A stretch of 64,000 bases of DNA from an uncultured Lachnospiraceae bacterium (GTDB taxonomy: Bacteria > Bacillota > Clostridia > Lachnospirales > Lachnospiraceae): assembly GCA_910584325.1 (NCBI GenBank), contig CAJTZH010000001.1, positions 12,328-76,327 of the forward strand. Direction: 5' to 3'. Made by a program: the position numbers and the translations under genes. A model generated the notes under the pieces. That model had not been told where the DNA came from. It was given only the letters and a program-made list of their open reading frames with translations, and ran no database searches. Shown here in pieces: positions 1 to 64,000 of the stretch; positions within the stretch are counted from its first letter, which is position 1; each line of letters opens with the position of its first letter.

Positions 1-656
1 ACCCGGTTATCCAGAAAAAACTGAATCTCCGAAAGCACCCGGGAAATGCTGCGAAACCGTACCGTTTTATCAATGGACGACATACAATAACTGCAGCGAA
101 ACGGACATCCTCTGCTGCTCTCATAATAAATAATCCTGTTATGAAACTTCTCCAAATCATCATAAACAAAAGGAATCTCATCCATACTTTTGGGAATCCG
201 GGGCGGCGCAGCGCAAATTTTTCCTTCACAGCGATAAAAAATCCCCGGAATATCCAAAAGCGCGCCACCATTTACGTAGTAGTCCATTAACGCAAAAAAT
301 GTTTCCTCTCCCTCCCCCGTCATTACTCCTGACAGATACGGATTTTCATTAAAAATTCTTTCTCCGTCATAGGAAACTTCGGGTCCGCCAAACCATATGG
401 GAACCTTTGGCAGAAGTTTATGCAGTTCTCTCGCTACGTCACGCACATATTCAATATTCCACACATAACACGAAAAGAATAAAACGTCCGGTTTTCTGGT
501 ATAGATATCGCGCACAACACTGTCTGACTGTTGATTAATCGTATACTCCAAAAGCTCCATGTTTTCCGAAAAACGTCCGGCATATTTCGCCAAACTGTAC
601 ACAGCCAGATTAGAGTGTATGTATTTTGCATTAACTGCCACAAGTAACGCTTTCAT
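1..656 (-). CDS. B12-binding-domain radical SAM protein, N-terminal ~218 codons (3' end lies beyond the window edge)
   Basis: Absent from the ORF track because it runs off the edge. Manual minus-strand translation from ATG 656-654 gives MKALLVAVNAKYIHSNLAVYSLAKYAGRFSENMELLEYTINQQSDSVVRDIYTRKPDVLFFSCYVWNIEYV...YYESSRGCPFRCSYCMSSIDKTVRFRSI with no stop to position 1. CPFRCSYC is a CxxxCxxC radical SAM cluster motif following a B12-binding-like N-domain. Confidence 0.8.
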   Translation of the reverse strand, partial: MKALLVAVNAKYIHSNLAVYSLAKYAGRFSENMELLEYTINQQSDSVVRDIYTRKPDVLFFSCYVWNIEYVRDVARELHKLLPKVPIWFGGPEVSYDGERIFNENPYLSGVMTGEGEETFFALMDYYVNGGALLDIPGIFYRCEGKICAAPPRIPKSMDEIPFVYDDLEKFHNRIIYYESSRGCPFRCSYCMSSIDKTVRFRSISRVLSEIQFFLDNR

Positions 657-684
657 ATGAATCTTTTTCTCTCCTAATTACAAT

Positions 685-717
685 CAAAAAACAGGGCGGA
701 AACTGTACCGCCCTGTC
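685..717 (-). terminator. Rho-independent terminator after the GGDEF gene
   Basis: Minus strand reads CAGGGCGG-TACAGTTT-CCGCCCTG followed by TTTTTTG. It lies directly downstream of the stop at 722. Confidence 0.75.
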
Positions 718-721
718 TGTA

Positions 722-2488
722 CTATCTGTCATCCATGGCTAATTCAAATACTTTGCCCAGGAAATTCAAATACGCTCTATCGTCGTTACTCCATTTTCTC
801 GCCGACGTGCTTCTTTTATAAAAAGCAATATATCCCTCATGATGCCGGTTACTCATACGGTAAAAAATCGCAGACGTAATGTTACGTTCCTTCATGTATT
901 GATATGCCGCCGGATATACCATCTCCACATCCGCGACATTGTTAACGACCGCGATGCCGTTCTCGTTAAACGCGCTCTGGAAATTATCCTTATCTACAAA
1001 TTCTATAGACCTTGGCATATCGTCAGGAATTTTCTTCCACCCCATCCCAATCTTATTCTTATCTCCGTAGAAAATGGTAATCTCATCCAAATCCATCGTC
1101 AAGGCAATTTCCTCAAACGCTGTCTCATACGTCATTATCTGTTTATGAAGGAAAAAGTCTAATATCCTCAGTACAAGTTTCTCTTTGTCCTTCTTCTGCT
1201 GCGGAACAACTTTATTGGCAGTCTCTATCTCGCCATGCAGTACGTCGCCATGAATCTCCGGCGTATAAATAATATAGCGGTTCTTTCCCTTCTTTTTGGC
1301 ATTGTAAAGCATCTTATCCGCAATTTTAAACAAATCCTCATAATTATCCGAATGCGCCGGATAAGACGCCACGCCCACGGAACAGGTAAGGTCTACATTT
1401 TCTTTTTTTCCTTTATATGCCCATTCTATATTAGAACGGACGCTTCGCAGAACACCGCGCAATTCCGAATGGTTTTCTATCTTCTCCAGAACAATCATCA
1501 GCTCATCACCGCCGATACGTCCGATAACACCCTTTTCTCCGATTGCCTCTTTTAAAATACTTGCCGCCGTGACCAAAACCTCGTCACCAAACATATGCCC
1601 GAATGTATCGTTGATATTTTTGAAATTATCCAGATCAAGAATACACAAATGTACCGGAACCTTCGGCTTCGACGCAAGCAGATTCTTAACATAATCTGTA
1701 ATCGCTTTCTTATTCAGCACATCCATCGCCGCGTCTTTGCTTGCCTCGGCAAAATAATTAATCTCTTTCTTCTTGGTATGCTGATTCACCACAGAAATGC
1801 AGCCGATAACCTTACGCTCTCTCGAATGATTGAGTATCGTCTTCCCCTTAATCAGATGCATATCCATCGTCTTATTCAGAGAAAACTTGGAAGAAAGCAA
1901 TTCGTATCGGAAACTCCTTGTTCCCCGCCTGATATCCTCACACAACGCATCAAACTCACTCTCATACTGCTTATCCACATAATGATTCGATTGAATATCT
2001 TCAATGAACTCCGGCAGCGTCCCGCTGAACAAACTGACCGTCTGCTTATTGCCGCCCATAAACATCTTAAAATCGCCCTCATCGATATTGTAAATAAACA
2101 AAAATTCATCAAGCAGTCCAAAAAATTCTCCATACTCCAGATTGGTATTATTGATATCGCTTAACTCTCTCTCCAACGCCTGTATATCCTGAATATTCAC
2201 ATTGATAAGCTGCTCTCCGTTTAATTCGACGGTATTGTATTCCAGGTCGGCAAGAATCCACCGGTATCTTCCATCCTGTCTTCTAATACGGTAAGCAATC
2301 ACATTATGTCCGTCTTCCGCCAGCTCGGCTACTGCCTGAGACAGCCTTGAAAGGTCCTTCGGATGGGCGCTCTTTGCCAGTGAAGCAAAACTGTCTAGTC
2401 CAACATATTTATAAAAATTCTCATCTGCATTCTTAATCTGAAGCAGTTTGTCAATTGTAACCGAACCTGTGTTAAACTTTGCCATCAA
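722..2488 (-). CDS. GGDEF-domain signalling protein (diguanylate cyclase family) with a PAS-like N-terminus and an extra C-terminal domain
   Basis: 588 aa. Central LDLDNFKNINDTFGHMFGDEVL...GRIGGDELMIVL is a GGDEF-domain signature, with the motif variant GGDEL. Confidence 0.85.
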   Translation of the reverse strand: MMAKFNTGSVTIDKLLQIKNADENFYKYVGLDSFASLAKSAHPKDLSRLSQAVAELAEDGHNVIAYRIRRQDGRYRWILADLEYNTVELNGEQLINVNIQDIQALERELSDINNTNLEYGEFFGLLDEFLFIYNIDEGDFKMFMGGNKQTVSLFSGTLPEFIEDIQSNHYVDKQYESEFDALCEDIRRGTRSFRYELLSSKFSLNKTMDMHLIKGKTILNHSRERKVIGCISVVNQHTKKKEINYFAEASKDAAMDVLNKKAITDYVKNLLASKPKVPVHLCILDLDNFKNINDTFGHMFGDEVLVTAASILKEAIGEKGVIGRIGGDELMIVLEKIENHSELRGVLRSVRSNIEWAYKGKKENVDLTCSVGVASYPAHSDNYEDLFKIADKMLYNAKKKGKNRYIIYTPEIHGDVLHGEIETANKVVPQQKKDKEKLVLRILDFFLHKQIMTYETAFEEIALTMDLDEITIFYGDKNKIGMGWKKIPDDMPRSIEFVDKDNFQSAFNENGIAVVNNVADVEMVYPAAYQYMKERNITSAIFYRMSNRHHEGYIAFYKRSTSARKWSNDDRAYLNFLGKVFELAMDDR

Positions 2489-2664
2489 ACCTCTTCTCCT
2501 GTTATAAAACCTTCCCGCACCAAAAATGTATGATTATTTTTATTGTAACATATATTTTTTGAAATAACAAGAAGCGTCCCCTTACTTTTGGGAAAATGAT
2601 TTTATTGAAAGCCCTTTAAAAAAACGGTATAATGACTTTATCAAATACGATTGAGGTGAATACT

Positions 2665-4101
2665 ATGAGCGCGCTGAAATTTTCTTACAAAAAACCGGAA
2701 GAAACAGGCATTGATTCCGTATGGATTACAAACTTTCTGGACCGTCTGGAACACTGCCATCTTCCGATGCACAGTTTCATTTTAATGAAGGATGATTCCA
2801 TTGTGGCGGAAACCTACTATGCTCCATATACAGCGGACACACAGCACCGTATGTTTTCCATCACCAAAAGTTTTGTATCCGTTGCCATAGGACTGCTTGC
2901 TAAGGAGGGCAGATTAACGCTTGACGATTTTATTATTTCCTACTTCCCTGAGAAACTGAACGATATAACGCCTTCCCCTTATCTGACGGAAATGACCATC
3001 CGTGATATGCTTACCATGACTTCCTGTCACGCAAAGACTACTTATAAGGCTCCCGGATGCACGGACTGGGTCGGCTCATTTTTTACCACAGCGCCGTCCC
3101 ATGCGCCGGGTACAACCTTTTCTTATGACACATCCGCCACGCATACGCTTTGTGCATTGGTTGAAAAACTCACCGGCATGAAACTGCTTGATTACATGCG
3201 CGCAAAATTTCTTGATGACATCGGTTTCTCCAAAGACGCTTATGTTATCGAGGCTCCCGGCGGCGAGAGTCTCGGCGGTTCCGGATTAATGTGTACGCCA
3301 ATGGATTTACTCCGTTTCATCTACGTCATCAGCAAAAACGGTTGTCTTGACGGCAAACAGATACTTCCCGAATCTTATATCAAAGCCGCTACAAGCAAAC
3401 AGTCCGATACGTACGGAAAAAGCGCCACCTGGGAAGAAATGCAGGGTTACGGCTACCAGTTCTGGATGACTTCGCACAGCGGATACGCCTGCTACGGAAT
3501 GGGCGGACAGTACGCGTTAGTTTATCCGGAAAAGAACATTATTGTCGTCACCACCGCGGATACACAGGGACGCCAAGGCGGAACACAGCTGATTTACGAC
3601 GCGTTTTATCAGGAAATCTACGACAAAATCGGCGTGGAAATCGTTCCGGCAGTTCCGTCCTGCAATCTGGAACAGTATTTAAAGACCCGCTCGCTGTTCT
3701 ATGTGCAAGGCGGCAATACTTCACCGATTGTCGAAAGAATCAAAGGAGTCCGCTACGAAATGGACGTGAATCCAATGGGTTTTAAATGGGTTTCCCTGTC
3801 TGTTGACAAATATGACGGAACATTCGACTACGAAACGGACAAAGGCGTTTTTTCACTTCCGTTCAGCATCCAGTCGAATCAGGTTGTGGAATTTCCTCAC
3901 TACCGGTACAAGGCATGTACAAGCGGCGCTTTTCTGGACACGAATACATTTCTGATAAAAGCGCATATTATAGACGAATGTGTTGGAAATCTGTTTATTC
4001 AGCTTGTTTTTAAGGGAAATGACGTAACTGTCATGATGCGCAAATTTGAAGAAACTATGTTTACGGAATTTGATGGTTTTATATGCGGGCACCGCTCATA
4101 G
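2665..4101 (+). CDS. Serine hydrolase, beta-lactamase/PBP-related family
   Basis: SxxK motif in FSITKSF near the N-terminus, with an extra C-terminal domain. Start moved to ATG 2665, preceded by GAGGTGA; the ORF-track start is 2632. Confidence 0.8.
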   Translation: MSALKFSYKKPEETGIDSVWITNFLDRLEHCHLPMHSFILMKDDSIVAETYYAPYTADTQHRMFSITKSFVSVAIGLLAKEGRLTLDDFIISYFPEKLNDITPSPYLTEMTIRDMLTMTSCHAKTTYKAPGCTDWVGSFFTTAPSHAPGTTFSYDTSATHTLCALVEKLTGMKLLDYMRAKFLDDIGFSKDAYVIEAPGGESLGGSGLMCTPMDLLRFIYVISKNGCLDGKQILPESYIKAATSKQSDTYGKSATWEEMQGYGYQFWMTSHSGYACYGMGGQYALVYPEKNIIVVTTADTQGRQGGTQLIYDAFYQEIYDKIGVEIVPAVPSCNLEQYLKTRSLFYVQGGNTSPIVERIKGVRYEMDVNPMGFKWVSLSVDKYDGTFDYETDKGVFSLPFSIQSNQVVEFPHYRYKACTSGAFLDTNTFLIKAHIIDECVGNLFIQLVFKGNDVTVMMRKFEETMFTEFDGFICGHRS

Positions 4102-4123
4102 CCCTTCCCATATTGCAATAAAA

Positions 4124-4190
4124 GAGGCTGCCGTATTGTGCCCGTCCAATCAGATTGGTACGCAAATGCGGCAGCCTCCTTTTCTTTTTA
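4124..4190. terminator. Hairpin terminator between convergent genes
   Basis: GAGGCTGCCG (4124-4133) pairs with CGGCAGCCTC (4169-4178), followed by TTTTCTTTTT on plus and flanked by an A/T run on the other side. The loop is long. Confidence 0.5.
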
Positions 4191-4565
4191 TTGAACGCAG
4201 GCAATCGCTTCAACCTCGCAGAGAACATTCTTAGGAAGCGTCTTTACTGCCACGCAGCTTCTCGCCGGCTTACCGGTAAAATATTTCTCATACACCGCGT
4301 TAAAAGCCGCGAAATCCTCCATATTGGCAAGAAAACAAGTCGTTTTTACCGTATCATCGTATGTAACGCCTGCTGCCTTTAGAACGCCACCCAGGTTCTT
4401 CATAACCTGCTCTGCCTGTTCTGTAATGTTCTGCCCTATAATCGCGCCTGTCGCCGGATCCGCCGGAATCTGTCCTGACGTAAACACCATATTTCCCGTA
4501 ATCATTCCCTGTGAATATGGTCCGATTGCCTTCGGCGCGTCTTCTGTAACAATTGCTTTCATCAT
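4188..4565 (-). CDS. ridA: RidA/YjgF family reactive-intermediate deaminase
   Basis: 125 aa; APKAIGPYSQG...SGQIP...ARSCVAVKTLPKNVLCEVEAIA is typical of RidA. Confidence 0.9.
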   Translation of the reverse strand: MMKAIVTEDAPKAIGPYSQGMITGNMVFTSGQIPADPATGAIIGQNITEQAEQVMKNLGGVLKAAGVTYDDTVKTTCFLANMEDFAAFNAVYEKYFTGKPARSCVAVKTLPKNVLCEVEAIACVQ

Positions 4566-4588
4566 AATTTTCCCTCCTAATAAAAAAT

Positions 4589-4933
4589 TTAGAAATTACC
4601 GCCGTTCCAGCCCCAGTTACTTACCGCCTCATATTTTACATAAACATGGTCCGCGGGAATCCCCAATACTTCGTCAAATATCTTACAGAGTTCCTCCGTC
4701 ATTTTAGAAAATGCAGCCTTATTTTCTCCTCCGAAAACTTTCACCTCGATATATGCCGTCGGCACGCTGTCATCCCCCCTGAAATAAAGATGATATTCAT
4801 CCTGAAATCCTGTCATCAGCCAACTCTCCGACTTTCCTGGCACAATCTCAATTGCCTTTCCTAATTTTGTTTTTAATAAGATTTCCTGTTCTTTCGTCAT
4901 CTTAACGCTTACTTTCGAATCAATAAATGGCAT
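4589..4933 (-). CDS. Tautomerase/MIF superfamily protein
   Basis: 114 aa. Met-Pro N-terminus (MPFI, candidate catalytic Pro1) and a beta-alpha-beta-like pattern. Confidence 0.55.
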   Translation of the reverse strand: MPFIDSKVSVKMTKEQEILLKTKLGKAIEIVPGKSESWLMTGFQDEYHLYFRGDDSVPTAYIEVKVFGGENKAAFSKMTEELCKIFDEVLGIPADHVYVKYEAVSNWGWNGGNF

Positions 4934-4934
4934 A

Positions 4935-5540
4935 TTACTTTCCTCCGTTTTCTATTTTTGAAAATATATTTACAAGCAGTTTACTCTGCAGCAGCGCGCC
5001 GAGAGCACCCCCCGCAAAAATAACGTATATGTACGCATATGGCGTCAGTAAAATAAATACTGCCGGAACCGCTGCCAGCACAAGTAACACAATCGTGTAC
5101 GGAAGTCTGCTGATTGCAAGCAGCCCTGCATTTCGAAGAGACATTCCTATAGAATTCTCATACCTTGCCATAAGCGGAAACAGATACTGCATAACCGCAA
5201 AAACAATCAGCAATGCAGCAGCCGTTACAAAAAATCCTGCCGCCGAATAACTCTCCCTCGACGAAAGCAGCATCCACGCGTCATATCCCAGAACTGCCAG
5301 TATCAGTTCCAGCACAACGCCTACAATTATGCCCTGTTTCAAATTATCCTTAAATGCTTTAAAATAACTTTTTATAACATACCCCTCTTGATTTTGCGCC
5401 ATCTTCAATGTTACCGTATAGAGCGATATCAATGCGGTTCCTGCCGTAACGACAGGGATACATGTCAGTAAAAAACATAAATTCAAAAAAACAATATCAC
5501 CAATACGGCTCATAAAAAGAAAAAAACCGTTTTCTTCCAT
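4935..5540 (-). CDS. YesL/DUF624 family membrane protein
   Basis: IGDIVFLNLCFLLTCIPVVTAGTALISLY and multiple TM segments. Start moved to ATG 5540, preceded by GGAGGA. The ORF-track start at 5660 would overlap ldh. Confidence 0.7.
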   Translation of the reverse strand: MEENGFFLFMSRIGDIVFLNLCFLLTCIPVVTAGTALISLYTVTLKMAQNQEGYVIKSYFKAFKDNLKQGIIVGVVLELILAVLGYDAWMLLSSRESYSAAGFFVTAAALLIVFAVMQYLFPLMARYENSIGMSLRNAGLLAISRLPYTIVLLVLAAVPAVFILLTPYAYIYVIFAGGALGALLQSKLLVNIFSKIENGGK

Positions 5541-5625
5541 AATGTCCTCCCGACACGTTTCATGTATTCTGTCAAAAGGGGAAGCCGGCAAAAGGCTTCC
5601 CCAAAAGATTCCTTCCAAATAAACT

Positions 5626-6570
5626 TTATATTCCGGCGTATGTTTCACGAAGCACTTCACATGATTTGGTCATCTGGGCAAGTTCTTCCTGCGTCAGATT
5701 CAGTTCAAGTACTCTCGCCGCGCCGTTCCTGTTTACAACACAAGGCACTCCGACATATACGTCCGACTGTCCGTACTGCCCTTCCAGTTTAGCCGACACG
5801 GTTAATACGCTGTTTTCATTTTCAAAAATCGCTTTCGTAATACGGGTTAGTGCCATGCCAATACCATAATAAGTCGCTTTTTTGGCATCAATAATTTTAT
5901 AGGCAGCCATTCTTACTTCCGTAGCAATTTTCTCCATATCCTCGTAAGAAAATTCTTCAGGATGCTTCTTAAAAATATCCAGAACAGGTTTTGTTGCCAA
6001 TAATGCCTGGCTCCAAGGAACAAACTCCGAATCACCGTGTTCTCCCATTACATACGCGTGCATGTTTTTCGGGTCAATACCAAAATATTCACCAAGTTCA
6101 TACCGAAGCCGTGCCGTATCAAGCGCCGTTCCCGTTCCAAACACTCTTGACGCGTCCATGCCGGAGAGTTCCTGCGTGATTTTTGTCATGATGTCAACGG
6201 GATTTGTCGCTACAAGAAAAATCCCGTCAAATCCACTCTTCATAACATTCCCTACAACCGACTCAAAAACCTGCTTGTTGCGTTTTAAAAGATTCAGCCT
6301 GCTCTCTCCCGGTTTTTGTGCCACGCCTGCACAAATCACTACAATATCAGCATCTTTACATTCCTCATAGCCTCCCGCTTTTATCAGCATATTTGCCTGC
6401 CCAAACGCAAGACCGTGATTTAAATCCATAGCCTCGCCCTCTGCCCTGTTCACATCCAAATCACTTAATATAAGTTCATTACATGTATTTTGATTGACCA
6501 TTGCATAGGCATAACTCATTCCTACCATGCCGCATCCGACAAGAACTACTTTTCTGTTATCAATTCCCAT
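5626..6570 (-). CDS. ldh: L-lactate dehydrogenase
   Basis: 314 aa; KVVLVGCGMVGMSYAYAM (Rossmann), ICAGVAQKPGESRL, MGEHGDSEFVPWS. Confidence 0.93.
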   Translation of the reverse strand: MGIDNRKVVLVGCGMVGMSYAYAMVNQNTCNELILSDLDVNRAEGEAMDLNHGLAFGQANMLIKAGGYEECKDADIVVICAGVAQKPGESRLNLLKRNKQVFESVVGNVMKSGFDGIFLVATNPVDIMTKITQELSGMDASRVFGTGTALDTARLRYELGEYFGIDPKNMHAYVMGEHGDSEFVPWSQALLATKPVLDIFKKHPEEFSYEDMEKIATEVRMAAYKIIDAKKATYYGIGMALTRITKAIFENENSVLTVSAKLEGQYGQSDVYVGVPCVVNRNGAARVLELNLTQEELAQMTKSCEVLRETYAGI

Positions 6571-6656
6571 TGCAAATTCCTCCCAATATCCTGTTGTTAT
6601 ACTTAGAATATCCGAAAGACTTGAAAATATGCATCATACGACTTCATCCGCCCGTT

Positions 6657-7508
6657 TTACTGCGCCATTTCTGCTATCAGATTTAAAATGAAGCCATAAT
6701 ACGCTTTTTTAATGTTCAATCCGTTGCTTGAAAGCTCCGCATTGAGGTCGCCGTTATCGTCAGAAATTGATTTATTGACGTTGAGGAACCGGATACCTTC
6801 ATACTCAGACAATAACTGATTCAGTTTTGTCACATCATCATTATTAATCGCGGTATTATCTTTCGCCTCATACGCTGACGTTACAGGAAACGTTGAAATT
6901 ACATAAACCGTTGCGTTCGGAAGTTTCTCGCGCACGCCGTTAATCAACGTCTTATAACTTTCAAACACTTTATCGCCGTTGTTGTTTTCGTTATTCAAAT
7001 CATTAATACCGATTTCAATAAATACTTTATTCGCATTTGACGACGCTACGGTTCCAAGACCGTTGGATACCGCCTTTCCAATCGTCCAGTTTTCATTAAA
7101 CACAAGCTTCTTTTTGTCGATAAAGCCGTACAAATCAATTCCCGATATAAATGTATCTCCTATAAAAACGGCATCATCAAAAAACGACTCGTTCGCAAAC
7201 TCTTCCTCGGCAGGCGCCTTTACAATGTCGCTGGAAACTGTCGTTGGTTCCTCGGTCGTCGTCTCCGGCTCCTGCGTCACCGGCTCCGTTACCTCCTGCG
7301 TCTGTACCGGCGTTGTCGTCTCTACCGGTGTCGTTGTTTCCTCCGGCTTCTTCTTTTTATCCGGCTTGGCTCCCACGGCTTTTACAATCGCAACAATAAT
7401 CGCAATAATGATAATCAGAACAACTATCATCAGATATATCAGCTTTTTGTACTTATGCCATGCCCGCTGCATCTTGTTTCTCTTAATATTTCTGTTCATT
7501 GCATTCAC
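6657..7508 (-). CDS. Membrane-anchored SGNH/GDSL-like hydrolase with a Thr/Pro/Glu-rich linker
   Basis: N-terminal TM (LIYLMIVVLIIIIAIIVAIV), linker PEETTTPVETTTPVQTQEVTEP, then FIGDTFISG...IEIGINDL blocks. Confidence 0.7.
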   Translation of the reverse strand: MNAMNRNIKRNKMQRAWHKYKKLIYLMIVVLIIIIAIIVAIVKAVGAKPDKKKKPEETTTPVETTTPVQTQEVTEPVTQEPETTTEEPTTVSSDIVKAPAEEEFANESFFDDAVFIGDTFISGIDLYGFIDKKKLVFNENWTIGKAVSNGLGTVASSNANKVFIEIGINDLNNENNNGDKVFESYKTLINGVREKLPNATVYVISTFPVTSAYEAKDNTAINNDDVTKLNQLLSEYEGIRFLNVNKSISDDNGDLNAELSSNGLNIKKAYYGFILNLIAEMAQ

Positions 7509-7511
7509 ACC

Positions 7512-9629
7512 TCAATCCGTATTGACCTTCCGAAGCACCACCGCCGAAGTTCCACGAAGTCCTATATCCAGCATACCGTTCGTCAGCTCATAATAAAGCG
7601 ACATTGTGCTGTAGTCATTTTCCGTTGTAACCATCAACTGTTCCAGTACGCTGTTTTCTTCCACTCCCAGCTCCCATACAGGGATAATTGCCCTTCTCTC
7701 GTCTTCACTGTTATTTACAATCACTATGATAATATTATCATGCAAGAACCGCCCATAGCTGATTAAATTATAATCCGCCGCCAGTTCTTTCAATGAGCCT
7801 TTCATTAAAGCCGGATTTTGTTTGTGAATCTTAATCATATCACGGTGGAACGCAATCAAATCCAAATCCTCATGCCCCCACGGATACGTCCTCCGGTTAT
7901 CGGGGTCCGTCCAGCCGCACACGCCCGCTTCATCACCGTAATATATTGTCGGCGCTCCCGGCCATGTCATCTGAACCACTACAGCCTCACGGAAAATGCC
8001 CTTGTTAACCCCGTAATTGGCTGCCTCAGAGCCTCGGGTTGACAATCTTCCAACCTGATGGTTTGTTCTTGTGAGGAACCTGGAATGGTCATGGTTGGAT
8101 AATTCATTCATGCTGACGGATACTGCCGGCGCTCCCATACGCGCCATATTATGCCTCATTCCGTCAAAGAAATAACGCGGATTGCCAAGCATATCCTGAC
8201 GAAATCCATCGCTGTGCTTCTCAAGACCGGTCAAAAACCACGTCAGCGGCTCCATAAACGCATCGTAGTTCATGATGGTATCCCACTGGTCACCCTGCAG
8301 CCAGTCATATGAGTCTCCGTAATTTTCCGCCAGAATAATCGCCTGCGGATTTGCTTCTTTTACCGTCTTGCGGAACTTTCTCCAGAATTCATGATTGTAT
8401 TCCCTGCTATGGCCTAAATCCGCAGCGACGTCCAGTCTCCAGCCGTCGCAGTTATATGGCGGTGAAACCCATTTCGCCGCTATACGCAGGATATATTCCT
8501 CCAATCCCGGCGAATGCTCGTAATTGAGTTTCGGAAGCGTATCGTTGCCCCACCAGCCATCATAATGAGTGTTTTCGGGCCATGTACCTCCATTGAAATC
8601 AAAAAAGCTCTTATATGCACTATCCTGTGCCCAGTACGCGCCGGGTTCATACTCGTCACTGCTTCTTTTATAAATACCTTCCCGATCCATCCACTTGTTA
8701 AAAGAACCGCAGTGGTTAAATACGCCGTCTATAATCACTTTCATGCCGCGCTTATGAATTTCATCCACAACATGCGCAAAAAAAGCATTACTTGCCTCTA
8801 AATTCTTCTTACTTGTGACGCGTTTAATATATTTTGTCGCGTTGGTATTGTCGTTATCTCCCTCTTTCAGAGTCTCTCCCCCATCTTCCACTATCACTCC
8901 AAAATGAGGGTCTATATAATCATAATCCTGAATATCGTATTTATGATTGGACGGCGAAACAAACAACGGATTAAAATAAATCACATCAATTCCCAACTTC
9001 TGCAGGTAATCCAGTTTATCCAGAACTCCCTGCAAATCCCCGCCATAGAACGAACGCACATCCATCTCCTTAGGATACGCATCCCAGTCTTTGACTTTAT
9101 CTGTCGGCTGACCGATATAGATATATTCTCTGTCCTCCACATCATTCGTTATGTCACCGTTACAGAACCGATCGACATAAATCTGATACATAACCGCGCC
9201 TTTTGCCCAGTCCGGCGTCTTATACCCCGGCATGATAGTAAAGTTATAGTCAGGATTTAACTCTTTATAAACACCGACTTTATTATAATATGCCAGCGTC
9301 TTTCCCAAATAAATCTCAAAATAATAAAAAATCTTCTCTGTACCCGTATGAATTACCGCTTCATAATAATCGAACAACATATTCGAATAAATACGTTTCA
9401 TAACGTGTCTCTCGGAATTTGTTGCCAAAACTATCCTGTCTGCATTATAGCGGTATGTTCTGAAACGAATCTTTACGTCCTCATCAACTCCCGGCTCAGC
9501 AGGCGTCCTGAAATTTTCTGTCTCGTCAGAAAAGAACGCTCTCCTGTTTAATGTCGGTCTGCTATTGGTCATATAAAACAACTTTTTTTCGTATGGTAAA
9601 TATGAGCCAATGTTTTTGGATATAATCAT
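7512..9629 (-). CDS. GH13 alpha-glycosidase (neopullulanase/cyclomaltodextrinase-like)
   Basis: GH13 blocks DGVFNHCG, GWRLDVAADL, ILAENYG, NELSNHDHSRF. Start placed at ATG 9629 after GAGGTGA; the ORF-track TTG start is 9719. Confidence 0.88.
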   Translation of the reverse strand: MIISKNIGSYLPYEKKLFYMTNSRPTLNRRAFFSDETENFRTPAEPGVDEDVKIRFRTYRYNADRIVLATNSERHVMKRIYSNMLFDYYEAVIHTGTEKIFYYFEIYLGKTLAYYNKVGVYKELNPDYNFTIMPGYKTPDWAKGAVMYQIYVDRFCNGDITNDVEDREYIYIGQPTDKVKDWDAYPKEMDVRSFYGGDLQGVLDKLDYLQKLGIDVIYFNPLFVSPSNHKYDIQDYDYIDPHFGVIVEDGGETLKEGDNDNTNATKYIKRVTSKKNLEASNAFFAHVVDEIHKRGMKVIIDGVFNHCGSFNKWMDREGIYKRSSDEYEPGAYWAQDSAYKSFFDFNGGTWPENTHYDGWWGNDTLPKLNYEHSPGLEEYILRIAAKWVSPPYNCDGWRLDVAADLGHSREYNHEFWRKFRKTVKEANPQAIILAENYGDSYDWLQGDQWDTIMNYDAFMEPLTWFLTGLEKHSDGFRQDMLGNPRYFFDGMRHNMARMGAPAVSVSMNELSNHDHSRFLTRTNHQVGRLSTRGSEAANYGVNKGIFREAVVVQMTWPGAPTIYYGDEAGVCGWTDPDNRRTYPWGHEDLDLIAFHRDMIKIHKQNPALMKGSLKELAADYNLISYGRFLHDNIIIVIVNNSEDERRAIIPVWELGVEENSVLEQLMVTTENDYSTMSLYYELTNGMLDIGLRGTSAVVLRKVNTD

Positions 9630-9737
9630 ACATTCACCTCTAAAAGCTACTTCTTTTATTTTACCCTCTATTACCATATAATTCAAGAATATTTTCGTCT
9701 GGGTTTCGCATTTCGGCAATTTAGCGGTATAAAAAGT

Positions 9738-9772
9738 AAAAAGGACAGCATTTCGGGGTGCCGTCCTTTTTG
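9738..9772. terminator. Bidirectional-looking hairpin terminator
   Basis: AAAAAGGACAGCA-TTTCGGGG-TGCCGTCCTTTTT with A/T runs on both sides. It sits in the gap between ftsH and the GH13 gene. Confidence 0.6.
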
Positions 9773-9988
9773 GAGAAGGTATTCATTTTATTATGGGGTA
9801 GTGATAGTAGAATCTCCTGTTTAGGTAACTCGCACTATCGAATAACAAAATATATATAATGTATTGGGGTTTTACAAATATGATTATACCAAATTCTTCA
9901 ATAAAGTGTTCACAAATCTCACAAATTTTTCCATTGTTTTTTGGCAATAATCACCAAATCAATTACCCTATACAAATACAAAACACGA

Positions 9989-11803
9989 TTACAGGGTAAA
10001 CAACGCCTCAAATTCTTCTCTGTACATTTTTTCTTTTTCGACAAGAATCGCGGCGCACTTATGAAGAACCTGTAAATTATCTACAATCATTTTCCTCGCT
10101 CTCACATAGCATTCGTCCACAATTGCCTTCACTTCCTCATCAATAACTCCCGCCACTGCTTCACCGTACGGTCTTGTTTGCGCAAGGTCTCTCCCCAGGA
10201 ACACCTCGTCGCTGTTTGTCTCATAATTTATCAGACCCACTTTTTCCGAAAAGCCGTACTTGGTTACCATTGCTCTCGCCAAATCCGTCGACTGTTTGAT
10301 ATCCTGCGATGCCCCTGTCGTAATGTCGTCAAAAATTAATTCCTCGGCAATTCGTCCGCCTAAGCCCACAATAATATTCTGATACATTTTACCTTTGGTA
10401 TTAAACATTTCGTCTTTTTCCGGAAGCGGCATCGTATAACCCGCCGCGCCGTTTCCTGTCGGAATAATGGAAATCGTATACACCGGTCCCACATCCGGCA
10501 GAAGATGGAACAAAATTGCGTGTCCCGCTTCATGATATGCTGTAATTTTCTTTTCTTTATCCGAAATAACGCGGCTTTTCTTCTCAGAACCGATTCCTAC
10601 TTTAACAAACGCCGCATTAATATTTTCCTGTACGATATATTTCTGCCCCTTCTTGGCTGCGATAATCGCTGCTTCATTAAGAAGGTTCTCCAAATCCGCC
10701 CCGGTAAATCCTGCCGTTGTCTGTGCCACCCGCTGTAAATCCACATCCTGGGACATAGACTTATTCCGGCTGTGCACTTCAAGAATATCCCTGCGTCCTT
10801 TCACATCCGGTCTGTTGACGGCAACTTTTCTGTCAAAACGTCCCGGACGAAGTATCGCAGGGTCAAGAATGTCCACACGGTTTGTCGCAGCAATCACAAT
10901 AATTCCCGAATTCACCTCAAATCCGTCCATCTCGACGAGTAGCTGGTTTAACGTCTGCTCTCTCTCGTCATGGCCGCCGCCCATACCGGTTCCTCGCCGT
11001 CTTGCGACAGCGTCAATCTCATCAATAAATACAATACACGGCGCGTTTCTCTTTGCGTCCGCAAAAAGGTCTCTTACTCTTGAAGCGCCGACGCCGACAA
11101 ACATTTCCACAAAATCTGAACCGGAAATACTGAAGAACGGCACGCCCGCCTCACCTGCAACCGCCTTGGCAAGAAGCGTCTTACCTGTTCCCGGAGGTCC
11201 CGTCAGAATGACGCCTTTGGGAATACGCGCACCCAAATCCATATATTTCTTCGGTTCTTTCAGAAAGTCAACAATTTCCTCGAGCTCCGCTTTCTCTTCC
11301 ACAAGACCGGCAACATGGGCAAAACGTACTTTCACAGCCGTCTCGTCCATCATCTTGGCACGGCTTCTGCCGAAATTCATCATCTTGGCATTGCTGCCGC
11401 CGCCCGCCTGGCGCGACATAAAGCTCATCAGAATCAACACCATAATTACCGTAAAGCCGATAGGAATAATTGTTGTTACCAAAAAACTTTCCCGTTCTAC
11501 GTCTTCCATCTGCGCCGGAATATTTTTCTCACACAGCAGCGCGTTCACTTCATTAACGTCGGACACAAACAGACGGGCTTCCCGTCCCGCCTTCGTCGTG
11601 ATTATCATAGAACCTGTCGGGACCTCTGAATTTTGTGATATAACCACCTTTGCGACATTTCCGGTCTCCACATCATGCAAAAAGTTCAGGTATGTATAAT
11701 CTGTAGACTGTGAACCGCCTACTTTATTCACATACCACAAAAGCATGATGACCAAAACCAACATATAAAAAATGCCGAATCCTCTCATAATACTTTTCTT
11801 CAT
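9989..11803 (-). CDS. ftsH: ATP-dependent zinc metalloprotease FtsH
   Basis: 604 aa; Walker [15 protein letters not shown], the SRH region, and the zinc motif HEAGHA. Confidence 0.97.
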
Positions 11804-11817
11804 TCCATCAAATCCTC

Positions 11818-12351
11818 CTATAACCTTACTATTCCGATAAACGGAAGGTTTCTATATCTCTGGTCATAATCCAATCCAAATCCGACAACAAATTCATCAG
11901 GAATCGTAAAACCGTTATAATCAATCTCTACATCCACGACGCGTCTTTCCGGTTTATTTAAAAGCGTACAAAGTCTGATACTCGCCGCGTTTCTTTCCTT
12001 CAATAATTCCAGCAGGTTACTCAGTGTTCTCCCCGAATCAATAATGTCTTCCACCACAAGAACATCCCGTCCTTCCACGGACTCGTCCAAATCCTTTTTC
12101 ATTATCAGATTCCCGCTGGACTTCGTCTGGCTTCCATAACTGGAAACACACATAAAATCCATACTGACAGGAACGGTAATCCTCTTTGCCAGTTCCGTCA
12201 TAAAGCAGGCGCCGCCCTTTAAAACACAGATTAAATGAATGGATTTTCCTGCATAATCCCTGCTAATCTGCTCTCCCAGCTCACATATTTTTTGATTTAT
12301 CTGTTCTTCCGTATACATAACATCAATTTGATGTTGTGTTTCATACTCCAT
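11818..12351 (-). CDS. hpt: Hypoxanthine phosphoribosyltransferase
   Basis: 177 aa; PRPP motif [14 protein letters not shown]. Conserved tilS-hpt-ftsH order. Confidence 0.93.
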
Positions 12352-13708
12352 GTTCTTTCCTCCGTACGGTCACTACAAGAACTCTGGCGGTCGCTTCTGT
12401 TGTCTTAAGAACTTCACTGGTACGGTATCCCACAACCCACAACACATGACTGCCTGATGTAACAAGCCAGATTCGGTCCCTATATTCTTTCGGAATCTTT
12501 TCGTCAATAAAAAACGTCTTTAAAAGTTTTCTCTTTCCACTCCGGTCTATTGTGATATAGTCACCTGGTAACCTTTTTCTAATTTTAATCGTATCTTTGA
12601 TTGTATCATAATTTAACACTTTCGTATAGTCATTTGTGATTTTTTTCCAGTCACCGTCGAAATCAGCCGCATACCACTGAAAATCTTCCGGCGCGCAATC
12701 TGAGTAAGGATAATAAAAATCCCGTAATTCCTCAGCTGCTTCATTACCAATCACCAGTGACGCGTAATCCCTGAAAGCCGTCAGGCGGTACGGCAGCGTC
12801 ACCCGCTTTGATACCTGTCCAAAAATCAGCTCTTCCACCGCTTCTATATGTTTCCTGGTAATATTTTTTGCCGTACCCGACAACGTTTCCAGAGCCATCC
12901 GTATCGCTTCACGCCGGAGAATTGACGGCACCTGCATGAGCCGTTCTGCCGAAAACGATATACTGTGTTCTTTTTTAACGCCGTCATCAAATATTTTTTG
13001 CGCCTGTCCGCAAATAAAATCATATCCTTCCTGCAAATCCTTAGCAAGATAATTCAGATTGGAAACACATTCCGTGTTAATCTCTTTTGCCAGATACGGA
13101 ACCACTTTATTTCTCAGTTTGTTTCTTACAAAATCTTCCTCCATGTTGGTTTTATCAATACAGAACGCAATATTTCTGTCCTGTAAATAAAGCTCTATTT
13201 CACACCGCGTTACACAAAGAAGTGGACGGATAATATTTTCTCTGACCGGTCGGATTCCGCCTGCCCCTTTTAACGAACTTCCACGCAGCATCTGATATAA
13301 TACCGTTTCTGCCTGGTCGTTTTGATGATGCGCCACGGCAATTTTCGCCCGTTCATACCGTCCTGCTCTCTTCTGTAATTCCTCATAGCGCAGTTTTCTC
13401 CCCGCTTCTTCCAAAGACATATGATATTTCTTCGCGTATTGCGCCACGTCGCATGAAACTGAATACAGCGCGATTCCCCACTCTTCACACAATTTTTTCA
13501 CATAAGCCGCATCGCTGTCCGCGTCGTTCCCACGAAGCATGTGATTAACATGGAGCGCTTCCAGTTCAAATTTCTTTCTATGCGCAAGTTCTTTTAAAAC
13601 TGCAAGAAGGCACACGGAATCGGCACCGCCTGAAACTCCCGCAACGACTTGCTCACCTTCTAAAATCATATGATATGTATCCATAAACTTTTCTATTCTG
13701 TTAAGCAT
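12341..13708 (-). CDS. tilS: tRNA(Ile)-lysidine synthase
   Basis: 455 aa; PP-loop VAGVSGGADS. Position upstream of hpt-ftsH. Confidence 0.92.
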   Translation of the reverse strand: MLNRIEKFMDTYHMILEGEQVVAGVSGGADSVCLLAVLKELAHRKKFELEALHVNHMLRGNDADSDAAYVKKLCEEWGIALYSVSCDVAQYAKKYHMSLEEAGRKLRYEELQKRAGRYERAKIAVAHHQNDQAETVLYQMLRGSSLKGAGGIRPVRENIIRPLLCVTRCEIELYLQDRNIAFCIDKTNMEEDFVRNKLRNKVVPYLAKEINTECVSNLNYLAKDLQEGYDFICGQAQKIFDDGVKKEHSISFSAERLMQVPSILRREAIRMALETLSGTAKNITRKHIEAVEELIFGQVSKRVTLPYRLTAFRDYASLVIGNEAAEELRDFYYPYSDCAPEDFQWYAADFDGDWKKITNDYTKVLNYDTIKDTIKIRKRLPGDYITIDRSGKRKLLKTFFIDEKIPKEYRDRIWLVTSGSHVLWVVGYRTSEVLKTTEATARVLVVTVRRKEHGV

Positions 13709-13711
13709 TGT

Positions 13712-14830
13712 TCACCTCTGGTCTCTTGCAAACATCCCTGCGACAATCACCGTCATATCATCATTCGGTTCCGCCGTTTTCTGTACCTTTTCCATAATTT
13801 CTTCCGCCATCCCCTGAGGATTGTTGGATACGAGTCCCGCTATAATACTCATCAGCCGCTCTTCCTTATCCAGAGACTCAATTGCCTCTAAAACCCCGTC
13901 GCTGACCATAATCATATAATCGCCCGCATATATTTTTTTAATGGAACGGTCAAAATCAACCTTCCTGAAAATACCTATCGGAAGCGTTTCCGACTGAATG
14001 AGCTCCACCCATCCGTCTCTCTTGATGTAGGTCGCCACTGCGCCCAGTTTAATAAAATTGGCAATTCCTATAACCGTGTCTATGACGCACATGTCTACTG
14101 TAATCGGAACACTCTCCTTATCTTTTGCCATCAGCGCCGTATTCACCATGTCGATTGCCGCTTTCTCCGAGAAGCCGGCCCTTACGGCTTCTTCAACCAA
14201 TTCGACAACCAGCGCGCTGTCTTCGTTCGCGCGCGTTCCCGCTCCCATACCGTCGGCAAGACTGATAATTGTCTTTCCCTGGGATATTTCTTCCACGGAA
14301 TACGTATCCCCCGAAATAACGTTTCCCGCTTTATTCTTACGCGCCACGCCGTATATAATATGAAACCTTCCGCACTCCGCAAAGATATATTCATTATAAT
14401 TCCCGTTGAGCATCACACGGTTATTTTCTTCCGGTATAACGCCTGTCCCAAGAATATCGGACAGCATGCCTGCAACCTCCCTTGTGGTTGAACATTTGTT
14501 TTTGTATGTTTTCAGCTGCAGGTAATATTCCCTTGTCCCGTCGCCACGTTCAATAATACGCATCTGTCCAAGACGGATGCCGCGTTTGTCAAAATTTTTT
14601 TCTATTTCTTCATAAACCTGTGCGTCCGGCTGCATCTCCCTGCTGTACGCACCAGTAAATTCCATAATCAACCGGGCAATTTCCCTTAATTGGACGATGA
14701 CGGAACCGGAAACCTCTGAACTATGATATCTGTCCGAAAGTTTTTCGTAAATATCCGCCATTTTATCAAGGACTTTTGCCGAGTTCTCCAAGTACTCTCC
14801 TGTATACGCCAGATTATATTTTGCCAACAA
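13712..14830 (-). CDS. SpoIIE-family PP2C phosphatase, short form without a membrane domain
   Basis: 372 aa. C-terminal PP2C block ISGDTYS...SLADGMGAGTRANEDS...MVSDGV...NDDMTVIVAG. It occupies the spoIIE position upstream of tilS. TTG start as in the ORF track. Confidence 0.75.
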   Translation of the reverse strand: MLAKYNLAYTGEYLENSAKVLDKMADIYEKLSDRYHSSEVSGSVIVQLREIARLIMEFTGAYSREMQPDAQVYEEIEKNFDKRGIRLGQMRIIERGDGTREYYLQLKTYKNKCSTTREVAGMLSDILGTGVIPEENNRVMLNGNYNEYIFAECGRFHIIYGVARKNKAGNVISGDTYSVEEISQGKTIISLADGMGAGTRANEDSALVVELVEEAVRAGFSEKAAIDMVNTALMAKDKESVPITVDMCVIDTVIGIANFIKLGAVATYIKRDGWVELIQSETLPIGIFRKVDFDRSIKKIYAGDYMIMVSDGVLEAIESLDKEERLMSIIAGLVSNNPQGMAEEIMEKVQKTAEPNDDMTVIVAGMFARDQR

Positions 14831-14960
14831 TTTCGCCCCCGTTTCGCCATTTTCACTAACTTCACTATTATAACCCCAATGACTTTAAAAAAATGTCAAA
14901 ACAAAGCAGGAATACAAAAAATATTTCGACAAACCAAACGACGCATAATTTCTGTTACAT

Positions 14961-14987
14961 AAAAAAGACCTTGAAATTATCAAGGTC
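14961..14987 (-). terminator. Terminator of the tRNA-Met transcription unit
   Basis: Minus strand reads GACCTTGA-TAATT-TCAAGGTC followed by TTTTTT. Confidence 0.75.
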
Positions 14988-14993
14988 TGTAAG

Positions 14994-15067
14994 TAGCGAG
15001 AAAGGGACTTGAACCCCCGACACCTTGGGTATGAACCAAGTGCTCTAGCCAGCTGAGCTATCTCGCC
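14994..15067 (-). tRNA. tRNA with CAT anticodon, most likely elongator tRNA-Met
   Basis: Manual cloverleaf: GGCGAGA TA GCTC AGCTGGCTA GAGC A CTTGG TTCATAC CCAAG GTGTC GGGGG TTCAAGT CCCTT TCTCGCT A; 74 nt, CCA not encoded. There are no three G-C pairs in the anticodon stem, so it is not an initiator. The lysidine-type tRNA-Ile2 is not excluded. Confidence 0.85.
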
Positions 15068-15098
15068 TCAAAGGGCGCTGCGCGCACCCGCAAATGCC

Positions 15099-15127
15099 AT
15101 TATATCGTTACTTCCGTTTTTTGTCAA
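15099..15127 (-). promoter_or_regulatory. Consensus sigma-A promoter for tRNA-Met
   Basis: Minus strand reads TTGACA, a 17-nt spacer, then TATAAT, about 30 nt upstream of the tRNA 5' end. Confidence 0.75.
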
Positions 15128-15133
15128 CAAAAT

Positions 15134-15433
15134 TTATTTATTGGACTTAAACATAATCTCATCCGGATAAACCAGTCCAACCTTCTCTCTCGCAACATCC
15201 TCTATATACTGCTTGGTCTGCATATATTTCTTACGCTCTTCAAGCTGATTTGTTCTGTTTTCTTCCTGCGCAATCAATTCGCTGAGCTGTCCCTGTCTGA
15301 CGTCATAATCATCCAGCTGCTCCTGAAGAGACATGCCTCTTACCCATGTTACCACGGCAATCGTAATAACTACGGCAAAAATCGCAATGTAACCTGCAAG
15401 ATTGAACGCGCTCTGCTTTCTTCTTCTCGCCAT
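15134..15433 (-). CDS. divIC: Septum formation initiator family protein (DivIC/FtsB-like)
   Basis: 99 aa; an N-terminal TM followed by a coiled coil. Position after yabP-yabQ as in Bacillus. Confidence 0.75.
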   Translation of the reverse strand: MARRRKQSAFNLAGYIAIFAVVITIAVVTWVRGMSLQEQLDDYDVRQGQLSELIAQEENRTNQLEERKKYMQTKQYIEDVAREKVGLVYPDEIMFKSNK

Positions 15434-15452
15434 CTTCCGCCATCTCCCAACT

Positions 15453-15830
15453 TTATCTGTTACGACCTATTCTAAATGATTCGGACAGTTTTTTCAATGC
15501 CTTTTTTACAATTCGAAATGGCGTAATTAAAATGAAAGAAATATATTTCACCAGAATGCGCCCGATAGTATAATGATACATCAACGCGCCAAGCGCTTCT
15601 CCGGCCACGGCAAACCACCGGATGTTCCCGGCGTCTTCCACAAAACATACGGTAAATGTAATCAGAGCCGACGCCATCCAGAACAGAATATCTTCCACGG
15701 ACAACCAGATGATTCCGTGAGGAACAAGCCGTCTCCATATTCTAAGACAGTCGTACAAAACAGCAAGCCCTATTCCTACCGTGATTGTCACGGATACGTA
15801 TTGTAATTCCCACTGTACCAGCGTCCCCAT
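15453..15830 (-). CDS. yabQ: Spore cortex biosynthesis protein YabQ-like membrane protein
   Basis: 125 aa; multi-TM; immediately follows yabP with overlapping stop and start. Confidence 0.7.
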   Translation of the reverse strand: MGTLVQWELQYVSVTITVGIGLAVLYDCLRIWRRLVPHGIIWLSVEDILFWMASALITFTVCFVEDAGNIRWFAVAGEALGALMYHYTIGRILVKYISFILITPFRIVKKALKKLSESFRIGRNR

Positions 15831-16120
15831 TACTTAAACATCCTTGTAATAAAGCCTTCTGTCTTCTTGGCGTAACTCGAAATTTCCGTATAGGTCATGC
15901 TGTCAATCTGTCCTGTTAAATCTACTTCTCCCTTTTCGACCGAAAGTCTCGTAACCTTTAAATCTTGTCCTTTTATTGTAAGCATTCCCATCGTTGTCTC
16001 CAAAAGTATTTCCTTTAAATCAAAGGAAATGACGTCAGCCACTCCCGTAATGCTGCCTTTCTTGCGGTTATCCATGAGAATTTTATGACTGCCGCTTCGT
16101 ACTGCCTGTTTTTCCTCCAA
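15830..16120 (-). CDS. yabP: Sporulation protein YabP
   Basis: 96 aa; ITGVADVISFD...LTIKGQDLKVTRLSVEKGEVDLTG is a YabP-like pattern. TTG start 8 nt after AGGAGG. Confidence 0.8.
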   Translation of the reverse strand: MEEKQAVRSGSHKILMDNRKKGSITGVADVISFDLKEILLETTMGMLTIKGQDLKVTRLSVEKGEVDLTGQIDSMTYTEISSYAKKTEGFITRMFK

Positions 16121-16124
16121 AACA

Positions 16125-16186
16125 AAAACCTCCTATATTCATAACAGAATAAGCGTATTCGTTATTACAATATATTAGGAGGTTTT
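16125..16186 (-). terminator. Hairpin plus U-tract between the S4-domain gene and yabP
   Basis: Minus strand: AAAACCTCCTA pairs with TAGGAGGTTTT (11 bp) around a structured 40-nt loop, then TGTTTTGG. The 3' arm contains the yabP SD. Confidence 0.4.
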
Positions 16187-16195
16187 AAAATTATT

Positions 16196-16435
16196 CTACA
16201 AATATTCAAACATGTCCGCGGCGTCATCTTTACGGGTTGTCTCTTTTATCTGTGTAACTTTAACCTTTACCGCCTTCTGACCAAACTGTATTTCAATGGT
16301 ATCCCCTATCTTCACTTCCTGGGAGGCTTTTGCCTCTTTGCCATTAATCGTCACCCTTCCTGCATCGCAGGCCTCGTTTGCCACGGTTCTCCTCTTAATC
16401 AGCCGGGATACTTTTAAATATTTATCTAATCTCAT
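16196..16435 (-). CDS. RNA-binding S4-domain protein (YabO/Hsp15-like)
   Basis: 79 aa; MRLDKYLKVSRLIKRRTVA...GRVTINGK is an S4 domain signature. Confidence 0.85.
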   Translation of the reverse strand: MRLDKYLKVSRLIKRRTVANEACDAGRVTINGKEAKASQEVKIGDTIEIQFGQKAVKVKVTQIKETTRKDDAADMFEYL

Positions 16436-16506
16436 GTCTCATTCCACCTTTTTCTATATTTATAAAGGGTTCCTTATCGTTTGTCAAGAAACATTCCAAA
16501 ATTTCT

Positions 16507-17055
16507 CTAAGATTCCATCTGTCTTCCCAAAAATCCTGCGGCAGAATCCGCAATCTTTACTTCCGTGTCGCCAAGTTTCGTACGGTTTTCCTTTGTGGTA
16601 ATTACAACCGAGCCAATCGCGTCTCCCTCGCAGATAATCGGACTGATAACCTGAGAATGATACTCTTCTAAATCTCCGTTTACAATCGGAATAAATCTGT
16701 TGTCATCTTTAATCGCCACGATGCTGGAACGGTTGTCAATGGCATTCTCTAGCTGCTTGCTGATTGGTTTTGCAATTAATTCTTTCTTCGGCGCACCGGA
16801 AACCGCAACAATCTGGTCACGGTCTGTAATACATACCGTATGTCCTGTAGTCTGTGCCAGCGAATCCGCATACTGTCTCGCAAATACTCCCAGCTCACCA
16901 ATCGGAGAATACTTCTTTAAGATAATTTCTCCCTCGCGGTCCGTAAATATTTCCAGCGGGTCACCCTCGCGAATCCGAAGCGTTCTTCTGATTTCCTTTG
17001 GCACCACGACCCTTCCCAAATCATCAATTCGACGTACAATTCCTGTTGCCTTCAT
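16507..17055 (-). CDS. spoVT: Stage V sporulation protein T (AbrB-family regulator)
   Basis: MKATGIVRRIDDLGRVVVPKEIRRTLRIREGDPLEIF (SpoVT/AbrB swapped-hairpin domain) plus a GAF-like C-domain. Start at ATG 17055, 7 nt after GGAGGA. Confidence 0.9.
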   Translation of the reverse strand: MKATGIVRRIDDLGRVVVPKEIRRTLRIREGDPLEIFTDREGEIILKKYSPIGELGVFARQYADSLAQTTGHTVCITDRDQIVAVSGAPKKELIAKPISKQLENAIDNRSSIVAIKDDNRFIPIVNGDLEEYHSQVISPIICEGDAIGSVVITTKENRTKLGDTEVKIADSAAGFLGRQMES

Positions 17056-17151
17056 TTTCATTTCCTCCATACAATACCTGTTAATGCTTGCCAAGCTGTA
17101 TATGTATTATGTGGAAAAAAAAGAAAATATATACTAAAACTCTTTAAAAAT

Positions 17152-20100
17152 TTATCCTCCTATCTTGTCCGTCAAATCCATGATATCCTCTAAAAATTCC
17201 AGGTCTCCTTCCGCGCCCGCGTAGATCTTAGCCGGGATAAACGTAAAGTATGGCTGCGTCTCTACTTTAAATTTTAACATTCCGTTATACTGCGCCACAA
17301 TATCGGGTATCCGCTCCACATCTATCCGCGCGTTAATAAACATACGAAGCCTCACGCCCTTCTTGCCGCCTTTAATCTCCGTTACATAGGCATTGTGCGC
17401 CTTTGCTTTCAAAAGGGCAATACTAAGCAAGTTCGATGCCGAGCGCGGTAAATCTCCGAATCTGTCTACCAGTTCGTCTTCCATATCCAGCAATTCTTCC
17501 CGCGTTTCAATAGATGCAATCCTTTTATATATTTCCAGTTTTTGTACTTCATTTTTTATATAAGAAGATGGAATAAACGCATCCAGCGTGACGTCTACCG
17601 TCGTCTCGTACGGTCTGCTTTTTGTCTCGCCTTTTAACTCCAGCACAGCCTCATTTAACATTTTACAGTACAAATCGTATCCGACAGCTTCCATGTGCCC
17701 GTGCTGTCTTGCCCCCAGAACATTTCCGGCGCCGCGGATTTCCAAATCTTTCATGGCAATCTTAAATCCTGAGCCGAGTTCGGAAAATTCTTTAATCGCC
17801 TGCAGACGTTTTTCCGCCGTTTCTTTAATCATCCTGTCGCGTTTATACATTAAGAACGCATACGCTGTCCTGTTCGAACGTCCGATGCGGCCACGCAGCT
17901 GATAAAGCTGAGAAAGACCAAATTTATCGGCATCATGAATAATCATGGTATTGACATTTGCGATATCAAGCCCCGTTTCAATAATGGTTGTAGAAACAAG
18001 AACGTCAATTTCCCCGTTAATAAAATCATACATGACAGATTCCAGACTTCTCTCGTCCATCTGCCCGTGCGCATACGAAACTCTTGCGTCCGGTACAAGT
18101 TCCTGAACCTTTAACGCAATTCTGTCAATGTCCTGCACGCGGTTATATACATAGTATACCTGACCCTGACGGGATAATTCACGATGAATCGCCTCTCTCA
18201 CCATCTCGTCATTATATTCCGTTACAAATGTCTGTATCGGAAGTCTGTCCTGCGGCGGTTCGTCAAGAACGCTCATATCGCGGATTCCTACTAAAGACAT
18301 ATGGAGCGTCCTTGGTATCGGCGTTGCGGAAAGCGTCAGCACATCCACATTATCTCTTATCTTTTTGATTTTTTCTTTATGTGTAACACCAAATCGCTGC
18401 TCCTCATCAATAATCAAAAGTCCCAGATTTTTAAATTCCACATCTGCCGATAAAATCCTGTGCGTTCCGATAACAATATCGACAAGACCTTTTTTCAGCC
18501 CTTCCACGGCGGCCTTTATCTGCTTACCTGTCCGAAAACGTGATAACAGCTCAATTTTCACCGGGAAATCCTTCATCCGCTGTACAAACGTATCATAATG
18601 CTGTCCTGCAAGAATGGTTGTCGGGCAAAGATATACTACCTGTTTCCCATCCTGCACTGCTTTAAACGCCGCACGGATTGCTATCTCCGTTTTTCCGTAA
18701 CCAACGTCTCCGCAAATAAGTCTGTCCATAATTTTTCGGCTTTCCATATCATGTTTTGTATCTTCTATTGCGCTAATCTGGTCGTCTGTCTCCTCGTACG
18801 GAAACAGTTCTTCAAATTCTTTCTGCCATTGCGTATCCTCACTGAAACAGAATCCCTCTTTTGTCTGTCTGACCGCGTAAAGCTCTACCAAATCTTTCGC
18901 GATTTCCGCCACGGCTCCGTGTACTCTTGTTTTGGTTTTCGTCCATTCCTGAGTGCCCAGTTTGTTTAACTTAGGCGCTTTTGCGTCCTGTCCGGCATAT
19001 TTTTGAATCACGTCAAGCTGCGTGGCAAGCACATACAGATAACCATTGTTACCGTACTCTATCTTAATATAATCCTTCTCAATTCCTTCTACGGTCATTT
19101 TTTCGATGCCGCGGTAGATTCCAAGTCCATGGTCCTCATGAACGACATAATCCCCCGGCGTCAGGTCGTTGAAGCTCGCAATTTCTTTTCCTTCATATAC
19201 TTTCTTCTTACGCCGTTTCTTTTTCCTCTGTCCAAATATATCGCTCTCTGCAATCGCGGCAAATTTCACGTCAGGGTACTCAAAACCGTTTTTCATCTGA
19301 CCGTACGTAACCATAATCTGACCCGCCGTAAGCTCCTTGTCACAATCCGCAGAATAAAATGCTCCGATATCATAATCAAGAAGCGTATCTGCTATTCTGC
19401 CGGCACGCGTTCTTGAGCTGCACACCAGAACCACACCATATCCGCTCTTACGGTATCGTTTTAAGTCCCCCACCAGCAGTTCAAATTTATTGTTGTAAGA
19501 ACCGATACTTTTACTGCAAAACATAAGTTCTTTTTCAATTTGCAGAAACTTTGGCTGATAAGAAAGCGCAGACAATGCGATACTTCTTCTGGCGCAAAGT
19601 TTTGCCATAATTTCTTTTTCACTGCGCAAAATATCCGTCTGACCGGCAAGAACATATCCTTTTTCCAGACGGTGGCCCATGCTCTCCCGGAATTCAGCCT
19701 CCACTCCGGACATTTTCTCCGAAATTCTGTCCGGTTCATCCAGAAAAAACAGCGCGTCGCGTTTGAAATATTCCACAAAAGAAACGGGCGTATCACAAAA
19801 ATATGTGATATATTTTTCGAGAAATCCTGTGCCGCTCTGCTCCCGAATCTCCTCTAGCGCCTCGCCGATAACTTTTGTAAGCCGTCCTGCTTCCTCAAGA
19901 AGTTTTTGTTCCTTAAAACGTAGAACCGCCGCTTCAAGCTCTGCCGAAATCTTCGCAATACCTTCCTCCAGTTGTCTGTCAGTAACGGGATTTTCCGTAA
20001 CCGGATAGATAGTTACCGATTCCATGCGCTCAATAGAGCGCTGGCTGGATACGTCAAACGCACGGATGGAATCTACCTCGTCGTCCCATAGTTCAATTCG

Positions 20101-20670
20101 CACAGGGCATTCTGCCGTAAATGGGAAAATGTCCATGATACCGCCGCGAATCGCGAATTGTCCGGCAGTTTCCACCTGTCCGTACCGCTCGTATCCCATT
20201 CGCAAAAGGTTCGTCTTCCACTCCTCTAAATCAACAACATCTGTTTCCTTCAGCGTCAGTACCGTTCGGGAAAGATATTCAATAGGCACCAGTTTATCGG
20301 CAAGCGCGTCAATCGTCGTAACGACCGTGAGTTCTTCTTGTTCCATGACAGCCCGGACCGCCGCCATACGCTGTTCCACAATATAATTGCTGTGCACATC
20401 CGCGTTATAGAATATAAAATCCTTCGCAGGATAGTAAACGACATTTTTATCATAAAAGGAATATTCCTCCAGAAGACTTTTTGCCTTCAATTCACTGTAA
20501 GTAATAATTACTTTCTGAATGCCGGGAAACGCCTGCGCGACTCCCCAAGCCAGATGCGCTTTATCCGAATCCGCAATCCCGCTCAGCATCATGGTTTTTT
20601 CATCTTTTATAGTTTCAATCAGCTCGTCATACTGACCCAGTTTTTTCACCGGTTCCAAAAAAATCCGCAT
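17152..20670 (-). CDS. mfd: Transcription-repair coupling factor
   Basis: Superfamily-2 helicase motifs (CGDVGYGKTE, DEEQRFG), a UvrB-homology N-region and TRG-like motifs. Start placed at ATG 20670 after GGAGGA; the ORF track extends to 20736. Confidence 0.95.
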   Translation of the reverse strand: MRIFLEPVKKLGQYDELIETIKDEKTMMLSGIADSDKAHLAWGVAQAFPGIQKVIITYSELKAKSLLEEYSFYDKNVVYYPAKDFIFYNADVHSNYIVEQRMAAVRAVMEQEELTVVTTIDALADKLVPIEYLSRTVLTLKETDVVDLEEWKTNLLRMGYERYGQVETAGQFAIRGGIMDIFPFTAECPVRIELWDDEVDSIRAFDVSSQRSIERMESVTIYPVTENPVTDRQLEEGIAKISAELEAAVLRFKEQKLLEEAGRLTKVIGEALEEIREQSGTGFLEKYITYFCDTPVSFVEYFKRDALFFLDEPDRISEKMSGVEAEFRESMGHRLEKGYVLAGQTDILRSEKEIMAKLCARRSIALSALSYQPKFLQIEKELMFCSKSIGSYNNKFELLVGDLKRYRKSGYGVVLVCSSRTRAGRIADTLLDYDIGAFYSADCDKELTAGQIMVTYGQMKNGFEYPDVKFAAIAESDIFGQRKKKRRKKKVYEGKEIASFNDLTPGDYVVHEDHGLGIYRGIEKMTVEGIEKDYIKIEYGNNGYLYVLATQLDVIQKYAGQDAKAPKLNKLGTQEWTKTKTRVHGAVAEIAKDLVELYAVRQTKEGFCFSEDTQWQKEFEELFPYEETDDQISAIEDTKHDMESRKIMDRLICGDVGYGKTEIAIRAAFKAVQDGKQVVYLCPTTILAGQHYDTFVQRMKDFPVKIELLSRFRTGKQIKAAVEGLKKGLVDIVIGTHRILSADVEFKNLGLLIIDEEQRFGVTHKEKIKKIRDNVDVLTLSATPIPRTLHMSLVGIRDMSVLDEPPQDRLPIQTFVTEYNDEMVREAIHRELSRQGQVYYVYNRVQDIDRIALKVQELVPDARVSYAHGQMDERSLESVMYDFINGEIDVLVSTTIIETGLDIANVNTMIIHDADKFGLSQLYQLRGRIGRSNRTAYAFLMYKRDRMIKETAEKRLQAIKEFSELGSGFKIAMKDLEIRGAGNVLGARQHGHMEAVGYDLYCKMLNEAVLELKGETKSRPYETTVDVTLDAFIPSSYIKNEVQKLEIYKRIASIETREELLDMEDELVDRFGDLPRSASNLLSIALLKAKAHNAYVTEIKGGKKGVRLRMFINARIDVERIPDIVAQYNGMLKFKVETQPYFTFIPAKIYAGAEGDLEFLEDIMDLTDKIGG

Positions 20671-20736
20671 GTTTTCCTCCAACAGCATATGTCCGGGATA
20701 CGTTTTCCATACCCCGGATGATTTTATAACTTCCAT

Positions 20737-21294
20737 TTAATTATATTGATTCATTGCCTCGTTAATGCCTTGCGCAATCATACATTGACAAGCCTTTACT
20801 GCCTGTTTTTTCTCTTCCTCAATATCGCGGAGTTCCTCCTTGGTAAACCGCGACAATACATAATCCGCCAAATCATATCCTTTCGGCTTATCTCCGACGC
20901 CGCATTTTATCCGCCAGAATTCATCGCTGTTCAGATACGAAATGATACTCTTAATTCCGTTATGCCCTCCCGCGCTTCCTTTCGGACGGATTCGTATTTT
21001 GCCCGGCGGCAGGCTGATATCGTCAAATATGACAATCACGTCCTGCGGCTCTACCTTATAAAAGTCCATAACTTCCCGCACGCATTCACCGCTTAGATTC
21101 ATATAAGTAAGCGGCTTTACAAGCACCACTTTCTCACCTGCAATAACGCCTTTTCCGCACAGGCCCTTATGTTTCCTCATTTCCAGTGAAATATTAAATT
21201 CATCACAGATGCTGTCAATCACTGAAAAACCAATATTATGCCTCGTGCCGTCATACTTTTTCTCGGGATTTCCCAAACCTACAATTATCTTCAT
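20737..21294 (-). CDS. pth: Peptidyl-tRNA hydrolase
   Basis: 185 aa; MKIIVGLGNPEKKYDGTRHNIGF...GGHNGIKSI. Confidence 0.95.
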   Translation of the reverse strand: MKIIVGLGNPEKKYDGTRHNIGFSVIDSICDEFNISLEMRKHKGLCGKGVIAGEKVVLVKPLTYMNLSGECVREVMDFYKVEPQDVIVIFDDISLPPGKIRIRPKGSAGGHNGIKSIISYLNSDEFWRIKCGVGDKPKGYDLADYVLSRFTKEELRDIEEEKKQAVKACQCMIAQGINEAMNQYN

Positions 21295-21304
21295 ACTGCT
21301 GCCG

Positions 21305-22267
21305 TCACCCCATCAGTTTTGTATACGGAAGAAGTTCCGAACCTTCGTCTATTACAGCGTTTTGAAGATATGAAAACGGTCCGACGACACTGTCTGCTTT
21401 GATTACCGTATTTCCGCAAATAAATGTATCTGGATAAATCACTACATCATTCTCAATACGGACATCCGGTGCAATATAGGTCGTTTCGGGGTCTATGATT
21501 GTAACGCCTGCCTCCATCCACGCCCTGTTAATGCGCAGTTTCATAATTTTCTCCGCTGCGGCAAGCTGAACCCGTGAATTCACACCTTCAATCTCCGTCG
21601 CGTCCTCCGCAATCATCGCGTCCACTTTTAACCCTTTATCTTTGATTATCATTAACGTATCCGGCAGATAGTATTCCCCCTGCGCGTTATCGTTTTTTAA
21701 CAAATCCAGCGCCTCGTAAAGGTTCTTTGAATCAAACACGTACATTCCCGAATTAACTTCTCTGCACTGCCGCTCTTCTTCTGTCGCGTCTTTGTGTTCC
21801 ACACTTTTAACAAACAGACCATCCGTGTCCCGGATAATTCTTCCGTAACCTGCCGGATTGTCAAGAACTGCCGAAAGCACTGTAATTGTATTTTCTTTTT
21901 CCCTATGCGTACAAACAAGCTTCTCAAGCGTCCCTCCGGTAATCAGCGGCGTATCGCCAAACAAAATCAATGTCTCCCCTTGCGTTCCGATAAACTCTCT
22001 TGCACATTTTACCGCATGCCCCGTTCCAAGCTGCTGCTGCTGCGTCACAAAGGTAATCCCCGACGACTGCTTCGCCGAAAGAATCTCTGACTTTACCGTC
22101 CCGGCTCCGTGTCCGACAACGACGCAGATTTCGTCGGCGCCTGCCTGCCGCGCCGCACAAATTGCATGTTCCACCATACACTTTCCCATTACTTTATGGA
22201 CAACCTTCGGAAGTTTCGACTTCATTCTCGTTCCCTGTCCCGCTGCCAGAATCACTGCTTTTAACAT
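21305..22267 (-). CDS. GlmU-like sugar-1-phosphate nucleotidyltransferase (N-terminal uridylyltransferase domain plus a short beta-helix stub)
   Basis: 320 aa; LAAGQGTRMKSKLPKVVH and QQQLGTGHAV match the GlmU pyrophosphorylase domain. It ends after about 70 aa of hexapeptide repeats. Confidence 0.8.
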   Translation of the reverse strand: MLKAVILAAGQGTRMKSKLPKVVHKVMGKCMVEHAICAARQAGADEICVVVGHGAGTVKSEILSAKQSSGITFVTQQQQLGTGHAVKCAREFIGTQGETLILFGDTPLITGGTLEKLVCTHREKENTITVLSAVLDNPAGYGRIIRDTDGLFVKSVEHKDATEEERQCREVNSGMYVFDSKNLYEALDLLKNDNAQGEYYLPDTLMIIKDKGLKVDAMIAEDATEIEGVNSRVQLAAAEKIMKLRINRAWMEAGVTIIDPETTYIAPDVRIENDVVIYPDTFICGNTVIKADSVVGPFSYLQNAVIDEGSELLPYTKLMG

Positions 22268-22268
22268 C

Positions 22269-23279
22269 TTAGTATCCCTCCGGATTATTCTTCTGCCATC
22301 TCCACGAATCCTCGCACATTTCTTTTAAATCACGCTGGGCCGTCCAGCCAAGTTCCTTTTCCGCCAGCGACGCGTCAGCGTAACATGTCGCGATGTCTCC
22401 GGCACGACGCGGTTTTATTACATAAGGAATCTTTACGCCGGAAGCTTCCTCAAAGTTCCTGACAATATCAAGCACACTGTAGCCTTTGCCTGTCCCGAGG
22501 TTGTAAATCTTAAGTCCCGGATTTTCCGTCAGTTTCTCAATTGCTTTCACATGTCCGACCGCCAAATCAACTACATGGATATAATCCCTTACGCCGGTTC
22601 CGTCCGGGGTATCATAGTCATTGCCGAACACCCCCAGCTCTTTTAGTTTTCCCACAGCCACCTGCGTGATATACGGCATCAAATTATTGGGAATACCGTT
22701 TGGATTCTCACCCATCGTTCCGCTCTTATGAGCGCCGATTGGATTAAAGTAACGAAGCAGGATAACGTTCCACTCTTTATCCGCGTACTGCATATCCGTC
22801 AATATCTGCTCGAGCATTGACTTCGTCCAGCCGTACGGATTGGTGCACTGTCCCTTCGGGCACTCCTCCGTAATCGGAATAAACGCCGGATTACCGTAAA
22901 CGGTCGCTGACGATGAAAATACAATATTTTTAACCTGATGCGCTCTCATAACGTCAAGAAGCGTCAACGTTCCCGCAATATTGTTAGTGTAATATTCAAG
23001 AGGCTTTACAACCGACTCGCCTACTGCTTTGAGACCCGCAAAATGAATACAGGATTCTATGTTTTCTTTCTCAAACACTTCATTTAAGCCGTCTCTATCC
23101 TGTATGTCAACCTTATAAAATGTGACCGGCTTGCCCGTTATCGCCTTCACTCTCTCAAGTACCTTTTCACTGGAATTGATGAGATTATCCACTACAACAA
23201 CATCATACCCAGCATTTTGAAGTTCCGCCACCGTGTGGCTGCCGATATACCCGGCGCCGCCTGTTACAAGAATTGCCAT
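22269..23279 (-). CDS. galE: UDP-glucose 4-epimerase
   Basis: [15 protein letters not shown]...[12 protein letters not shown] (YxxxK). Start at ATG 23279 after GGGAGGA. The Arg/Lys-rich N-extension in the ORF track is an artefact. Confidence 0.93.
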
Positions 23280-23307
23280 AATCGTATCCTCCCTTAAAAA
23301 TATTCTG

Positions 23308-23724
23308 TTACATGATATCCGGCGACCATTCCAAATCTTCGCCGTCTCCCGATTCATCCGGGTCCGGGGCTGGCTCCTGCTCCGGCTCATGTTCTGTTTC
23401 CGGTTCCGGCTCCGGCTGACCCACAAAATCATCCTCGCCTTCCTTGCTATTATCTTTTTGTGTCTGCGTCTGTTGCGGCGTTTGTGTTTGTGTTGTACTG
23501 ACCGTATTATCTTCGGTTGCATTTTCCGTACCCGGCTCTGTCTGCGCTGCCGTACCGGTCTCTAAAGCAGCCGTTGACGGCTGCGCCTCTGTTGACCGGG
23601 AAGGCATCATCGTTTCGCCGGACGTCGTTTCTTTCCGGCCCCCCATGCCAGTAACGCCAATAAAAATCCCCACGGCAACACAAAGAGCACAAACCACAAA
23701 AATCATCACACGATTGTTTTTCAT
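23308..23724 (-). CDS. Membrane-anchored low-complexity acidic protein, unknown function
   Basis: 138 aa. N-terminal [20 protein letters not shown], then a T/Q/E/P-rich disordered tail ([21 protein letters not shown]). GGGAGGGGG SD upstream. Confidence 0.55.
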
Positions 23725-23737
23725 CCGCTCCCCCTCC

Positions 23738-25084
23738 CTATTTTACTTCATATCCCCGCCGGACAATGGTATCTACTACCTGCATGACATATTTCTCACA
23801 AATTGCATCTGTTTCCGCTTCCACCATGACGCGCACCAGCGGCTCCGTTCCGCTCTCCCGCACCAATATGCGTCCGTTATTTCCAAGCGCTTTCGCTGCC
23901 TCCTTCACTGCCGCTTTTACCTCCGGGTCATTCTGTGCCGCTGTCTTATCCGTTACACGCACATTTTTCAGAAGCTGCGGATAAATCGTCACCGGCGCTG
24001 CAAGTTCGGAAAGCGGCTTTTTCTTCGCCAGCATCACTTCCATCATTTTCAATGCTGTGATAATTCCGTCGCCCGTTGTCGCATACTTGCTGAAAATAAT
24101 ATGTCCCGATTGTTCGCCCCCAAGACGATGGCCATTATTTGTCATACTCTCATACACATACTTATCGCCGACAGCCGTCTTCTCATACTCAATGCCGACC
24201 TCGTCAAACGCCTTATAGAGACCGAAGTTTGACATCACGGTGGTCACGACTGTATTTCCGATAAGCTTTCCGCGTTCTTTCATATAGCAGCCGTAAATGT
24301 ACAAAATTAAATCGCCGTTAATAACGTTTCCTTTCTCGTCCACACACAAACATCTATCCGCGTCTCCGTCAAACGCAAATCCTGCGTCCAGTCCCTGATC
24401 CACCACCAGTTTCTGTAATCCTTCAATATGTGTGGAACCGCAGTTAGCATTAATATTCGTTCCGTCCGGCTCGTTATTGATGACATATGTCTTGGCGCCT
24501 AATGCGTCAAAAACCGCCTTTGCCAGATTCCACGCGCTTCCGTTGGCACAGTCAAGACCAATCTGCTTTCCTTTAAACGAGTACGTCGCAAGAGAAATCA
24601 GATAGCCAAGATAACGGTTCCTTCCCGCAACATAATCCACGGTACAGCCTACCTCCTCCCTGTGCGCAAACGGAATCTCTTCTGCCATACCGTCGAGATA
24701 CTCTTCAATCTTTAAAATAACCGTCTCTTCCATCTTCTCCCCGTTACTGTTCAAAAGCTTTATTCCATTATCATAAAACGGATTATGGCTTGCCGAAATC
24801 ATGATTCCACAGTCAAAATCTTCCGTGCGTACTACATAAGAAACACTCGGTGTCGTCGTTACATGCAGAAGGTATGCATCCGCTCCTGACGCCGTAAGAC
24901 CTGCGACAAGAGAATATTCAAACATATAACTGGAACGTCTGGTATCTTTTCCGATTACCACTTTACACTTATGTTCTCTGCCAAAATACCAGCCGATAAA
25001 ACGCCCGACTTTGTATGCGTGTTCTACCGTCAAATTTACGTTTGCCTCTCCGCGGAAGCCGTCTGTACCAAAATATTTTCCCAT
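23738..25084 (-). CDS. glmM: Phosphoglucosamine mutase
   Basis: 448 aa; GKYFGTDGFRG, active-site ISASHNP, GGEQSGH. Confidence 0.95.
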   Translation of the reverse strand: MGKYFGTDGFRGEANVNLTVEHAYKVGRFIGWYFGREHKCKVVIGKDTRRSSYMFEYSLVAGLTASGADAYLLHVTTTPSVSYVVRTEDFDCGIMISASHNPFYDNGIKLLNSNGEKMEETVILKIEEYLDGMAEEIPFAHREEVGCTVDYVAGRNRYLGYLISLATYSFKGKQIGLDCANGSAWNLAKAVFDALGAKTYVINNEPDGTNINANCGSTHIEGLQKLVVDQGLDAGFAFDGDADRCLCVDEKGNVINGDLILYIYGCYMKERGKLIGNTVVTTVMSNFGLYKAFDEVGIEYEKTAVGDKYVYESMTNNGHRLGGEQSGHIIFSKYATTGDGIITALKMMEVMLAKKKPLSELAAPVTIYPQLLKNVRVTDKTAAQNDPEVKAAVKEAAKALGNNGRILVRESGTEPLVRVMVEAETDAICEKYVMQVVDTIVRRGYEVK

Positions 25085-25133
25085 TTTCTTTTCCTCTAAA
25101 ATAATATTTAAAATTTCTATCAGTATATCATAC

Positions 25134-27080
25134 TTACTCCACTTTTAAAAGCCATCCGTATTCATTTTCAAACCGAACCGGAAACCATTCGAATACCGGT
25201 TTGTACTCCTCATACGTCCCGCCGTAGCCCTTTTCTACAAAAATATATTTACAGCCAAGCTTTTCCAAATCCTCCATAATATCAAAAGAAGGATAATCGG
25301 CATTATTCAGATGTTCCGGATGCCAGCCTGGATTCTGATTCGTAAGATAGTAATAATACTCTTTCAGATACCTTAATTCAACGCCGAAATACGGTACAAA
25401 GGTATTCTGTTCATCTACAACTTCACGGACATGATTATACATCGTCTGCATTTCTCTCGTCACATTTCCTCCCGCCTGGATGGAGTCTATATTTTCCTGA
25501 TATACGCCAAACAAACTTGCCGATAAATTACTCGGCCACATATATTCCTGCTTCTCATAAAGATTCTTTTCAAACCCTGTTAAAAAAATACAAAAACCGA
25601 CAAATCCTGTAACGAGATACACTGTCAGATACCGTTTTTCCGCCCCCGTTGCCGACGCAATTTCGCGAAATGCGCACCAATACACCAGTACCCACATCAA
25701 AAAATGCAGTTTATAAAAATAGTAAGTGCCCATCTCCCCTATAAAAACGCAGTAAAGCATCCATACCGCAAAAACAAGCACACATCCCATAATCGTCAGT
25801 CCCGCGTCGAACTGTTTCTTTCTGATATTTCGAAGACCAAATAATACGACCGGAAATACCCAGAACAAAAAATTACCGTACGGTTCTCTGTAAATACTTC
25901 CGTCTGTCCTCAGATAATTTACGACAACATCCATTAAGACATACCGAAACCCTAAATAACACGCCGCCGCTATTCCCGCTGTCCACAAGAAATTGCAAAG
26001 CGCATAATGCCTGCGCAAAAATTTCAGGCGGTTAAGCCACAGTAAAATCCCCAGAACCGCCATTCCTGCCGCAAGCAGCGGCAGCAACATTTTCATGTAA
26101 TCCGGCGCAACAAACCAGACGCATAAAATACCGGGTACCAGAAAGCCTAATAAAAATAGAAATAACGTATACCATGAATAAAATTTCTTTCTTTTATTTT
26201 GGAGCACAATCAGATAGACAAGCTCTCCTATAAGCAATGCCGGCGCAAACAACGTGTATGAATTGCACATCGCAAGATTAGCGGTCATCAGCAGAAGAAT
26301 ATCTAACCAATTCTCTCTGTCCTTTTGTTCTATCTTATATAGAATCCATAACAGCCATATGCACAAAAGCATTCCCGAGCCAAGATACTCAAATCCGCAA
26401 AGCATATTGAGCAGCGGATACCCCAGCAAAAACAGATATTCCATAATAATTCCTATAATCCATGAATACCTGTCTTTTATATGGGTTCGTATCAGCGCCC
26501 AGAACAGAACCCCGATTGCCAGAAACAAAAACAATTCTGAAATCAAAAACGCTCTGTGCCAGTTTACCGCGCCGATTACCGGGTCGAGAACCTGCATAAA
26601 AATCATGTTAATTAAATAAAGTGTATATCGTCCCTGCAATTTTCCTGACTGCGCTAAACTGGACGCATAATAAAAATGCCTTACCGAGTCATCCTGAGAA
26701 TACGCGAACACATCAAGATTGACGCCATAACGGATAACGCCAATCAATACCGTCACCACAAAGACGCTGCCGATGACAACCGCATCGCTCCACGAAAAAA
26801 AATATGTTTGGCCCCTTCTTTTTTTTAAAATGACAAAACATGCCAAAAGAGCAATCAAAAGATTGCTCCATGATAAGGTTCCTATATTGACCGGCAGACC
26901 GGGAATTTGAATCAGACCTGCTGCCAGAACCCAATAGGTGATTAGCGCCATTACGCCCGCTGCCGTCTGTAACACGCCGTTTTCTTTTTTCTTGTTTCTC
27001 GGAAACAGCATTATTCCTGCCAATGCTGCAATACTTGTGACAATAAACCATATGCTAGTAAACATTACCGGATACCTCAA
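25134..27080 (-). CDS. Large polytopic membrane protein with a C-terminal soluble domain, unknown function
   Basis: 648 aa with more than 12 hydrophobic segments. TTG at 27080 overlaps the stop of the upstream SecB-like gene; ATG 27065 is the alternative start. Confidence 0.6.
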   Translation of the reverse strand: MRYPVMFTSIWFIVTSIAALAGIMLFPRNKKKENGVLQTAAGVMALITYWVLAAGLIQIPGLPVNIGTLSWSNLLIALLACFVILKKRRGQTYFFSWSDAVVIGSVFVVTVLIGVIRYGVNLDVFAYSQDDSVRHFYYASSLAQSGKLQGRYTLYLINMIFMQVLDPVIGAVNWHRAFLISELFLFLAIGVLFWALIRTHIKDRYSWIIGIIMEYLFLLGYPLLNMLCGFEYLGSGMLLCIWLLWILYKIEQKDRENWLDILLLMTANLAMCNSYTLFAPALLIGELVYLIVLQNKRKKFYSWYTLFLFLLGFLVPGILCVWFVAPDYMKMLLPLLAAGMAVLGILLWLNRLKFLRRHYALCNFLWTAGIAAACYLGFRYVLMDVVVNYLRTDGSIYREPYGNFLFWVFPVVLFGLRNIRKKQFDAGLTIMGCVLVFAVWMLYCVFIGEMGTYYFYKLHFLMWVLVYWCAFREIASATGAEKRYLTVYLVTGFVGFCIFLTGFEKNLYEKQEYMWPSNLSASLFGVYQENIDSIQAGGNVTREMQTMYNHVREVVDEQNTFVPYFGVELRYLKEYYYYLTNQNPGWHPEHLNNADYPSFDIMEDLEKLGCKYIFVEKGYGGTYEEYKPVFEWFPVRFENEYGWLLKVE

Positions 27081-27535
27081 TTTTTAATAATTGGCGCTTT
27101 ATTCTTCTTATTTTTCTCTTCATAATAATCGTAAATATTAACAAATGGCAAAACTATTTTCCCACTCGCAAACATCGTAGCTGAAATATTTTCTATTTTT
27201 GCACGTGCAACGGAAAATAATGCCGCCGCTCCGTTAATCAAAACCAATTCTTTAAACTTTTGTTCATCTACTGATAGCGGTGATGAAAATGCTCCTTCCA
27301 AAGTCATATCAATAGAACAAACCTTTTTATCATTTTGCTCCAGTTCAATCAGTATCTTTAATAACAGCTTTCCTGTCCAGGTTTTTTCCTCAGCTGTCAG
27401 CTCCGAAAAGATAATGTCCATACCAAATTTTCTGATTAAATCTTCAGGCACCATCGAAAGCTTATTATCTACATTTAATTCTAAAATGGCTGAACCCAGA
27501 AATAAAAAATCCGGTACGATACAATTAAACTTCAT
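27077..27535 (-). CDS. SecB-like chaperone (candidate TAC-system chaperone)
   Basis: 152 aa from ATG 27535. LLLKILIELEQNDKKVCSIDMTLEGAFSS...LVLINGAAALFSVARAKIENISATMFASGKIVLPFVNIYDYY parallels the E. coli SecB core (VVLRVTV...GGIFSI...[36 protein letters not shown]). The start overlaps the XRE gene stop (TAATG). Confidence 0.7.
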   Translation of the reverse strand: MKFNCIVPDFLFLGSAILELNVDNKLSMVPEDLIRKFGMDIIFSELTAEEKTWTGKLLLKILIELEQNDKKVCSIDMTLEGAFSSPLSVDEQKFKELVLINGAAALFSVARAKIENISATMFASGKIVLPFVNIYDYYEEKNKKNKAPIIKN

Positions 27536-27969
27536 TATGCAATCCCCTCCATCTGCTTTGACCACACCGTAATATCGCCATATCCCGACACTGTATGTTT
27601 TCGGTCACTAAATGACGTTTCAATAACTTTATATTCATCTCTCAGGCAGTAACTTTTATCACGTATGACCGGTTCAAATTCCATGTCTAATTTATCACAT
27701 ATTTCTTTGAGGGTTGTAACTGTAAAATTATACTCTCCGCTTTCCCACCTGGAAACCATTCCCTGAGAAACATTCATCATCTTTGCAAATTCTTTTTGAT
27801 TCATTCCCATTTCATTACGTTTCATTTCTATTTTAGCCGCTATAATTGCCAACGCTCTAATGCTTTTTATCTCCGACTCTGTTAACTTTCCAGTAAGCCA
27901 GTTTGTCGTTCCTGCTTCTTTTATTTTCTCCTCAAGCATTATCTTTCTCTCCTTCCTATTCTCAACCAT
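27535..27969 (-). CDS. XRE-family HTH antitoxin (HigA-like) with a C-terminal extension
   Basis: 144 aa. HTH MNQKEFAKMMNVSQGMVSRWESGEYNFTVTTLKEICDKL plus a tail of about 40 aa. The ATG overlaps the stop of the upstream toxin frame (GATGGTTGA). Confidence 0.8.
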   Translation of the reverse strand: MVENRKERKIMLEEKIKEAGTTNWLTGKLTESEIKSIRALAIIAAKIEMKRNEMGMNQKEFAKMMNVSQGMVSRWESGEYNFTVTTLKEICDKLDMEFEPVIRDKSYCLRDEYKVIETSFSDRKHTVSGYGDITVWSKQMEGIA

Positions 27970-28345
27970 CCAGAATCCTTAATCTATTTAATGCCAATTT
28001 AACGTTTCTGGCGTAATCCTTCTTTGATTTTTCCTTAAATGCAGCCAATAATAAGATTTTTCCCTCTTACAAGTAAATATACAGTACTCTTGGATTCAGT
28101 TTACTTTTAGAATAACGGATACTGAATAATTTAGGAGTGATATTCTCCAATTGCTCAAAATTTTGCAGCTTAATTGCTTCCTCCCCATACTCCTCCAATA
28201 TTTCCAAAGACCTAATCAGCCATTTCTGATAACGTGGAAATGGTGGACTAAAACTGAATTTCTCTTTAGTCATACTGTAAAATTCTTTTTGAAAGCAATC
28301 AACTTCGTACACTTTCGAAAACATCTCGTTCCGAACTATGTTCAA
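27962..28345 (-). pseudogene. RelE/ParE-superfamily (Gp49/HigB-like) toxin interrupted by an in-frame TAA
   Basis: The ORF-track product ends ...KLFSIRYSKSKLNPRVLYIYL at TAA 28067-28069. The same frame continues EGKILLLAAFKEKSKKDYARNVKLALNRLRILDG to TGA 27962-27964. Together these give a typical toxin-length protein of about 127 codons. Confidence 0.65.
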
Positions 28346-28368
28346 ATTTGACCACCACCTCTATCAGC

Positions 28369-28397
28369 ATTATATTACTCATAAGTAATATTTGCAA
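28369..28397 (-). promoter_or_regulatory. Promoter of the toxin-antitoxin-chaperone operon with a palindromic operator in the spacer
   Basis: Minus strand: TTGCAA, a 17-nt spacer, TATAAT. The spacer contains ATTACT-N4-AGTAAT (28374-28389). Confidence 0.6.
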
Positions 28398-28419
28398 CAA
28401 ATAAATAATAATTCCCTGA

Positions 28420-29490
28420 TTACAGATATTCCGTCTTACCCTGTCCCTTTAGCTCGTCCACAATTTTCTTTACATCCTGAACCCTGTCCTTACTGCAGAC
28501 CATAATGCTGTCCGCCGTCTCGACAACCACAATATTATCAAGTCCCAAAGTCGTTACAAGACGTCCGCTTGAAGAATACACAACGCTGTTTTTTGTATCG
28601 ATATTCACACAATTTCCCACAATAACATTACCGTTTGTGTCCTCGTCATGCATCACTTTGAGCATATCAAAACTTGCCACATCGTTCCAGCCGAATTCAC
28701 CCGGAACAACCATCACTTCGTCCGACTGCTCCATGATGCCGTAATCCACGGAAATGCTTTGAATCTGAGGATAAACATCATGAATCACATCATATTCCGA
28801 AGGCGTTCCCATTGCTTCCCCAATCTTTACAATATCCGCGTAAATCTCCGGGAGGAATTTCTCAAAATTCTTCAAAATAACGGACGCCTTCCAGATAAAC
28901 ATCCCGCTGTTCCACGCGTAGCTTCCTGAAGCTACATATTCTTTTGCCGTCTCCAGGTCCGGTTTTTCCTTAAATTCCTGTACTTTTTTAACGTCACCTT
29001 CGGACGCGGTATCATACTTAATATAACCATAGCCGGTAGAAGGGAACGTCGGGGTAATGCCTACTGTAACAAGATGCCCGGTAGATTCCGCTTCTTTGAC
29101 TGCTTTTGCCAAAATATTCGTAAATTCATCTTCGTCTTTTATAAACGCATCCGACGGCGTAATTACCATAACACCGTCGCCGTACTTTTTTATTATCTCC
29201 ATTGCCGCATAGCCGATACATGCCGCCGTATTTCTGGCAGACGGTTCCGCTAAAATATGGTCTTCACGTATTCTGCCTCTGGTTACTTCTTTCATTGCCG
29301 CCGCCTGCGTCTTATTCGTCACAATAAATATATCATTCATATCGGCTGTTTTTGCCAAACGGTCAGCCGCTTCATTCACCATAATTTCCTTACCGCTTAA
29401 ATTCAGAAGCTGCTTTGGCCTCGCCTGTCTTGAAATCGGCCAGAATCTTGTTCCGCCGCCCCCTGCCATAATTACACCGTATACCTTCAT
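28420..29490 (-). CDS. manC: Mannose-1-phosphate guanylyltransferase (nucleotidyltransferase domain only)
   Basis: 356 aa; VIMAGGGGTRFWPISRQARPKQLL. No cupin/PMI domain. Confidence 0.85.
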   Translation of the reverse strand: MKVYGVIMAGGGGTRFWPISRQARPKQLLNLSGKEIMVNEAADRLAKTADMNDIFIVTNKTQAAAMKEVTRGRIREDHILAEPSARNTAACIGYAAMEIIKKYGDGVMVITPSDAFIKDEDEFTNILAKAVKEAESTGHLVTVGITPTFPSTGYGYIKYDTASEGDVKKVQEFKEKPDLETAKEYVASGSYAWNSGMFIWKASVILKNFEKFLPEIYADIVKIGEAMGTPSEYDVIHDVYPQIQSISVDYGIMEQSDEVMVVPGEFGWNDVASFDMLKVMHDEDTNGNVIVGNCVNIDTKNSVVYSSSGRLVTTLGLDNIVVVETADSIMVCSKDRVQDVKKIVDELKGQGKTEYL

Positions 29491-29563
29491 ATCACTCTGC
29501 CTCCATATTGTTTTATTTCAGACCCATTATTATCAGCCTGTACAGCCTTTTCCTAATTATATT

Positions 29564-29592
29564 ATTGTACTACAAAGTGAATTTTATGGCAA
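29564..29592 (-). promoter_or_regulatory. Candidate promoter for manC
   Basis: Minus strand: TTGCCA, a 17-nt spacer, TACAAT. It is back-to-back with the plus-strand promoter P1, 16 bp away. Confidence 0.5.
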
Positions 29593-29608
29593 TATAAGAA
29601 AATTCTTC

Positions 29609-29637
29609 TTGCTTTTCGAACATATGTTTGCTATTAT
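29609..29637 (+). promoter_or_regulatory. Promoter P1 with a LexA (SOS/Cheo) box in the spacer
   Basis: TTGCTT (-35), a 17-nt spacer, TATTAT (-10). The spacer holds CGAACATATGTTTG (29617-29630), 13/14 to the Firmicute LexA palindrome CGAACATATGTTCG. Confidence 0.7.
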
Positions 29638-29693
29638 TATTTTACGAAATCAACACCTATACTATCTACTATAAAACAGGGAGGGGTGATACT

Positions 29694-29861
29694 ATGGACA
29701 AACAAATTACAAGATGTCCATTATGCGGCAAACGCGCCTGCGATATTAAGGTTGAGAGCGAGACTGATAATCTGGATTTTTATGTTGAGTTAAAATGTCC
29801 CAACTGTAAAAACATTGTCAAGATTCAATACTCCCGCTGTATTTCATCCATCGCAAACTAA
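29694..29861 (+). CDS. Small zinc-ribbon protein, Com-like (two CxxC pairs)
   Basis: 55 aa from ATG 29694 after GGGAGGGG: MDKQITRCPLCGKRACDIKVESETDNLDFYVELKCPNCKNIVKIQYSRCISSIAN. The CPLC...CPNC architecture and length resemble phage Mu Com-type zinc fingers. Confidence 0.6.
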   Translation: MDKQITRCPLCGKRACDIKVESETDNLDFYVELKCPNCKNIVKIQYSRCISSIAN

Positions 29862-29942
29862 GCGGACGTGCATATAACATAAGGAAGCTTCGGCTCGATT
29901 TTTCTATATAAAAAACTATTTAAAATTTTTTTAAAAAAGGTG

Positions 29943-29971
29943 TTGACATTCGAACATATGTTTGTTATATT
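29943..29971 (+). promoter_or_regulatory. Promoter P2 with a LexA (SOS/Cheo) box in the spacer
   Basis: TTGACA (-35), a 17-nt spacer, TATATT (-10). The spacer holds the same CGAACATATGTTTG (29951-29964). The 16-nt TTCGAACATATGTTTG is identical to P1. Confidence 0.75.
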
Positions 29972-30084
29972 ATAAACATGAAATTTCACTTTGACATATC
30001 GATATGTTACTTTTGGACATTGAATGAATTGAACAATCATTATACAGAACGCTATCCAGCAACGGGTCTTATAAGACACCAAAT

Positions 30085-30139
30085 GGCGGAAGCAGGACAA
30101 TTCTCTACAGAATTTTCCATGCTTCCGCCTTTTCTGTTT
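30085..30139 (+). terminator. Strong intrinsic terminator inside the leader between P2 and the first large CDS (candidate attenuator)
   Basis: GGCGGAAGCAGGACAATTCT-CTAC-AGAATTTTCCATGCTTCCGCC (about 19 bp with two small bulges) followed by TTTTCTGTTTG. Confidence 0.75.
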
Positions 30140-30212
30140 GTCTGACATTCATTCAATTTCCTACCAACAATCAACAAACAAAAAATTATAAAAAGTAAAG
30201 GAGAACAAAACT

Positions 30213-30836
30213 ATGAACAATTACGAATTAGAAATTCAATTTACAGAGGACGCCTTAAAGGCAATTTACGCAGCAGGAGAAAAGATTATCATTACAAAGG
30301 AAGTTGCCGGAAGTAAGGGTAAGAGCGTATGTTGGGTTTCCACCCTTCCGTTCCTCAACAACTCCGTGAAATGGACCGAAGAATACATGCTCTACGCATC
30401 AAGGGAAGAGGCTATGAACGGCGCAACCATCAGCAAATTATCAGACGTGGACGCCATCTCGGAGGTTATTTACGACTTTGATAACGCCATCTTTGATAAT
30501 GCGCACACTTCTTCCGATGTCGGCAAAAACGAATACGGTCTGTCAAACCAGATGGACCAGTACAGCTACCTGACATTCGGCCTTGCCCAGAAGGTAACCG
30601 TAAACGGAGCTCGTACGGAAGGCAGACCAATCAACGCTGTTACGCTTCCATACAATCATACCGCAACATTCTCACCGATTGAAAAGGTGCGTGTATGTCT
30701 CGCAAATGACTTAAATAACGGCATGGTTATTACAAAGGAATTCAGCACTGCCATTGATGTTACTTACAGCGGCACGGAAACAAAGAAGACCATTGCGTAC
30801 GACAACACAAAAGGCATGTTTGTACCAATAGGCTAA
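30213..30836 (+). CDS. Hypothetical protein, 207 aa, no recognisable family
   Basis: Good SD (AAAGGAG, 9 nt, ATG). Hydrophilic and beta-rich-looking, with no signal peptide or TM. First CDS downstream of P2 and the leader. Confidence 0.65.
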   Translation: MNNYELEIQFTEDALKAIYAAGEKIIITKEVAGSKGKSVCWVSTLPFLNNSVKWTEEYMLYASREEAMNGATISKLSDVDAISEVIYDFDNAIFDNAHTSSDVGKNEYGLSNQMDQYSYLTFGLAQKVTVNGARTEGRPINAVTLPYNHTATFSPIEKVRVCLANDLNNGMVITKEFSTAIDVTYSGTETKKTIAYDNTKGMFVPIG

Positions 30837-30906
30837 GCCGCAGATATTTTCACAAATTATAAAAAGAAAGGAGGTGAATGCTGTACTTCGTACAGTACAG
30901 CGGCAT

Positions 30907-31164
30907 ATGAATTTTGACATTTTAGATACAGACCAAAATCTGATTCAGCTTAGATGCAATAATATCATTTATATGGGTAATATCGCCGGGAATAACAGAA
31001 GCTGGTATAAGCTCACCGGTAATGTTACGCAGAATGACCAAGCAGTCGTCCGGGCCATATATCAGCCTGCTTCATGGAGAGCCGGTACCCATCCGTTTAA
31101 TCCGGTTATCTCTGTAGATGTAAACCCGTTAGCAAACGGCGACGTTGATGTCTATATTGATTAA
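30907..31164 (+). CDS. Hypothetical protein, about 85 aa, no recognisable family (start uncertain)
   Basis: The frame is open from GTG 30874, which lies inside the SD; the first ATG is at 30907. No TM or signal peptide. The frame ends 32 nt before the GH25 start. Confidence 0.5.
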   Translation: MNFDILDTDQNLIQLRCNNIIYMGNIAGNNRSWYKLTGNVTQNDQAVVRAIYQPASWRAGTHPFNPVISVDVNPLANGDVDVYID

Positions 31165-31195
31165 TCGTTTCATTTTGAATGCGGGGGAGATAAAC

Positions 31196-31810
31196 ATGAG
31201 CAAAATAGGAATTGATGTTTCTTCATATCAGGGAAAAATTGATTGGGCAAAAGTAAAAGACAATGGAATCGAATTTGCAATTATCAAGATTATCCGAAAA
31301 GACTTATATCCGGATAATCAATTTGAAACCAATTGGAAAGGATGTAACGATTGCGGAATCACCATTCAGGGCGTATACAATTATAGTTATGCGGACTCGG
31401 TACAAAAGGCCGAAAATGACGCGAAAGAAGTGATTAAGATTCTGAATGGCAGGAAAGCAATGGTGTGGTTCGATTCGGAAGACGACTGTCAAAAAAATCT
31501 TGGTCCGAAACTGATATCCATTATCAATGCGTATGCAGCCGTTATTCTAAATGCAGGATTGCAGTTTGGCGTATACAGCGGAGAATGGTTTTACAAAACG
31601 TATATTCAATCCCAGGGCAGCCTGAATTACCCGGTATGGATTGCAAATTACGGAAATAACACCGGTAAATTAGAACCCGTGCATGAACCAGAAATTGCCG
31701 GAATGGTCGGATGGCAATACACTTCGATGGGAAAAGTAAATGGAATATCCGGAACTGTTGATATGAATATCTGGTATGATGATATACAAAACAGGAATCC
31801 TCAAAAATAA
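31196..31810 (+). CDS. GH25 muramidase (lysozyme), catalytic domain only
   Basis: MSKIGIDVSSYQGKIDWAKVKDNGIEFAIIKI...GVYNYSYA...WIANYG...GWQYTS is a GH25 signature. Start at ATG 31196 after GGGGGAG. No signal peptide and no cell-wall-binding module. Confidence 0.85.
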   Translation: MSKIGIDVSSYQGKIDWAKVKDNGIEFAIIKIIRKDLYPDNQFETNWKGCNDCGITIQGVYNYSYADSVQKAENDAKEVIKILNGRKAMVWFDSEDDCQKNLGPKLISIINAYAAVILNAGLQFGVYSGEWFYKTYIQSQGSLNYPVWIANYGNNTGKLEPVHEPEIAGMVGWQYTSMGKVNGISGTVDMNIWYDDIQNRNPQK

Positions 31811-31850
31811 CCGTTCATCCTGATTTTATGCAACATCAAAAAACAATTCA

Positions 31851-31883
31851 CGGGGTGCCGCAAAATTTATCTGCGGCACCCCG
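31851..31883. terminator. Bidirectional terminator closing the plus-strand island
   Basis: CGGGGTGCCGCA-AAATTTATC-TGCGGCACCCCG, a 12-bp GC-rich stem between convergent genes. Confidence 0.75.
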
Positions 31884-31891
31884 TAGTCTTA

Positions 31892-32667
31892 TTACACTAT
31901 TACTGTCCGTTTTCTATGCCTGAGTTTTTCAATCGGATACTCCACGATAAAATGACTTACCGTGGCGCACAAAATTGACAATACAATAAAAATAAGCCAT
32001 TCTCTAAAATTACCCGGCTGATGGCCGATTACATTCTGTATCACTGTTTTAACGGTAAAATGGCACAAATAAATGCCATAACTAATACTTCCCAGAAAAC
32101 TGTCAATTTTTCCTCTCTCAAAAGATTTCAAAAAATATATCAGAGGAAGTCCTAATACCACTCCCAAAAGTATCTCTTTGCTCTGCCCGTTAATTAATTT
32201 CCCGGTTGAACCCATATACAAAAACAACAAAAAGATTACAGAATACATGCCATAAAGAATCCTTTTTCCTTTACTCCATCTTTATACAGGTAAATTCCCA
32301 TAATAAAAATCCATAGCATTCCCAGCAGTAAGCCATACCCCCATACAGGACTTAAGTTTCCCCTTAATGTCAGGACATACAGTAAAAGCGAAACCGTAAA
32401 TAATAAAATATTGATATAGTTTTTCTTTTCCCGAAAAACGTGTAAAAAAGGAGCCGCGATATAATATGTCAGCTGCACGCCCATTGTCCATGCCGCCGGT
32501 ATTACTCTGCATGCATCCATTGCGGTTTGCAAACCGGTTGACAAAAATGTAAAATTCAAAGGCAGGAGCATCAAATTCAGCACAGTGCCCTGATTAACTC
32601 CCCAATAAAAAATCCCACTATGTGATAGCGCAACCATTATAGATAATACGAATCTGTATATTCCCAT
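31892..32667 (-). pseudogene. Acyltransferase-3 (OafA-like) family gene, frameshifted and shortened
   Basis: Two overlapping ORFs in different frames (32236-32667 and 31892-32248). The first has AAWTMGVQLTYYIAAPFL; the second has LGSISYGIYLCHF, a C-terminal acyltransferase-3 motif. Combined length is about 260 aa against a typical 330-380. Confidence 0.6.
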
Positions 32668-32716
32668 TTTACTCCCTGCCGTACCCTTCCACCGCTATTA
32701 TAAATACTGCCTTTTC

Positions 32717-35700
32717 TTAATTTCCCGTTTCTACCCGGCGAATAATATTTTTTATAAAATCATATCCATTGCTTCCCGGCAAGAATACCCCGTTTGCATC
32801 CAGCTGTTTTGCAACACTATAAATGCTTTTTGAAACGGGCGGTCCATAGAGCAGATATCTCTCGCTTCCTTTACGCAGAATGATATACGACCGGAACGCA
32901 AACTCAGTTGCGTACTGTTCTCCCGGAAGATTCGTCAGGACAGACGCAAAGCGGTGTCTGCCATCCAAAGTTTCAATAATATTATCATTTACGACAGAAT
33001 TCTCCACCCAGTAGGAACGGCCGCTTGCGACCTTACCGCCTAACCATACAAATGGGTATATGCCGCGGTTTGCGTCCGCCATATACATCGTTCCGTACTC
33101 TTCCAAATAAAATCCGTCCACTCCGCCGCCAAGAAGTCTTGCCCGAAGTTCCGTATTAATACCTGATTTAAACCGAATGCCTGCCGGTTCCTTTATTCGA
33201 ATGGAAAAGCCATGATAACTCAGCAAATTCTCCAGTCCTCCGGCTGCTTCCGCCACATAATTCCCGTTCTCCATTTTCAAAAAATACACATACATTTGCT
33301 GCGGAATACCGGCTGCATCATAATTATATAATACTGCTGTTCTTGCGTTTGTATGCGGTATATTGAGGGAATACACCGTACCGTTCCTAACGGCCGTCGT
33401 CTCGGTTCCGTCAATATAAACTTTTGCATTGATATACTGTGCCGGCGCGTTCAACGTCAATGCATAATTCGACAGCGCTATATCTTTTTTCTTTACATAA
33501 GAAGCATCGACTCCCATTGCTTTTGTAACAGTGTAAATCGTATTATCCATACAGCACGATGCCAGCGCGAACAAACCGGTTCCCACGTCGTCACAGTAAA
33601 GATTAAAACCGGTTCCGCCTCCGCGCAGAACACATGCCTGATTTTTTACGGTATCCATATAAGTAAGATAAACTTCACCATCCAAAATATCCATTGACAC
33701 ATTAACATAATTATTCATTTGTGCGATATTCGTATCTTTCCAGTCTGCTCCGTCAAAAACGGATACCATAGGATTTTCTCCTGATTTACCCAAAAACGCG
33801 TATATTTTCCCATACGCAGCTTTAATGGAGTGAACATTTGTTGCAGTCATAGAATACGTTTTCAGCCTGCTCCACGTATTTTTACTGCTATCGTAAACGT
33901 CAATCACCGCATTGTTCTGCCCGGCTTGGGCAAAGAAATCCGAATACAACACATAAAATTTTGAACCGTTTTTGCACACGGATGGATTGCCAAAATCACG
34001 GAGCACCTTTTCTTCATTAACAACAACATTATTTTTTACGTCGAATATCATAAGTTTCTTGCTGTCCGAAGATATATTTTCCTGCCATACTGCATAAATA
34101 TTGTTACCATCTTCTATGAACTGCATACTCTGCACGTATGGTGCAGAAATATCCCTGACAACATTCCAGCTGCCGTTATTCAGGCGGCAGATTACACTAC
34201 GTCCGTTATCAGCCCTCTGGTATGCGAGATATAATTGATTTTCACTGATTGCGATACTAGGGAAAATTGCACCGGTAACAGCCCCCCCAAATTCCTCCCA
34301 TGCCGTGTTGTTCCATCTATACACCTGAACAGAAGTATTGACTCCGCTTCCTTTTGAATATGCCATATAAAGCGACTTACTGTTTTTATCTGCATATAAG
34401 ACAGCGTCGCCATACGTATTAAAATCAAACGCGCTTCCTAAATTTTCCCACAAATCCGCACTGTCGTAATTGGCAAATGTCACATTAAACGACAATTGAT
34501 TCCCATCAGCGGATAACTCTAAACCACTTATATAAATTCCGCTGTTTTTTCCATCAGAATAATATAGCGTATTATCTACAAACGTTTTTGATAAATCTGT
34601 GCTTCCATATTCGGTCTCGCCGTTTGTAACATCTAAAGCAGCTTTCTCAATTGCGCCTTTATCCTTTCCGGCTTCAGGGTCGGTTACGTCAGGACGGTAC
34701 ACGTAAATAAAATTCTGACCTCTAATATTGGTGTAGTCCTCGATTTTGGTATCTACCCTGTACATCAAAAGACCGCTGGAAGGAAGTCGATGTTCAAACG
34801 CATAAAGACTTGCATTTTTCTTGCGATATTCCAAAACAATCATTTCTGAATCAGATATCGGCGTTTTTAAAATAAAAACTTTATCTCCTCCGCTCTCTGA
34901 AACCGCCGTAAGCGTATAGCGGCCATCTGCGGAAATTTCTTTTGTGGAAATCCACCCCTGCTGAGCTCTCAGATACGACAACGGATATTGCAAAAAAGAA
35001 CTGTTGGTCGCCATCACATCCCAATCGCCGACCGGAACTCCGTCGTCCGTTCTGCGGTACAAATCGGGAAATCCCAGCACATGCAGAAACTCATGCGCAA
35101 TCACTCCCTGTGCCTGCTTCGCTCCGATAGACGCGTCATCCGTCACGAGGGCGGACGATGGAAGAAAGTTAAAATTAAATACACGGCATCCGTTAATTGT
35201 TTCCGTTCCGCTGTACTGCGCCTTATGGGGCCATAACAAATCACCCATGTTGTCACCAGGATTCCCCTGTACAACAATCGTAAGATTATCAACAATACCG
35301 TTTTGAATGTTATCCAGTTTGTACTGCGACAAGTCGAATGTATTTCCATCATTACAAATTTCTCCACGAGCCATAGCATTCAATACCTCGCCGACTATCG
35401 CACTGTCATTCGGATATGAACTTCTTTGAAGCTCATATGTATTGACTGCCGTACCTGCCGCATTTTCCTGTGGAAAAATATTTGTTACGCTTAACTTCTG
35501 TTCGGAAATAACAGATATATAATTCTGAAAAGAGTTATCATAATCTTTGCCGGTCTGAAAGTCATGCTGCACATTCGGTCCGTACATCCTTTTAATCTCA
35601 TCCCAGTTGCGTATCTTATAACCGGAATCCGTTTCCGCATTATAAATATCCCTGGTATCTCCGTTAAATTTAACGAAGATAACTACATTTGAAATATTCT

Positions 35701-35812
35701 GCGGTTCCTGTTCCTGTGCTGCTGCCTTTTGCGGCATACACATGAAAATATAACAAATACAAATCAAATACAAGCAAACCATACGTCTTCTAAAGATTTT
35801 CTTCACAAGCAT
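32717..35812 (-). CDS. Secreted zinc metalloprotease (M6/InhA-like HExxH domain) fused to a six-repeat beta-propeller-like region and a C-terminal domain
   Basis: 1031 aa. Signal peptide ending QKAAAQEQ. GVIAHEFLHVLGFPDLY. Six periodic repeats marked by LYMAY/LYLAY/IYAVW/FYVLY/IYAFL/VYLTY/IYTVT. Confidence 0.7.
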   Translation of the reverse strand: MLVKKIFRRRMVCLYLICICYIFMCMPQKAAAQEQEPQNISNVVIFVKFNGDTRDIYNAETDSGYKIRNWDEIKRMYGPNVQHDFQTGKDYDNSFQNYISVISEQKLSVTNIFPQENAAGTAVNTYELQRSSYPNDSAIVGEVLNAMARGEICNDGNTFDLSQYKLDNIQNGIVDNLTIVVQGNPGDNMGDLLWPHKAQYSGTETINGCRVFNFNFLPSSALVTDDASIGAKQAQGVIAHEFLHVLGFPDLYRRTDDGVPVGDWDVMATNSSFLQYPLSYLRAQQGWISTKEISADGRYTLTAVSESGGDKVFILKTPISDSEMIVLEYRKKNASLYAFEHRLPSSGLLMYRVDTKIEDYTNIRGQNFIYVYRPDVTDPEAGKDKGAIEKAALDVTNGETEYGSTDLSKTFVDNTLYYSDGKNSGIYISGLELSADGNQLSFNVTFANYDSADLWENLGSAFDFNTYGDAVLYADKNSKSLYMAYSKGSGVNTSVQVYRWNNTAWEEFGGAVTGAIFPSIAISENQLYLAYQRADNGRSVICRLNNGSWNVVRDISAPYVQSMQFIEDGNNIYAVWQENISSDSKKLMIFDVKNNVVVNEEKVLRDFGNPSVCKNGSKFYVLYSDFFAQAGQNNAVIDVYDSSKNTWSRLKTYSMTATNVHSIKAAYGKIYAFLGKSGENPMVSVFDGADWKDTNIAQMNNYVNVSMDILDGEVYLTYMDTVKNQACVLRGGGTGFNLYCDDVGTGLFALASCCMDNTIYTVTKAMGVDASYVKKKDIALSNYALTLNAPAQYINAKVYIDGTETTAVRNGTVYSLNIPHTNARTAVLYNYDAAGIPQQMYVYFLKMENGNYVAEAAGGLENLLSYHGFSIRIKEPAGIRFKSGINTELRARLLGGGVDGFYLEEYGTMYMADANRGIYPFVWLGGKVASGRSYWVENSVVNDNIIETLDGRHRFASVLTNLPGEQYATEFAFRSYIILRKGSERYLLYGPPVSKSIYSVAKQLDANGVFLPGSNGYDFIKNIIRRVETGN

Positions 35813-35828
35813 TCCTCCGTTTCTCTTT

Positions 35829-38153
35829 TTATATGTGAGTAACTATGATTTCACACTGTCCGGCAATTTGAATAATATTCTTGTATGCCGGGACAAAAAA
35901 ACTGTCGCCGCGGACAAATTTCATGGAATATTCTCCGTCACTGATTTCTCCTGAACCATCCACTACCATAATAGAGCGGAACGACGTTTCGTCCATCGGA
36001 AGTTTCAGTTCGTTTTTTACAACATATTTATTACATTCAAAATATTTACACTGAACAAGCATTGTCTTCTCGTTACCAAAACTGTCCTGTTCCGGTAAGC
36101 CATATTTTAATTCGCTGATTTCGTCCGTCCGCACAACATCAATCGCCTTATCAATATGGAGCTGTCTTGGTTTACCGAATTTATCCCTTCTGTCATAATC
36201 ATACATACGATATGTGGAGTTTGAGCTCTGCTGAATCTCGCAGATTAATATGCCGCCGCAGATTGCATGAATCGTACCTGTCTGCACATAAAAAACATCT
36301 CCTTTATGAACATACACCTTATTCAGCACTTCCAGAATCGTATTGTTTTTTATCCGCTCACGCAGCTCCTCTTTGGAAACAACGCCTTTTGTTCCATAAT
36401 AGATATATGCTCCCTCGTCACAGTCCATCACATACCACATCTCGTTTTTACCGTATTCGCCTTCATTTTTCAGCGCATACTCATCATCGGGATGAATCTG
36501 AATGGAAAGCGGATTCGCGGCGTCGATAAATTTAATTAATATCGGGAATCTGTCATAATGCTGACACTTCCACCCAAGCGCCTCGCGTCCGATTGCTTCC
36601 AGATAATCATTAAAATACATTCCTTCGTATTTTCCGCACGCCACTCTGCTGACGCCGTCCGCATGCGCGGACAATTCCCAGCTCTCGGCTATCACATCCA
36701 AATCGCATTTCTTTCCAAGCTCGTCGCGGATTCTCGTTCCTCCCCAAAGGTAATCCTTAAATGCAGGCGACAGCTTAATAAAATGCTCTTTCTCCGTAAC
36801 CTGCTTACCGAGGCGGATAACGTCGGAATCCTGAACTCTGTGTCCTACCGCCACTTCCACAATCTCTACATCTTCCAGCGTATTATTGCGCACCTTGTGG
36901 GGCGTTCCGATTGGAACGAAAATACAGGAGCCCATCTGATAATCTTTTGTTACCAGTTGTCCGTTTTTCTCTCCAAGAGTAATCGTAGGCGTTCCCTTTA
37001 CAACCGTCCACTGTTCTGAACGATACTCGTGTTTATGCAGTGAAAATTCCATTCCCGGCGACACGGTTACTTTTTTTACCTTGTAGCCGTCTCCCTTTTT
37101 TAAAAGCTCATGCTTTCCCCAGCTTCTGAATGAGACTGTATTATAATCAAAATAATCGACATACCGCTCATGATTATCCCGGATAATCGACTTAATTTCA
37201 TCAGAAGACTCTCTGTCAGTCACATATACGGCATCTTCCGTATTGACAACAACCGCGTCGTTAATTCCGTTTACAACGACAAGCCTGTTTTCCGCTCTGT
37301 TAATGACTGTGGCGTTACTGTTATTTTTGAGTACATTATCCTTATCATTTGCCTGAATATATTTCTCGTAAACGCGGAAGCTTCCGATATCTTTCCACGA
37401 ATAACTACAGGCAAGCAGATACAGCTTCCGGCTTTTACAAAGATATGCCTCGTCGATGCTGAGCGCCTCTTCATTTCGAACGTCCTTTTCTGAAATCACC
37501 ATATCCTCAAGGTCAAACTTCTCAAAAATATCTTTGCAGACCTGATACAGTCTGCTGCTGACAATCCTGATATCCTCCAGCAAAACGCCGGCATTGCACA
37601 TAATGATTCCTGTATTCCAATAACAATTTTCCATGTTCATTAACCCGGACGCCGTCTCTTCGTCCGGACGATATACAAATTTTGTAACGTACTCCCCCGA
37701 ACCGATGACATATGCAAATCTCGAACGCGCCCTTGCAGGCTTTATACCGTGAAGAATTATTTTCCCTGCTTCCACCAGTTTCTTAGATTCAATCATGTCG
37801 TTCTGATATTCATACCCCTCAATCAAAGCATCTGAACTGATTACCAGAATATCTTCTTTTTCGCCGCACGCCATCGCCGCCGCCGTAACAGGTATTGCCG
37901 TCTTCTTGCTGCATTCTTCCACAATAATCCGGTAATGAACTCCCTGCAGCGCGCGCATCTGGCTTTCTACAATAAATTTAAAGTCCTTGTTCGTAACAAT
38001 GATAAATTCATCACAGAACGTCATATTTCTTACTATATTTTCCTGAAACAACGAGCGGTTTTCACGAAACGGCATAAATTGTTTCGGATATTTCTGACGC
38101 GATAACGGCCACAAAGCGTCTCCTGTTCCCCCTGCAAGCACTATACACTTCAT
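35829..38153 (-). CDS. Fusion protein: mannose-1-phosphate guanylyltransferase + type II PMI cupin + class I phosphomannose isomerase
   Basis: N-terminal CIVLAGGTGDALWPLSRQKYPKQF; mid cupin KVKKVTVSPGMEFSLHKHEYRSEQWTVVKG; C-terminal class I PMI YLWGGTRIRDELGK...LSIQIHPDD...GKNEMWYV...IHAICGGILICEIQQSSNSTYRMYDYDR. Start at ATG 38153. Confidence 0.8.
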   Translation of the reverse strand: MKCIVLAGGTGDALWPLSRQKYPKQFMPFRENRSLFQENIVRNMTFCDEFIIVTNKDFKFIVESQMRALQGVHYRIIVEECSKKTAIPVTAAAMACGEKEDILVISSDALIEGYEYQNDMIESKKLVEAGKIILHGIKPARARSRFAYVIGSGEYVTKFVYRPDEETASGLMNMENCYWNTGIIMCNAGVLLEDIRIVSSRLYQVCKDIFEKFDLEDMVISEKDVRNEEALSIDEAYLCKSRKLYLLACSYSWKDIGSFRVYEKYIQANDKDNVLKNNSNATVINRAENRLVVVNGINDAVVVNTEDAVYVTDRESSDEIKSIIRDNHERYVDYFDYNTVSFRSWGKHELLKKGDGYKVKKVTVSPGMEFSLHKHEYRSEQWTVVKGTPTITLGEKNGQLVTKDYQMGSCIFVPIGTPHKVRNNTLEDVEIVEVAVGHRVQDSDVIRLGKQVTEKEHFIKLSPAFKDYLWGGTRIRDELGKKCDLDVIAESWELSAHADGVSRVACGKYEGMYFNDYLEAIGREALGWKCQHYDRFPILIKFIDAANPLSIQIHPDDEYALKNEGEYGKNEMWYVMDCDEGAYIYYGTKGVVSKEELRERIKNNTILEVLNKVYVHKGDVFYVQTGTIHAICGGILICEIQQSSNSTYRMYDYDRRDKFGKPRQLHIDKAIDVVRTDEISELKYGLPEQDSFGNEKTMLVQCKYFECNKYVVKNELKLPMDETSFRSIMVVDGSGEISDGEYSMKFVRGDSFFVPAYKNIIQIAGQCEIIVTHI

Positions 38154-38157
38154 AACA

Positions 38158-39036
38158 CTATCCCCTGTTCCACTGCGACCATTTCTCACGATATTCTTCC
38201 GCAGTCATTCCTTCATTTTTATTAAATAAATTTCGGAATAAATCTGCGTTACCAATACCCGACTCCGTTACAATCTCCTTAACCGGTTTTACCGTAAAGC
38301 GGAGCAATTCTTTCGCGCAGGTAAATCTTCTATTTAAAATGTAATCGCACAAATCTATACCGTATTTGTCTTTATATTCCTTATTAATGGACATTTCATC
38401 CATATTATTTTCCTGACAAAGTTTTTCAAAAAGATTTTCTTCCCGGAACCGTTCATTAATCTGTTCACGAAGTTTCGACAAATTATGTTCGCCTTTATGC
38501 TCTTTGATTTTAACAACATCTCTTATTATCATTGTGACAAGCTCCGTCAGAAACAGCGACGTATTTATCTCGCTCAGCTGATCCTTTTCATTCTGGATTT
38601 CCATAATTTTATCTACTATGTCTTTATAACTTTGTGCGTTGCGCATATGAAAATAGGAAACGTCTTCATTGTTCTGCAAAAAAAGCTGATAATACGAATC
38701 TGCATTATTTCCGTTAAAATGAACCCATGCCAGTTCCCACGGATTGTCCTCATCACTGATATGCTCGTACGGTTCCATACAGTTAATAAACGCACAGTCC
38801 CCCTCGCTGATATGATATACCGTTTCATTCGTCTTAACCGTTCCCGAACCTTTCAGAACGGCAAAAATAAGATAAGAATCCAGGTCGCTCCGGCTGCTGA
38901 CATGCGGTTTTAAACTTTTTAATTTACCCGCTTCCTGTATATATAAAAAATTTTTACGGGCAAAATCACTTGGTGTATGAAGAATTCTATCGGAAGCGGT
39001 GATATTTTCAGTTTCATAAAGCATATTATTATTCAT
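38158..39036 (-). CDS. AraC-family transcriptional regulator (cupin sensor plus HTH)
   Basis: 292 aa. N-terminal cupin-like region, C-terminal AraC-type HTH region (YILNRRFTCAKELL...VKEIVTESGIGNADLFRNLFNK). Confidence 0.8.
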   Translation of the reverse strand: MNNNMLYETENITASDRILHTPSDFARKNFLYIQEAGKLKSLKPHVSSRSDLDSYLIFAVLKGSGTVKTNETVYHISEGDCAFINCMEPYEHISDEDNPWELAWVHFNGNNADSYYQLFLQNNEDVSYFHMRNAQSYKDIVDKIMEIQNEKDQLSEINTSLFLTELVTMIIRDVVKIKEHKGEHNLSKLREQINERFREENLFEKLCQENNMDEMSINKEYKDKYGIDLCDYILNRRFTCAKELLRFTVKPVKEIVTESGIGNADLFRNLFNKNEGMTAEEYREKWSQWNRG

Positions 39037-39988
39037 GAACGTTTCCTCCTATCTTGGTTCTCCAGTAATCCAACGTCTCCCGTATCGTCTGTTCAATAGA
39101 AATAACAGGTTTCCATCCCGTCTCCCGGTTTATTTTTGTAATATCCGCTTCTATCACCGGAACATCTACCGGCCGAATCTTGTTCTTGTCAATTTCTACC
39201 GCAATATCGGCAGAGGACATGCCGACAATCATATCCAGAATATCCTGGATTGCCATTGCGTTTCCGCTGCCCACATTGTATGTTTCTCCTGCCGTACCCT
39301 TCATAACCAGCAGCGCGTACGCTCTTACCACATCGCGCACATCGGTAAAATCGCGTCTGGCGCTTAAATTACCAACATGAATTACCGGTTCTTTCAGACC
39401 CTGTTCAATCTCCGCCGTCTGCTTGCAGAAATCCGATACCACAAAAAGCGGAGCCTGTCCCGGTCCCACATGGTTAAACGCGCGTACCATCATCATCTCT
39501 ATGTCATATGCCTTCGCATAGATGCTGCCAATCATATTCTGGCAGGCTTTTGTCGCCGCATAAATATTTCCGGGCCGGAGTACCGTTTCTTCAGAAATCG
39601 GCGTCTCTCCCTCCTTGATATGTCCGTATTCCTCACCGGAACCGATAACAAGTATCCGCGGTTTATAGTACAGCTCGCGGACTGCGTCCATTACGTTGAC
39701 GCTCCCCTTAATATTGACATCAATCGTCATCATCGGATTCTTCCATGCTACGCTGACCGAACTCTGTGCCGCCAGATGAAATATATAGTCCGGCCGGATA
39801 TTATACAGCAGTTCAACAAGATCTTCCTTAGAAAGAATATCCAAATCATAAACCTGCGCCGACGGATGGGATAACTCTGTACCCTTTAACTTCGTAGCAT
39901 ATACATCCATATGAAATTCATCATGCAGACAGTCGATAAGATAACTCCCGACAAAACCGCCTGCGCCAATAATCAACGCTTTTTTCAT
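39029..39988 (-). CDS. SDR-family NAD-dependent epimerase/reductase, candidate GDP-4-keto-6-deoxy-D-mannose reductase (Rmd-like)
   Basis: LIIGAGGFVGSYL, HLAAQSSV, YAATKACQ (YxxxK). It lies directly downstream of gmd. Start at ATG 39988. The specific product (D-rhamnose, 6-deoxytalose or fucose) is not resolvable by eye. Confidence 0.6.
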   Translation of the reverse strand: MKKALIIGAGGFVGSYLIDCLHDEFHMDVYATKLKGTELSHPSAQVYDLDILSKEDLVELLYNIRPDYIFHLAAQSSVSVAWKNPMMTIDVNIKGSVNVMDAVRELYYKPRILVIGSGEEYGHIKEGETPISEETVLRPGNIYAATKACQNMIGSIYAKAYDIEMMMVRAFNHVGPGQAPLFVVSDFCKQTAEIEQGLKEPVIHVGNLSARRDFTDVRDVVRAYALLVMKGTAGETYNVGSGNAMAIQDILDMIVGMSSADIAVEIDKNKIRPVDVPVIEADITKINRETGWKPVISIEQTIRETLDYWRTKIGGNVHE

Positions 39989-40042
39989 TCTTTTTACCAC
40001 AAAAGGGAATTCCAAAGAATTCCCTTCTCCTGTCTTTCTATA

Positions 40043-41104
<1,062 letters not shown>

Positions 41105-41158
41105 TTATAATAAGTATACCATAAATTCATTTTTGTGTACATAGTGAATATATCAACA

Positions 41159-41199
41159 AAGGGTATTCCAAGGTCATTTTTGACCTATGAAATACCCTT
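41159..41199 (-). terminator. Long hairpin downstream of the GH73/DUF4214 gene
   Basis: AAGGGTATT...AATACCCTT outer stem with an AGGTCA/TGACCT inner stem. The U-tract on the minus strand is weak. Confidence 0.4.
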
Positions 41200-41211
41200 T
41201 AAAACGAAACT

Positions 41212-43491
41212 TTATTTGAGTCCGTACTGCGCCATAATTTCAGCAAACTCCGCTGAATCCGCGAAGCCGTCCAATACTTTCACACGGTTCTCACGTCCTG
41301 AATCAAGTATGGCAGTCCAACCTCTAAGACCTACTTCATCCGCTTCCCTGTCCATAAACGTACGATACAGTATTTTTACATATTCCTCGTTACTAAGGTT
41401 TTTCTGTTTAAACTCGTCCGAGAAGATAAACGACTGTGCCGCCTGCTTCGGCGTATTACTTCCGTTCAGAATAACCCGGCACCAACTCTCTAAGCCGTCT
41501 GTCTCATACTCTCTTCCAAGCGCCTGTCTGTAACATCTTGCAACAAACTTTGTTACACCCTCATTCTGGTCCCTTGCCTGCGACAATCCTATCGTTCCCC
41601 TGTCAATCCCGTATCCGGAACAGAGAATATCAAACTCCGCCGAATCTACAAACCCTTTAAAAACGTATTCTCTGGACAGGCCGTTCGACAAAATATTCAG
41701 CCAGCCGCTTTTTCCTACTTCGTCCGCACTACGGTCAAACAATGTCCGGTATAATAATTCCACATACGCCGCGTCGTCCAGATTTCTTCCCTTCAGCTCA
41801 TCGCTGAAAATAAATCCATACGCCGCCTGCGCTCCCGTATTCTCCCTGTTTGAAATAATATCCACCCACGAGTTTAAGCCCGCCTCGTCAGGCGTTCTGC
41901 CTAACGCTACCGTATACAGTCTCGTAACAAAATTAGTAACTGCCGTTCTGTCCACCGGAATAATCGGTTCCGGTTCTTCCGGCTGTCCGGGTTTTACACA
42001 GCGCGTTGACGGCATATTATTATATACTGGAATCTTGAATACAAAAACATTGTCAACACTGCCCGCATTTGCGTAAGCTCTCTTAATGCTTGCCGATTCG
42101 CTGGTCGGCGCCATAATATTCTGCATATACTGATGCGCGTACAAGCCATGATAACTCGGGTCAACATCAAATTTCTGAAGATACAGCGTATCCTGCCCCT
42201 TCAAAATATAATTCTGGGAAATTATCTGCGCGCCTCCATACAATGACGCGAATCTTGTCGTCCATCCGTAGTCCCTCGCTCTTTTGAGACCGCTGGTATA
42301 AATGGCTTCATTTGTCGCGCCGCTTGCTCCGATATTAAAGTAGTTATATAGTCCTTCATAACCACTGTATGTACCGGAAATCAACGGCGACGTTCCACGT
42401 CCCTGTTCCTGATACACACGGCATGCCAGATGAAACGGACTGACACCCAGAGAATTACCAATCTCCCAAAATGCATTGGCGTAAGTTCTTCCCTCGCCCG
42501 GTATTTCTCCCGCCATAAATGTCGAGTTCAATATATTCTGAACTGCCGGTTCTACATGGTACGATGGATTATACGTCAGCTGCTCAAACGCAAATATATT
42601 CGTATCATTCAGATAATTACGCGGGTCCAGATAATGCTTTAAAATCCCTTCCGACGCAAGGCTCCAGCTGTTACTGTAATACCCTCTAATCCATGAACTG
42701 TCCGAGTTTGCCGGCACAAGACTTCTGTCCTTGTACATCTCATTTACAACAACCTCGTTCCAGTCAAGATTTGTATTCATCGGAACAAACGTCCAGTTTG
42801 GATGGCTGTTCTTTAATTCGGTCAGAAACTTGCGATAACTGACCGGAAAATAATCTATATCCGCGTATCCCCGGACTTCAGGAATAAAAACTACATTTTC
42901 AGGCAGATACTGCTCCTCTGCCTGTATCAATGCTTCATCCGAAAATACCAGATATTCTTTCTGAATATACCCCGTATACCCGGAATCATTCAGACCAAAT
43001 TTCACTTCATACCATAACGTATTATCCGAATACTCGATTCCGGTAATCATCACAGTCTGACCAATCCCTACTGTAACTGTATTTTCTGCGCCCAAAAGCG
43101 GCGCCGTCTTTACATCATACGACTCGCACATATATACAAGCGCTAAAATATCGTGGTCGAAAGAAATTGCTTCCACTTCCCTGTCAAGCTCCTGTATTGC
43201 CAGTGTAATTTCATCCGGTTTCTCTTCTGTCATCACTGTTTCTTCTGGTACAACCGTTTCCTCCGGTATGACTGTTTCTTCTACCCCGCTCGGTTCTTCG
43301 TTCCCCTGCGTTTCCTCCAAGACCTCATCTTCCTGTCCTCCGTATGCTTCCCCCGGCGCATACGTCTCCTCCTGTACAGATTCTGCCTCCTGCGCGTAAA
43401 CTGTAGAAGGAACGGCTGCAAACAAAATAACTCCTGATAGCAGCAAAGATAACGCCCTGCACCATCCTTTCAAATGTTGTCTCTTAATCAT
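41212..43491 (-). CDS. Secreted N-acetylglucosaminidase-like (GH73-type) cell-wall hydrolase with three DUF4214 repeats
   Basis: 759 aa. Signal peptide ending VYAQEAE, an acidic linker, an SH3-like segment, glucosaminidase-like blocks (LDPRNYL, FAFEQLTY, SPFHLACRVYQEQG), then DUF4214 repeats (LYRTLFDRSADEVGKSGW). Confidence 0.7.
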   Translation of the reverse strand: MIKRQHLKGWCRALSLLLSGVILFAAVPSTVYAQEAESVQEETYAPGEAYGGQEDEVLEETQGNEEPSGVEETVIPEETVVPEETVMTEEKPDEITLAIQELDREVEAISFDHDILALVYMCESYDVKTAPLLGAENTVTVGIGQTVMITGIEYSDNTLWYEVKFGLNDSGYTGYIQKEYLVFSDEALIQAEEQYLPENVVFIPEVRGYADIDYFPVSYRKFLTELKNSHPNWTFVPMNTNLDWNEVVVNEMYKDRSLVPANSDSSWIRGYYSNSWSLASEGILKHYLDPRNYLNDTNIFAFEQLTYNPSYHVEPAVQNILNSTFMAGEIPGEGRTYANAFWEIGNSLGVSPFHLACRVYQEQGRGTSPLISGTYSGYEGLYNYFNIGASGATNEAIYTSGLKRARDYGWTTRFASLYGGAQIISQNYILKGQDTLYLQKFDVDPSYHGLYAHQYMQNIMAPTSESASIKRAYANAGSVDNVFVFKIPVYNNMPSTRCVKPGQPEEPEPIIPVDRTAVTNFVTRLYTVALGRTPDEAGLNSWVDIISNRENTGAQAAYGFIFSDELKGRNLDDAAYVELLYRTLFDRSADEVGKSGWLNILSNGLSREYVFKGFVDSAEFDILCSGYGIDRGTIGLSQARDQNEGVTKFVARCYRQALGREYETDGLESWCRVILNGSNTPKQAAQSFIFSDEFKQKNLSNEEYVKILYRTFMDREADEVGLRGWTAILDSGRENRVKVLDGFADSAEFAEIMAQYGLK

Positions 43492-43553
43492 CTTATTTCT
43501 CCCATCGTTGATTAAAATTTCTTTTTACGACAGTAAAATGTCGAATATTGTAC

Positions 43554-43596
43554 AAAGACTGTACAAAGGCAATCATACAACCTTTATACAGTCTTT
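43554..43596. repeat. 16-bp imperfect inverted repeat in the intergenic region
   Basis: AAAGACTGTACAAAGG, 11 nt, CCTTTATACAGTCTTT (one mismatch). TGTACAAAG also occurs as a direct repeat just upstream. Confidence 0.5.
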
Positions 43597-43632
43597 TCAA
43601 CATGTTTTTAATGGATTTTTTGTGAATATTTG

Positions 43633-46101
43633 TTAATTCAATCCAAACAATTCCAAAATTCCGGCAAATTCAACAGAATCCGAAAAGCCTTCCAAAACCT
43701 TCGCTCTGTCTTCCCTGCCAGAAGCAAGCACTTCCGTCCAGCCGGCAAGTCCCCCCTCGTCGGCTTCTCGTCCCATAAATGTTTTGTAAAGAACCTTAAC
43801 ATATTCCTCATCGCTTAGATTCTTATCCACAAACTCCTCTGAGAAAATGAAAGACTGCGCTACCTGCTTCGGCGTATTGTTTTTCTCAATAATCGCCTTG
43901 CACCATCCCTCAAGTCCGGAAACATCATACTGACGTCCCATCGCTTCGGTATAACATCTGGCAACAAACTTTGTAATATCGGCATTTCTGTTACGGTAAT
44001 GATTCACAATATCCGTCATTGTCTGATTTCCGGCAAAATTACCCGCCTCAATGCCGTAACTCTGGCATAACTGATTAAACTCGGCAGATAATGCAAAACC
44101 GCTGAATACCATTTCTCTGTCAACGCCGGCGTCAAGCTGGGATGCCCATGCGTTCTTGCCGCCTTCGTCCGATGCCCTGTTCAAAAACGTATTGTACAGA
44201 ATCTCAACAAAGTCCGCGTTTGAAAGACCGCGATTAATACATTCCTCACTAAATACAAATCCGTATCCCACAATCGCGCCGCAGTCATTATGATTCATCA
44301 GCTGGGCGGACCATGCATTCACTTCCTGCTCGGAAGGTGTTCTGTTCAACACATTTTGATAAATTCTCTGAACAAACGCGTCAACCTGCGGCTTTATCGT
44401 ATCCTCTGAAACAACCGTGACCATGCACTCTGCCGTAACGCCTGCGCACTGTGCCGTTATCACAGCCGTTCCGATTCCGGTACCGGTAACTTTACCATTC
44501 CCGTCAACCTGCGCAACTGAAGGGTTGCTGCTTGACCATGAGAGATCTGTATCCCATGCAGTCTCCGGAAGGATGTCAGCTTTTAAAATATCAGTGTAAC
44601 CTGCGGCAATCGTTGTATTGGTCTTGGACAATACAATACTGCTGACCGGCGTATAAGAAAACTTGCCCGGGTTAAATCCCGGAACAATCTCGTTCCAGCT
44701 CGATTTTCCCATTGTGGACAGGCAGGCAGCCGTATATCCCTGCCACTGCTCCGTATCCATATATTTAAATACATCATATGACGGTCTTTTAGTACCATTG
44801 TTATTTAACAACCCGAATTGGAAGCCTTGTGCTGCCTCCGCAGGCGTATCATTCAAACTCCTAAAAATCGCGGCGTCAATCATGTCGTCAAACTCAGCCA
44901 TATAATATGTATAGGCAAGAGCTGCCGCCTGTTTTGCTTCCTGTCCTCCTGTTACCGTAAAGCCCTGCTCCGAAAGGATAATTCTCTTGTCGCTGCCATA
45001 AGTATTTTTAATATAACGCGTCAGAACATCGAGATTATATCCCGAAATAAACGGTGTTGTAATATCCTTTGTCGTATAGCCGGAACTCCAGATATTTGAA
45101 TCCGTCATAATTGCCGGATACGGATGATATGCAAGATTCCAGTTCATTCCCGGCGCAATTTCAGCAAGTTTCGCAGCAAACGTATCAATAAACGTCTTAC
45201 CTGCAATTCCTCTCCCGTCGTCGTCATGTGTCCAGCTATGTTCAATTGAAATATATGCCTTCATATCCGCATTATATTTTCTGGCGTGTTTTTCCAATAT
45301 CTCACTGAGCAGCTTATACTGTCTCGCGTATAACGAAACATTCGTATTCAGGTCCAGCGTGCCGGTATAATTCCAATGATTCGGCATATTGACCTCATTG
45401 CCGAGAACCCAGTTTTTAATGTACATCTCATTCCAGTCACCGTTTTTTACGCTGTATGTTTCCGCGAGGAAATTCAATATGGCTTCAAACAGTTCCCTTG
45501 ACTCCGGGTCGTCAAGATTCCACGCATAATATGTCCTGCCGGTATCGCCTCTCGCACCGGCATAAATCATATTCGCATACTGAGCCCTGTATGGAAGCAG
45601 CAGTACAACCGTAATATCAATTCCCGCTTCATTAAACTGATGCGCCTGCGTTGCAAGTCCGTTAATATAGTTAAAATAATAGGTCTTTCCGTTATATTCA
45701 TATTCCACATAATGGTCGTCTTTTGTGCCGATAATATCAAGAAGATTACAATTGTATAATGTATGCTTCACTCCAAGGTCCTGATATTCGCTCTGAATCA
45801 GATTGGCTCCCTGAAGTCCCTTCTTTGATACGAAACCCTTGGACTGGACTCTTGGCATATCATAAGTCTCAGCCGGTGTTCCAAGATACCCGTAATCATA
45901 AACTTCTTCCCCCGGCACAAAACTGTCGTCCGCACTGTTCTGCTGCAGCGCGCTTCCTTCCGGCATCACAATCTGCGCGTCACTCTGCATTTCTTCCGCG
46001 TTCACCGTCAATCCGTTTGTAACCAGTGTGGATGCCGTCATAAGCACAGCCAGAAGCATTGCAAATATTGACTTCTTCGTTCTCTTACTGCTTTGTCTCA
46101 T
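43633..46101 (-). CDS. Secreted clan GH-A-like glycoside hydrolase with a Big_2 domain and DUF4214 repeats
   Basis: Signal peptide. WVLGNEVN (candidate acid/base NE) and ILSEQGF (candidate nucleophile). Ig-like VTGTGIGTAVITAQCAGVTAECMVTV. C-terminal DUF4214 repeats. Start at ATG 46101 after AGGAGGAAGG. Confidence 0.65.
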   Translation of the reverse strand: MRQSSKRTKKSIFAMLLAVLMTASTLVTNGLTVNAEEMQSDAQIVMPEGSALQQNSADDSFVPGEEVYDYGYLGTPAETYDMPRVQSKGFVSKKGLQGANLIQSEYQDLGVKHTLYNCNLLDIIGTKDDHYVEYEYNGKTYYFNYINGLATQAHQFNEAGIDITVVLLLPYRAQYANMIYAGARGDTGRTYYAWNLDDPESRELFEAILNFLAETYSVKNGDWNEMYIKNWVLGNEVNMPNHWNYTGTLDLNTNVSLYARQYKLLSEILEKHARKYNADMKAYISIEHSWTHDDDGRGIAGKTFIDTFAAKLAEIAPGMNWNLAYHPYPAIMTDSNIWSSGYTTKDITTPFISGYNLDVLTRYIKNTYGSDKRIILSEQGFTVTGGQEAKQAAALAYTYYMAEFDDMIDAAIFRSLNDTPAEAAQGFQFGLLNNNGTKRPSYDVFKYMDTEQWQGYTAACLSTMGKSSWNEIVPGFNPGKFSYTPVSSIVLSKTNTTIAAGYTDILKADILPETAWDTDLSWSSSNPSVAQVDGNGKVTGTGIGTAVITAQCAGVTAECMVTVVSEDTIKPQVDAFVQRIYQNVLNRTPSEQEVNAWSAQLMNHNDCGAIVGYGFVFSEECINRGLSNADFVEILYNTFLNRASDEGGKNAWASQLDAGVDREMVFSGFALSAEFNQLCQSYGIEAGNFAGNQTMTDIVNHYRNRNADITKFVARCYTEAMGRQYDVSGLEGWCKAIIEKNNTPKQVAQSFIFSEEFVDKNLSDEEYVKVLYKTFMGREADEGGLAGWTEVLASGREDRAKVLEGFSDSVEFAGILELFGLN

Positions 46102-46114
46102 TTCCTTCCTCCTA

Positions 46115-48139
46115 TTAATTGATTTTGTATATCCTGGCACTCTCGATTAGAATCCAGTCTTGCGTATTGTTTCGGAACCTTATTTCCAGATTCTGCACCT
46201 TTGTACCAATATAGAAAGTATATACTAATTTACTATTATCCACATAATCTGTCTTGATGTCAATATGCCCGGCACCTCTATTATAGCTGGAATCATATTC
46301 CAACCGTGTTAACCCGGTGCCTGAGACAATCACCTGATACGTTCCCGGCTGTAATGTAATATATGGTCCAAAAGATTCGCCGCCCTGTTTAATATATCTT
46401 CCCTCCGGTTTTTCGTCACACTCCCTGAAATTCAGTCCTGTATATAAAAGACGCATTCCGTCCGACATGCTGAATTCTTCCGCATTGTCAAGTGGTTTTG
46501 CCAATCCAATCAGCAGGTCGTCAATATAATATAAATGCAGACCGTCAGCAGCGTCATAAGGAATATCATAGAAAATATATACCGTCCCCTCCTCGGGAGC
46601 TTTATCAAGAAGCATCTCCCAATGCTGCTGCTTTGTTTGATTAATGGAATAAATATCGCGCCGTGACACATAACCGTCATTTAACAGCATTTCGTTATCC
46701 GCGGCATATTCCATAATACTAAACACCATATCCGTCCCAAGGTAATCATTAACCATCTTTTCATCGTACTGACCGCCGTACGGTATAAAAACAATTTTTC
46801 TATACTCTTTAGCAATTTCATCCCATACCGGCGATGTCAGCATACCTGCGGCATTTCTCTGAGTGACCTCATCCGCCCGAAAATCCATATAATGGTAAAT
46901 ATCAAGTAGCTGTAAGCCGATAAACGCCGCTGTCAGACAAATGACTATCTGCTTTTTGATAACCCGCGCAAGAACGGCAACTGCTCCCGTCATAATCAGA
47001 TACGCCACCGGCCAGCCAAACCGCCCTGACGCTCGGAAAATCGATAAAAGCTTGTCTACCGGCTCCGAATAATCAATTATCAATACCGCCCTTTCGTTCC
47101 ACGTAATCACGGGACTCAATGCCAGCACGGTCATCAACGCCATATAAAGCAGTACCATTTTCTTTCTTCTCGTAAACGTCTTTTTATAAGTAAAAACAAG
47201 TATAACTACCGCAAACACCGCCGCGACAAGACAGCCCGCACCGACATATGCCAGTCCTTCCGCCTGCCCCACGGAATAATTCGGCCAGCTCTTAAAAATC
47301 TTCCCCAAATACTGTGAATTATAGTATCCGTTCAGATTCAGACTGAAGTCTCCCAGTCCGCTGTCCGTTATTCCTGCTCCGCCATAAAAGGCGCCCAGAC
47401 AAAACATCCAGAACAATGCCGCCGTAATTGCGGCCACCCCTGAAAGAAACGCCATTCTCCATTTCCCGTCAAGCGCGTCCTCTAAGAGGCTGCAGCACAT
47501 CATCACCGCAATCATCGGAATATAATATGGATGTAAAAATACCGCAAGCGACATCACAATGCCCCAGCGGACGCTCTCACTCTTAAAATCCGCGTCTTCC
47601 TTTTTTGTACACCATACATAAATGCCAAGAAAAATAATCCAGTGCCCTGCCAATGCCGTATGGTCAAACATTCTCTGATAGATTGCCGGATATGTCAGCG
47701 TCAGGTATCCAAACAAGACAGAAAGCGTTTTATTATTTGTCAGTTTATTCATAACAAGCGCCGCCAGACAGGACTGCGCCATAAATGAAACAAGACCGTA
47801 TAACCCAAAATACTGGAACGTCTCCGGCAAAACCGGCGATACTATTTTAAAGAACACGGCAAACAACGGAATTGCGTCCATGTAGATGACGGATAACGGA
47901 GACGGGTATGTAATCCCGTCAAGCAGACCGAACATCAAATGCCAGTTACTTGTTCTATAATAACGCCACCCCAGATAATGCTGTGTAATATCGCTGTCCG
48001 CCCCAAGAATCCACGCGTCGTTTGTCACATTTACAACATCCATACCGTAGACAAATAAAAACCATGCTCCCCCAGCCAGACAGGAAATCAAAATTAACAA
48101 TTTTATATCGAGATTTTTTATTTTTCTGAACCGCTCCAT
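46115..48139 (-). CDS. Large polytopic membrane protein with a C-terminal extracytoplasmic domain (GT-C-like candidate)
   Basis: About 674 aa with many TM segments. Acidic loop after TM1 (NDAWILGADSDITQHY). Start at ATG 48139. Confidence 0.55.
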   Translation of the reverse strand: MERFRKIKNLDIKLLILISCLAGGAWFLFVYGMDVVNVTNDAWILGADSDITQHYLGWRYYRTSNWHLMFGLLDGITYPSPLSVIYMDAIPLFAVFFKIVSPVLPETFQYFGLYGLVSFMAQSCLAALVMNKLTNNKTLSVLFGYLTLTYPAIYQRMFDHTALAGHWIIFLGIYVWCTKKEDADFKSESVRWGIVMSLAVFLHPYYIPMIAVMMCCSLLEDALDGKWRMAFLSGVAAITAALFWMFCLGAFYGGAGITDSGLGDFSLNLNGYYNSQYLGKIFKSWPNYSVGQAEGLAYVGAGCLVAAVFAVVILVFTYKKTFTRRKKMVLLYMALMTVLALSPVITWNERAVLIIDYSEPVDKLLSIFRASGRFGWPVAYLIMTGAVAVLARVIKKQIVICLTAAFIGLQLLDIYHYMDFRADEVTQRNAAGMLTSPVWDEIAKEYRKIVFIPYGGQYDEKMVNDYLGTDMVFSIMEYAADNEMLLNDGYVSRRDIYSINQTKQQHWEMLLDKAPEEGTVYIFYDIPYDAADGLHLYYIDDLLIGLAKPLDNAEEFSMSDGMRLLYTGLNFRECDEKPEGRYIKQGGESFGPYITLQPGTYQVIVSGTGLTRLEYDSSYNRGAGHIDIKTDYVDNSKLVYTFYIGTKVQNLEIRFRNNTQDWILIESARIYKIN

Positions 48140-48141
48140 TT

Positions 48142-49710
48142 TTAATCCTTCCCTGCCCAAAGAACCTCATCCGAGATATCTTTATCATAATAAAAAACCA
48201 GATAACTTCCATATTCAAAGCTATCGTCCGGCTCGCCAAGAATTTCAAACAATCTTTGATTATTAATAAAACCGCTGGCATTACCGCTGAATGTAATCAC
48301 AAAATGTTTATCCTTCTCCCGAAACCAGCTGCTTTTTACCAGTTCTTCATAACCGAACAGTCCCTCTTCATTTGTATACACCGGATAAATGTCCGTTGTA
48401 AAATCACTGTAAAACGAAGGCATCGACGCGCACCAGAAGTCACCGTACCCGTCTCCCCAGCCTCTGCCAGCAATCTCCTGCATAACAATTTTTTCTTCAG
48501 CGCCGAATCTCGGCATCTGAATCACATCCTTCACCCTGACAATTAACATAAAAACTGTGACAACCGCCAGAAAACGATACAGTTTTTTATAAAAGGAAAA
48601 CTTGTCCATATGCAAAAGCAACGTCCTTACACATAAAATAAAACCAAACAGAAACGCCGGCGCAATATACCGGTGATACACTACAACATCCGTAATTACG
48701 CTTAATCCCAGATTTACAATCACCAATAAAAATAGAAGTTTATCCAAATCCGACAGTTTGAAAAAATGAATGAAGTTATACACCAAAATCACGACGCAGC
48801 CAGCTACTATCATACCGACAAGCACATTATTGAGCAAGGTCTCCGGAGTCACCACAATTCCATCCGGCTTCCTGAACCCGAATAACAGCAACATTTCCTT
48901 TAAGAATCCAAAAATCCTTCCCGGGTAATATCTAGGATGTGCCAGTCCCAACGGCAGCCCCCTTGTATACACGCCGCCGGCAAAAGTCACTACTATCGTC
49001 AGCAATTTTGAGGCAGCAAACGCGCCAATACTGTTAGACAATAATAAAACCGCTCTCTTCCTGTCTTCTTTCACAAAAATAATCTTATAAACACCAAAAA
49101 GCCCCACCGGCGCAAATAAAACCATCGAGGTAACACTTTCCGAAAACGACATTAAAACCGCCAAAATATCGTAAACAATTAAATACTTTAACGTTTCTGT
49201 CTTCATATAATTCAAAATTAAAACAATACAGACTGCCGTAAAAATATAGAGGTTATTATGGGAGTTTGGATTAATCAGAGTGTAGGCGACATTCCTGCCG
49301 GCAATTCCAAGAAAAACCACCGTCATCACGCACAGTAATATCATGTTTTTTGATGACTGTTTCTTTAGAATATCGTCATTGTAAATAAAAAAGTATACAC
49401 TGAATACTGCCAACGTAGAAAGAACGGCAGCAGGAATAAAATGAATCATAAACTGATAGGAACAGCCTAAAAACATAAAAATGGCATAAAAAATTGTTTC
49501 AGTAAATATGAAGTTATTAGTTGCATGTATCCATTCTTTTAATAACACATTTCCCTTTAATAAATCTTCTGCCACAGGTAACATGGTTGTTCCATCAGAT
49601 GAAATATTAATCTTTAAATGATAATAATATAAGAAAAGTGTAAGAATACCCCATATTATAATAAAAACAAACCTTTCTGATGTATTAGTCTGAATTTTTT
49701 TCTTTTTCAT
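48142..49710 (-). CDS. Polytopic membrane protein (GT-C/ArnT-PMT-like candidate)
   Basis: 522 aa with about 12 TM segments. Loop after TM1 reads SSDGTTMLPVAEDLLKGN. Confidence 0.55.
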   Translation of the reverse strand: MKKKKIQTNTSERFVFIIIWGILTLFLYYYHLKINISSDGTTMLPVAEDLLKGNVLLKEWIHATNNFIFTETIFYAIFMFLGCSYQFMIHFIPAAVLSTLAVFSVYFFIYNDDILKKQSSKNMILLCVMTVVFLGIAGRNVAYTLINPNSHNNLYIFTAVCIVLILNYMKTETLKYLIVYDILAVLMSFSESVTSMVLFAPVGLFGVYKIIFVKEDRKRAVLLLSNSIGAFAASKLLTIVVTFAGGVYTRGLPLGLAHPRYYPGRIFGFLKEMLLLFGFRKPDGIVVTPETLLNNVLVGMIVAGCVVILVYNFIHFFKLSDLDKLLFLLVIVNLGLSVITDVVVYHRYIAPAFLFGFILCVRTLLLHMDKFSFYKKLYRFLAVVTVFMLIVRVKDVIQMPRFGAEEKIVMQEIAGRGWGDGYGDFWCASMPSFYSDFTTDIYPVYTNEEGLFGYEELVKSSWFREKDKHFVITFSGNASGFINNQRLFEILGEPDDSFEYGSYLVFYYDKDISDEVLWAGKD

Positions 49711-50803
49711 TGATTACACCCTTACTAAATTTTAATGCTTCTGCAACAACATCATCCATGTCATAATACTTATACAACCCTAATCTACCCCCAAAAAACA
49801 CCTTATCTTCTTTTTCCGCCAGTGTCCAATACTTCTTAAACAACATATCATTGACTTCATTATTTACCGGATAATATGGTTCATCTCCACAATTCCATGT
49901 TTTAGGATATTCTCTGGTAATTACTGTCTTTTTTTGCCTGCCAAATTCAAAATGCTTATGTTCTATAATTCTCGTATATGGGGTTTCGTAATCTGTATAG
50001 TTCATCACCGCATTCCCCTGATAATTTCCTACATCCAAAACTTCTGTTTCAAAATTAAGACTACGATATTCAAGCTCACCATAACAATAATTGTAATATT
50101 CGTCAATCATCCCGGTATATATTATTTTTTTCGCTAAGACTGATAACTCGTCCTTATTAGCCAGATAATCGGTATTCAGCCTTACTTCAATGCCCTCCAG
50201 CATTTTATCAATTATCTGTGTATACCCTCCAACCGGTATCCCCTGATACGCATCATTAAAGTAATTATTATCATAAGTAAAACGCACCGGAAGCCTTTTA
50301 ATAATGAATGACGGAAGCTCCACAGCGCTCTTCCCCCACTGCTTTTCCGTATATCCTTTTACAAGCTTTTCATAAATGTCTTTTCCGACAAGTGAAATCG
50401 CCTGTTCTTCCAGATTATGCGGTTCATCAATTCCACATTCTCTGACCTGTTCTTCTATTTTCTTCTTTGCTTCTTGTGGCGTCACTACACCCCACATTTT
50501 ATTAAATGTATACATATTAAAAGGCAGGCTATAAATCTCATTTTTATAATTTGCGATAGGGCTATTGGTATATCGGTTAAATTTTGCGAAAGTATTGATA
50601 TACCGCCAGACTTCTTCATTATCGGTGTGAAAAATATGCGCCCCATACTTATGAACCTGAATCCCTTCCAATTCATACGTATAAATATTTCCACCTATAT
50701 GAGCACGCTTTTCAACAACCAGACACTTCTTTCCGGCTTTTTTCAATTCATTCGCAACCACCGCGCCATATAAGCCGGCGCCTACAATAATATAATCATA
50801 CAC
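49685..50803 (-). CDS. glf: UDP-galactopyranose mutase
   Basis: 372 aa; YDYIIVGAGLYGAVVANEL...HIGGNIYT...YGAHIFHT...FGGRLGLYKYYDMD. Confidence 0.93.
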   Translation of the reverse strand: MYDYIIVGAGLYGAVVANELKKAGKKCLVVEKRAHIGGNIYTYELEGIQVHKYGAHIFHTDNEEVWRYINTFAKFNRYTNSPIANYKNEIYSLPFNMYTFNKMWGVVTPQEAKKKIEEQVRECGIDEPHNLEEQAISLVGKDIYEKLVKGYTEKQWGKSAVELPSFIIKRLPVRFTYDNNYFNDAYQGIPVGGYTQIIDKMLEGIEVRLNTDYLANKDELSVLAKKIIYTGMIDEYYNYCYGELEYRSLNFETEVLDVGNYQGNAVMNYTDYETPYTRIIEHKHFEFGRQKKTVITREYPKTWNCGDEPYYPVNNEVNDMLFKKYWTLAEKEDKVFFGGRLGLYKYYDMDDVVAEALKFSKGVINEKEKNSD

Positions 50804-50821
50804 TGTTTTTCCCTCCGCATC

Positions 50822-51226
50822 TCATTTTTTCTTCTTAAAAACCGCATATTTCCCAAGTATATAATTCAAAACCATAACCAACACTGTAATAGCATATTTT
50901 GATACCAATTTATGAACATCAACAACTTCCACCAAGACAAGCACCCCTACATAATCCACTATTCCTGTAAACCCTCTGGATAACACATATCTGAATACTT
51001 CCCGAAGAAGTTCTCTCATATCACTACATCTACTACAAAAAACAAAAAATTTATTTACTATATATGCGTAAATTTTGCAGACAATAATCGCTATTAAGTT
51101 CGCAATTCGATAATCCACTATCATACAGAGCAATGTATATAGTACTAAATTGACCAGTGTTGTAGATCCCCCCCATATTAAATAGTCAATCACCTGCTTG
51201 TTTATTATATCTTTTAATCTCTTCAT
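50822..51226 (-). CDS. GtrA-family membrane protein
   Basis: 134 aa, four TM segments; WGGSTTLVNLVLY...KFFVF pattern. Confidence 0.8.
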   Translation of the reverse strand: MKRLKDIINKQVIDYLIWGGSTTLVNLVLYTLLCMIVDYRIANLIAIIVCKIYAYIVNKFFVFCSRCSDMRELLREVFRYVLSRGFTGIVDYVGVLVLVEVVDVHKLVSKYAITVLVMVLNYILGKYAVFKKKK

Positions 51227-51227
51227 C

Positions 51228-51851
51228 TTATTTTTCCAGATTTAAAACTGCAATACTCCATGGAAAACTTTTACAAAAAATTATTTTTCCATCAAATTGT
51301 GTTCTTACGAATCTTTTAAACTTTCTATACGTCCAATGATTTATATGATCTATCGGGTTGCCAAATCTTCTGACATTTTTTAGAGCTATCAAGTTACCCA
51401 TACAGAACCATGGTTCATTTGGAACTGTAATCAATACATACTTTTTACCTACTCTTAACAACTCAAGCACTGCTCTCTCCGGTTGCTGAAGATGCTCCAG
51501 AACTTCTGTACAAATAACTATATCTGCAAAATCATCTTCAAATGGCATATCATAAATATCACCTTGAATATATTCAGCCTTGGGATTCATTTCTTTTGCG
51601 ATATCCAATGCCTCCCGGGTGTATTCTAATCCTTTTATTTTGATACTATTAATACTTTCAAGTAATATATTATCAATGAAGCCTTCTCCACAACCCGCAT
51701 CCAAAATCGTTACCCCCCCATTTTGTAGCTTTATCTCTTCAGATATTCCCTTAATAATAGAAACTATTTTAAAATTAAACATTTCTACCATTTTCCTTTT
51801 TAATGGATTTTTAGAGACATATTTTTCAAAATTACCCTTATTGTATTCCAT
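51228..51851 (-). CDS. Class I SAM-dependent methyltransferase
   Basis: ILDAGCGEG motif I. Start at ATG 51851 after AGGAG. Confidence 0.8.
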   Translation of the reverse strand: MEYNKGNFEKYVSKNPLKRKMVEMFNFKIVSIIKGISEEIKLQNGGVTILDAGCGEGFIDNILLESINSIKIKGLEYTREALDIAKEMNPKAEYIQGDIYDMPFEDDFADIVICTEVLEHLQQPERAVLELLRVGKKYVLITVPNEPWFCMGNLIALKNVRRFGNPIDHINHWTYRKFKRFVRTQFDGKIIFCKSFPWSIAVLNLEK

Positions 51852-51874
51852 AAACACTCCTAAATTAACTATAT

Positions 51875-52600
51875 TTAATTTCCACCTGGTGTAAGAATAA
51901 TAAACTCAGAAATCCCTGCCACAGGACGTACTGCTCTCTCTATGGGTTCAAGAACTGATGTGGCAAAATTATATAACTTTGAATTATTTTCATTCAAATC
52001 GGTAGAAAAACTTCCTCCCTTATCCTTACCTAGATGCCCCTTCAACCAATATGGAATAATTCCCATAAAATTAAAGTAAAAATCATCTATCACATTAAAG
52101 CCGCTCTCAGCGGCCAGATTCTTTAATTCTCCTTTACCATACCTTCTGTAATGTCCGACATTTTTATCCATATAACAATATAAATTATGCAGAGCTGGAA
52201 CACAAATAATTAATTTCCCATCATCGCATAACACAGAGCGCATCTTCTCCAAAGCCCGTCGGTGATTCTCAATATGCTCCAAAACATTAATACATATGAT
52301 TGTATCAAACTCACCCAATTGTTTAATGTCATTTGTCATGATATCAAAATTAATTGCATGGAAATAACCAATATCTCTGAACCTCTCATTCATACAATCA
52401 ATCTGATTGTCAAACAGCTCTGTCGCAACACATAAATCCACATTGTCAATATAATAACTTGTAACTGTTCCAACACCAGCTCCGATATCCAACACTCTTT
52501 TTCCTATATATTTTTTATAAACATTGTACATCCACTTGGAATATCTCGAAATTTTATTCCATTGATTCAAATTTTCTGTAATATTATTCTGCACCGTCAA
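51875..52600 (-). CDS. Class I SAM-dependent methyltransferase
   Basis: VLDIGAGVG motif I; 241 aa. Confidence 0.8.
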   Translation of the reverse strand: MTVQNNITENLNQWNKISRYSKWMYNVYKKYIGKRVLDIGAGVGTVTSYYIDNVDLCVATELFDNQIDCMNERFRDIGYFHAINFDIMTNDIKQLGEFDTIICINVLEHIENHRRALEKMRSVLCDDGKLIICVPALHNLYCYMDKNVGHYRRYGKGELKNLAAESGFNVIDDFYFNFMGIIPYWLKGHLGKDKGGSFSTDLNENNSKLYNFATSVLEPIERAVRPVAGISEFIILTPGGN

Positions 52601-53526
52601 ATTTTCTCCTTTACATGACTTTCGTTATATCGTTTCCTGAAAGTAGCGTCTACCAGCATATCTCCTATAAAACCAATAGAAAACATCTGGACTCCAAGAA
52701 TAATGAGGAGCACTCCCAATATTAGTAGCGGGCGCCCGCCAATTGCCTGTCCCATAAATTTTAAACCCAACAGATACATGCAGATTACAAAGCCTGCTAA
52801 ACCACAGATCAATCCTCCCTTACCAAATAAATGCATAGGTCTGTCATAATATCTACCAAGAAATGCAACAGACAACGAATCAAACAGTCCTCTAAGATAC
52901 CTTTCAAAACCATATTTCGACTTGCCAAATTGTCTTTTATGATGATGTACAACTATTTCTGTAATTTGAAAGCCCTTTCTATATGCTAACACGGGAATAT
53001 ACCTGTGCAGTTCACCATATACATCAATTGCATCAACAACTTCTTTTCTGTACGCCTTATACCCGCAATTAAAGTCATGAAGCTTCACACCAGACAGTTT
53101 TGAAGTTACCTTGTTAAAAAATTTTGACGGAATTCTTTTTTCCAGTGGGTCCTGTCGTTCTTTTTTCCAGCCCGAAACCAAGTCATATCCCTCATTAATC
53201 TTATTAATAAAGTTTGGTATTTCCACCGGGTCATCTTGTAAATCCGCATCCATGGTTATAATGATATCACCATTTACATTTCTGAATGCCGTTTCCAGCG
53301 CCAATGCCTTCCCGAAATTCTTTCGAAATGAAATTAAATGAACATCTTTATCTCTTAAAATAATACTTTTAATAACTACTTCCGACTTGTCGGAAGAACC
53401 ATCGTTAACAAACCATATTTCTTTGTCATAATCCATTGGTATATTTTTTACAATTCCACTATATAACAATTCCAATGACTCCTCTTCATTATACACTGGA
53501 ACTACAAACGAAACTATTTTTTTCAT
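52597..53526 (-). CDS. GT2 polyprenyl-phosphate glycosyltransferase (GtrB/ArnC-like, two C-terminal TM helices)
   Basis: VVPVYNEE, VNDGSSD, MDADLQDDP; C-terminal TM pair. Confidence 0.85.
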   Translation of the reverse strand: MKKIVSFVVPVYNEEESLELLYSGIVKNIPMDYDKEIWFVNDGSSDKSEVVIKSIILRDKDVHLISFRKNFGKALALETAFRNVNGDIIITMDADLQDDPVEIPNFINKINEGYDLVSGWKKERQDPLEKRIPSKFFNKVTSKLSGVKLHDFNCGYKAYRKEVVDAIDVYGELHRYIPVLAYRKGFQITEIVVHHHKRQFGKSKYGFERYLRGLFDSLSVAFLGRYYDRPMHLFGKGGLICGLAGFVICMYLLGLKFMGQAIGGRPLLILGVLLIILGVQMFSIGFIGDMLVDATFRKRYNESHVKEKI

Positions 53527-53535
53527 CTTTTTCTC

Positions 53536-55614
53536 CTATTCCACTATCACATTATTTATCCTAAAACTTAATTCTCTTCCTGAAGTTCCGTTTTCATACT
53601 CAAAGGAATCACCCAAAAAGTTAAGTTCAGCCACTCCGTCAATAAACTTGACTGGAATTGTGATTGTCTGTGCATCATTTGTTATATCAAATAAACTTAT
53701 ATTATTTCCTGACCAAACCGCTAACCTCATTTTTTCTTCAAATGAATGAAGTTCAATTTTAACTTTTGCAGACGCAGCTCCGTTAAAACTATATATTTCA
53801 ATAGCACTTTCCGGTTTTGACCATCGCCATGTAATGTTTTCATACCTTTCTTCCTTATAAAAACCATCATTATACACTATCATAGGAGCCTTAAATTCAT
53901 TTTCCATCTGATAATCCTTTATGTCAAAATAAAATATTTTTCTATTCTCTGATATAAGACTCACATATCCCAATTTTTCTTTTAAATCCTGTACGATGTG
54001 CCAATCTGCTTTCTCCAGCATTGATATATCTACATATATTCCTGAATAGCCGAGCTGCTTAGCAAAAAACAATATCTGTTCTACCGAATTTGTATCAAAC
54101 TTTTCTTTATAAGCTGTGTCCGCATTCGTTCCAACTAAAGTTCCGTAACTCCATCCCAGATTTTTTGTCTGTAAAAGGAAACCCTTAGAATGATAATTAC
54201 AATTTCCGATTCCCGCTATATAATTCTCTAAACCTGTAACATATGGTAATTGAAGAATATAGTCGCCATCATTTGTAAACTGTTCAATATTGGAAATAAA
54301 TTTCTTATCAGCATCATACTTTTGTGCACTGATTTCATATTCTGATAATATACTCCATGATGATAAATCAATAAAATGAATAATTACCAATAATAACAAT
54401 ATATAAAACCACTTTTTACTTTTCTCACATAATCTCTCAAACAAAAAACAAACTGCTATAATTAGAAAAGCAAAAATATACGGAAAGACCCTGGTATAAG
54501 TTCTAATTTTATCTGTAATAAAAAATGACACAATTAACCCTATTCCACCAACTGTTCCCAGAAAAATAGTCGCAATGTTAAGACGTATATATAAATCCTG
54601 CTTTTCATCTTTATCCTTTTTAAATAAGATATAGTATATTGTATAACCTAAACCGACCAGACCAATTAGTCCTACATAATTACGTAACACCTCACCTCTT
54701 GGCAATCCTGATACACCTTTATACATTTTTGTAAATTGTGACAGAATACCACAACTGCCTCCCATCGGCAGAAATAAACTTATCGGCAGAAACCCTACCC
54801 AATATGCATCATATGGAGTTCTTGCTGCCGCATATACATTTTCACCATTCTTCAAAGAATACATAATAGCTGGTGACAAACAAATCAATATTACCAACAC
54901 AATACCTATTATTATCCCTATTCCTACTACAACCGTTTTCCACCGCTTCTTAATTACAGAATCGACCAGCATTATACATAATAAAAAACAGCCAAAAAAT
55001 GCATAATATATATCTGTACAGCCAATTACTACACAAATAACAATTATCTCCAGCATATTTTTCAGCCCATTTTTCCCTTCATATTTTCCAACCGCCATAT
55101 TATAAAATAAAACAATAAATAATGGTATAACAAAATAAGATGCTGCCGTAAAATGTCCTAATGCACATTCTAAATGATAATGACTAAAAGCAAAAACCAA
55201 TGCACAAAGATAAGAGAGCGTCTTGTTCTTCACACCTATTCTTACACACATATACATAAATGCTGCTACAGACAAAATATATGTCAAAAAAAGATATAAA
55301 TTAACTGCTACTACCCAGTTATTAGTAAATAATCCGACTATTTTACACCACAAAATGTAAGTCTGCATAAGAAACGGAAAATAATATAATTCCATACCAT
55401 ATGGCGCACCTAAATTAGGATTTAGAAAATAAGAATTTCCATTCATTGCATTTTTTGCTATTACATCAAAAACAAAATCATCTTTCCCTCTATAAACATA
55501 GGGCTTTGTTATATCGAATTCCCACAATTTGAAGAAAACTATAAAGAATAAAACTAAAGTTACCCCCCCGATTGCCCATTTTATCATATTATTCTTTAAG
55601 TTACTTTTATCCAT
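53536..55614 (-). CDS. Large polytopic membrane protein with a C-terminal beta-rich domain (GT-C-like candidate), paralog A
   Basis: 692 aa. Collinear with the neighbouring 693-aa protein along its whole length. KPYVYRGKDDFVFDVIAKNAMNG after TM1. Confidence 0.6.
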   Translation of the reverse strand: MDKSNLKNNMIKWAIGGVTLVLFFIVFFKLWEFDITKPYVYRGKDDFVFDVIAKNAMNGNSYFLNPNLGAPYGMELYYFPFLMQTYILWCKIVGLFTNNWVVAVNLYLFLTYILSVAAFMYMCVRIGVKNKTLSYLCALVFAFSHYHLECALGHFTAASYFVIPLFIVLFYNMAVGKYEGKNGLKNMLEIIVICVVIGCTDIYYAFFGCFLLCIMLVDSVIKKRWKTVVVGIGIIIGIVLVILICLSPAIMYSLKNGENVYAAARTPYDAYWVGFLPISLFLPMGGSCGILSQFTKMYKGVSGLPRGEVLRNYVGLIGLVGLGYTIYYILFKKDKDEKQDLYIRLNIATIFLGTVGGIGLIVSFFITDKIRTYTRVFPYIFAFLIIAVCFLFERLCEKSKKWFYILLLLVIIHFIDLSSWSILSEYEISAQKYDADKKFISNIEQFTNDGDYILQLPYVTGLENYIAGIGNCNYHSKGFLLQTKNLGWSYGTLVGTNADTAYKEKFDTNSVEQILFFAKQLGYSGIYVDISMLEKADWHIVQDLKEKLGYVSLISENRKIFYFDIKDYQMENEFKAPMIVYNDGFYKEERYENITWRWSKPESAIEIYSFNGAASAKVKIELHSFEEKMRLAVWSGNNISLFDITNDAQTITIPVKFIDGVAELNFLGDSFEYENGTSGRELSFRINNVIVE

Positions 55615-55666
55615 CTTATTCTCCTCTATACCTTTTTTTACCTCAAATATACCCGCTCACACCATC

Positions 55667-57748
55667 CTATTCCACTGCCACGCTATTTATCCTAAAGCTC
55701 AATTCTCTCCCTGAAGTTGCATTTTCATATTCCATGGAATCTCCTAAAAAAGAAAGTTCCGCCTCACCGTCAACAAAATCAACCGGTATTGTAATTATCT
55801 GTGTTTCATTGGTGATATTATATGAATTGATGTTATTCTCTGCCTGAACTGTCAGTTTCATATTTTCTTTATAGGAATGAAGTTCAATTTTTACAGTAGC
55901 GGTTCTATCCTCACTCAAGCTGTATATTTTAATAATACTTTCCGGTTCTGACCATCTCCATGTAATATTCTCATATCGTTCTTCTGCGTAGAAGCCATCT
56001 CCATACACCACCATCAAATCATCAGACATATTTATCTCGTAATCCCTGATATCAAAATAATACATGGTTTCATCTTCTGATACAAGACTTACATCTCCCA
56101 GTTTTTCTTGCAAATCCTGTATGATGTGCTGTCTTGATTCCTCAAGCATCGTTAAGTCTACATAAATACCCGAATATCCGACTTGCTTGGCAAAAAACAA
56201 TATCTGTTCCGCCGAATCCGTATCAAATTTTTCTCTATATGCAGTATCCGCATCCGTTCCTACTAATGTTCCATAGCTCCACCCCCCCAAATTTGAGGAT
56301 TGCAACAGATATCCCTTAAAATGGTAATCACAATTATCCGTAATTCCATTTATATAATTCTCTAATCCCGTGACATATGGCAATTGAAGAATATTATCTC
56401 CTTCACCTGTAAATTGCTGAATATCCACAATGAACTTCTTGTCCGCATCATACTTTGAAGCATTATCCCGATAGTCTGGCAATATACTCCATGGTGACAA
56501 ATCAATGAAATGAACTACGGTCAAAATATACAATAAATAAATCCATCTTTTATTTTTTGTATACAAATTCTCAAACAAAAAACATACTGCTACTATTAAA
56601 AAAGCAAGAACATACGGAAAAACTCTGGTATATGTCCTAATTTTACTGGTGACAAGAAATGCTACTATCAATCCGACACCACCAACTGTTCCCAAAAAAA
56701 TAGTTGCAAAATTCATTTTTATAAACAAATCCTGCTTCGAATCCTTCTCTCTTTTAAATAAAATATAGTACACTGTATATCCCAATCCGATAAAACCTAT
56801 CAGACCCGCATAATTACATATTTGTTCCCCTGATGGCAGTCCCTGCACAGAAGTATATATATCGGTAAACATTGATAATAAATTGCAACTACCCTTCAAC
56901 GGCAAAAATAAACTTACCAATTGAAACCCTACTCCATATGCTTCATATGGACTTCTTGATGCAGCATGCTCGTTTGCCCCATGTTTAAGCGAATATATAA
57001 TTGAAGGAGCGAGACAAATCAATATCATCAATGTAATGCCTATGATTATACCCAGTCCTACAGCCAATGTTTTCCAATGTTTTTTAATTATTGAATCAAC
57101 AAGCATGACACATATCAAAAAACAACCGAAAAACGCATAATATATGTCCGTACATCCCACTAGCACACAAATAATAATAATTTCCAATATCTTTTTAAGT
57201 GAATAACTTTCCTCATATTTCCCAGATGCCATATTATAGCACAAAACAATAATAAGAGGTATAACAAAATATGATGTTGCCGTAATATGGATCGTAGCTC
57301 TATATATATGATACTGGCTGAATGCAAATACAATCCCGCCTAAATAAGATATAACATTGTTTTTCATTCCTATTTTTCTGCACATGTAAAAAAATGTACA
57401 AACAGATAAAATATATGTCATAAAATAATATGAATTTACTGCTATAACCCAGTTGTTCGTAAATAATCCAATTATTTTACACCATACAATATAAAACTGC
57501 ATAAGAAGTGGAAAATAATACAATTCCATACCATATGGTGCTCCAAGACTGGAATTAAAAAAATAAGAACCGCCATTCATAGCATTTTTTGCTATCACAC
57601 CATAAAAAAAATCGTCTTTACCATTATATACATATGGCTTTGTAATATCAAATTCCCATAATTTAAAAAATATAATAAAAAATAAAATGGATATGAAACC
57701 CCACATAATATATTTCACACTATGATTTTTTAAATCAATCTTATTCAT
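55667..57748 (-). CDS. Large polytopic membrane protein with a C-terminal beta-rich domain (GT-C-like candidate), paralog B
   Basis: 693 aa. KPYVYNGKDDFFYGVIAKNAMNG; shares long identical blocks with paralog A (e.g. RTYTRVFPY, ILQLPYVTGLENYI, ERYENITWRWS). Confidence 0.6.
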   Translation of the reverse strand: MNKIDLKNHSVKYIMWGFISILFFIIFFKLWEFDITKPYVYNGKDDFFYGVIAKNAMNGGSYFFNSSLGAPYGMELYYFPLLMQFYIVWCKIIGLFTNNWVIAVNSYYFMTYILSVCTFFYMCRKIGMKNNVISYLGGIVFAFSQYHIYRATIHITATSYFVIPLIIVLCYNMASGKYEESYSLKKILEIIIICVLVGCTDIYYAFFGCFLICVMLVDSIIKKHWKTLAVGLGIIIGITLMILICLAPSIIYSLKHGANEHAASRSPYEAYGVGFQLVSLFLPLKGSCNLLSMFTDIYTSVQGLPSGEQICNYAGLIGFIGLGYTVYYILFKREKDSKQDLFIKMNFATIFLGTVGGVGLIVAFLVTSKIRTYTRVFPYVLAFLIVAVCFLFENLYTKNKRWIYLLYILTVVHFIDLSPWSILPDYRDNASKYDADKKFIVDIQQFTGEGDNILQLPYVTGLENYINGITDNCDYHFKGYLLQSSNLGGWSYGTLVGTDADTAYREKFDTDSAEQILFFAKQVGYSGIYVDLTMLEESRQHIIQDLQEKLGDVSLVSEDETMYYFDIRDYEINMSDDLMVVYGDGFYAEERYENITWRWSEPESIIKIYSLSEDRTATVKIELHSYKENMKLTVQAENNINSYNITNETQIITIPVDFVDGEAELSFLGDSMEYENATSGRELSFRINSVAVE

Positions 57749-57832
57749 ATTTACACTCCTATATATTCAACTATTTTTCCACCAGAAATTGTAAAATAAA
57801 TATATCGCCCTAACTTTTTTAAAGACATTCGT

Positions 57833-58732
57833 TCAATACGCTGATTTTAAAATAATCTCTACAATTTCTGGTTCATTAAAAATTCGCAGTGGAACAACAC
57901 TATTTCCCAGCCCCCTGCTCACAATCATGGTTGTATCCTTTTTTATATATTTGCCTTTAACATACTTAGGCAATAAGCCTTGATCCGGCGCAATTACTCC
58001 GCCTAATCCAGGTATAATCCACTGACCACCATGTGCATGTCCAGCCAAAACCAAGTTAAATCCCGACTCTACATAATATTCAAAAAATTCCGGCCGATGT
58101 GTCAACAAAATTGAGAACCTATTTTTTTCAACCTTGATTTTACTTAACTTTTGTATAAATTCATAATGTGGTGTTTTATATTTTGCCGGTATGTTTTCTC
58201 CATAAAATACATATGGATCATCAATCCCATAAACAAACATTATACTTTCTGCTCTGGTTATATTCACCCTCTCCCCATGTAATACTTTTATTTTTCTTTT
58301 TTCGATTTCTAAAATTACGTTCCTACACTCATCATGCATATACTCATGATTTCCCGTAACGTAATATACATTATATTTTTCAATAAAATCTAAAAAACCC
58401 ATTATTTTCCCCCAATATTTCAAATGTAAATTATCTATAATATCTCCTGTAATTACTACCATATCTGGTTTTTCATTTTCTAAAATTCTTTCTATTCTGT
58501 CCAATTTATCAAACGGTAAATCACCATGCAGATCAGATATTTGAATTATCTTATAACCATCGAAATTTAATCCTATAGAACTATTCGCACAGATATACTG
58601 CGTTATTTTTACATTGTGGTTTTGATATAATAAATACAAAATAACAACTCCAAATATCAGCAAATATATCATTACCATTATTCCTCCCAAAATAAAAGCC
58701 AAAGAAATTTTTGTTTTCTTCAGCTCTTCCAT
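57833..58732 (-). CDS. Membrane-anchored metallophosphoesterase (YkuE-like)
   Basis: N-terminal TM; ISDLHG, GDIID, GNHEY, GHAHGG motifs. Confidence 0.85.
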   Translation of the reverse strand: MEELKKTKISLAFILGGIMVMIYLLIFGVVILYLLYQNHNVKITQYICANSSIGLNFDGYKIIQISDLHGDLPFDKLDRIERILENEKPDMVVITGDIIDNLHLKYWGKIMGFLDFIEKYNVYYVTGNHEYMHDECRNVILEIEKRKIKVLHGERVNITRAESIMFVYGIDDPYVFYGENIPAKYKTPHYEFIQKLSKIKVEKNRFSILLTHRPEFFEYYVESGFNLVLAGHAHGGQWIIPGLGGVIAPDQGLLPKYVKGKYIKKDTTMIVSRGLGNSVVPLRIFNEPEIVEIILKSAY

Positions 58733-58734
58733 AA

Positions 58735-59676
58735 TTAAATCTTACTAAAATACTCAATTGTAGGCTTTAATCCTTCTCTCAATGGAATGCGTGGCTCCCA
58801 ACCGTCCAATTCCTTTTTTGCCAAGGAAATATCCGGTTTTCTCTGTAAGGGATCATCGCTCGGCAATGGACAATATGTTAATATAGATTTTGAATTTGTC
58901 ATTTCTAAAATGATTTCAGCCAGACTTTTAATTGTAAACTCGCTAGGGTTCCCTAAATTTATCGGTCCTAAAAAATCATCCCGGCTTGACATCATCCTAA
59001 CAATGCCTTCTATAAGATCATCTACATAACAAAAACTTCTTGTTTGGGTACCATCCCCATACAAAGTAATATCTTCATCTTTTAATGCCTGTAAAATCAG
59101 ATTCGATACAACCCGTCCATCATTCGGATCCATTAATGGTCCATATGTATTAAAAATGCGTATAACCTTAATTCTAGTTCCAAATTCACGATTATAATCA
59201 AAACATAATGTTTCTGCTACCCTTTTACCTTCATCATAGCAGGAACGAATTCCAATCGGATTAACATTTCCCCTATATGATTCAACCTGTGGATGAACAA
59301 ATGGATCCCCATAAACCTCACTTGTAGAAAACTGCATAATTTTAGCATGATACTTTGTTGCCAACTCCAACATATTTATGATTCCAATCACACATGTTTT
59401 TGTCGTATATGTCGGATATTTCTGATAATGAGGCGGACTTGCCGGACAAGCAAGATTATAAATTTCCTCAACAGGTATATCCAATGGCTGAATAATATTA
59501 TGGTTTACAAATTCGAATCGTGGATTATTGATAATGCTTTCTAAATTACTTAATCTGCCTGTATATAAATTATCCACGCAAATTACATAATTATTCTTAT
59601 CCTGCAATAATCTTTTACATAAATGTGCACCAACAAAACCCGCCCCACCAGTTACAAGTATTTTTTTCATTTCCAT
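58735..59676 (-). CDS. UDP-glucuronate decarboxylase (UDP-xylose synthase-like SDR)
   Basis: [31 protein letters not shown]. Adjacent to ugd. Confidence 0.8.
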   Translation of the reverse strand: MEMKKILVTGGAGFVGAHLCKRLLQDKNNYVICVDNLYTGRLSNLESIINNPRFEFVNHNIIQPLDIPVEEIYNLACPASPPHYQKYPTYTTKTCVIGIINMLELATKYHAKIMQFSTSEVYGDPFVHPQVESYRGNVNPIGIRSCYDEGKRVAETLCFDYNREFGTRIKVIRIFNTYGPLMDPNDGRVVSNLILQALKDEDITLYGDGTQTRSFCYVDDLIEGIVRMMSSRDDFLGPINLGNPSEFTIKSLAEIILEMTNSKSILTYCPLPSDDPLQRKPDISLAKKELDGWEPRIPLREGLKPTIEYFSKI

Positions 59677-59688
59677 TACCTCTAAAAT

Positions 59689-61020
59689 TTAATTCTTCCC
59701 TACACCTATCTGATAATATTCAAATCCCATCTCATTCAACCTGCTTTCATCATATTGATTTCTTCCATCAAAAATAATCGGATTTTTAAGTCTCTTCTTA
59801 ATTTCAGTAAAATCCGGTGCCTTAAATTCCTTCCACTCAGTTACCAAAATCATTGCATCAGAATCAACCAACGTGGTATATTTGCTTTCACAATACTCTA
59901 CACTATTATTTCCTTTAAGATAACACTTTTTTGCTTCTTTTACAGCCTTAGGGTCATATGCCTTAACTTTTGCACCTCGCTCTGTCAACTCGTTTATTAT
60001 GGTAATCGCTGCTGCTTGGCGCATATCATCTGTGTCTGGCTTAAATGCCAATCCCCATACACCAAAAGTCATTCCTGTTAAGTCTTCTCCAAATCTTGCA
60101 ATTACCTTTTTCGGAATAATTTTCTTCTGCTCATCATTAACCGCTTCTACCGCATTTAATATTTTTGTTTCATATCCAAAATCTTTGCTCGTCTTAATTA
60201 ACGCCTGAACATCTTTAGGGAAGCAGCTTCCCCCATATCCACATCCTGCATAAATAAAATGAAATCCAATTCTCTTATCACTGCCTATACCCATTCTGAC
60301 TTTATTCACATCTGCACCGACACATTCACAGATATTTGATATCTCATTCATGAAAGAAATTTTGGTTGCTAACATCGCATTTGCAGTATATTTCGTCATT
60401 TCTGCACTTGCTATATCCATATATATAATTGTTTCAGTATTGCGTACTAATGGTAAATACAACTCTTTCATTATCTTAGCCGCTTTATCATTATCTGTAC
60501 CAATGACAATCCTATCAGGTCTTGAGCAATCTGAAACCGCCGTACCTTCCTTTAAAAATTCTGGATTGGAAATCACATCAAATGTTAAATCACTTTTTCT
60601 ATTATCTAATTCTTTTTGAATTTCTTCACGCACTTTCTTAGCCGTTCCAACTGGAACCGTTGATTTATCAATAATATACATATGATGAATCATATATTTG
60701 CCAATACTTTTCGCAACACCAAGCACATACTGTAAATCGGCACTTCCATCTTCCCCCATAGGTGTACCAACTGCAATAAAGCAAATGTTTGAAACCGATA
60801 ACGCCTCTTCAATATCAATTGTAAATTTTAATCTTCCCGCTTCATAATTATTTTTTACCATACCTTCAAGTCCAGGTTCATAAATCGGTATTATTCCATT
60901 CTTTAAATCGCTGATTTTTTTTTCATCAACATCCACACAATACACATCATTACCATAATCTGCAAGGCATGTCCCTGTAACTAACCCAACATAGCCTGTC
61001 CCAACAACTGCTATTTTCAT
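59689..61020 (-). CDS. ugd: UDP-glucose 6-dehydrogenase
   Basis: MKIAVVGTGYVGLV, GGSCFPKD (catalytic Cys), GLAFKPDTDD. Confidence 0.93.
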   Translation of the reverse strand: MKIAVVGTGYVGLVTGTCLADYGNDVYCVDVDEKKISDLKNGIIPIYEPGLEGMVKNNYEAGRLKFTIDIEEALSVSNICFIAVGTPMGEDGSADLQYVLGVAKSIGKYMIHHMYIIDKSTVPVGTAKKVREEIQKELDNRKSDLTFDVISNPEFLKEGTAVSDCSRPDRIVIGTDNDKAAKIMKELYLPLVRNTETIIYMDIASAEMTKYTANAMLATKISFMNEISNICECVGADVNKVRMGIGSDKRIGFHFIYAGCGYGGSCFPKDVQALIKTSKDFGYETKILNAVEAVNDEQKKIIPKKVIARFGEDLTGMTFGVWGLAFKPDTDDMRQAAAITIINELTERGAKVKAYDPKAVKEAKKCYLKGNNSVEYCESKYTTLVDSDAMILVTEWKEFKAPDFTEIKKRLKNPIIFDGRNQYDESRLNEMGFEYYQIGVGKN

Positions 61021-61037
61021 ATTCTATATCTCCTGTT

Positions 61038-61457
61038 TTAATTCTTATAAATTACAAACTTTCTTATTAAAAAGTTCCAAATAAATACAATCCCTGTGGC
61101 AACAACCTTGGCACAAGTCATTAACAGATCTGACCTCATCCCCAAAACCGATACAAAAATGTACATTAACCCCATATTAAAAACAAGACCTATCGCACTA
61201 ACTCCAAAAATGGCTATTATCTCTTTAAAAACTTTCCCTTTAAATGTTTTATTATCCCTAAAAGTAAATATTTTGCCTAAAACCATATTAGCCGTCGTTG
61301 AAAACACAAAAGCAAGCACAGTAGCCAACATATAGTCAAAACTTACCACCGTTGCAAATAACCAAAACATAATCCATTCAACTACTGCTGCAATACCACC
61401 AACAAAAAAATAGGAAATAAACTGCTTTAGGTTTTCCCCCGAAAGTAATTTTATCAT
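61038..61457 (-). CDS. GtrA-family membrane protein
   Basis: 139 aa, four TM segments. Stop/start overlap with the upstream GT2. Confidence 0.8.
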   Translation of the reverse strand: MIKLLSGENLKQFISYFFVGGIAAVVEWIMFWLFATVVSFDYMLATVLAFVFSTTANMVLGKIFTFRDNKTFKGKVFKEIIAIFGVSAIGLVFNMGLMYIFVSVLGMRSDLLMTCAKVVATGIVFIWNFLIRKFVIYKN

Positions 61458-62152
61458 TTTCTATATCTCCAAATACAGTAAATTGCCCTTAATCCATCCT
61501 TAAAACCTATTTTCTTTCCTTCTTCATTTGTTCTTGGATAATAAGAAATCGGCACTTCCATAACTCGAACTTTCAATCTGGCAACTTTTGCAGTGATTTC
61601 CGGCTCAAATCCAAACCTCTGTTCTTGAATATCCACTGATTGTATTATCTCACGCTTAAATGCCTTATAACATGTCTCCATGTCAGTAAGCCTCAAATGC
61701 GTAAAAATATTCGACAATTTAGTTAAGAATAAATTTGCCATTCTATTTGCAAAATATCCTTTCCTTTTTTGACCTAAAAACCTCGAACCATACACAACAT
61801 CTGCCTCATTATTAAATATTGGATTTACCACCTTTGGATATTCATTAGGGTCATATTCCAAATCAGCATCCTGTATAATGACAACATCACCTGTAGCAGC
61901 CTTAAATCCCGTTCTTAATGCTGCCCCCTTACCACCATTTACATCATGGTAAATTATTTTACTTACTAATGGCTTAACCTGATTTTCAAGAATTTCTCTT
62001 GTCCCATCTTTAGACATATCATCAACAACAATGATTTCCTTATTTTCAATGGGTGATTCCAAGACCCTCTTCACTAGATTCAAAATATTATCCTTTTCAT
62101 TATAACATGGTATTACAATCGATAAAACTTTTGTATTCATATTATTCTCCAC
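61454..62152 (-). CDS. GT2 glycosyltransferase (Dpm1/polyprenyl-phosphate sugar synthase-like, soluble form)
   Basis: IVIPCYNEKDN, VVDDMSKDGT, IQDADLEYDP. Confidence 0.8.
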   Translation of the reverse strand: MENNMNTKVLSIVIPCYNEKDNILNLVKRVLESPIENKEIIVVDDMSKDGTREILENQVKPLVSKIIYHDVNGGKGAALRTGFKAATGDVVIIQDADLEYDPNEYPKVVNPIFNNEADVVYGSRFLGQKRKGYFANRMANLFLTKLSNIFTHLRLTDMETCYKAFKREIIQSVDIQEQRFGFEPEITAKVARLKVRVMEVPISYYPRTNEEGKKIGFKDGLRAIYCIWRYRK

Positions 62153-62381
62153 ATTCTATTTAATATCTTCATTATAATCTATTGACCTATTTTTGCAACC
62201 TTTTTCTCGAATTATTTATTTTCTCCCATCCCAGTTTGTATATATGGGAGACCTAATTATTACATACTCTTCATACAGATACTGAATAACATTTCTATTA
62301 TCCGTATTTTTAAACTCTGCTATACATAACCCATTTTCAAATCTAAGCCATAAAACTTCTTCCCGTATAGTATTCCGTTCA

Positions 62382-63740
62382 TTAAGAAAAACATAAGTAT
62401 TCCTGTCTATACCCCCCGGCCCATGCCATTACATCTCCATCATACAATGCCTGCAATGCAAGAGAGTGTGTCGAATTAGGCACTATAGCAAAATTACACC
62501 CGTTCTCAATCATGGCATTATACTCCTGCTGCACAAGACTCTTTATTTCCTGAACAGAAATAATAACGTTCAAATTAGATGTTTTAAACTCGCTCTCTCG
62601 TCTCTTATAGTCAACATATTTTATAAATGCTGACATAAATACAGCTATTATTGCAAGTATAGAAACAATCTTTCTTACTTGCCTATTTGTTAAATACATT
62701 TCCATCTTCTTTTCAATTGATTCAAGTTTCGAGAGATATAGAGCCAATGCAATATTATACGGCACAAACAAAAACATTCTTGTAGCTGACCATAAAACAC
62801 AATCATGCTCACCGACTTTTGAAAATCCCAACGTTAAAAACAATCCTCCTATTGTTGAAATAACAGTAAGAGCAGAACCAACATTATCTGTTATAATCAA
62901 AAATACAATCAAGGCAATACATAAAACCAAGAACACCCATGCATTTTCAAACAATATCAAATTAGAAAAATATGTGGTAAACTCATGTATCCTGTTGATA
63001 AACAAATCAAAATCAAAGGAAAGTTCCGGCTTTCCCCATACTAAGAATTCCGGCCTTATTTCATAGAAAAGCATACATAATTTATTAACGCCGATCCCTG
63101 CCACTATTCCGATTAATGCCCATAAATGCTGCAAAAGATTTTTCCTATTCCACAAAATACAAATCAGCACGGGTAATATAATACATATAGCTGTTTCAGA
63201 CATCACGACACCAATGATTGAAAGAAATCCACCTAATATTTGTCTTCGCTTTTTATTACTTTTAATACACATTAATAATCCAGCCACTGTAAAACAGTAT
63301 CCCGGCATAAATGTTCTTGGTATAGATGTCAAAACGTCCATGTCTACAGAATAGAGCAAAAGAACCAAAAGTATCATCCAACCTTGAAAATACTTCTTTT
63401 CCGTAAAACAATACCTCATTATCACTGCAAAGGGAGTAATACCAATAATAAATGAGGAAATTGGCAATGCTATGTTTAATGGGACCTTGCAAATATATAT
63501 AGGAACTGCCACCAGTGATTCCAACATTGAACCATAATTCTGTCCCAGCCACATAGGCTCTCTAATCTGTCCATGGGAAAACAAAACAGTTCCAAGCCAC
63601 ATGACAATTTGATCTTCATCGGTATAAATAAAATTATATATGCATAAAAAGAAAATACGTCCACCCAAGTATAGACTACATCCTAGCAATAACAATAATT
63701 TTATTTTGCTCATTTTCTTAATTGATTCAATTCCTCCCAT
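62382..63740 (-). CDS. Polytopic membrane protein (GT-C/polymerase-like candidate), apparently truncated by a frameshift at a C6 tract
   Basis: Multi-TM. Start at ATG 63740 after AGGAG. The reading frame continues in another frame to 62216 (see findings). Confidence 0.55.
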   Translation of the reverse strand: MGGIESIKKMSKIKLLLLLGCSLYLGGRIFFLCIYNFIYTDEDQIVMWLGTVLFSHGQIREPMWLGQNYGSMLESLVAVPIYICKVPLNIALPISSFIIGITPFAVIMRYCFTEKKYFQGWMILLVLLLYSVDMDVLTSIPRTFMPGYCFTVAGLLMCIKSNKKRRQILGGFLSIIGVVMSETAICIILPVLICILWNRKNLLQHLWALIGIVAGIGVNKLCMLFYEIRPEFLVWGKPELSFDFDLFINRIHEFTTYFSNLILFENAWVFLVLCIALIVFLIITDNVGSALTVISTIGGLFLTLGFSKVGEHDCVLWSATRMFLFVPYNIALALYLSKLESIEKKMEMYLTNRQVRKIVSILAIIAVFMSAFIKYVDYKRRESEFKTSNLNVIISVQEIKSLVQQEYNAMIENGCNFAIVPNSTHSLALQALYDGDVMAWAGGYRQEYLCFS

Positions 63741-63782
63741 TTTCAAATTTCTCCTATTCTTTTGTTGCACAACTAAAATTTT

Positions 63783-64000
63783 TTATTTACTAACACCATT
63801 CAAGTATTGTCGAAAGTCACTATCCCACAATGTCTTAAATGACAAATCATGGTTTACAAAAACTGCCGGCAAATACGAAAAATATGTTGCTCCGTCTGCA
63901 TCTATATATGCTTTTTTAATGCCACCACAAAATAGAAGACTCATCATTCCTGATCATATAAAAATGACTATAATTCCTACACCTAATTTTTTCGTTCCCT
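63783..64000 (-). other. Partial reading frame at the window edge with an in-frame TGA (possible pseudogene or a 54-aa remnant ORF)
   Basis: Manual translation gives ...GTKKLGVGIIVIFI, TGA (63954-63956), then SGMMSLLFCGGIKKAYIDADGATYFSYLPAVFVNHDLSFKTLWDSDFRQYLNGVSK, with the stop at 63783-63785. Confidence 0.3.

Follow-up and report, generated by a model that had tools for sequence, protein, structure and literature searches.

Why does a stretch of Lachnospiraceae DNA that is read almost entirely from the minus strand contain a compact plus-strand cassette behind two LexA-like boxes, and could this cassette be a DNA-damage-inducible lysis, release or bacteriocin-like module, as the original prediction proposed? 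In the window, by which we mean the whole 64-kb stretch that was analysed, the non-embedded open reading frames of at least 100 amino acids beyond the cassette all lie on the minus strand, with the single exception of 2632-4101, which encodes a beta-lactamase-family protein on the plus strand. The claimed rarity of plus-strand genes holds, and it is also correct that none of the genes downstream of the boxes is a known SOS repair gene. The G+C content of the cassette resembles that of its flanks and does not point to recent acquisition from a foreign source. The neighbourhood of the cassette includes an XRE-family gene, 2 kb away. The features are as follows:

29609 to 29637, plus strand: promoter P1, with the -35 element TTGCTT (29609-14), the CGAACATATGTTTG box (29617-30) and the -10 element TATTAT (29632-37)
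29694 to 29861, plus strand: zinc-ribbon gene, 55 aa, CxxC...CxxC, with the Shine-Dalgarno sequence GGGAGGGG upstream
29943 to 29971, plus strand: promoter P2, with the -35 element TTGACA (29943-48), CGAACATATGTTTG (29951-64) and the -10 element TATATT (29966-71)
29978 to 30212, plus strand: structured 5' leader of the P2 transcript, recognized by fold z-score and covariation
30213 to 30836, plus strand: gene of the all-beta protein of 207 aa, which is the module's constant component
30910 (ATG) to 31164, plus strand: gene of the 85-aa partner protein; the mechanical open reading frame starts at a GTG at 30874
31196 to 31810, plus strand: GH25 muramidase gene, 204 aa, catalytic domain only (Pfam PF01183)
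31849 to 31885, no strand assigned: G+C-rich hairpin between the convergent GH25 and acyltransferase genes

The hairpin that closes the cassette has a 16-bp stem with 10 G-C pairs and had been described as a strong bidirectional terminator. The hairpin is real and, with its T-run on the minus-strand side, clearly a minus-strand terminator, but bidirectionality is only partly borne out because on the plus strand the tail, TCTTATTACA, is weak.

The window contains two exact copies of the 16-mer TTCGAACATATGTTTG, at 29615-29630 and 29949-29964, each inside the 17-nt spacer of a sigma-A-type promoter, as originally claimed. P2 is the top promoter match of the region (11/12 with a TG extension) and is preceded by an A/T-rich UP-like tract. 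The CGAACATATGTTTG box agrees with the B. subtilis-type consensus CGAAC-N4-GTTCG at 13 of 14 positions, which reproduces the earlier count, and it is an exact fit to the clostridial GAAC-N4-GTTT, the form of the LexA boxes of clostridial lexA, recA and ruvC (PMC4234289). These two are the only LexA-box sites with at most one mismatch in the 64 kb; two sites compare with 1.27 expected and are reached by 32% of shuffles, so that their number alone is within chance. The significance of the boxes comes from their identity, position and conservation, not from their count.

Across 15 related loci the half-sites GAAC and GTTT are retained, N4 being ATAT, GTAT or ATGT, and substitutions are confined to N4 or to the C preceding GAAC, with the locus L015 as the exception. 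The P1 box is found in every fetched locus that has the zinc-ribbon gene, and its differences are restricted to the same three variants of N4. Of the 14 loci with a retained P2, 13 have the GAAC-N4-GTTT core at this position. There, L151 reads AGAAC, and L015 reads CAAAC, the sole broken half-site; the 207-aa gene of L015 is a pseudogene. In a metagenome sample of 120 contigs with the exact 14-mer, 70 open reading frames of at least 100 aa flank intergenic copies, with an enrichment of lexA, recA, Y-family polymerases and LysM proteins among them (LexA 7-8, LysM 4, IMS 2, RecA 1); DNA polymerase III alpha (PF07733 + PHP) accounts for one more. In metagenomes, promoters of lexA and recA use the exact 14-mer as their site, and the arrangement of -35 element, box and -10 element recurs identically upstream of other genes in these contigs. 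L130, a metagenome contig in which 328 nt separate two boxes, proved to be an unrelated locus of small genes. No such box was found outside the module in about 250 kb of other Lachnospiraceae loci. Judged from the consensus fit, the conservation of the half-sites and the use of the 14-mer at lexA and recA, both boxes are very probably LexA operators that would occlude P1 and P2, in line with the original prediction.

The earlier account missed that P2 and the 207-aa gene are separated by a leader of about 235 nt that is structured and conserved. It carries two invariant palindromes, TGAAATTTCA (29979-88) and ACATATCGATATGT (29994-30007), and continues with a conserved core running from GCTATCCAGCAACGGGTC to AAGACACCAAATGG (30051-30086) and a terminator-like hairpin (30085-30129) followed by a T-tract (30130-30139). 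Arm A (about 30005-30019) pairs with arm B (about 30147-30161) in a long-range helix that encloses the hairpin. The single-sequence fold has a z-score of -6.3, and covariation is seen in the hairpin's upper stem. All 10 distinct loci have the A:B duplex despite differing sequences, with 14-31 paired bases in arms that lie 85-102 nt apart, and in 8 of the 10 it is matched by only 0-4 of 300 shuffles. Since the arms fold equally well on either strand (G-U versus A-C test), they may also have a role at the DNA level. A simple terminator scan did not call the hairpin. The leader is not a known RNA family according to Rfam 15, of which no covariance model reached the gathering score (best E = 0.42, sroB), and it is not coding: the frame from the transcription start varies in phase and length among loci, and the loci compared share no conserved open reading frame. 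No conserved promoter was found across loci between the hairpin and the 207-aa gene, and a search of IMG/VR with the leader core returned just three chance matches inside a high-GC phage gene.

The order of promoter, imperfect inverted repeats around some 85-100 bp with a terminator-like hairpin, and gene is reminiscent of the cwpV-type switch of C. difficile, where an invertible segment between promoter and open reading frame forms a terminator in one orientation. In contrast to cwpV, the leader has a strongly conserved interior between arms whose sequences diverge from one close relative to the next, as is characteristic of an RNA helix and not of recombinase sites. The leader lies in one orientation in all 15 loci, and no recombinase adjoins the cassette. 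True invertible promoters with conserved repeats do exist upstream of distant members of the 207-aa family.

The zinc-ribbon protein had been labelled “Com-like”, and no profile bears this out: in Pfam, NCBIfam and PHROGs it matches no Com model, only generic zinc-ribbon, Lar and Cys_rich_KTR profiles below cut-off. Its homologues are restricted to this clade and always adjoin the 207-aa gene or its P2. There is a likeness of arrangement to Com of phage Mu, a translational activator, in that a small CxxC...CxxC zinc ribbon is encoded just 5' of a possible target gene and beside a structured leader RNA, but the cassette protein lacks the Com profile match and its cysteine pairs are spaced differently. 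By this analogy the protein might bind RNA, which is pure conjecture.

The 207-aa protein was said to belong to no recognisable family. It indeed matches nothing in Pfam, NCBIfam or PHROGs, but it is not an orphan, since its family comprises 978 clusters at 50% identity (E <= 1e-3), with 67 close homologues in Lachnospiraceae. Its AF2 model is all-beta with a pLDDT of 93.3. The structure and profile comparisons that the original prediction had suggested were likewise without match in the PDB and BFVD: the best Foldseek result against both had E ~0.02 and TM <= 0.2, and a sequence profile search of the PDB returned nothing. A tblastn search of plasmids with two family members found just a Rhizobium rhizoryzae and an Alicyclobacillus plasmid. 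The family gene usually lies just upstream of a signal-less degradative enzyme; in relatives the partner slot is taken by a deaminase-like protein, by DUF6765 with a weak Zn-phospholipase-C-like match, or by a matrixin. Elsewhere in the family, regulation appears to be by invertible promoters beside a tyrosine recombinase, by pairs of sigma-70 region 4 and HTH_16 proteins, or by a LuxR-type response regulator. One member is fused to RTX repeats, which implies export. Some loci have a neighbouring Gp49 and HTH_3 gene pair, which may resemble a toxin-antitoxin pair, or an AAA-ATPase_like/PDDEXK_9 gene.

The gene of the 85-aa partner occurs solely beside 207-aa genes of this clade (the window, L008, L015, L024, L027 and L148-L154). 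In this species a specific 21-nt hairpin is inserted between its Shine-Dalgarno sequence (30867-73) and its ATG. The protein matches no PHROG, and its AF2 model has low confidence (pLDDT 55), too poor for a structure search. The last protein is a catalytic-domain-only GH25 muramidase, as claimed: PF01183 is matched over its full length (E = 3.5e-28, residues 6-184 against profile positions 1-180 of 180), and solved GH25 lysins such as 2ww5 and 4kru are relatives. Inspection of its N-terminus gave no signal peptide, and the cassette open reading frames include no holin-like frame and no export signal, which leaves a cytoplasmic muramidase without an evident route to the wall.

The four genes and the twin boxes, whose co-occurrence the original prediction had proposed to compare among genomes, do stay together in this species, where at least six fetched contigs show the gene order. 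They do not stay together beyond it: six sister loci (L008, L009, L015, L024, L025 and L027) keep the boxes and the 207-aa gene without GH25, and sister lineages either lack GH25 or have a deaminase-like gene in its stead. This rules out lysis as the conserved core function. Several lineages share the chromosomal site of the module, between mannose-nucleotide genes and an M6 peptidase gene.

On balance, we think it probable that the cassette as a whole is a chromosomal, non-phage accessory operon of the SOS regulon, with LexA control, an attenuator-like leader and a damage-dependent lysis output; LexA binding, induction, attenuation and lysis are what we infer. In undamaged cells, a LexA dimer on each CGAACATATGTTTG box would fill the spacer between the -35 and -10 elements and exclude RNA polymerase from P1 and P2. 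Upon DNA damage, active RecA would lead to self-cleavage of LexA, and both promoters would fire. P1 would yield the zinc-ribbon protein. Transcripts from P2 would begin with the leader, in which the core, the GC-rich hairpin and the U-tract would stop most of them after about 160 nt; the long A:B helix would form in read-through transcripts alone, which alone would reach the coding genes. Such termination implies that expression of the cargo probably needs a second signal beyond LexA cleavage, for which the co-induced zinc-ribbon protein is a candidate. The cargo would consist of the cytoplasmic 207-aa beta-sandwich protein and its 85-aa partner. The signal-less GH25, in this species only, would fill the slot held in relatives by other signal-less degradative enzymes, and the likely output here would be hydrolysis of the wall in badly damaged cells, which would set free the cell contents, the 207-aa and 85-aa proteins among them. 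Lysis or release upon damage is plausible, and the habit of family members to precede signal-less degradative enzymes lends some indirect support to the lysis, release or bacteriocin hypothesis.

Could the palindrome instead be the operator of a repressor other than LexA, its resemblance to a Cheo box being coincidental? The box count in the window is not above chance, the XRE-family gene is nearby, and the invariant palindromes TGAAATTTCA and ACATATCGATATGT after P2 suggest that other DNA-binding proteins may act there. We consider this improbable, because many metagenomic contigs have the exact 14-mer as the autoregulatory site of lexA, the half-sites are fixed while N4 is free, and L008 has the boxes without an XRE neighbour. 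Still more improbable, and largely refuted, is a decayed prophage lysis module in which GH25 would be an endolysin remnant and its neighbours unrecognised phage genes. GH25 alone is endolysin-like (PHROG endolysin match, E = 6e-38; 34-55% identity to gut phage endolysins). In opposition to this, PHROGs, BFVD, a profile search of IMG/VR and tblastn against 50,697 phage records gave no relative of the 207-aa protein, and the 85-aa protein was equally without phage match; the G+C content is flank-like, and the chromosomal position is constant in several lineages. The original prediction was right that no integrase, holin or phage structural gene accompanies the cassette, and the cassette is not the tail of an ordinary prophage lysis module.

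Two further readings keep the LexA control and change the output. In one, which we regard as unlikely, the 207-aa protein is an SOS-induced protective binder, a beta-sandwich like the “butterfly-wing” one of RhiA of Rhizobium and PSMB of Pectobacterium that would sequester genotoxic or toxic dietary or xenobiotic compounds; partner enzymes would modify them, and GH25 would be a passenger. PSMB1a, a 209-aa RhiA homologue, binds solanidine (Kd 0.1 uM) and salicylate and increases tolerance (PMC13490719), which provides a precedent, and these proteins share with ours a length of about 207-209 aa, an all-beta make-up, a cytoplasmic location and tight regulation. A gut contig (L089) has the identical LexA-box promoter layout before a glyoxalase/bleomycin-resistance-family gene, so SOS-driven binder or detoxification genes exist. 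Close homologues of the 207-aa protein carry a weak precomputed match to Pfam PF27136 “RhiA”; our local Pfam search did not return it for the family, and the relationship was not reproduced, since authentic RhiA (pRL10) scores -1.2 bits with an HMM of 136 family representatives and a probability of 0.05 in hhalign with A1. In addition, muramidase, matrixin and Zn-phospholipase-C-like partners are unlike detoxification enzymes. The hosts here are gut Firmicutes, with LexA or invertible-promoter control in place of quorum sensing. The other reading, to which we give somewhat less credence, is a conflict module (anti-phage or abortive infection, polymorphic toxin or bacteriocin) with the 207-aa protein as sensor, adaptor or carrier and a swappable killing enzyme behind it, with LexA as the silencer here and invertible promoters or dedicated sigma factors in that role elsewhere. 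A constant gene followed family-wide by variable signal-less hydrolytic enzymes would fit this, as would the tight and heterogeneous control, the RTX-fused member and the Gp49 and HTH_3 or AAA-ATPase_like/PDDEXK_9 neighbours. Against it, PADLOC matched neither the 207-aa protein nor any other cassette protein, no immunity gene, secretion system or holin was identified, and L010 carries both the deaminase-like and the DUF6765 gene instead of one or the other. More broadly, and tentatively, the 207-aa beta-sandwich might mark an unrecognised, widespread two-gene module, in which a constant non-enzymatic subunit and a swappable signal-less degradative enzyme are kept silent by high-stakes switches, namely LexA together with a novel attenuator RNA at this locus and, in other family members, invertible promoters or dedicated sigma factors.

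For the preferred reading, an SOS-regulated accessory operon, the nearest known systems are lysis and bacteriocin operons. Colicin operons are LexA-controlled, and C. perfringens BCN5 is UV-inducible, with UviA/UviB. In pyocin clusters, the endolysin Lys drives explosive lysis (PMC4834629). The proposed likeness is that damage would derepress a lytic unit, so that a sacrificed subpopulation would release cytoplasmic cargo. In contrast to these systems, the cassette has no recognisable toxin, immunity, holin or lysis-lipoprotein gene, although a lytic enzyme, GH25, is present; its lysozyme is missing in sister lineages, and its cargo family is uncharacterised. With known Firmicute SOS promoters (LexA/DinR, Cheo boxes; B. 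subtilis and C. difficile lexA, recA, uvrB; PMC4234289) the cassette shares a CGAAC-N4-GTTYG box that overlaps the promoter and has conserved half-sites. It differs from them in that its targets are not repair, mutagenesis or division-inhibitor genes and in having two tandem operators and promoters, the second with an attenuator-like leader.

To our knowledge, the SOS regulons of gut Clostridia, and of Lachnospiraceae especially, are almost unexplored. With the locus, they would gain an SOS-controlled unit outside both repair and prophage functions. The locus is also tractable, with a conserved structured leader that seemingly gates an SOS promoter and a protein family wired variously to LexA, phase-variable promoters and sigma factors. 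Even if its function were mundane, it would still be a clean predicted member of the LexA regulon, usable as an SOS reporter. Should the two-gene module reading be true, the module would be a hitherto undescribed class of system for suicide, release or conflict, and its leader would be a new class of cis-regulatory RNA within the SOS regulon. The locus would tie DNA damage, as caused by antibiotics or by genotoxic metabolites of diet and drugs, to a wall hydrolase and an uncharacterised family of about a thousand clusters, and it may thereby offer a possible route to damage-induced lysis and the release of DNA and antigen in the gut.

The 16-nt string TTCGAACATATGTTTG has two exact copies in the 64 kb of the window, at 29615-29630 and 29949-29964, and both direct reading and an exact search of the window bear out the original prediction that the identical string lies twice within a 17-nt promoter spacer. 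P2 is the top sigma-70-type match in the region (11/12). LexA-like sites with at most one mismatch number two in the window against 1.27 expected, a count that alone is not significant. The features of the cassette are as follows:

29609-14 and 29632-37, plus strand: promoter P1, -35 TTGCTT and -10 TATTAT, 17-nt spacer filled by the first copy of the string
29694-29861, plus strand: zinc ribbon, 55 aa
29943-48 and 29966-71, plus strand: promoter P2, -35 TTGACA and -10 TATATT, spacer filled by the second copy
29979-29988 and 29994-30007: perfect palindromes TGAAATTTCA and ACATATCGATATGT, right at the 5' end of the P2 transcript
30085-30139: long G+C-rich hairpin followed by a T-tract; the upper stem covaries
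30213-30836, plus strand: 207-aa protein
ATG at 30910 to 31164, plus strand: 85-aa protein
31196-31810, plus strand: GH25 domain, 204 aa (PF01183, E = 3.5e-28)
31849-31885: hairpin between the GH25 gene and the convergent acyltransferase gene, T-run on the minus-strand side

We read the boxes as predicted, as LexA operators, because of four lines of sequence evidence, namely consensus, conservation, use at SOS genes and specificity, and we regard control of P1 and P2 by LexA as quite probable. The window boxes have the core GAAC-N4-GTTT, identical to the clostridial LexA box that has been reported at C. difficile lexA, recA and ruvC (PMC4234289) and one position off the B. subtilis-type palindrome. 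Across 14 related loci that were fetched (the sister-lineage loci L008, L009, L015 and L024-L027 and the same-species contigs L148-L154), the box is at the same position wherever the promoters exist; GAAC and GTTT are retained, and differences are confined to the N4 spacer (ATAT, GTAT, ATGT) or to the C preceding GAAC. The sole broken half-site, CAAAC in L015, precedes a copy of the 207-aa gene that is a pseudogene too.

Searching public metagenomes for the exact 14-mer returned at least 120 contigs, several of which have the same -35/box/-10 layout. Gene content was scored on 70 ORFs of at least 100 aa beside intergenic copies, among the matches listed: LexA itself accounts for 7-8 of these ORFs, LysM carriers for four, Y-family polymerases for two, and RecA and a DNA polymerase III alpha protein for one each. 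The B. subtilis YneA protein also has a LysM domain. Other Lachnospiraceae DNA, about 250 kb in all, contained no such box outside the cassette module. On a human gut contig (L089, 3942-4509) the identical layout precedes a glyoxalase/bleomycin-resistance-family gene, a probable example of an SOS-controlled binder or detoxification gene, and an unrelated contig from a metagenome, made up of small genes (L130, 1499-1840), carries two exact 14-mers 328 nt apart.

Between P2 and the start codon of the 207-aa gene lies a leader of about 235 nt that the original prediction overlooked and that is much more stably folded than its shuffles (z = -6.3). An alignment of 10 distinct leader sequences reveals blocks conserved beyond the coding-sequence level: the first 30 nt, a core (GCTATCCAGCAAYGGGTC..AAGACACCAAATGGCGGAAGC) and the G+C-rich hairpin. 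The two palindromes, invariant or nearly so across all related loci, could serve as a 5' stabilising hairpin or as operators for further regulators. In every locus a variable arm A, before the core, pairs with a variable arm B, after the T-tract, and the resulting helix of 14-31 base pairs is formed by quite different sequences. It is matched by 0-4 of 300 shuffles in eight of the ten loci, and by 8 in L008 and 24 in L009. The leader has no Rfam match, and comparison of the related loci found neither a conserved ORF in it nor a conserved promoter 3' of its hairpin. We read it as a putative attenuator-like cis-regulatory RNA, whose closing helix would be possible only on read-through. That both strands of the arms fold equally well would also suit an invertible terminator of the cwpV type, acting at the DNA level; this is disfavoured because it is the arms that vary and the interior that is conserved, because a single orientation is shared by 15 of 15 loci, and because there is no recombinase close by.

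The original prediction treated the four genes as one unit, which holds within the species but not in the sister lineages. The order zinc ribbon, 207-aa, 85-aa, GH25 recurs in contigs with a 96%-identical zinc ribbon or a 99%-identical 85-aa protein, where the cassette is flanked by mannose-nucleotide genes on one side and by an intact acyltransferase gene plus the M6 peptidase gene on the other. The sister lineages, with 207-aa proteins 77-92% identical, retain P2, the box and the leader. Two of their loci (L008, L027) carry the zinc-ribbon, 207-aa and 85-aa genes, two (L025, L026) only the zinc-ribbon and 207-aa genes, and two (L024, L015) the 207-aa and 85-aa genes without P1 or the zinc ribbon, while in L009 the zinc-ribbon and 207-aa genes are followed by a gene for a 576-aa adenosine-deaminase-like protein. 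GH25 is absent from all the sister loci. What stays constant is therefore P2 with its LexA box and leader, together with the 207-aa gene; the lysozyme fills a variable slot further downstream and does so in the window's species only. In one contig of the window's species (L153, 6168-11800) an inovirus-like element that encodes Zot, a Rep protein of the G2P type and an rve integrase lies directly 3' of the zinc-ribbon gene, at an A/T-rich tract just 5' of the P2 site; on the fetched stretch it replaces P2 and the 207-aa gene.

Around the cassette are minus-strand phosphomannomutase, GDP-mannose and GDP-fucose synthesis genes and an M6 peptidase gene. The zinc ribbon matched no Com model in profile searches, which lend its description as “Com-like” no support. 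The proposed strong bidirectional terminator is upheld as a G+C-rich hairpin with a 16-bp stem but only partly as a two-way signal, given the side of its T-run. The adjacent acyltransferase-3 gene (31892-32667, minus strand) is broken into two ORFs of 118 and 143 aa, probably by a frameshift or as a pseudogene in the window genome; it is intact (332 aa) in L149-L154. On the same strand, at 28067-28345 and 27535-27969, an XRE-type HTH gene is followed by a short ORF where L148-L150 and L152 have an intact Gp49 and HTH_3 pair; in the window the partner resembling Gp49 seems to be truncated. At 30874-30909, a 21-nt insertion with the hairpin GCTGTAC-N8-GTACAGC separates the Shine-Dalgarno sequence from the ATG of the 85-aa gene in 4/4 aligned loci of the window's species and is missing from the sister lineages; it may bring the two together or throttle translation.

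Close homologues of the 207-aa protein number 67 and all come from Lachnospiraceae-type sources; a profile search places the protein in a family of 978 clusters at 50% identity. The profile and structure checks proposed for it and the 85-aa protein yielded a confident all-beta AlphaFold model of the former (pLDDT 93.3) but no fold match in PDB or BFVD; Pfam, NCBIfam, PHROG and PADLOC returned nothing for it, and the model of the clade-restricted 85-aa protein is poor. The gene after a family member typically encodes an enzyme-like protein without a signal, as judged by N-terminus inspection. The partners are DUF6765 (a weak Zn-phospholipase-C match), adenosine-deaminase-like, matrixin-type peptidase or Stv adhesin domain proteins, and RTX repeats are fused to one member. 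In L005 (3917-8155) a pair of a 206-aa member and DUF6765 is duplicated in tandem, and a RecU gene and then a urease operon come after it. More distant homologues (50-60% identity) have inverted repeats of 21-26 nt, 118-123 nt apart, 5' of the gene, with the core TAATACAATATTA:

L001 5755-5923: inverted-repeat segment
L005 3674-3845: inverted-repeat segment
L010 2115-2274: inverted-repeat segment
L016 5765-5935: inverted-repeat segment
L020 5765-5926: inverted-repeat segment

These segments contain a TTGACA -35 inside and a -10 in the repeat, which in all assemblies examined face away from the gene, and each resembles an invertible, phase-variable promoter in its OFF state. A 275-277-aa gene adjoins the repeats in L001, L018 and L020, the L001/L018 copy being a tyrosine recombinase by Pfam. 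Other family loci have pairs of sigma-70 region 4 and HTH_16 genes, or else a response regulator of the LuxR type.

LexA would most likely occlude P1 and P2, and DNA damage would derepress both, while the leader would act as a further gate ahead of the 207-aa, 85-aa and GH25 genes; a repressor other than LexA at the boxes is the rival at this step. Could the output be lysis or release? In the window species it would include a cytoplasmic muramidase, which would cut the wall after membrane failure or some export and so release the cell contents, an outcome we consider possible but rather doubtful. The predicted muramidase with a GH25 catalytic domain alone is confirmed; it has neither a cell-wall-binding domain nor a signal peptide, and no holin neighbour. 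It resembles endolysins, with a PHROG match at E = 6e-38 and 34-55% identity to lysins of gut phages, and a rival reading takes the cassette as a prophage remnant.

Two further rivals concern what the cassette does: an SOS-induced small-molecule binder, or a module for conflict or defence whose effectors can be exchanged. Close homologues of the 207-aa protein have a weak precomputed match to PF27136 'RhiA', and PSMB1a, a 209-aa RhiA homologue, is reported to bind solanidine and salicylate (2026 paper, PMC13490719). Comparison did not reproduce a link of the family to authentic RhiA (pRL10), and we treat the relation as a lead, not membership. On R. johnstonii pRL10 (L155, 20683-21270) the gene after rhiA encodes RhiB, labelled 'tail fiber protein' in RefSeq; the rhiABC operon is therefore another case in which the first gene is beta-rich and its partner unusual.

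Covering a promoter with an SOS box is a classical form of regulation. New are the gene content of the cassette, the tandem use of the operator combined with an uncatalogued structured leader, and a constant gene from a large uncharacterised family that would be kept under tight switches of a different kind from one lineage to another.

What the first reader, a model, noticed from the sequence alone, without database searches (positions are those of the whole stretch)
29972..30212. Structured ~240-nt leader after P2: strong terminator, enclosing 11-bp long-range helix, perfect 14-bp palindrome, and a possibly leaderless 55-codon ORF
Four features lie between P2 and the first large CDS.
1. There is a ~19-bp hairpin plus U-tract (30085-30139), so P2 transcripts should stop before the cargo genes unless termination is overridden.
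2. ATTGAATGAAT (30019-30029) is exactly complementary to ATTCATTCAAT (30147-30157), which brackets the terminator.
3. There is a perfect palindrome, ACATATCGATATGT (29994-30007).
4. An ATG at 29978 sits 6 nt after the -10 hexamer, at the predicted +1. It opens a 55-codon frame (MKFHFDISICYFWTLNELNN...SMLPPFLFV) that runs through the terminator and stops at 30143-30145, right after the U-tract.
This arrangement suggests a second regulatory layer on top of SOS control: attenuation or antitermination that is protein-, translation- or RNA-mediated. Alternatively, P2 mainly makes a ~165-nt sRNA.
Basis: partly seen in the sequence, partly recalled or inferred. Interest (0 to 1): 0.6.

Follow-up and report, generated by a model that had tools for sequence, protein, structure and literature searches.

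The report
Com-like protein's RNA target gating terminator
The leader is real: it holds a conserved, undescribed RNA element fused to a transcription terminator that across many gut Clostridia always follows a tiny zinc-ribbon gene related to phage Mu Com, so it most likely lets that protein decide, after DNA damage, whether transcription reads on into a cell-wall-lysis cassette.

Summary
All four features are at the stated coordinates. The leader folds far better than shuffles (z -6.6). The terminator, the enclosing helix and the palindrome recur in 10 homologous leaders. The 55-codon ORF is not conserved: it stops after 9-11 codons, shifts frame or is absent in relatives.

Window 30053-30084 (UAUCCAGCAAC, a 5-bp hairpin with a bulged A, then AAAU) abuts the terminator. 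It belongs to an RNA motif absent from Rfam.
- In 23 of 25 instances, across at least seven families of the order and one outside it, the motif lies just downstream of a 50-70-aa zinc-ribbon ORF, and a hairpin plus U-run follows it.
- All 6 hits of an RNA-only model in other genomes follow such an ORF.
- The hairpin covaries (4 of 5 pairs compensatory).
- The zinc-ribbon family aligns to Mu Com (hhalign 96.5%).

Best reading (about 0.5): SOS induces both the Com-like protein (P1, 29694-29861) and the leader (P2). The protein binds the motif and suppresses the adjacent terminator, opening the cargo: a 207-aa protein, an 85-aa protein and a GH25 muramidase.

The palindromes remain unexplained. 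Earlier agents of this scan reached similar readings on other DNA.

The parts
29617..29630 (+). LexA (SOS) box inside promoter P1, which drives the zinc-ribbon gene
   Evidence: CGAACATATGTTTG. The same box type lies 30 nt upstream of recA, and several copies lie upstream of lexA, in this genome.
29694..29861 (+). 55-aa Cys4 zinc-ribbon protein, a remote homolog of phage Mu Com and the candidate trans-acting factor for the leader
   Evidence: CPLC...CPNC. Family alignments are A3-A5. hhalign of A5 against Mu Com gives Prob 96.5%, E 7e-10. Relative L073 scores 22.7 bits on PF10122 (cut-off 22.9). The window protein itself passes no Pfam cut-off.
29943..29971 (+). Promoter P2 (TTGACA-17-TATATT, 11 of 12 matches) with a LexA box at 29951-29964 in its spacer
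   Evidence: The promoter plus box is kept in 9 of the 10 homologous leaders and degenerate in the decaying copy L016.
29979..29988 (+). palA: 10-bp perfect palindrome TGAAATTTCA at the predicted transcript start
   Evidence: Present in all homologous leaders except L048. Function unknown.
29994..30007 (+). palB: 14-bp perfect palindrome with an invariant 12-nt core CATATCGATATG (29995-30006)
   Evidence: Invariant in all 10 homologous leaders while its flanks vary. Unique in this genome. Other copies in the genus are intragenic chance hits. It stays promoter-proximal even when the zinc-ribbon ORF separates it from the terminator (L018, L052).
30019..30029 (+). 5' arm of the outer enclosing helix
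   Evidence: Exact complement of 30147-30157. The duplex between the pre-motif and post-terminator segments has z -3.4 against shuffles. Equivalent helices of different sequence occur in L017, L046, L047, L048 and L016.
30044..30049 (+). 5' arm of the inner closing helix (ACAGAA), which pairs with UUCUGU in the U-tract (30132-30137)
   Evidence: MFE folds. Lineage-specific equivalents are ATCACAA:TTGTGAT in L017, AATGACA:TGTCATT in L048 and GATCAG:CTGATC in L016.
30053..30063 (+). Conserved 5' segment of the RNA motif (UAUCCAGCAAC; family consensus UAYCNAGCAAY)
   Evidence: Invariant columns in A6. The predicted 3-bp hairpin GCU/AGC around it is not supported as a helix: it is broken in 11 of 22 sequences and shows no covariation.
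30064..30080 (+). P3 hairpin of the motif: GGGUC / GAC(A)CC with a bulged A at 30078
   Evidence: 92.7-93.6% of cells are paired. Three to four of the 5 pairs show compensatory changes. The covariation score is 0.38-0.62 against 0.15-0.25 in shuffles (0 of 500 reach it), and slid controls give 0.21 or less.
30081..30084 (+). AAAU linker that joins P3 directly to the terminator stem
   Evidence: Nearly invariant in A6.
30085..30139 (+). Intrinsic terminator: hairpin 30085-30129 (dG -28.5 kcal/mol) and U-tract 30130-30139
   Evidence: The lower stem GGCGGAAG/CUUCCGCC is conserved and the upper stem covaries. A hairpin plus U-run follows 23 of 25 motif instances.
30147..30157 (+). 3' arm of the outer enclosing helix. 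It lies beyond the U-tract, so it exists only in read-through RNA
30200..30836 (+). Ribosome-binding site (GGAG at 30200-30203) and first cargo gene, a 207-aa all-beta protein of unknown function
   Evidence: The AF2 model has pLDDT 93.3 and no significant PDB match.
30907..31810 (+). Remaining cargo: an 85-aa soluble protein (30907-31164) and a GH25 muramidase (31145-31810)
   Evidence: Pfam Glyco_hydro_25 at 4.6e-28 and PHROG endolysin at 1.3e-39. Neither cargo protein examined (the 207-aa and the 85-aa) has a hydrophobic segment.

Best explanation
The leader is a protein-controlled transcription gate.

Its core, 30053-30139, is one copy of an undescribed RNA motif. The motif consists of a conserved single-stranded UAYCNAGCAAY, a 5-bp hairpin with a bulged A, and an AAAU linker, all fused to an intrinsic terminator.

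The proposed sequence of events is:
1. DNA damage removes LexA from both P1 and P2.
2. P2 transcripts, and P1 transcripts that run on, stop by default at the terminator.
3. The Com-like zinc-ribbon protein made from P1 accumulates.
4. It binds the motif on nascent RNA directly 5' of, and probably reaching into, the 5' arm of the terminator stem.
5. This keeps the terminator from forming, so RNA polymerase reads into the 207-aa, 85-aa and GH25 muramidase genes.

The result is a delay or threshold (a coherent feed-forward gate) on a potentially lytic cassette.

Shown here:
- the sequence features;
- the SOS boxes;
- conservation and covariation of the terminator and the P3 hairpin;
- strict genomic coupling of the motif to the zinc-ribbon gene;
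- remote homology of that protein to Mu Com.

Inferred:
- that the protein binds this RNA;
- that the effect is antitermination.

Not explained:
- the two invariant palindromes at the transcript start, which are most likely an operator for an unidentified dimeric DNA-binding protein;
- the role of the enclosing helix, which can only form after read-through.
For: - Terminator. It is present in all 10 homologous leaders. The lower stem is conserved and the upper stem covaries. No conserved promoter lies between it and the cargo.
- Coupling, protein to RNA. Six-frame searches with the zinc-ribbon profile found homologs in 7 other genera of the family and in 11 genomes of five other families of the order. 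The motif plus a hairpin and U-run follows the stop codon in nearly all of them.
- Coupling, RNA to protein. Model R2 contains no protein information. It hit 6 genomes other than this one, one of them outside the order, and every hit lies 3-35 nt after a Com-like zinc-ribbon ORF or overlaps its last codons.
- Loss together. Cargo homologs at 58-59% identity lack the LexA box, the zinc-ribbon gene and the motif together.
- P3 hairpin. It covaries: GGGUC/GACaCC, GGAGC/GCUaCC, GGAGU/ACUaCC, GGAAC/GUUaCC and GGAUC/GAUaCC.
- Protein. hhalign of 20 family members against Mu Com gives 96.5% over the whole zinc ribbon. For L073, PF10122 is the only Pfam hit below 0.001, at 22.7 bits.
- Analogy with Mu. 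Com binds a CC(N)2-3GAG hairpin directly next to an inhibitory hairpin, and its gene sits directly upstream in the same transcript (PMC6483171; site at L086 876-900, 8 nt before the mom start). Relatives of the motif read UACCGAGCAACGGAG, where the Mu site reads CCUGCGAGCAUCCCACGGAG.
- No RNA-only switch. No alternative antiterminator pairing was found in the window clade, which argues for a trans factor.
- SOS control. The same box type lies upstream of recA and lexA in this genome.
Against: - There are no expression data.
- The window's own zinc-ribbon protein passes no curated family cut-off. Its Com link rests on a profile comparison through relatives.
- The window clade's motif has CCAG where relatives have CCGAG, so the Com-type GAG determinant is not kept.
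- Two leaders of the clade, L048 and the decaying L016, have no zinc-ribbon gene within the DNA held: about 2.5 kb either side of the cargo gene in L048, about 3 kb in L016.
- The direction of the effect is inferred only from the default strength of the terminator and from the way Com acts. Antitermination, enhanced termination, and 3'-end stabilisation of the protein's own mRNA are not distinguished.
- The invariant palindromes and the enclosing helix have no role in this model.
Confidence: 0.5

Rival explanations
1. Constitutive attenuator. The terminator simply passes a fixed small fraction of SOS-driven transcripts into the cargo, as in colicin operons where a terminator precedes the lysis gene. 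The conserved motif serves the zinc-ribbon mRNA itself, for example in 3'-end formation or stability, and not regulation of read-through.
For: The terminator needs no factor to form (dG -28.5 kcal/mol plus a U-tract). In most relatives the motif plus terminator is literally the 3' end of the zinc-ribbon transcript. Two leaders lack a nearby zinc-ribbon gene.
Against: A plain terminator does not need an 11-nt invariant single-stranded segment and a covarying bulged hairpin in front of it. In the window layout the motif is kept although the zinc-ribbon ORF has its own promoter about 190 nt upstream. L082 carries three motif copies in tandem and L071 two, which is typical of regulatory sites.
Confidence: 0.15
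2. The Com-like protein binds the motif but acts after transcription, as Mu Com does. It would control translation or stability of the downstream or its own mRNA, and the terminator would be incidental.
For: Com is a translational activator (PMC6483171). The enclosing helix, which forms only in read-through RNA, could be a processing or stability element.
Against: The cargo ribosome-binding site lies 60-130 nt beyond the motif in unconserved sequence, and no conserved structure hides it. What always abuts the motif is a terminator hairpin with a U-run (23 of 25), not a start codon.
Confidence: 0.15
3. P2 mainly makes a trans-acting small RNA of about 160 nt.
For: A strong promoter, a strong terminator, and a compact fold with z -6.6.
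Against: The unit is not conserved as one RNA. In L018 and L052 the zinc-ribbon ORF lies between the 5' palindromes and the motif. In other genera the motif is a 3' UTR. The spacer between palB and the motif is not conserved in sequence. There is no Rfam match. The leader occurs once in the genome.
Confidence: 0.07
4. Translation-coupled attenuation through the leaderless ORF that starts at 29978.
For: The ATG is at the predicted +1, and the frame runs through the terminator in this window and in L016. In L018 and L052 the zinc-ribbon ORF ends inside the motif, 11 nt before the terminator stem, so ribosomes could interfere there.
Against: The frame stops after 11 codons in L017, L046 and L047 and after 9 in L018. 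It starts with TTG and is in another frame in the G001 type, and it is absent in L048. The conserved core is read in different frames in the window and in L016, and 1-nt indels lie in the P3 loop.
Confidence: 0.03

Closest known systems
Phage Mu Com and the mom mRNA (Zn_ribbon_Com, PF10122)
   Same: - A tiny Cys4 zinc-ribbon protein, homologous by profile comparison (96.5%).
- Its gene lies directly upstream of the regulated gene in the same transcription unit.
- The RNA target is a short conserved sequence plus hairpin placed directly 5' of an inhibitory hairpin.
- The relatives' motif shares CC..GAGCA..ACGGAG with the Mu site.
   Different: - The inhibitory hairpin here is an intrinsic terminator with a U-run, not a structure that hides a start codon.
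- The hosts are Clostridia, not Mu-like phages of Proteobacteria.
- The window protein is below the Pfam cut-off.
- The window clade has CCAG in place of CC(N)GAG.
- RNA binding is untested.
Lambda PR'-tR'/Q late-gene antitermination (the 194-nt '6S' transcript)
   Same: A strong promoter makes a short terminated RNA by default. A small phage-type factor is needed to read into lysis genes. There are conserved DNA elements at the very start of the transcript.
   Different: Q binds DNA at the promoter and rides with the polymerase, and it is unrelated in sequence. Here the conserved element abuts the terminator, which points to local RNA binding. Whether palA and palB are a loading site is unknown.
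RNA-binding antiterminators and attenuation proteins of Firmicutes (SacY/LicT-RAT, HutP, GlpP; PyrR, TRAP)
   Same: A protein recognises a conserved RNA element that overlaps or abuts an intrinsic terminator in a leader and decides on read-through.
   Different: The protein fold is unrelated, being a 50-70-aa zinc ribbon. No RNA-only alternative pairing was found in the window clade. In a sub-family of relatives, the P3 strand is also complementary to a distal segment followed by a U-run, which is a RAT-like arrangement.
SOS-controlled colicin operons with a terminator ahead of the lysis gene
   Same: A LexA-repressed promoter, a terminator that limits expression of a lysis function, and delayed release after DNA damage.
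   Different: This is a Gram-positive host. The terminator precedes the whole cargo. A dedicated small protein and RNA motif are attached.
Cys_rich_KTR (PF14205) small proteins of Firmicute mobile elements
   Same: Relative L083 scores 23 bits (cut-off 25.5) and the window protein 14.9 bits. The genomic setting is the same, in ICE or prophage regulatory regions.
   Different: All scores are below the cut-off, and no function is known for that family.

Membership tests
Mu Com-type zinc-ribbon RNA-binding regulators (PF10122) | Cys4 ribbon, CxxC ... CPxC, in a protein of about 50-70 aa | tested here: met
   C8, C11, C35 and C38 are invariant in 20 sequences (A5). The AF2 model shows four short strands.
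Mu Com-type zinc-ribbon RNA-binding regulators (PF10122) | Score above Pfam's gathering cut-off (22.9 bits) | tested here: not met
   The window protein has no PF10122 hit. L046 scores 10.5 bits. The best relative, L073, scores 22.7 bits, just below the cut-off.
Mu Com-type zinc-ribbon RNA-binding regulators (PF10122) | Detectable homology to Mu Com itself | tested here: met
   hhalign of A5 against Mu Com (L086:769-954) gives Prob 96.5%, E 7.3e-10, over 31 columns spanning both knuckles.
Mu Com-type zinc-ribbon RNA-binding regulators (PF10122) | RNA target with CC(N)2-3GAG in a hairpin loop next to an inhibitory hairpin | tested here: inconclusive
   Relatives have UACCGAGC (a spacing of 0) and GCCGAG or GCCGGAG nearby. 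The window has UAUCCAGC. The adjacency to an inhibitory hairpin is met.
Mu Com-type zinc-ribbon RNA-binding regulators (PF10122) | Binds RNA and activates expression of the downstream gene | not testable with these tools
   This needs EMSA and reporter assays.
Intrinsic (factor-independent) terminator / attenuator | Stable G+C-rich hairpin directly followed by a U-run | tested here: met
   Hairpin 30085-30129 with dG -28.5 kcal/mol, then UUUUCUGUUU.
Intrinsic (factor-independent) terminator / attenuator | Hairpin kept by compensatory change in homologs | tested here: met
   Upper-stem pairs show changes on both sides. 23 of 25 motif instances carry a hairpin plus U-run of different sequence.
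Intrinsic (factor-independent) terminator / attenuator | Mutually exclusive antiterminator pairing within the RNA | tested here: not met
   None was found in the window clade (P3-distal duplex z > -0.6). A P3-versus-distal-terminator alternative exists only in a sub-family of relatives (z -2.2 to -7).
Intrinsic (factor-independent) terminator / attenuator | Transcripts end at the U-run in vivo | not testable with these tools
Known RNA families (Rfam 15: riboswitches, leaders, sRNAs) | Covariance-model match at or near the gathering score | tested here: not met
   The best match in the window was sroB, 29 bits against a gathering score of 44, E 0.52, over the promoter region. Eight related loci gave nothing.
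LexA/SOS regulon | Firmicute LexA box overlapping the promoter | tested here: met
   CGAACATATGTTTG lies in the spacers of P1 and P2 and is conserved in homologs.
LexA/SOS regulon | The same box type upstream of recA and lexA in the same genome | tested here: met
   CGAACAAAGGTTCG lies 30 nt before recA, and there are several CGAAC/CAAAC-N4-GTTTG boxes before lexA.
Leader-peptide attenuator / leaderless small protein | ORF conserved in frame and length | tested here: not met
   Length is 9-11 codons in four lineages. The frame or the start differs in two, and the ORF is absent in one.

The most novel reading that the evidence does not exclude
The window holds one domesticated copy of a widespread, undescribed regulatory module of Clostridial prophages, conjugative elements and SOS lysis cassettes. 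The module is a family of Com-like zinc-ribbon proteins that act as sequence-specific RNA-binding antiterminators on a dedicated cis-RNA motif: UAYCNAGCAAY, a bulged hairpin and a terminator. This would be a new class of antiterminator protein and a new RNA motif class. It would also show that the Mu Com fold has been used to control transcription termination as well as translation.
Probability: 0.45. Interest if true: 0.8.

Novelty: new variant of a known kind. Interest (0 to 1): 0.68.

Why it matters
Small zinc-ribbon ORFs of 50-70 aa are usually left uncalled, and the RNA motif is in no library. As a result, this control point of gut Firmicute mobile elements has gone unnoticed. In relatives it sits between the ImmA-type immunity module and the sigma-like activators, and here it sits in front of SOS-induced cell-wall hydrolase cassettes.

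If the protein is an antiterminator, three things follow:
- It would explain how such elements delay lytic or transfer genes after DNA damage.
- It would add a very small, portable protein-RNA switch for Gram-positive synthetic biology.
- It would extend the single-example Com/mom paradigm to a large family with a different output.

The prediction can be tested directly with a 55-aa protein, a 50-nt RNA and one terminator.

Tried and rejected
- Rfam at a permissive E-value on the window and on 8 related loci found nothing.
- An exact-pattern scan of JGI metagenome contigs gave 21 hits, all chance, because none continues with GGCGGAAG.
- The same pattern in 400 genera of the family gave 0 hits, because the window clade's exact letters are genus-specific. 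The wider family only appeared through the protein.
- The search for related loci with the single 207-aa protein in genome contigs returned one locus, a contig labelled Alistipes that is probably mis-binned and is identical to the G007 copy.
- P2 hairpin (GCU/AGC): rejected as a helix.
- palB as a regulon-wide operator: rejected. It is unique in the genome, and the other copies in the genus are intragenic.
- No HTH regulator is shared by the neighbourhoods of the homologous loci.
- palA and palB as RNA hairpins are weak, and invariant loop letters argue for a DNA site. This is unresolved.
- Fold searches of the zinc-ribbon model (pLDDT 72.8) and of the 207-aa model against the PDB found nothing significant.
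- A PDB sequence-profile search with the zinc-ribbon alignment gave only a weak eS27 match (E 0.014).
- tblastn of a zinc-ribbon relative (L073) against the phage collection found no match.
- Literature searches found no description of the module.

Full report
**1. The observation**

- Promoter P2 is TTGACA (29943), a 17-nt spacer and TATATT (29971). It was the best promoter-like site in 28-32 kb (11 of 12 matches). Its spacer holds CGAACATATGTTTG.
- The hairpin at 30085-30129 (dG -28.5 kcal/mol) is followed by UUUUCUGUUU.
- The 11-mers at 30019-30029 and 30147-30157 are exact complements.
- ACATATCGATATGT lies at 29994-30007.
- The ATG at 29978 opens a 55-codon frame.
- As RNA, 29972-30212 folds to -59.3 kcal/mol against -34.0 +/- 3.9 for shuffles (z -6.56).

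**2. Context**

- P1, which carries the same LexA-type box, drives a 55-aa Cys4 zinc-ribbon gene (29694-29861).
- P2 drives the leader and then three genes: a 207-aa protein with no Pfam match in the copy searched, an 85-96-aa protein, and a GH25 muramidase.
- The plus-strand cassette sits inside a minus-strand polysaccharide locus.
- The SOS reading is sound. A CGAAC-N4-GTTCG box lies 30 nt upstream of recA, and several boxes of the same type lie upstream of lexA in this genome.

**3. Homologous leaders**

The leader occurs once in the genome. Related copies were found in two genomes of the genus. More came from contigs that encode cargo homologs of 68-89% identity. Together with the window's own leader these make ten distinct variants.

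All ten keep the following, except that the promoter and box are degenerate in the decaying copy L016:
- the LexA-box promoter;
- the 12-nt palindrome core CATATCGATATG;
- the stretch CUAUCCAGCAAYGGGU..AAGACACCNAANGGCGGAAG;
- a terminator with a conserved lower stem and a covarying upper stem.

Cargo homologs of 58-59% identity lack the box, the zinc-ribbon gene and the core together.

**4. The ORF**

The 55-codon frame is not conserved.
- It ends after 11 codons in L017, L046 and L047, and after 9 codons in L018.
- In the G001 type it starts with TTG and is in a different frame.
- It is missing in L048.
- The conserved core is read in different frames in the window and in L016.

The conservation is therefore at the nucleotide level.

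**5. The enclosing helix**

MAFFT cannot align the helix arms, so I used an alignment-free test. For each leader I computed the best duplex between the pre-core segment and the post-terminator segment, and compared it with shuffles.
- z is -3.4 in the window and in L017, -2.7 to -2.8 in L047 and L046, -4.9 in L048 and -3.5 in L016.
- z is weak (-1.9) in L049.
- The arm sequences differ in each lineage.
- The helix is absent in L018 and L052, where the zinc-ribbon ORF precedes the core.

The helix is therefore real. Its outer 3' arm lies beyond the U-run, so it can only form in read-through RNA. Its role is open.

**6. The layout in L018 and L052**

There, a single LexA promoter is followed in order by palA and palB, the zinc-ribbon ORF, the core plus terminator, and the cargo. 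Three things follow:
- The palindromes are tied to the promoter.
- The core is tied to the terminator.
- The '165-nt RNA' is not a conserved unit.

**7. The wider family**

Six-frame searches with the zinc-ribbon profile found homologs in 7 other genera of the family and in 11 genomes of five other families of the order. In nearly all of them, directly after the stop codon, lies a motif like the window's core, followed by a hairpin and U-run.

The motif reads UAYCNAGCAAY, then GG-NNN ... N'N'N'-A-CC, then AAAU.
- Hairpin P3 is 92.7-93.6% paired. Three to four of its 5 pairs show compensatory changes.
- Its covariation score is 0.38-0.62 against 0.15-0.25 in shuffles (0 of 500 reach it), and slid controls give 0.21 or less.
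- The small GCU/AGC hairpin predicted by folding is not supported.

The reverse test used a model built from the RNA alone (R2).
- It hit one genome of 150 sampled across the class, and five of 150 sampled in the family.
- All six hits lie directly after a Com-like zinc-ribbon ORF. Two of these the protein search had not reported.

Overall, 23 of 25 motif instances have the ORF upstream, with the stop codon -27 to +268 nt from the motif. Also 23 of 25 are followed at once by a hairpin plus U-run. Rfam has no such family.

**8. The protein**

- The window protein passes no curated cut-off.
- The 20-member family profile aligns to Mu Com with 96.5% probability over the whole ribbon.
- Relative L073 has PF10122 as its only Pfam hit below 0.001, at 22.7 bits against a cut-off of 22.9. 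Relative L083 comes close to Cys_rich_KTR.
- Mu Com recognises CC(N)2-3GAG in a hairpin placed directly next to the inhibitory hairpin of mom (PMC6483171). That site lies at 876-900 of L086, 8 nt before the mom start and inside com.
- The architecture here is the same: regulator gene, then RNA site, then inhibitory hairpin, then regulated gene. The difference is that the inhibitory hairpin is a terminator.

**9. Settings in relatives**

- The usual order is an ImmA/IrrE peptidase, the zinc ribbon, the motif plus terminator, and a Sigma70_r4 protein. That is the regulatory region of ICEs or prophages.
- In L070 and L078 the order is a LexA-box promoter, the zinc ribbon, the motif plus terminator, and a peptidoglycan-hydrolase or SH3 protein, as in the window.
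- In a sub-family the P3 strand is also complementary to a distal segment followed by a U-run (z -2.2 to -7). That is a RAT-like antiterminator/terminator alternative. The window clade does not have it.

**10. Reading**

The most economical model is a Com-like, protein-dependent read-through switch on an SOS cassette (confidence about 0.5).

Rival explanations:
- a constitutive attenuator;
- a post-transcriptional role like that of Com;
- a trans-acting sRNA;
- ORF-coupled attenuation.

Not explained:
- palA and palB. They are invariant, unique in the genome and promoter-proximal.
- The enclosing helix.

No expression data could be used.

Earlier notes of this scan describe Com-like zinc-ribbon genes next to repeat-plus-terminator elements on other DNA. 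I treat them as agreement of reading, not as evidence.

Noticed in passing
window 30213-30836: The 207-aa cargo protein gives a very confident all-beta AF2 model (pLDDT 93.3, pTM 0.90) with no significant Foldseek match in the PDB. Its family has 67 clusters, some carrying a weak PF27136 'RhiA' hit. In many loci it is followed by a 570-670-aa A_deaminase-like protein, and in some of those also by a GH25 enzyme.
   Followed up: partly
window 30907-31810: The 85-aa protein has no hydrophobic segment, so the cassette has a lysin but no recognisable holin. The GH25 muramidase itself was not checked for an export signal here.
   Followed up: partly
L082 1682-1973; L071 1708-1904: The RNA motif occurs three times in tandem after one zinc-ribbon gene in L082 and twice in L071. 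The first two copies in L082 lack a U-run terminator.
   Followed up: partly
L068, L076, L077, L082, L083, L092 (about 95 nt after the motif): In this sub-family the P3 5' strand plus loop is complementary to a distal segment followed by a U-run. This forms a second, long-range terminator that encloses the first hairpin, and P3 would then be its antiterminator.
   Followed up: partly
L058 / L065 (G005:C41): This is a rearranged relative in the same genus. An A_deaminase-like gene is followed by a LexA-box promoter, the zinc ribbon and an unrelated polytopic membrane-protein gene (family not checked). Then comes a terminator that keeps only the 3' half of the motif (CACUAAAUGGCGGAAG).
   Followed up: partly
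L075 (G745:C49): A zinc-ribbon gene nearly identical to that of L069 is followed directly by a gene whose product looks like a transposase (by eye, not run against a family library), in place of the motif. This is an apparent insertion into the switch.
   Followed up: no
L016 (JAMPBI010000073.1): A contig labelled 'Alistipes sp.' carries the Lachnospiraceae-type leader with a frameshifted cargo gene, and is identical to G007:C281. It is probably mis-binned. This copy has a degenerate LexA box and no zinc-ribbon gene, so it looks to be decaying.
   Followed up: partly
L072 1762-1920 (-): A second small Cys4 ORF (CPVC...CMKC) lies just upstream of the LexA-box promoter of the Com-like gene, on the same strand.
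   Followed up: no
G000:C63 about 6950-7060 (upstream of lexA): At least four LexA-type boxes are packed in about 110 nt upstream of lexA. This suggests unusually tight autoregulation.
   Followed up: no
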